18,318 nt of DNA from Tubiluchus corallicola (lineage: Eukaryota > Animalia > Priapulida), in contig JAQGDQ010001998.1 of assembly GCA_030141605.1 (NCBI GenBank), forward strand, positions 1-18,318, in the 5' to 3' direction. Position numbers and translations under genes: made by a program. Below are positions 1-18,318 of this stretch, piece by piece (positions within the stretch are counted from its first letter, which is position 1; each line of letters opens with the position of its first letter). The notes under the pieces were generated by a model, which saw only the letters and a program-made list of their open reading frames with translations, did not search any database and was not told where the DNA came from.

Positions 1-340
1 TAAAAAATGGGAAAATAACCAGATATTTGAAGATGATGCTGCATGTTTCAAAGACGGCAAATTGAATTGAAATGATCAAGAAATTTCAAAAAATCTGAGC
101 GTTTTATAGTGTGGTCAAAATAGTACTAATTAGATTTTTTTGTTTGTAAGTGGTTAGTAATAATGCTAGGTAAACAGCAAGAATCAGCACGGCGAATGAA
201 ATTTCCAAAGCAAGCATTGAACATGGTCACGCATACTTTTACTGACCAACCTCGGTTTGTCTTTTTTAACTTCAGTCGCCACGCGCGAAACCACTCGGCT
301 ATTCACCCTGATTAGCTTCCATTATGTACACGTCACCATC

Positions 341-417
341 TTCCGGTTCCTCCTCATCTTGCTCCCTCTGCTCTCTTTCTCTCTCCCTGTCTTTCTTTCT
401 CCCGCTCTCTCCCCTTC

Positions 418-458
<41 letters not shown>

Positions 459-520
459 GCCTCTCTTTCTCTTCCTCCTCTCTCTCCTTTCCTAATTCGT
501 TAATTTTTCATTCTCTCTTC
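341..520. repeat. CT-rich pyrimidine tract with a pure (TC)n core at 424-454
   Basis: Read directly. It explains the Leu/Ser-rich ORF 257..523. Confidence 0.9.
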
Positions 521-1977
521 TAATAAAGCTACTGGATGAAACACATTTCATAATTAAAGTGCAACCAGAGGCATTTGTTTGAGACGATTGATGGATACTT
601 AGTGAACAAAGTGTTGCTCTGAATCTTAACATGCTTCAAGTTGTTGCTTAATCAGCTAAAACATTTTTATTGTAACTTGTGATTTATTTATCAACAAAAC
701 GAAAGCTGTTTTGAGTACCGTATGATGTTAGAAGTTAATACAGTGTATGTAACTTGTAGTTGCATCTGCATAATGTTTAAATACAAGGGTGTGCAAACCT
801 TCTTGTGGGAATTTAATAATTAATCAATATAATATTATACGTAATCATAGCTTATTTCCAATTCTGTTGTATGCAGTAGAAGTTAATTCATTATCGCTCG
901 AGCAAGAAAATATTTTAAAAGATTTTTAATTATAGACTTATTGACAGTGTCAAAATTTTAATGAATTACTGTGGTAGGCCTACTATAAAGTGGTATATTA
1001 AATTTTTCTAACTGATTGTAAAATAATTCTTTTAAAACAAAATTCAAAAACATGTGAGCATCGATAATGTCCTATTAATAAAGCGTATTTAAATTAACGA
1101 TAGTCATTGTCACTTATTACAATGGAAGTGTCCTCGTTTCCTCAAGACATATCAGTACAGAGTTCACAGTCTGATTAACATTATGGAATGCTTGAGTAAT
1201 CCATGAAGAGAAAGTTATTGATCCAGATTGTAGATATTTTGTTTTCTGCAGATTTGCGTTTGTGTGCGCGCAATATTTTTGACATGTGGAGGGGCGCATT
1301 CATTTTCTCTAAATCATGAATCCACTTTAGCAGGATCGTAAAGCAGTGGAGTCAAAAACGCATAGCAATTTTTGATTTGTGATACTGTTTTAGAAAAGCG
1401 TCACTCAGGTATAGTAATGACGAGTTAGACGAGTCTGAACTAAACAACGATGCGCCCCAGTGTGGAATGGATCCGCCCCAGACTTTCAACAGATCAGCAA
1501 CGTGTCTTACTTTGCTTAATTTTTCCTTGACGACTTGCCGCTTTTCCCCACATGTTATTCGTTTAGGAATGTCTAACCAATAGAGGTTTAAAGGATCAAG
1601 CAAAATCACGAGCACCTCTTCCCAAGATGAGTGCTGCGAGCATCTCCCGGAATTTTGGGAATCCGCCAAACATCCTGAATGGGCCAATACTGAATCCTTT
1701 TAATTTCCCCTCAGAATCTGTACAGGAATTCAAAACAAGGGCCATATTATGGAAAGCTGCCGTGGTTTGGTCGCCTGGCTGTTAGATTCCCTGTGAATTT
1801 CAGGGATAAATCCTGCTGACTTTTAATGAGTCAAGTTATTTCATTAGGGGCGTAATTTATTAAAGATTGGGGTCGGTAACCTGTTGTTTTCCTCAAAGTA
1901 ATTACGCTCGTTTTAGACAAGAATTTAGATCAAGTTTGCCATTTTTGTGCACAACTGCTGCTTTCATTTAGTTTCAT

Positions 1978-2548
1978 TTGCTAAACATGTGACTCGTGCA
2001 TTAGTACTGTCAATACTTCATCATTTCTATGGTTTCCACGGTGCAACACAAAACTATCACCAAGTTTCTGATCACTACATTGACATGGTGCAACACAAAA
2101 CTATCACCAAGTTTCTGATCACCACATTGACATGGTGCAACACAAAACTATCACCAAGTTTCTGATCACCACATTGACACGGTGCAACACAAAACTATCA
2201 CCAAGTTTCTGATCACCACATTGACAACATGCAACCAGTTTCGTCCTGTTTAGAACAATGTGGTGATCAGAAACTTGGTGATAGTTTTGTGCTGCACCGT
2301 GTCAATGTGGTGATCAGAAACTTGGTGAAAGTTTTGTGCTGCACCGTGTCAATGTGGTGATCAGAAACTTGGTGATAGTTTTGTGCTGCACCATGTCAAT
2401 GTGGTGATCAGAAACTTGGTGAAAGTTTTGTGCTGCACCATGTCAATGTGGTGATCAGAAATTTGGTGATAGTTTTCTGCTGCACCGTGGTAAACATAGA
2501 AATAATAAAGTACTGACAGTACTACTGCACGAGTCACGTGTTTAGCAA
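1978..2548. mobile_element. Foldback-like long inverted repeat with internal 47-bp tandem arrays (4 units left arm, 5 units right arm, ~32-bp spacer)
   Basis: TTGCTAAACATGTGACTCGTGCA... at 1978 is mirrored by ...TGCACGAGTCACGTGTTTAGCAA ending at 2548, with 7 differences over the outer 68 bp. Unit CA(T/C)GGTGCAACACAAAACTATCACCAAGTTTCTGATCACCACATTGA repeats at ~2037-2223 and inverted at 2256-2489. No TSD found, so the transposon identity is inferred; the inverted structure itself is certain. Confidence 0.7.
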
Positions 2549-3291
2549 GGCAATACGAAACCGACTGAGTACGCATCTGCAAACCGACAGAATTGATTTT
2601 AGTTTAACTGATAAAAAATATGGAAGCAATGTTAATAGGACCGATTTTTCTAGCTTAAATTATTGCACAATATCAATTGTTAGTGTGATATTCATCATAT
2701 TCTAATGTAAAAATTACGTGCAAAAAATGATTTATAGGCAATAAAAACTTGAAATACGTAAGAAAAGGACTTATAAAAGTCTAGTGAGATTGACTAATCA
2801 CCTAATCCACACAGCAGGCTCAGGTTTCACCGGGCGTTTGGCGAAATGGACGATAAAAAACAGAAAAAACACAAAGCAAAAATGAAAAATAGACAAAGTT
2901 TTAATCTTACAAATACAAGGGTCAATGCAATAAAACGTCTCAATGGTGAAATAGTTTAAATTCATAGAAAAACCTAGTTACATTACAAAACTTGATCGTA
3001 ACATTTCGTTTTTAAAACAAGTGAAGACAATTAAGCATTAACTCTATCTAATTTTTTGGTTAGTAACAATGGTATAAATTTTGAAATTTTTGTTTATGGA
3101 GATCGTGTTTATTGTGTCAAGTTACGTATTGTGGTGTAGCAGTAATGTATCGATGCAATATAACATTATTGCCAGCATCAGTTAATAAAACATGCAATTA
3201 TTTTGTAAAACTGGCGTATTTAATACATGGTCATAATAATTGTACATAAAAGTATTTCCACGCGTATAAAAATCGACATAAAGAATATTTT

Positions 3292-3971
3292 TACATACAA
3301 AACGTGCACGTAATAAGACCGATGCCCTCTCTTTGTTGCCGCGAGGTTTTTTTGTACTAACAATTTACGTTGTACTAACAATCTAGGTTAACATACATAA
3401 AAATTAGCTCGTAATAAGACCGATGCCACTCTTTGTTGTCGCTAGGTATTTTTGTACTAACAATCTAAGTTGTACTAACAATCTAGATTAACATACATAA
3501 AAATTTGCTCGTAATAAGACCGATGCCACTCTTTGTTGTCGCTAGGTATTTTTGTACTAACAATTTAAGTTGTACTAACAATCTAGATTAACATACATAA
3601 AAATTTGCGCGTAATAAGACCAATGCTCTCTCTTTCTTGTCACTAGGTGTTTTTGTATTAACAATTTACGTTGTACTAACAATCTAGATTAACATACATA
3701 AAAATTTGCGCGTAATAAGACCGATGCCCTCTCTTTCTTGTCACTAGGTGTTTTTGTACTAACAATTTACGTTGTACTAACAATCTAGGTTAACATACAT
3801 AAAAATTTGGACGTAATAAGACCGATGTCCTCTCTTTGTTGTCGCTAGGTATTTTTGTACTAACAATTTAAGTTGTACTAACAATCTAGGTTAACATACA
3901 TAAAAAAATAGCACGTAATAAGACCGATGCCCTCTCTTTGTCGTCGCTAGGTATTTTTGTACTAACAATCT
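3292..3971. repeat. Tandem repeat, 100-102 bp unit, ~6.6 copies
   Basis: GTAATAAGACC recurs at 3310, 3411, 3511, 3611, 3712, 3813 and 3915. Each unit has an internal duplicate of TTGTACTAACAAT. Confidence 0.95.
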
Positions 3972-4305
3972 GCTAACGTTGATAAGTAATTCGACGTCTC
4001 AGATAATTTGTCGCCGGTTGTTAAGTGAAGCCAGACAAGGAGGAACCTCCTGAGACCCGCATGCGACTGCTGCTTATTTGTTTGCATGGGGATTTGATTT
4101 ACTGTTTGCTGCCTAATGCTGTATATAAAGACTAATTACTACTGCGGCGGGCTGTATTAATTATATTGGTATTAACAAGTCATGCTTGGTTACTTGAATG
4201 CTTAGTAACATCGCGCTAGTGAGAAATTCGATAACATTGTACAATGAAAAATAAAATTGTAGAACATTTATTTCAAATATTTTTTATATCAATGCGGCGA
4301 ATCAA

Positions 4306-4795
4306 TAGCCACGTGGTTACAGAGTACGCTTAGTGACAGAAATAAGCAACACCAGGGTTGGCAGGTGAAAGGATAGGTGGCTGGTAGGTTTAGTACTAAG
4401 TAGCCAGTCACGTGGTTACAAAATACGCTTAGTGACAGAAATAAGCAACACCAGGGTTGGCAAGTGAATGGATAGGTGGCTGGTAGGTTTAGTACTAAGT
4501 AGCCAGTCACGTGGTTACAGAATACGCTTAGTGACAGAAATAAGCAACACCAGGGTTGGCAGGTGAATGGATAGGTGGCTGGTAGGTTTAGTACTAAGTA
4601 GCCAGTCACGTGGTTACAGAATACGCTTAGTGACAGAAATAAGCAACACCACGGTTGGCAGGTGAATGGATAGGTGGCTGGTAGGTTTAGTACTAAGTAG
4701 CCAGTCACGTGGTTACAGAATACGCTTAGTGACAGAAATAAGCAACACCACGGTTGGCAGGTGAATGGATAGGTGGCTGGCAGGTTTAGTACTAA
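4306..4795. repeat. Tandem repeat, 99-bp unit, ~4.9 copies
   Basis: CACGTGGTTACA occurs at 4310, 4409, 4508, 4607 and 4706. The array produces the 33-aa-periodic ORF 4289..4834(-). Confidence 0.95.
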
Positions 4796-5148
4796 TTTTG
4801 AGGGGTTTCCTCTGTTGAACGATGTAATACACATCCGACATGTGGCTAAGGCATCTGTGCCAATTTTCTATTTCAGCTTAGAGTCTGTAACTGTGCCCTG
4901 TTTTGTTTTTCAATGATTTCAACACGAAAAAATCTCGTTTACAAATAAACAACAATGCGTTGATATATATTAGCTATGTTGAAAATTTTAAGTCGTTTAC
5001 GTGTGACGTTCAGCGGCAAACGTGTTTGTTTTCCTCCGTGGGGTAAGTTGCCCCGCGAAGCCTAAAATTTGCGCCAGCTGCAGTATTGAAAGCAGCAGGA
5101 TAATGAGTTGCTTGCAGGCTTCATTGGAGTGTGCAAAACTCAGACGTT

Positions 5149-5704
5149 AGTTTAAACATAATTTATTTAGGATTGGATCAGACAGTTTGTACAACATGAT
5201 TTAGGATCCTCACCATAACAGACTTTATACACTATTTACAAGAACATTTACAGTAAGAATAGACTATACTTAGTTTTTAGTATACTAAAGTTTTACTACA
5301 GTGATACATTAGACATTAGTAGAAAATGACGGTTAGTAAACATTAATGTACGATTATTTAAGAATGATACATTTTATATCAGATAGAAACTACTGGAAGC
5401 GTTTAGTACGTAATTTAAAGTCATGTATACATTGGAATATTTTACAGCTAGTAACATAGTTATATTCATCTTTACCGAATAATAACAACTTCAACAGATC
5501 ATTATTTCCTAAGGCAGCTATATTAAGGTTTTCAGGCAGAAGTATTTCATTTAGTTTATCAAACATAACAACCCTAGTTTGTTGATACAATGGGCAGTGC
5601 AGCAAAAAGTGTTCAACAGACTCAAATCGAAATCCACAGTTACAATTCGGCAATATTGGATGACCGTTATTATCTTTACAGCCTTTAGAGAAAAGGTCAT
5701 AGGT
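5149..5704 (-). mobile_element. 5'-truncated CR1-type non-LTR retrotransposon, copy 1 (ORF2 C-terminus + 3' UTR), 9-bp TSD
   Basis: The minus frame from 5704 reads TYDLFSKGCKDNNGHPILPNCNCGFRFESVEHFLLHCPLY...LLFG...RTKRFQ*, with a C-x-C-x8-H-x4-C knuckle typical of invertebrate LINE ORF2 ends. The 3' end is AATAAATTATGTTTAAACTAA. TCAGACGTT flanks both sides (5140-5148 and 5705-5713). A near-identical copy lies at 16986-17732. Confidence 0.9.
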
Positions 5705-6174
5705 TCAGACGTTCTTCTGTCTATCTCTGAAAATTTTATTATTTCTCATTAGATGGCGCTGAACAGTGTGCCGCTTGTTAGTGCATTATTGCCGCTAGGC
5801 AGTTGTTTATTTACATGCTGGTCTTGTTTTTCAGCGCTAAAGTTTGTAAACATGTTTTGAAACGTTTGTTGTTGTTTTAGATTTGCGCCTTTCAGATATA
5901 ATAAACCAAGCAAGCGCTTGTATAATGGAAAAGGGATTTTAGTTCACGACTGTTCATAGTTGCACGTACAGCACACTGTATTTTATCATAATATTGGACT
6001 GAATTCGACTCAGGGGGTCGAACTCCAAGATGGCATGGCGGTCTTGATATTGCGCATCATGAAGATCCATTTTACTATCGTTGTATAACTGATTACTTAA
6101 CTACAAAAGTTAATTTTAATTTGAAATGTTATGCTATTTAACTAAGTAATGTCTGTAAACTAGTACCTTTTATC

Positions 6175-6519
6175 TGTTATAGCATGTCATCTAACTCTCA
6201 TAAAATAAAATACACAAAAACTACACTGTACGGAGTTTATTAACAGCACTAATAAAAATAAGGAACCAAAATACAAGTGCACAAAAAATAACTAACTCAG
6301 TAACAGCACTACACCCGAGGAGCACCTGTGTCAGAAATCAAGGCTGTAGTGACCTCTACACGCTTTTATACTGAGATTCCAGGTCAGCTGGCTTCTCACA
6401 CCACGTGTAGGCCCAAACAAGACGTCTGGACCTACAAGAAAGGGGTGAGTCGCTGCTGACGTGGAAGCAGGGCGTGTAGAAAGCCCTACACCTGACCCGA
6501 CACAGGTGCCTCCGTAACA
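6175..6519 (-). mobile_element. Probable solo LTR (Gypsy/BEL-like), 345 bp
   Basis: TGTTA...TAACA termini. On the minus strand TATAAAA (6364-6370) is followed by AATAAA (6236-6241) ~60 bp before the end, i.e. U3-R-U5 order. It is GC-richer than its flanks. The candidate TSD is poor (TTATC vs ATATT). Confidence 0.5.
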
Positions 6520-6918
6520 ATATTGTCATGTATTTAGTCAAAAATTTGTTCGACTAAATAACACAACTAACTGGAAAACTTTATTCAAACAATTCCTGCA
6601 TGAGTCTAAAAGCGGACTTTGTCTTTTTATGCAATACAAAATTTCTGTTCGCAAAAAGCTAATAGTAACGGTTTTTTGGATTTAAAACAGTAGTAGATTT
6701 TTTTACTAACGATCTATGCCTATTATATTGGATGATTTTCTTAAAAGATATGGATTCCACGCAACACGACAACTGGCATTTTTGAACATGAGAAATGTGC
6801 TGTTTTAGTTTAGGTGAATTTAGTAAAATCAGGCAGGCTGTGCTGCTTCTGTGCATGTTCTGGGAAGAACTGCAGATCATTGTGCAAAAAGCTATACAGA
6901 AGTAAAATAATCTGCAAT

Positions 6919-6920
6919 GA

Positions 6921-6960
<40 letters not shown>

Positions 6961-7243
6961 AGGAAGGAAGGAAGGAAGGAAAGACAGACAGACAGGAAGG
7001 AAGGAAGGAAGGAAGGAAAGAAAGAAAGATAGAAAGAATGATTGAATGAATGAATGAATGAATGAACGAACGAACGAACGAATGAATCTATCAGTCAATC
7101 AATAAATGGATGGATGGATGGATGGATGGATGGATGGATGGATGGATGGATGGATGGATGGATGGATGGACGGACGGACGGACGGACGGACGGACGGACG
7201 GACGGACGGACGGACGGACGGATGGACGGACGGATGGACGGAT
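6919..7243. repeat. Compound tetranucleotide microsatellite (GAAA/GGAA/GACA/TGAA/CGAA/TGGA/CGGA)n
   Basis: Read directly. It accounts for ORFs 6814..7032, 6892..7098 and 7091..7336. Confidence 0.97.
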
Positions 7244-7761
7244 ATATATATTGACGGATGAATAAAAGAGTGAGTAATTAGTGAATATAGAAATAAGTAA
7301 GTGAGAGAAGGAATTTTCGATGGAGGAAAGAAACAAAAAAAATATCAGCTACCGTGAATAAGATGAATAAAAATGAACAACACGAACTTTAACGTACAAT
7401 AAACTTGAGACTGTGCATAAAATTTACACAATCTTGCCTGTAATTTAGTTGCTCTGCTCTGCTGTTACACAAGTGCAATATGGCAGTTTGAACCACGGTA
7501 ATTTCGGTAGCAAATTGGCTTCTATCAGCTACGAAATTACCAATAAAACGGCTTCAGGTTTCAGCCGCATTCCGATACAAATGTCACGTGACAGCTTACA
7601 GCGCCAAACGCGAGCGCTAAATTAAATCGAAATTAATTTTAACTACATCGGGTGTTTTATTGGCCTGCTTGGTACTTTCAATAGAGTTTTTTAAGTTAAA
7701 GTATTTTAATAGACGTTGCTTAATTAGATTAATTCTTTTGTGGCAAATACTGATGATTATA

Positions 7762-8185
7762 AGATTAGATTCTAGATTTAATAGATTTATTTCACAATAA
7801 ACATATACATTACATGTGCATCGATACTCAAAATATAATACAAAAATATGATACAATTCATGAATACTGCGCTAGAGACCTAAGAAGCTAGCTTATGGCA
7901 GGCGACTAGAATTAGTTACGAAAAAAATTACAATATATACAGATACAATATTACAATATATACAAATATAAATACGGGTGGGAAGTAATAAAAATATTAT
8001 TATACTAGAGGGGAAGTTTTTGAAAATGAAAAACAACAAATCATGATTGAGTGATCAGTTACATGTTTCAAGTAAGTTTAATTTATATTTTTTTAAATAT
8101 GGACAGCGAGTTGGCATTTTTAATAGCTGGAGCAATTGAATTCCGTATGTAAGGGCCATTGTATTTTGTGGAAGTTTGCAGGGTC
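7762..8185 (-). mobile_element. Degenerate 3' fragment of a CR1-group (L2/Crack/Daphne-like) LINE
   Basis: The minus strand encodes TLQTSTKYNGPYIRNSIAPAIKNANSLSIFKK, then after a frameshift YKLNLLETCN*. This matches the Y.GP..WNSLP..IK...SL..FKK.LK C-terminal pattern. An AT-rich 3' UTR follows, with AATAAA at 7786-7791 and a short AATCT-like repeated tail. No TSD seen. Confidence 0.75.
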
Positions 8186-8285
8186 CAAGGTCTGTTATTG
8201 AACCTAGCACGCACTAACAGCTGTTAGTTGTCAGCTTACCAATGTTTTAATGACGAGAAAACACTCTTCATAAATAAAGCATCAC

Positions 8286-8717
8286 TTACTGCATACAGAG
8301 TTTGCGTCGTTAGCAGCAACCCTGTGTAAAACTTGTAAGTTTAAGCTTCCGCGATGACCGTTGGCGCCGCCATTTTGATGGTGCCGTTTTGTAACGTGTT
8401 TAGATAACATTGAGTAAAGTTTGAAAAAATGAACAGGGCATTAATAGCGCAAGGTTCACCAGCTATGCGAAAGTACAGATTAGTTAGTATTGTCAATAAT
8501 ATGATTTTTGTTGAGCCAGTGGTGCACACTGGGATAGTGAAACAGTGACGTTACACTGGGATAGTGAAACAGTGACGTTTGACCAGTTGGCACGAACATT
8601 TTAAATTATTAAGAATTTGAATTTCCTGTTACATAAACAGGTAAGCGTGCTGCTCAGTCATATAACTTTGTATGGAAAATTTTCTGGGGGAATACTGGAA
8701 AATTCCCCTTTCTTTCC
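8286..8717. repeat. Diverged dispersed repeat, copy 1 (direct homolog of ~14653-15049), with an internal 27-bp tandem duplication at 8526-8579
   Basis: Collinear shared blocks include TAAAACTTGTAA, GCGATGACCG, CCATTTTGATGGT, a 41/45 match (8398-8442 vs 14761-14805) and ACGAACA.TTTAAATT. Boundaries are approximate. Confidence 0.85.
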
Positions 8718-8793
8718 TATTAATTCCTCCATTTGGTTCCTTCTATTGTTTTATTTGTATTATGCGTAGAAGACATTAAGGCAAAAATGACAC

Positions 8794-8960
8794 GATGATG
8801 ACGATGATGATGATGATGATGATGATGATAAGTCTTTATTAGCCTCTTTTTGCAGGCAAAAATATCTGTACTAACATTATACAATTTTACATAGACACTA
8901 TACAGAGTGAATTCTACAATATTACGTTTACCGATTCTGTAATTAGCTTTTCTAATTTGT
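8794..8960 (-). mobile_element. (GAT)n microsatellite (8794-8829), probably the (CAT)n tail of a short retroposon 3' end
   Basis: On the minus strand AATAAA (8835-8840) lies 5 bp upstream of the (CAT)n run and follows a TGTA-rich UTR-like stretch. No recognisable ORF; the far boundary is a guess. Confidence 0.45.
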
Positions 8961-9445
8961 ACGTATAACATTTCTTACAGTGATATTAAACAAGAAGTAT
9001 TGAAGTGCGTGCTAAAATCAAGGTTATTAATGCAGCAAGTTTCCTGTGAAGTAACATAAAAATGCAGAAAAATTGATATACCAAATTATTAAATTCCAAT
9101 TCAATGTTTAAATCCACAAGAGTTACAATCAGTAATCTCAAGAACTACACAAATTTAATCCCTATTTTACTAGAAATTAACAGCAGGATCTTAAAATAAA
9201 AAGATCCTTTACAAAGTAGGTTAGTGCCGATATTAAATTTTCATTTTTAGTCGAATACACAAGATTTAAACTCTCATTTTCCTGTTCGTTTAGTAATACA
9301 TTTCACCTATATTCGCCTAGTGACACGAAAAAAGGAAAAAACAAAGCAAAGAGCAATAGACTGGGAAAATCAATAAAAATATCTGCATGTGACGAATTAA
9401 GCTTACGTGTGGCGCCATCTTAGGCATCTATATGCAAACTTACAT

Positions 9446-9956
9446 TCTTCTTCTTCTTCTTCTTCTTCTTCTTCCCAGCTTTTCCCTATGCGGGGTCGAC
9501 GTTGTGAATGAGTCTTCTCCACGCATTCCTGTTGTTGACCATCTCTTCATTTATGTCTTCCCTTCCCACATGATCTTCACCGACTCTTCTTTTCAGGTGT
9601 CCATACCATCGCAATCTTGCGAGGCTTCCACTACTTTTACTGTTCCTCTGATATTATTATTTCTAATTTTATCTCTTCTTCTTATTCCCACCATCCATCT
9701 CAACATCCTCATCTCCACCACACCCATTTTCTTCTCTTCGGTCTTCTTTAGAGAAGCTGCTTCCAGTCCATAGATTAGAGCGGGTCTGACCACTTCTTTG
9801 TGGACTTTACCTTTAAGTCTCACCAACTCATTCATAGAAGGTTTTGGCACAGTTTTTACAGGCGGATGCCCTTCCTGACCCTAACCCTCTCTATTTATCC
9901 GGGCTTGGGACCGGTACTGAGTTGGGCTGGCTTGCCCCCCCCCCAGTGGCTAGGTT
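9446..9956 (-). mobile_element. Non-autonomous, internally deleted (bipartite) RTE-clade retroelement with (AAG)n tail and 16-17 bp TSD
   Basis: TSD (T)ATATGCAAACTTACAT at 9429-9445 and 9956-9972; (CTT)n at 9446-9473. Minus-strand peptides VRLKGKVHKEVVRPALIYGLEA...EMRMLRWMVGIRRRDKIRNNNIRG and, after a frameshift, ARLRWYGHLKRR...RNAWRRLIHNVDPA* (stop 9486-9488) are the RTE C-terminus. The RTE 5'-UTR motif CAGGAAGGGCATCCG..TGTAAAAA is joined almost directly to it near 9824. Confidence 0.93.
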
Positions 9957-9957
9957 A
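9879..9957 (-). ncRNA. Twister self-cleaving ribozyme motif (P1-type) at the 5' end of the RTE element
   Basis: The minus strand reads U^AA CCUA GCC ACUGGG...CUCAGU A CCGG UCCCAAGC CCGG AUAAA UAGA GAGGG UUAGGG. The core CCGGUCCCAAGCCCGGAUAAA-N4-GAGGG matches the rice Osa-1-4 twister as I recall it. P2 (CCUA/UAGA, one mismatch), P3 (ACUGGG/CUCAGU) and P4 (CCGG/CCGG) can form. The 5' strand of P1 is replaced by target DNA. Confidence 0.8.
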
Positions 9958-10244
9958 TATGCAAACTTACATAAACCTTAGTAATCTACTTACAATAAAC
10001 TTGTTAGCTCGACCAAACTGTTGCATCATTACTGCATAATAGAAGATATTCTTATTATCGATTAAGTGCCTTTTCTGATGAATGAAGACGACGTTTTCCA
10101 GGTTTGTCTGTGTGTCTGTCCATAGATGAAATAATTAAGGCAAGTTGCTATAGTTTCTCGAAACAAAATGTAATTGAACAAAATGCATGTGTGGTTTCAA
10201 TTGCTGGACTGCAAGCTGTAACGTGACCGTGTTTATGAAAACAA

Positions 10245-10810
10245 TTATAGAATCTCTTCACCACTTTAAAAAGAAATTAAAAGAATATCAATATAACAGG
10301 TTTCAACTTCCACATTGTGCATCTGATACTAATTACACAGACTCAACTTTCATCTACCCCCCCCCCTGACTCCATAAAACGATTAAAAATGAATTTTTTT
10401 TAAAAAAATTATGTAATGTAATACGTGTCATGTTAGTTTTGTAATGTCAAATGTATAAATAGTGTAAATGTAATGAGTGAAATTTATGTAATGTAAAGCA
10501 TGTTTCTGTTAATTGTGTCATGTTAAATGTATATATAGTGTAAAATATGTCATGTAAAGTTTAATGTATTTTTGTAAATTGTTTTGTAAAAATATTTTAA
10601 TATGGTGTTTGTAAATATGTTCATTTATTGTATATAATTAGGCCTTAGTTTTGCACTTTAGTTTTTTTAGTCTGCACTGGACGCATTTGTCTTGAACAGT
10701 GTTGTTATTTTAACATTACGCTGAGGCTTACTCAATTTTATTATAATGAGTGAACCATTTTAATGACAAATAAAAAATTAATATATATATATATTAATAC
10801 ATATATATAA
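10245..10810 (+). mobile_element. Degenerate 3' fragment of another CR1-group (L2/Crack/Daphne-like) LINE
   Basis: ESLHHFKKKLKEY in ORF 10187..10369 fits the SL..FKK.LK.Y terminus. It is followed by a long TGTA-rich UTR, a small stem-loop ACTCA...TGAGT (10730-10751), AATAAA (10769-10774) and an A/AT tail. No TSD seen. Confidence 0.55.
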
Positions 10811-11414
10811 TTAAATGTAGGAACGGATGTCCTTTATTTTCCCTTTATTCTTCCTATTCCCGTTCATCTAATACCTTCCTTGACGGTTACCCGACTCGCT
10901 CCCCTTGTCACGTACCTTCTCTTTCTTGGGAATCATTATTTCTTTCCCGTCCTGCCCCAATCCGTCTCTTTATTTGATTGCGTTTTTTCAGCTCGAATCG
11001 CAGTGCATTTCGGAGTTCGGTAGAGTTAAAAGTGTGGTTTCTTAACAATTCACTGCGCAGTTTGGCTTCATAACGAGTTTGGCTTCATTACGAGCAGAAC
11101 GGCTCTTAAATTCATGCAGTTTACAACCATTCTGAATTAACTCAGATGAATTATTGATATTGCCGTGCGCTCATTAGCAACTGAAGCCAAGCCGGTGGCT
11201 TGGAGCGCGCAAAACACAGACGTTTATTCATATATATACTAATTACGGTACAGTGGCTGAGTTTAGGTCTGCATCCAGCTGTGTGCCATCTTGGCTACGG
11301 ATTACCTGCAGAGATGCGGCGGATCACATGTTTCAGAGAGAAAAACTGAAAAAGTGCAACGCTTAAGAAAATAAAAGAGCTTGTCATTCGTCTAGTTTAG
11401 TCTCGAAGTCTAAA

Positions 11415-11616
11415 AGTCGTTTAGTCAAAGTTACGTAGTTTACAACCCAACTTTTAGTCCACCAAGTGACTATCAAAATCATTGTAAAAAGTAAATTTAG
11501 TTTTTCAGGGTGTCGGTCGAGTCGTTTAGTCAAAGTTACGTAGTCTACAACCCAACTTTTAGTCCACCAAGTGACTATCAAAAGCATTGTAAAAAGTGAA
11601 TTTAGTTTTTCAGGGT
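11415..11616. repeat. Near-tandem duplication, 105-bp period, 2 copies
   Basis: AGTCGTTTAGTCAAAGTTACGTAGT...TTTAGTTTTTCAGGGT at 11415-11511 and 11520-11616. It explains the repeated peptide in ORF 11384..11587. Confidence 0.92.
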
Positions 11617-11914
11617 CACCATACAGCTCCTATGCAGCCTGAAAATATCGAAAATTCGTCATTTTATCATTGACTTCAGCCATTTTGCTGCTTATATAAA
11701 GTTACTCTAGATACAGCTATTAAGCACGTTATTTTAATTCAGACGCCGAAGCTTAAAGTTGGGTTAATAAACAAAAATTTGATACGAATAGATATTCTAC
11801 ATTCGTTTGAATTGCAAGTCTTAAGAGAGGACTAATTTTCTTAAATGTTATTTAGAAAGTTTCGAGATTGTACACTGAATCCCAAGAGGTAAGAGAAGCC
11901 TGTCTACTGTACGA

Positions 11915-12320
11915 TGGGGGTGAGCATCGAACGTTGGAGTTCGATTCGAACGAGTTTTTTTAGTTCGAACTCGATTCGAATCCAAAACTATAGATTCGAA
12001 TAGTGAGCACTTCAATCACATACGTTCTTTATCACTAAAACGATTGAAACATCATGCAATTAGCATAATTTAGCAGTGATTTCTGTGCACAATTTTAAAC
12101 AAATTACTAGTCGTTTTATTGCAGAACAAAATCTAGTGATATGCATGATCTTTGTAAGACAATTTTTTGCTGGTGGTTCGAAAACTTGTTCGAAAATCTT
12201 TCAATCTCAATTCGAATTCGGTTCGAATTCGAAACACCGAAGTTCGGTTCGATTCGAATTCGAAAGTCACAAATTCGGTTCGATTCGAATTCGCTTTCTT
12301 GTAGAGAATGCTCACCCCTA
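11915..12320 (+). mobile_element. Non-autonomous hAT-type DNA transposon (MITE-like), copy A, 406 bp; strand is arbitrary
   Basis: TIR T(G)GGGGTGAGCAT...ATGCTCACCCCTA. The 8-bp flanks CTGTACGA (11907-11914) and CTGTGCGA (12321-12328) match 7/8. TTCGAA/TTCGA motifs are dense near both ends. An 8-bp TSD with TAGGG termini is characteristic of hAT elements. Confidence 0.9.
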
Positions 12321-12698
12321 CTGTGCGAGCAAGCTACCATTGTTAAATTCTGCAGTTCTGTTGTACGTGCAAGAACACACATTCCTACTGTCCGGGCAGC
12401 AACTTTAATGATGCATTCTGAACAATTTTTGCTCGCCTCGAACTTTTCTTCACACGTACATATTTTTTGTGTAAATACATAAGCATCTTAGCACAGCAGC
12501 AGCAGCAGCAACTAATGACCACAGACTCTTGTGGCTCACTAGAAAGCTCTAGGATTCGTCTTGGGTTCAGACGTTCTTGTCACATTCGCTACACATGAAT
12601 TTAACCATCAGTTTTAGTTTTAGATGCCAGACTATTGCTTAAAAACGCTTTCGGTTGCGTGAATTATAGCGACAGGTTTGGAGTCAGCTCCCACCCAC

Positions 12699-13009
12699 GG
12701 TGACAAAATGAAGGATCTATCAGGTCCCAAGGTTACAAACTAAAGGATCTGTCAGGTCCCAAGGTGACAAAATGAAGGATCTGTCAGGTCCCAAGGTTAC
12801 AAAATGAAGGATCTATCAGGTCCCAAGGTTACAAACTAAAGGATCTGTCAGGTCCCAAGGTTACAAAATGAAGGATCTGTCAGGTCCCAAGGTTACAAAA
12901 TGAATGATCTGTCAGGCCCCAAGGTTACAAAATGAAGGATCTGTCAGGTCCCAAGGTTACAAAATGAAGGATCTGTCAGGTCCCAAGGTTACAAAATAAA
13001 GGATCTGTC
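12699..13009. repeat. Minisatellite, 32-bp unit, ~9.7 copies
   Basis: Unit GGTTACAAAATGAAGGATCTGTCAGGTCCCAA, read directly. Confidence 0.97.
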
Positions 13010-13130
13010 TGATGAGTTCAGTCCAAAATTAGATTGGTCTGCATAATCTAAGAAAATTGCTATTGGTCTTTCTTTGAACGATGAAACGTATCAACTAACT
13101 AAACGTGAATTAAGATTCTGATTAGTGACT

Positions 13131-13884
13131 GACTTAGACCTGACGATCTTGACTTAGACCTGACGATCTTGACTTACACCTGACGATCTTGACTCACACC
13201 TGACGATCTTGACTCACACCTGACGATCTTGACTTAGACCTGACGATCTTGACTTACACCTGACGATCTTCACTCACACCTGACGATCTTGACTTACACC
13301 TGACGATCTTGACTCACACCTGACGATCTTGACTTATACCTGACGATCTTGACTTACACCTGACGATCTTGACTCACACCTGACGATCTTGACTCACACC
13401 TGACGATCTTGACTTACACCTGACGATCTTGACTCACGCCTGACGATCTTGACTTACACCTGACGATCTTGACTCACACCTGACGATCTTGACTCACACC
13501 TGACGATCTTGACTCACACCTGACGATCTTGACTTATACCTGACGATCTTGACTTACACCTGACGATCTTGACTTATACCTGACGATCTTGACTCACACC
13601 TGACGATCTTGACTTATACCTGACGATCTTGACTCACTCCTGACGATCTTGACTTAGACCTGACGATCTTGACTTACACCTGACGATCTTGACTCACCTG
13701 ACGATCTTGACTTAACTGACGATCTTGACTCACCTGACGATCTTGACTTATACCTGACGATCTTGACTTACACCTGACGATCTTGACTTACACCTGACGA
13801 TCTTGACTCACACCTGACGATCTTGACTCACACCTGACGATCTTGACTTACACCTGACGATCTTGACTTACACCTGACGATCTT
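13131..13884. repeat. Minisatellite, 20-bp unit, 38 copies (three are 18 bp)
   Basis: Unit GACT(T/C)A(C/G/T)ACCTGACGATCTT, read directly. Confidence 0.98.
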
Positions 13885-14115
13885 GCCTCAGTTTTGACAA
13901 AAGGTAGTGATCATTATTTCTACCTCTGCGGCAAATTTTATGTTTCCTCGCTTCTGCTGTTGGCTAATTTCTGACAACAACGACGATATTTCCTACTTCG
14001 TGGCAAATTTTGCTTTTTTCCAGCATTTGCTGAATCAGTGAGGTCCCTTGATGGCACTCTCTGCTCTCAACGTAATGGACTTCAGCCATGACCTGTTCCT
14101 AGCTGCGCAATAAAC

Positions 14116-14392
14116 CTTTCACAAACACCTTACATTAGAACAAGCCAGACTTTCACAGACACCTTACATTAGAACAAGCCAGACTTTCACAGACACCTTA
14201 CATTAGAACAAGCCAGACTTTCACAGACACCTTACATTAGAACAAGCCAGACTTTCACAGACACCTTACATTAGAACAAGCCAGACTTTCACAGACACCT
14301 TACATTAGAACAAGCCAGACTTTCACAGACACCTTACATTAGAACAAGCCAGACTTTCACAGACACCTTACATTAGAACAAGCCAGACTTTC
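14116..14392. repeat. Minisatellite, 34-bp unit, ~8 almost perfect copies
   Basis: Unit CTTTCACAGACACCTTACATTAGAACAAGCCAGA; only the first copy differs. Confidence 0.98.
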
Positions 14393-14652
14393 TGGCGTAT
14401 GATAACATTGATCGTAGAGTTAACGTGAGTTATACGCGCACTATTTAACGTCAATTTGCCTCATAAATTTTTTAATAAATCAACTTTATGAATATTTATA
14501 TATCCTAGCTTAGCAAGGATGACTACACCAACGATTAGTCTGATATGGCACGAAATCCAGCACGAGTATGTACAATGCTGTATAGCATGCTGTGAGGGTT
14601 AAAGCACTAGAAAACCCTCCAGTTACGTAAAGCTTAAAGAAATATTGCCTTT

Positions 14653-15049
14653 TTACTTGCAGGGCTTGCATCGGCAGTAACGCTGTATAAAACTTGTAAA
14701 CTCAAACTCCAGCGATGACCGCTAAGCGGACCCATTTTGATGGTAGGTCGTTTGAAACAAGTTTAGATAACATTGCGTGAAGTTTGAAAAAATAAACAGA
14801 GCATTCGTAGTGTACATGTTACCAACTAAGTAAACTTTTAAATTACTGTCTCTTATCAATAAGATTATTTTTGGTTAGTGAGTGGCGCACCCTGGAGGGT
14901 GAGTCAGCGACGTTTTACCACTTGATACGAACACTTTAAATTGTTTCTAGTTACATAAGTCTTTCCAGCAGATAAGCAAAATGCTAAGTAACATAGATTT
15001 GCACGGAAAGTTTTTTGTGGATCATAGTTTAACATTGTCTTTTCTTTCC
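14653..15049. repeat. Diverged dispersed repeat, copy 2 (direct homolog of ~8286-8717)
   Basis: Same collinear blocks as copy 1, without the 27-bp duplication. Boundaries are approximate. Confidence 0.85.
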
Positions 15050-15067
15050 CTGATTTACGTGGCGTAG

Positions 15068-15107
15068 TGACGTCATGTAATGGCGGCGTCGGAACAGCAT
15101 TGTGGGA
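15068..15107. promoter_or_regulatory. Promoter-like motif cluster: CRE, YY1-like and ZNF143/Staf-like sites
   Basis: TGACGTCA (15068-15075), AATGGCGGC (15079-15087) and GCATTGTGGGA (15097-15107; reverse complement TCCCACAATGC) sit in a CpG-rich 40-bp patch. No downstream exon identified. Confidence 0.35.
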
Positions 15108-15123
15108 GATTTAAAATGAAAAC

Positions 15124-15709
<586 letters not shown>

Positions 15710-16135
15710 GCTAATTGAAACAGAGTAAAAATAACTTAGAAACGATAATATATTTCAGTTTCTATTTAAGAGTTCTGAACTACGTTCTTACAGTTGCTTC
15801 AGTTGATGTAGGTCACAATGATTAATCTGTAGCTGCTAGGAAGGACAGTCGGGGTCTAGAAAAGTCTCAGAGCCACAATGATACCTTTGTAACCCGCTGC
15901 AAATTGCTGGAAACCACTTGAGAAAAGATTTGATTTCCGTTTTAACAGTTGCACACGAAGCCACCACAGTTCTGCGCGAAGCCAGATGCTAAAATGAAGG
16001 GACGTCGTGGCTTCCCGTTACGCACGTGTGAAAGATCTCATTAAAATTCGTAGCATTTTTTGAAGTGAAATATCTAATTGTTACACGAAGCAGGCAGTTA
16101 GCGACCATGCCATCTCTGAATGAATTAGTATACAG

Positions 16136-16556
16136 TAGGGGTGAGCATTCTCTACCAGAAAGCGAATTCGAATCGAACCGAATTTGTGACTTTCGAATTC
16201 GAATCGAACCGAACTTCAGTGTTTCGAATTCGAACCGAATTCGAATTGAGATCGAAAGATTTTCGAACAAGTTTTCGAACCACCAGCAAAAATTAGTCTT
16301 ACAAAGATCATGCATATCACTAGATTTTGTTCTGTTATAAAACGACTAGTAATTTATTTAAAATTGTGTGCAGAAATCACTGCTAAATTATGCTAATTGC
16401 ATGATGTTTCAATCGTTTTAGTGATCAGGAACATGTGTGATTGAAGTGCTGAATTATTCGAATCTATAGTTTTGGATTCGAATCGAGTTCGAACTAAAAA
16501 AACTCGTTCGAATTCGATTCGAACGTTCGAACTCGAAAGTTCGATGCTCACCCCTA
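16136..16556 (-). mobile_element. Non-autonomous hAT-type DNA transposon, copy B, 421 bp, inverted relative to copy A
   Basis: TAGGGGTGAGCAT...ATGCTCACCCCTA. The 8-bp flanks GTATACAG (16128-16135) and GTGTACAG (16557-16564) match 7/8. The interior is the reverse complement of 11915-12320 with ~15 extra bp near one end. Confidence 0.92.
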
Positions 16557-16985
16557 GTGTACAGTGGTGTTTGCAATTCTGTACGGTAATGCTTTTTTTC
16601 AACACCAGGGGGACTGACTTTACAGCAAGTCGTGTTTATGGGTTTCTGAACTTTGCGCCGGCGTATCTCTTTCAAAGAAAACTTTGGAACTTTTATAAAA
16701 AAACGATCTCTAATTTCGCCTCGCGTCTTGTTTACTTCATCGTCGGCTGTAGGGCGCCATAGAAGACGGTAATAATTATCACATTAAGTGCAACGTGGCA
16801 CGCTTAGAAAGTGCGAACTGACGCGCGGCAGGCGCGGCATTGACGTACGTCAACGAGGAATGCAGTTTCGCTTCTGATTTGCAGCTGTATCACAGAACGG
16901 GAGGTGCTCGTAATAAGAGTGCAGTTTTTATCCGCGAGCGTTAACACCAGGAGTAGGGGAGGCACCCGGAGTAAGGGCTTTGAAA

Positions 16986-17732
16986 CTGCCCATTGTATCA
17001 ACTAGCTAGGGTAGTTATGTTTGATAAATTAAATGAAATACTTCTGCCCCAAAACCTTAATATAGCTGCCTTAGGAAATAATGATCTGTTGAAGTTGTTA
17101 TTATTCGGTAAAGATGAATTTAACCATGTTACTAACTGTAAAATACTCCAATGTATACATGACTTTATATTACGTACTAAACGCTTCCAGTAGTTTCTAT
17201 CTGATATAAAATGCATCATTCTTAAATAATCGTACATTAATATTTACTAACCGTCATTTTTTACTAATGTCTAATGTAAAACTTTAGTATACTAAAGTAT
17301 ACTAAAAACTAAGTATAGTCTATTCTTACTGTAAATGTTACTAATGTCTAATGTATTCTTGTAGTAAAACTTGTCAGCTTGTGTAGTTGTAGTCTATTCT
17401 TACTGTAAATGTTACTAATGTCTAATGTAATCTTGTAGTAAAACTTGTCAGCTTGTGTAGTTATAGTCTATTCTTACTGTAAATGTTACTAATGTCTAAT
17501 GTAATCTTGTAGTAAAACTTGTCAGCTTGTGTAGTTGTAGTCTATTCTTACTGTAAATGTTACTAATGTCTAATGTAATCTTGTAGTAAAACTTGTCAGC
17601 TTGTGTAGCTATAGTCTATTCTTACTGTAAATGTTCTTGTAAATAGTGTATAAAGTCTGTTGTGGTGAGGATCCTAAATCATGTTGTACAAACTGTCTGA
17701 TCCAATCCTAAATAAATTATGTTTAAACTAAA
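16986..17732 (+). mobile_element. 5'-truncated CR1-type LINE, copy 2, 10-bp TSD, with a 74-bp array in its 3' UTR
   Basis: Encodes CPLYQLARVVMFDKLNEILL...LLFG...RTKRFQ*, almost identical to copy 1, and ends AATAAATTATGTTTAAACTAAA. GGCTTTGAAA flanks both sides (16976-16985 and 17733-17742). Confidence 0.92.
17316..17635. repeat. Tandem repeat, 74-bp unit, 4.3 copies, inside the CR1 3' UTR
   Basis: TAGTCTATTCTTACTGTAAATGTT occurs at 17316, 17390, 17464, 17538 and 17612. Confidence 0.96.
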
Positions 17733-18129
17733 GGCTTTGAAAGTAGTGCAGTGAGTAATGACCTATCTCAAAGGGTCAAAGACACTGGACATCGGACAGT
17801 TTCTTTATTGACATTCAACTCTTCCTAGATAGATGTGTACCTGCATTTTTATACAGTTGAATTTTTTAAGGGCCCGAGATAGGAGCCAACATGCATAAGA
17901 TTGAATAACTCAGAAATGGGGTAGATCGTGTCACAAAACTTTCATGATAGGCACTGGGTGTTGTGGTTCAGAAAATGATGTAGACAAAAACATAGGATAG
18001 GTTCGAAACAGGTAGCAAAATGTAAAATTAGGGTAAACGTCTTTGTCCCTCAAATCTTAACATTAAAATAATTCCAAAAGTTTAATCGTGGAGTCACGAA
18101 CTTTTATACTTCTTGGACAGACAGGAGTG

Positions 18130-18213
18130 ACCACATAGGTTCAGGTAGAGTCAAGTGATAATTAGTTCCGTAACCACATAGGTTCAGGTAGAGTCAAGTG
18201 ATAATTAGTTCGT
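18130..18213. repeat. Tandem duplication, 43-bp period, 2 copies
   Basis: ACCACATAGGTTCAGGTAGAGTCAAGTGATAATTAGTTC at 18130 and 18173. Confidence 0.93.
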
Positions 18214-18318
18214 GCCGCCGTGCACACTGTTTGTCACCCTTGAGCGAAATAATTTACAATTGTTGACATAAGTTAACCAAGCGCGACCAGGCATAGTCAG
18301 GTGTAAACACGTTTGTGG

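What the first reader, a model, noticed from the sequence alone, without database searches (positions are those of the whole stretch)
9879..9972. Twister ribozyme whose predicted cleavage site coincides with the 5' junction of an RTE insertion
Seen: the minus strand has U^AA-CCUA-GCC-[ACUGGG...CUCAGU]-A-CCGG-UCCCAAGC-CCGG-AUAAA-UAGA-GAGGG, and the element/TSD boundary falls at that U^A (9957/9956, with 1 bp of ambiguity). Known: this is the twister core, twisters cut at U^A, they occur at the 5' ends of RTE elements such as Schistosoma Perere-3, and mini-twisters lacking P1 can still cleave. Inferred: the RNA self-cleaved out of a host read-through transcript and was copied in full, so the element needs no promoter of its own. 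The target site restores a U before the AA, so this copy might still cut minus-strand transcripts. Against activity: an A replaces the usual G before P4 (9915), P2 has a C-A mismatch, and P1 pairing with the flank is poor.
Basis: partly seen in the sequence, partly recalled or inferred. Interest (0 to 1): 0.82.

Follow-up and report, generated by a model that had tools for sequence, protein, structure and literature searches.

The report
Twister-headed internally deleted RTE retroposon
This is one copy of an abundant 511-base jumping element built from the two ends of a longer RTE retrotransposon; many of its copies begin at the base where the twister-type RNA at its head is predicted to cut itself, so it likely frees itself from longer transcripts, a trick already shown for a blood-fluke retrotransposon.

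Summary
Minus-strand 9961-9881 matches Rfam twister-P1 (46.9 bits, E 1.9e-9, below the 67.2 cut-off). Catalytic A and G, both pseudoknots and P4 are intact. A 17-bp target-site duplication abuts the predicted U^AA cut. In public-run contigs, unrelated flanks begin at 9956/9957 in four runs from two samples (43 of 103 partly laid records in the deepest run), so the junction is a family trait. First, the element is not a full RTE: it is a 511-base, high-copy, non-autonomous derivative lacking endonuclease and reverse transcriptase, and other copies share the deletion. Cleavage, transcription and promoter-independence are inferred, not shown. The 'restored U' is unremarkable: it occurs at background frequency, and any base is tolerated there. 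Twister-headed RTEs (Perere-3), bipartite RTE derivatives and ribozyme-headed R2 SIDEs are all published; my searches did not find this combination in print, but this scan has logged it in other genomes. A clean, young further example, not a new principle.

The parts
9956..9972 (-). 5' copy of the 17-bp target-site duplication; supplies U(-1) at 9957 and the 5' strand of P1; A9956 is shared with the element
   Evidence: perfect match to 9429-9445
9881..9961 (-). Twister ribozyme (T-variant-like, weak P1). Predicted cut between U9957 and A9956; P2 9954-9951/9893-9890; P3 9948-9915 with a G-run; P4 9914-9911/9902-9899; pseudoknots 9950-9949/9904-9903 and 9909-9906/9888-9885; general base G9889. 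Private mismatches at 9915 and 9890
   Evidence: family majority letters
9958..9973 (-). Predicted 6-bp hairpin in the host flank, directly upstream of U(-1); would sequester the P1 5' strand in this copy
   Evidence: (pair probabilities 0.80-0.98)
9836..9880 (-). Remainder of the RTE 5' UTR; shared with a full-length RTE (L001) and a second short element (L002)
9824..9835 (-). AUG at 9835, 45 nt after the ribozyme (49 nt in full-length L001), and the joint of the large internal deletion (about 2.4 kb of coding sequence by comparison with P0007); the AUG opens an 80-codon frame that runs through the RTE fragment
9617..9823 (-). Fragment of the RTE protein C-terminal region, residues 816-884 of the 962-aa APE+RT protein P0007, 77% identical
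9486..9620 (-). Last part of the RTE ORF in a second frame (P0007 residues 889-961) with a 30-codon deletion near 9556-9559; stop codon 9488-9486
   Evidence: loose ends carrying the missing part
9446..9485 (-). 11-nt 3' UTR and (GAA)n tail of ten units (last A, 9445, shared with the duplication)
9429..9445 (-). 3' copy of the target-site duplication

Best explanation
The stretch is the head of a 511-base, high-copy, non-coding derivative of an RTE retrotransposon whose 5' junctions cluster at the predicted cut site of a twister ribozyme, which likely cuts the element's RNA out of a longer transcript so that the protein of an autonomous RTE would copy it into new sites. Steps: (1) a copy is transcribed from an upstream start, most likely host read-through (inferred); (2) the twister folds and cuts at N^AA, leaving a 5'-OH AA end (inferred from fold and from junction position; shown for Perere-3); (3) an autonomous RTE protein binds the retained 3' end and (GAA)n tail and carries out target-primed reverse transcription to the RNA's 5' end (inferred; TSD and tail are shown); (4) each new target supplies a new N(-1) and P1 strand, so every full-length copy rebuilds a ribozyme (shown as anatomy). 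This copy has since gained two helix mismatches and has a flank hairpin next to the cut; I put its own in vitro activity at about even odds, and the family-majority ribozyme's at about 0.9.
For: Rfam match and intact catalytic bases and pseudoknots. 17-bp TSD at the cut. Loose ends with mutually unlike flanks (agreement 0.43-0.63) at 9956/9957: X1 30+13 of 103 partly laid records, expected 1.4 under a uniform null; X3, a separate sample, 11 of 37 at 9956; X4 6 of 21 at 9957; X2 23+12 of 155 over the whole 701-base stretch. Majority letter at 9915 and 9890 restores both pairs in 94-99.8% of depth in all four runs. Summed depth over the element is 4,000-5,000 times that of the flanks and nearly flat in X1 (3'/5' ratio 1.2), and contigs with 7-10 other letters bridge the large joint (table 8, records 4, 14, 21) and the 30-codon joint (records 9, 17), so the short form is itself the family. 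The fragment is 77% identical to a single 962-aa APE+RT protein. A full-length RTE with the same twister core and UTR (L001, 998-aa ORF) and a second deleted element (L002) exist elsewhere. No tRNA head or Pol III boxes. Precedent: PMC8501958.
Against: No cleavage or RNA data. The Rfam score is below the gathering cut-off. All runs are assembled contigs, not reads; junction contigs are a small, filtered subset (46 in X1 against thousands-fold depth), 60 loose-end rows were not shown, and 16 records in X1 and 5 in X3 end at 9944, at the G-run. Depth falls from 7.7e5 at 9915-9921 to 3.0e4 at 9950-9956 in X1; G-run length variation and graph branching can explain this, but real 5' truncation is not excluded. 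X1, X2 and X4 are one sample, possibly the window's source, so there are two samples, not four. No full-length partner was recovered from this genome, only loose ends carrying missing ORF parts. For this copy, nested folding gives P2 a probability of 0.0 and favours a rival helix 9953-9948/9886-9881 (0.7) and the flank hairpin; pseudoknots are not modelled there. In L001 the first A after the cut position is missing and no TSD was found.
Confidence: 0.8

Rival explanations
1. The element carries its own internal Pol II signal. Either transcription starts at the A9956 position and the ribozyme is an inherited relic, or the signal starts transcription a little upstream in the flank and the ribozyme only trims the end. 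In the second form the mechanism of the 5' end is the same, but the reader's 'no promoter needed' is wrong.
For: Internal promoters also give precise 5' ends; some non-LTR elements have them (PMC8501958 introduction; PMC5786205 section 23). About 45 nt of UTR are conserved between the window, L001 and L002 with no assigned role. The family is young, so ribozyme conservation within it shows no selection (only 4 positions outside the private sites vary at 1% or more in 9810-9990).
Against: The junction falls on the exact scissile bond of a fold whose catalytic bases and pseudoknots are all kept, as in Perere-3. No Pol III boxes. A Pol II promoter could not be tested.
Confidence: 0.13
2. This copy is a one-off: a full-length RTE RNA lost its middle by template jumps during this insertion, or by later deletion, and the depth comes from ordinary full-length and 5'-truncated RTE copies.
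For: [quoted passage not shown]
Against: Contigs from other copies bridge both joints, no large loose-end pile lies at 9823-9835 in X1, X2 or X4 among the rows shown, and depth is flat across the joint in X1.
Confidence: 0.03
3. This particular copy has been kept by the host as a working cutter of a minus-strand transcript at this locus.
For: All catalytic and pseudoknot bases are intact; P1 and P2 imperfections are tolerated in large screens (PMC11662667 section 32; PMC5113685).
Against: The copy is only 1.3% from the family majority (6 sites in 475 bases), so it is too young to show constraint, and 2 of the 6 changes break ribozyme pairs (P = 0.25, not significant). An upstream hairpin of the P0 kind lowered average cleavage to 0.40 against 0.85 (PMC11662667 section 33). 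No Pfam exon above cut-off in 49 of the window's 82 ORFs of 55 aa or more.
Confidence: 0.04

Closest known systems
T-variant twister ribozymes at the 5' end of Perere-3 (RTE clade), Schistosoma mansoni; Liu et al. 2021, PMC8501958
   Same: [quoted passage not shown]
   Different: Perere-3 is described with its APE and RT domains; this family has lost both and must borrow them. Different host and tail ((GAA)n, not GTAA). Cleavage was measured there, not here.
R2 SIDEs (short internally deleted elements) of Drosophila; Eickbush and Eickbush 2012, PMC3414825
   Same: About 500 bases, 5' self-cleaving ribozyme plus the 3' end of a LINE, non-autonomous, no Pol III head.
   Different: HDV-like ribozyme, R2/R1 machinery, fixed 28S site and few copies there; twister, RTE machinery, dispersed sites and thousands-fold depth here.
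Bipartite non-autonomous RTE elements (RTESINE1/2, WALLSI3, Bov-A unit); Kojima 2018, PMC5786205
   Same: Only the 5' and 3' parts of an RTE are kept, including the true 5' end.
   Different: The passages read link such 5' ends to HDV-like ribozymes (citing Ruminski 2011), not twister; this element keeps about 340 bases of the ORF end with further small deletions.
Rfam RF03160 type-P1 twister
   Same: All 68 model positions aligned, E 1.9e-9.
   Different: 46.9 bits against a gathering score of 67.2; P1 is 2 of 4 pairs; long G-rich P3.

Membership tests
Twister ribozyme | General acid A(+1), second A and general base G in place | tested here: met
   A9956, A9955, G9889
Twister ribozyme | Two pseudoknots | tested here: met
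   2 of 2 and 3 of 3 Watson-Crick pairs plus A.A
Twister ribozyme | P2 and P4 helices | tested here: met
   P4 4 of 4; P2 3 of 4 in this copy, the fourth pair present in 94-99.5% of family depth
Canonical type-P1 twister (RF03160) | P1 stem and Rfam gathering score | tested here: not met
   P1 2 of 4 pairs; 46.9 bits against 67.2. Filed instead with the weak-P1 T-variants
Twister ribozyme | Site-specific self-cleavage at N^A | not testable with these tools
   Indirect only: junction pile-up at 9956/9957
RTE clade | Parent with one ORF of about 1000 aa, APE then RT | tested here: met
   Closest full-length relative P0007: 962 aa, PF03372 + PF00078; L001 single 998-aa ORF. The element itself lacks both domains
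RTE clade | Very short 3' UTR ending in a simple repeat; TSD | tested here: met
   11 nt + (GAA)10, 17-bp TSD; feature as given in PMC2887409 (passages)
RTE clade | RT domain groups with named RTE elements in a tree | not tested
   No named RTE reference sequences were returned by the tools; the clade call rests on architecture and on my recall of RTE C-terminal motifs
Bipartite non-autonomous LINE / SIDE | Only the two ends of a LINE, coding core lost | tested here: met
   P0007 residues before 816 absent
Bipartite non-autonomous LINE / SIDE | Short form multiplies on its own | tested here: met
   Other copies bridge both joints; flat depth; many distinct flanks
Bipartite non-autonomous LINE / SIDE | No Pol III (tRNA-type) head | tested here: met
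   No tRNA; no A or B box by recalled consensus patterns
Bipartite non-autonomous LINE / SIDE | Autonomous partner in the same genome | tested here: inconclusive
   Loose ends carry ORF parts missing from the element; no whole partner seen, no genome held

The most novel reading that the evidence does not exclude
A young burst of promoterless twister SIDEs has scattered thousands of ready-made RNA cutters through an animal genome. Because any base works before the AA and P1 is dispensable, each sense-oriented copy inside a gene would sever the host pre-mRNA, so the host should select against sense-intronic copies or for ribozyme-breaking changes in them. The two G-to-A changes that break P2 and P3 in this copy would be such a scar, and the family a natural library for reading ribozyme activity against insertion context.
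Probability: 0.15. Interest if true: 0.6.

Novelty: new member of a known kind. Interest (0 to 1): 0.3.

Why it matters
It extends the Perere-3 result (twister cut defines the 5' end of an RTE) to a non-autonomous family in another animal, with base-precise junction evidence from many independent insertions. It supports the suggestion in Kojima 2018 that LINE clades with 5' ribozymes are the ones that spawn two-ended miniature parasites, since such elements need no promoter head. The 511 bases also mark what an RTE template likely needs in cis, which is of some use because RTE proteins are being developed for RNA-templated gene insertion (PMC13708176, passages). Each half of the story is published and the scan has met the combination repeatedly, so a specialist would find it satisfying rather than surprising.

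Tried and rejected
No genome is held for the window, so no copy catalogue or host-gene annotation was possible. No second copy of the element in the window. No RNA holder listed; this says nothing on expression. X5 (same species label) laid 0 records; no conclusion drawn. X6 (RNA by guess) laid one contig on 9883-9914 only, with unlike sequence on both sides: another twister, not this family. Pattern scans: the long twister+UTR pattern gave 2 loci in metagenome contigs and 0 in genome contigs; the short UTR pattern gave 1 viral and 10 prokaryote loci, none of the 11 with the twister loop (Rfam blank on L003), rejected as chance. Folding z-scores are uninformative (-0.1 to -0.5 for the three window stretches) because pseudoknots are not modelled. 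The fragment P0001 alone has no Pfam match. No solved structure named as an RTE protein among 17 hits; best hits are LINE-1 ORF2 and R2. The sigma-70 scan is not relevant to a eukaryote. Selection for U at -1: rejected, frequency equals background. Enrichment of private changes in the ribozyme: not significant. A tRNA-derived SINE: rejected. The thymine stretch ten bases upstream of the TSD described for some RTE-related elements (PMC6007223) is not evident here; the TSD does start with A, as reported for A-rich tails. Literature searches for a twister-headed non-autonomous RTE listed no paper on that combination; the library lacks most subscription journals and Repbase, and I read no supplements (the per-mutant activities of PMC5113685 and the ribozyme lists of PMC11662667 could bear on this copy's activity and on whether this family is already catalogued).

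Full report
Observation. Infernal aligns it to all 68 positions of Rfam twister-P1 with 46.9 bits, E 1.9e-9. This is below the gathering score of 67.2, which is why the whole-window scan found nothing. A direct check of the pairs shows both pseudoknots complete, P4 4 of 4, P2 3 of 4, the outer P3 helix 6 of 7 and P1 2 of 4, with U9957, A9956, A9955 and G9889 at the cut site and catalytic positions. A perfect 17-bp repeat at 9956-9972 and 9429-9445 brackets the insertion. Of six 16-mer pairs 200-2000 bases apart in the window, the other five lie in one minisatellite. A9956 belongs to both the repeat and the element, so the junction is at the predicted cut with one base of ambiguity.

Anatomy. 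The insertion is 511 bases (9956-9446). After the ribozyme come 45 nt of UTR and an AUG at 9835; in the full-length relative L001 the ORF starts 49 nt after the ribozyme. From 9823 the sequence matches residues 816-884 (77%) and, in a second frame, 889-961 with a 30-codon gap, of P0007, a 962-aa protein with endonuclease and reverse-transcriptase domains. All 56 hits are 129 residues or longer by the search setting; those with a species name are crustacean or nematode proteins, one is filed under a bacterial metagenome assembly, and most are unnamed. A stop at 9488-9486, an 11-nt UTR and ten GAA units end the element. One ORF of about 1000 aa and a very short 3' UTR with a simple repeat are the RTE features given in PMC2887409 (passages read); no tree with named RTEs was made. 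Everything encoding the endonuclease and RT is missing, so the element cannot move on its own. The window looks like repeat-rich animal DNA; 49 of its 82 ORFs of 55 aa or more, chosen outside simple repeats, gave no Pfam match above cut-off, so no host gene can be named.

The family. Six public runs were listed, four holding the stretch; X1, X2 and X4 are one sample and may be the window's source, X3 is another sample that lacks the flanks. Laid on 9350-10050, summed contig depth over the element is 4,000-5,000 times that of the flanks in X1. This is not a copy number, but it points to a very abundant repeat. Depth is nearly flat in X1 (3'/5' ratio 1.2), 2.2 in X2 and 15 in X3. Contigs with 7-10 differences from the window bridge the large joint (records 4, 14, 21) and others bridge the 30-codon joint (records 9, 17), and no indel reaches 5% (table 4). 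The short form is therefore the family, not an accident of this copy. Loose ends at 9556, 9559-9561 and 9821 carry, by my reading of their consensus, the ORF parts that the element lacks, so undeleted relatives are present; a whole partner was not seen.

The junction test. In one search (9810-9990), 103 of 1493 records of X1 fit only in part; 30 leave the element after 9956, 13 after 9957 and 3 after 9960, with flanks that agree with each other at only 0.43-0.61. A uniform null expects 1.4 at two given positions. X3 has 11 of 37 at 9956 and 2 at 9958; X4 6 of 21 at 9957; X2 23 and 12 of 155 over the longer stretch. Against this: 16 records in X1 and 5 in X3 end at 9944, at the G-run of P3, whose length varies (table 4); 60 rows were not shown; junction contigs are a small filtered subset; and depth falls about 25-fold between 9915 and 9956. 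I read the fall as an effect of G-run variants and graph branching, but truncation is not excluded. The share of junctions with U before the AA (16 of 46, 12 of 35, 2 of 13) does not differ from the flank frequency of 0.33.

This copy's defects. At 9915 and 9890 the pairing base is carried by 99.8% and 99.5% of depth in X1 and by 94-99.8% in the other three runs. Both mismatches are thus private. They are two of six private substitutions in 475 bases (1.3%); two in the 76-base ribozyme is not significant (P = 0.25). Published screens say P1 is dispensable, P2 mismatches are tolerated, any base works at -1, and pseudoknot or catalytic changes are what kill activity (PMC11662667, abstract and sections 32-34; PMC5113685, whole main text; PMC8501958, section 19). 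That favours residual activity. On the other side, the host flank is predicted to form a 6-bp hairpin ending next to U(-1) (0.80-0.98), and a rival helix takes the P2 strand in the isolated ribozyme (0.7); upstream hairpins lowered average cleavage to 0.40 against 0.85 in PMC11662667 section 33. I put this copy at even odds in vitro. Whether it is transcribed is unknown.

Relatives. The twister+UTR pattern found two loci among metagenome contigs. L001 is a full-length element with the same twister core (40.3 bits), the same UTR motif and a single 998-aa ORF, 43% identical to P0007; its first A after the cut position is absent and no TSD was found. L002 has a decayed twister (41.3 bits) and joins the UTR to the ORF at about residue 725, a second, independent deleted element.

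Mechanism. Shown: fold, TSD, tail, loss of the coding core, abundance, junction pile-up. Inferred: transcription from upstream, self-cleavage to a 5'-OH AA end, copying in trans by an RTE protein. The main rival keeps an element-internal promoter signal; precise ends alone do not exclude it, but their coincidence with the scissile bond of an intact fold argues for cleavage.

What is known. Liu et al. 2021 (PMC8501958; abstract, passages, sections 18 part 1, 19, 22) showed twister variants at the 5' end of Perere-3, cleavage in vitro and in yeast reporters, and TSDs beside the AA. Eickbush and Eickbush 2012 (PMC3414825; passages) described 529-bp R2 SIDEs with self-cleaving HDV-like heads. Kojima 2018 (PMC5786205; passages, section 23) lists bipartite RTE derivatives and links their intact 5' ends to ribozymes. 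PMC6765202, PMC13708176 and PMC6007223 were read as passages (the last also as abstract). Six searches listed no paper on a twister-headed non-autonomous RTE; supplements were not read. Earlier notes of this scan report the same arrangement in seven findings from other genomes; they are unchecked and are not evidence, but they show the pattern recurs. Nothing was noted near this place or by sequence.

Verdict. Real, well supported, and a further member of a known kind; the copy is unusually young and intact, which makes it a convenient test case. Interest 0.3.

Noticed in passing
window 9913 and 9900: The only ribozyme positions (besides the two private sites) with variants at 1% or more are the two partners of one P4 pair, each about 1.6% of depth in X1. 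Either a subfamily with a compensatory change or CpG-type decay; phase unknown, and the shares differ in X3 and X4.
   Followed up: partly
window 9957 (first flank base of other copies): The consensus first flank letter after 9956 is C or G on the plus strand in X1, X2 and X3, not T, although flanks are AT-rich. May mean that target A's are absorbed as microhomology with the element's AA, as at this copy; three consensus letters are weak evidence.
   Followed up: no
window 9835-9596, minus strand: An AUG in the position of the parent's likely start codon opens an 80-codon frame joined in frame to the RTE C-terminal fragment. One in three deletions would be in frame by chance.
   Followed up: partly
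L002 825-1332, plus strand: A second twister-headed, internally deleted RTE with a different breakpoint (ORF resumes near residue 725 of P0007), decayed.
   Followed up: partly
L001 3297-177, minus strand: Full-length RTE with twister head and an open 998-aa ORF in a metagenome contig; the twister lacks the first A after the cut position, like the 1A variants of Perere-3.
   Followed up: partly
window 9883-9914 (run X6, record 25): A 421-base contig of a run guessed to be RNA holds a twister core with 2 differences and unlike sequence on both sides: a different twister-bearing element.
   Followed up: no
window 9494-9541 against 9806-9901 (run X3): In sample X3 the 3' end is 15 times deeper than the 5' part, against 1.2 in X1: other RTE families or 5'-truncated copies dominate there.
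   Followed up: no
window 2040-2226 and 2256-2489: Two arrays of a 47-base unit that are reverse complements of each other, 30 bases apart: a fold-back-like palindrome.
   Followed up: no
window 11906-12324 and 16132-16565: Two copies of a 430-base dispersed repeat in opposite orientation, 92% identical, with a 31-base internal tandem unit.
   Followed up: no
window 5147-5598 and 16985-17731: Inverted copies of a repeat (94% over 356 bases, 90% over 175) overlapping a 104-aa Cys/His-rich frame at 5390-5704 that recalls a LINE C-terminus (from memory; no Pfam match).
   Followed up: partly
window 8296-8552 and 14660-14914: Old direct repeat pair, 74% identical.
   Followed up: no
window 3292-3969, 4310-4795, 12694-14392, 17314-17635: Several long minisatellites with units of 101, 99, 32, 20, 34 and 74 bases.
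   Followed up: no
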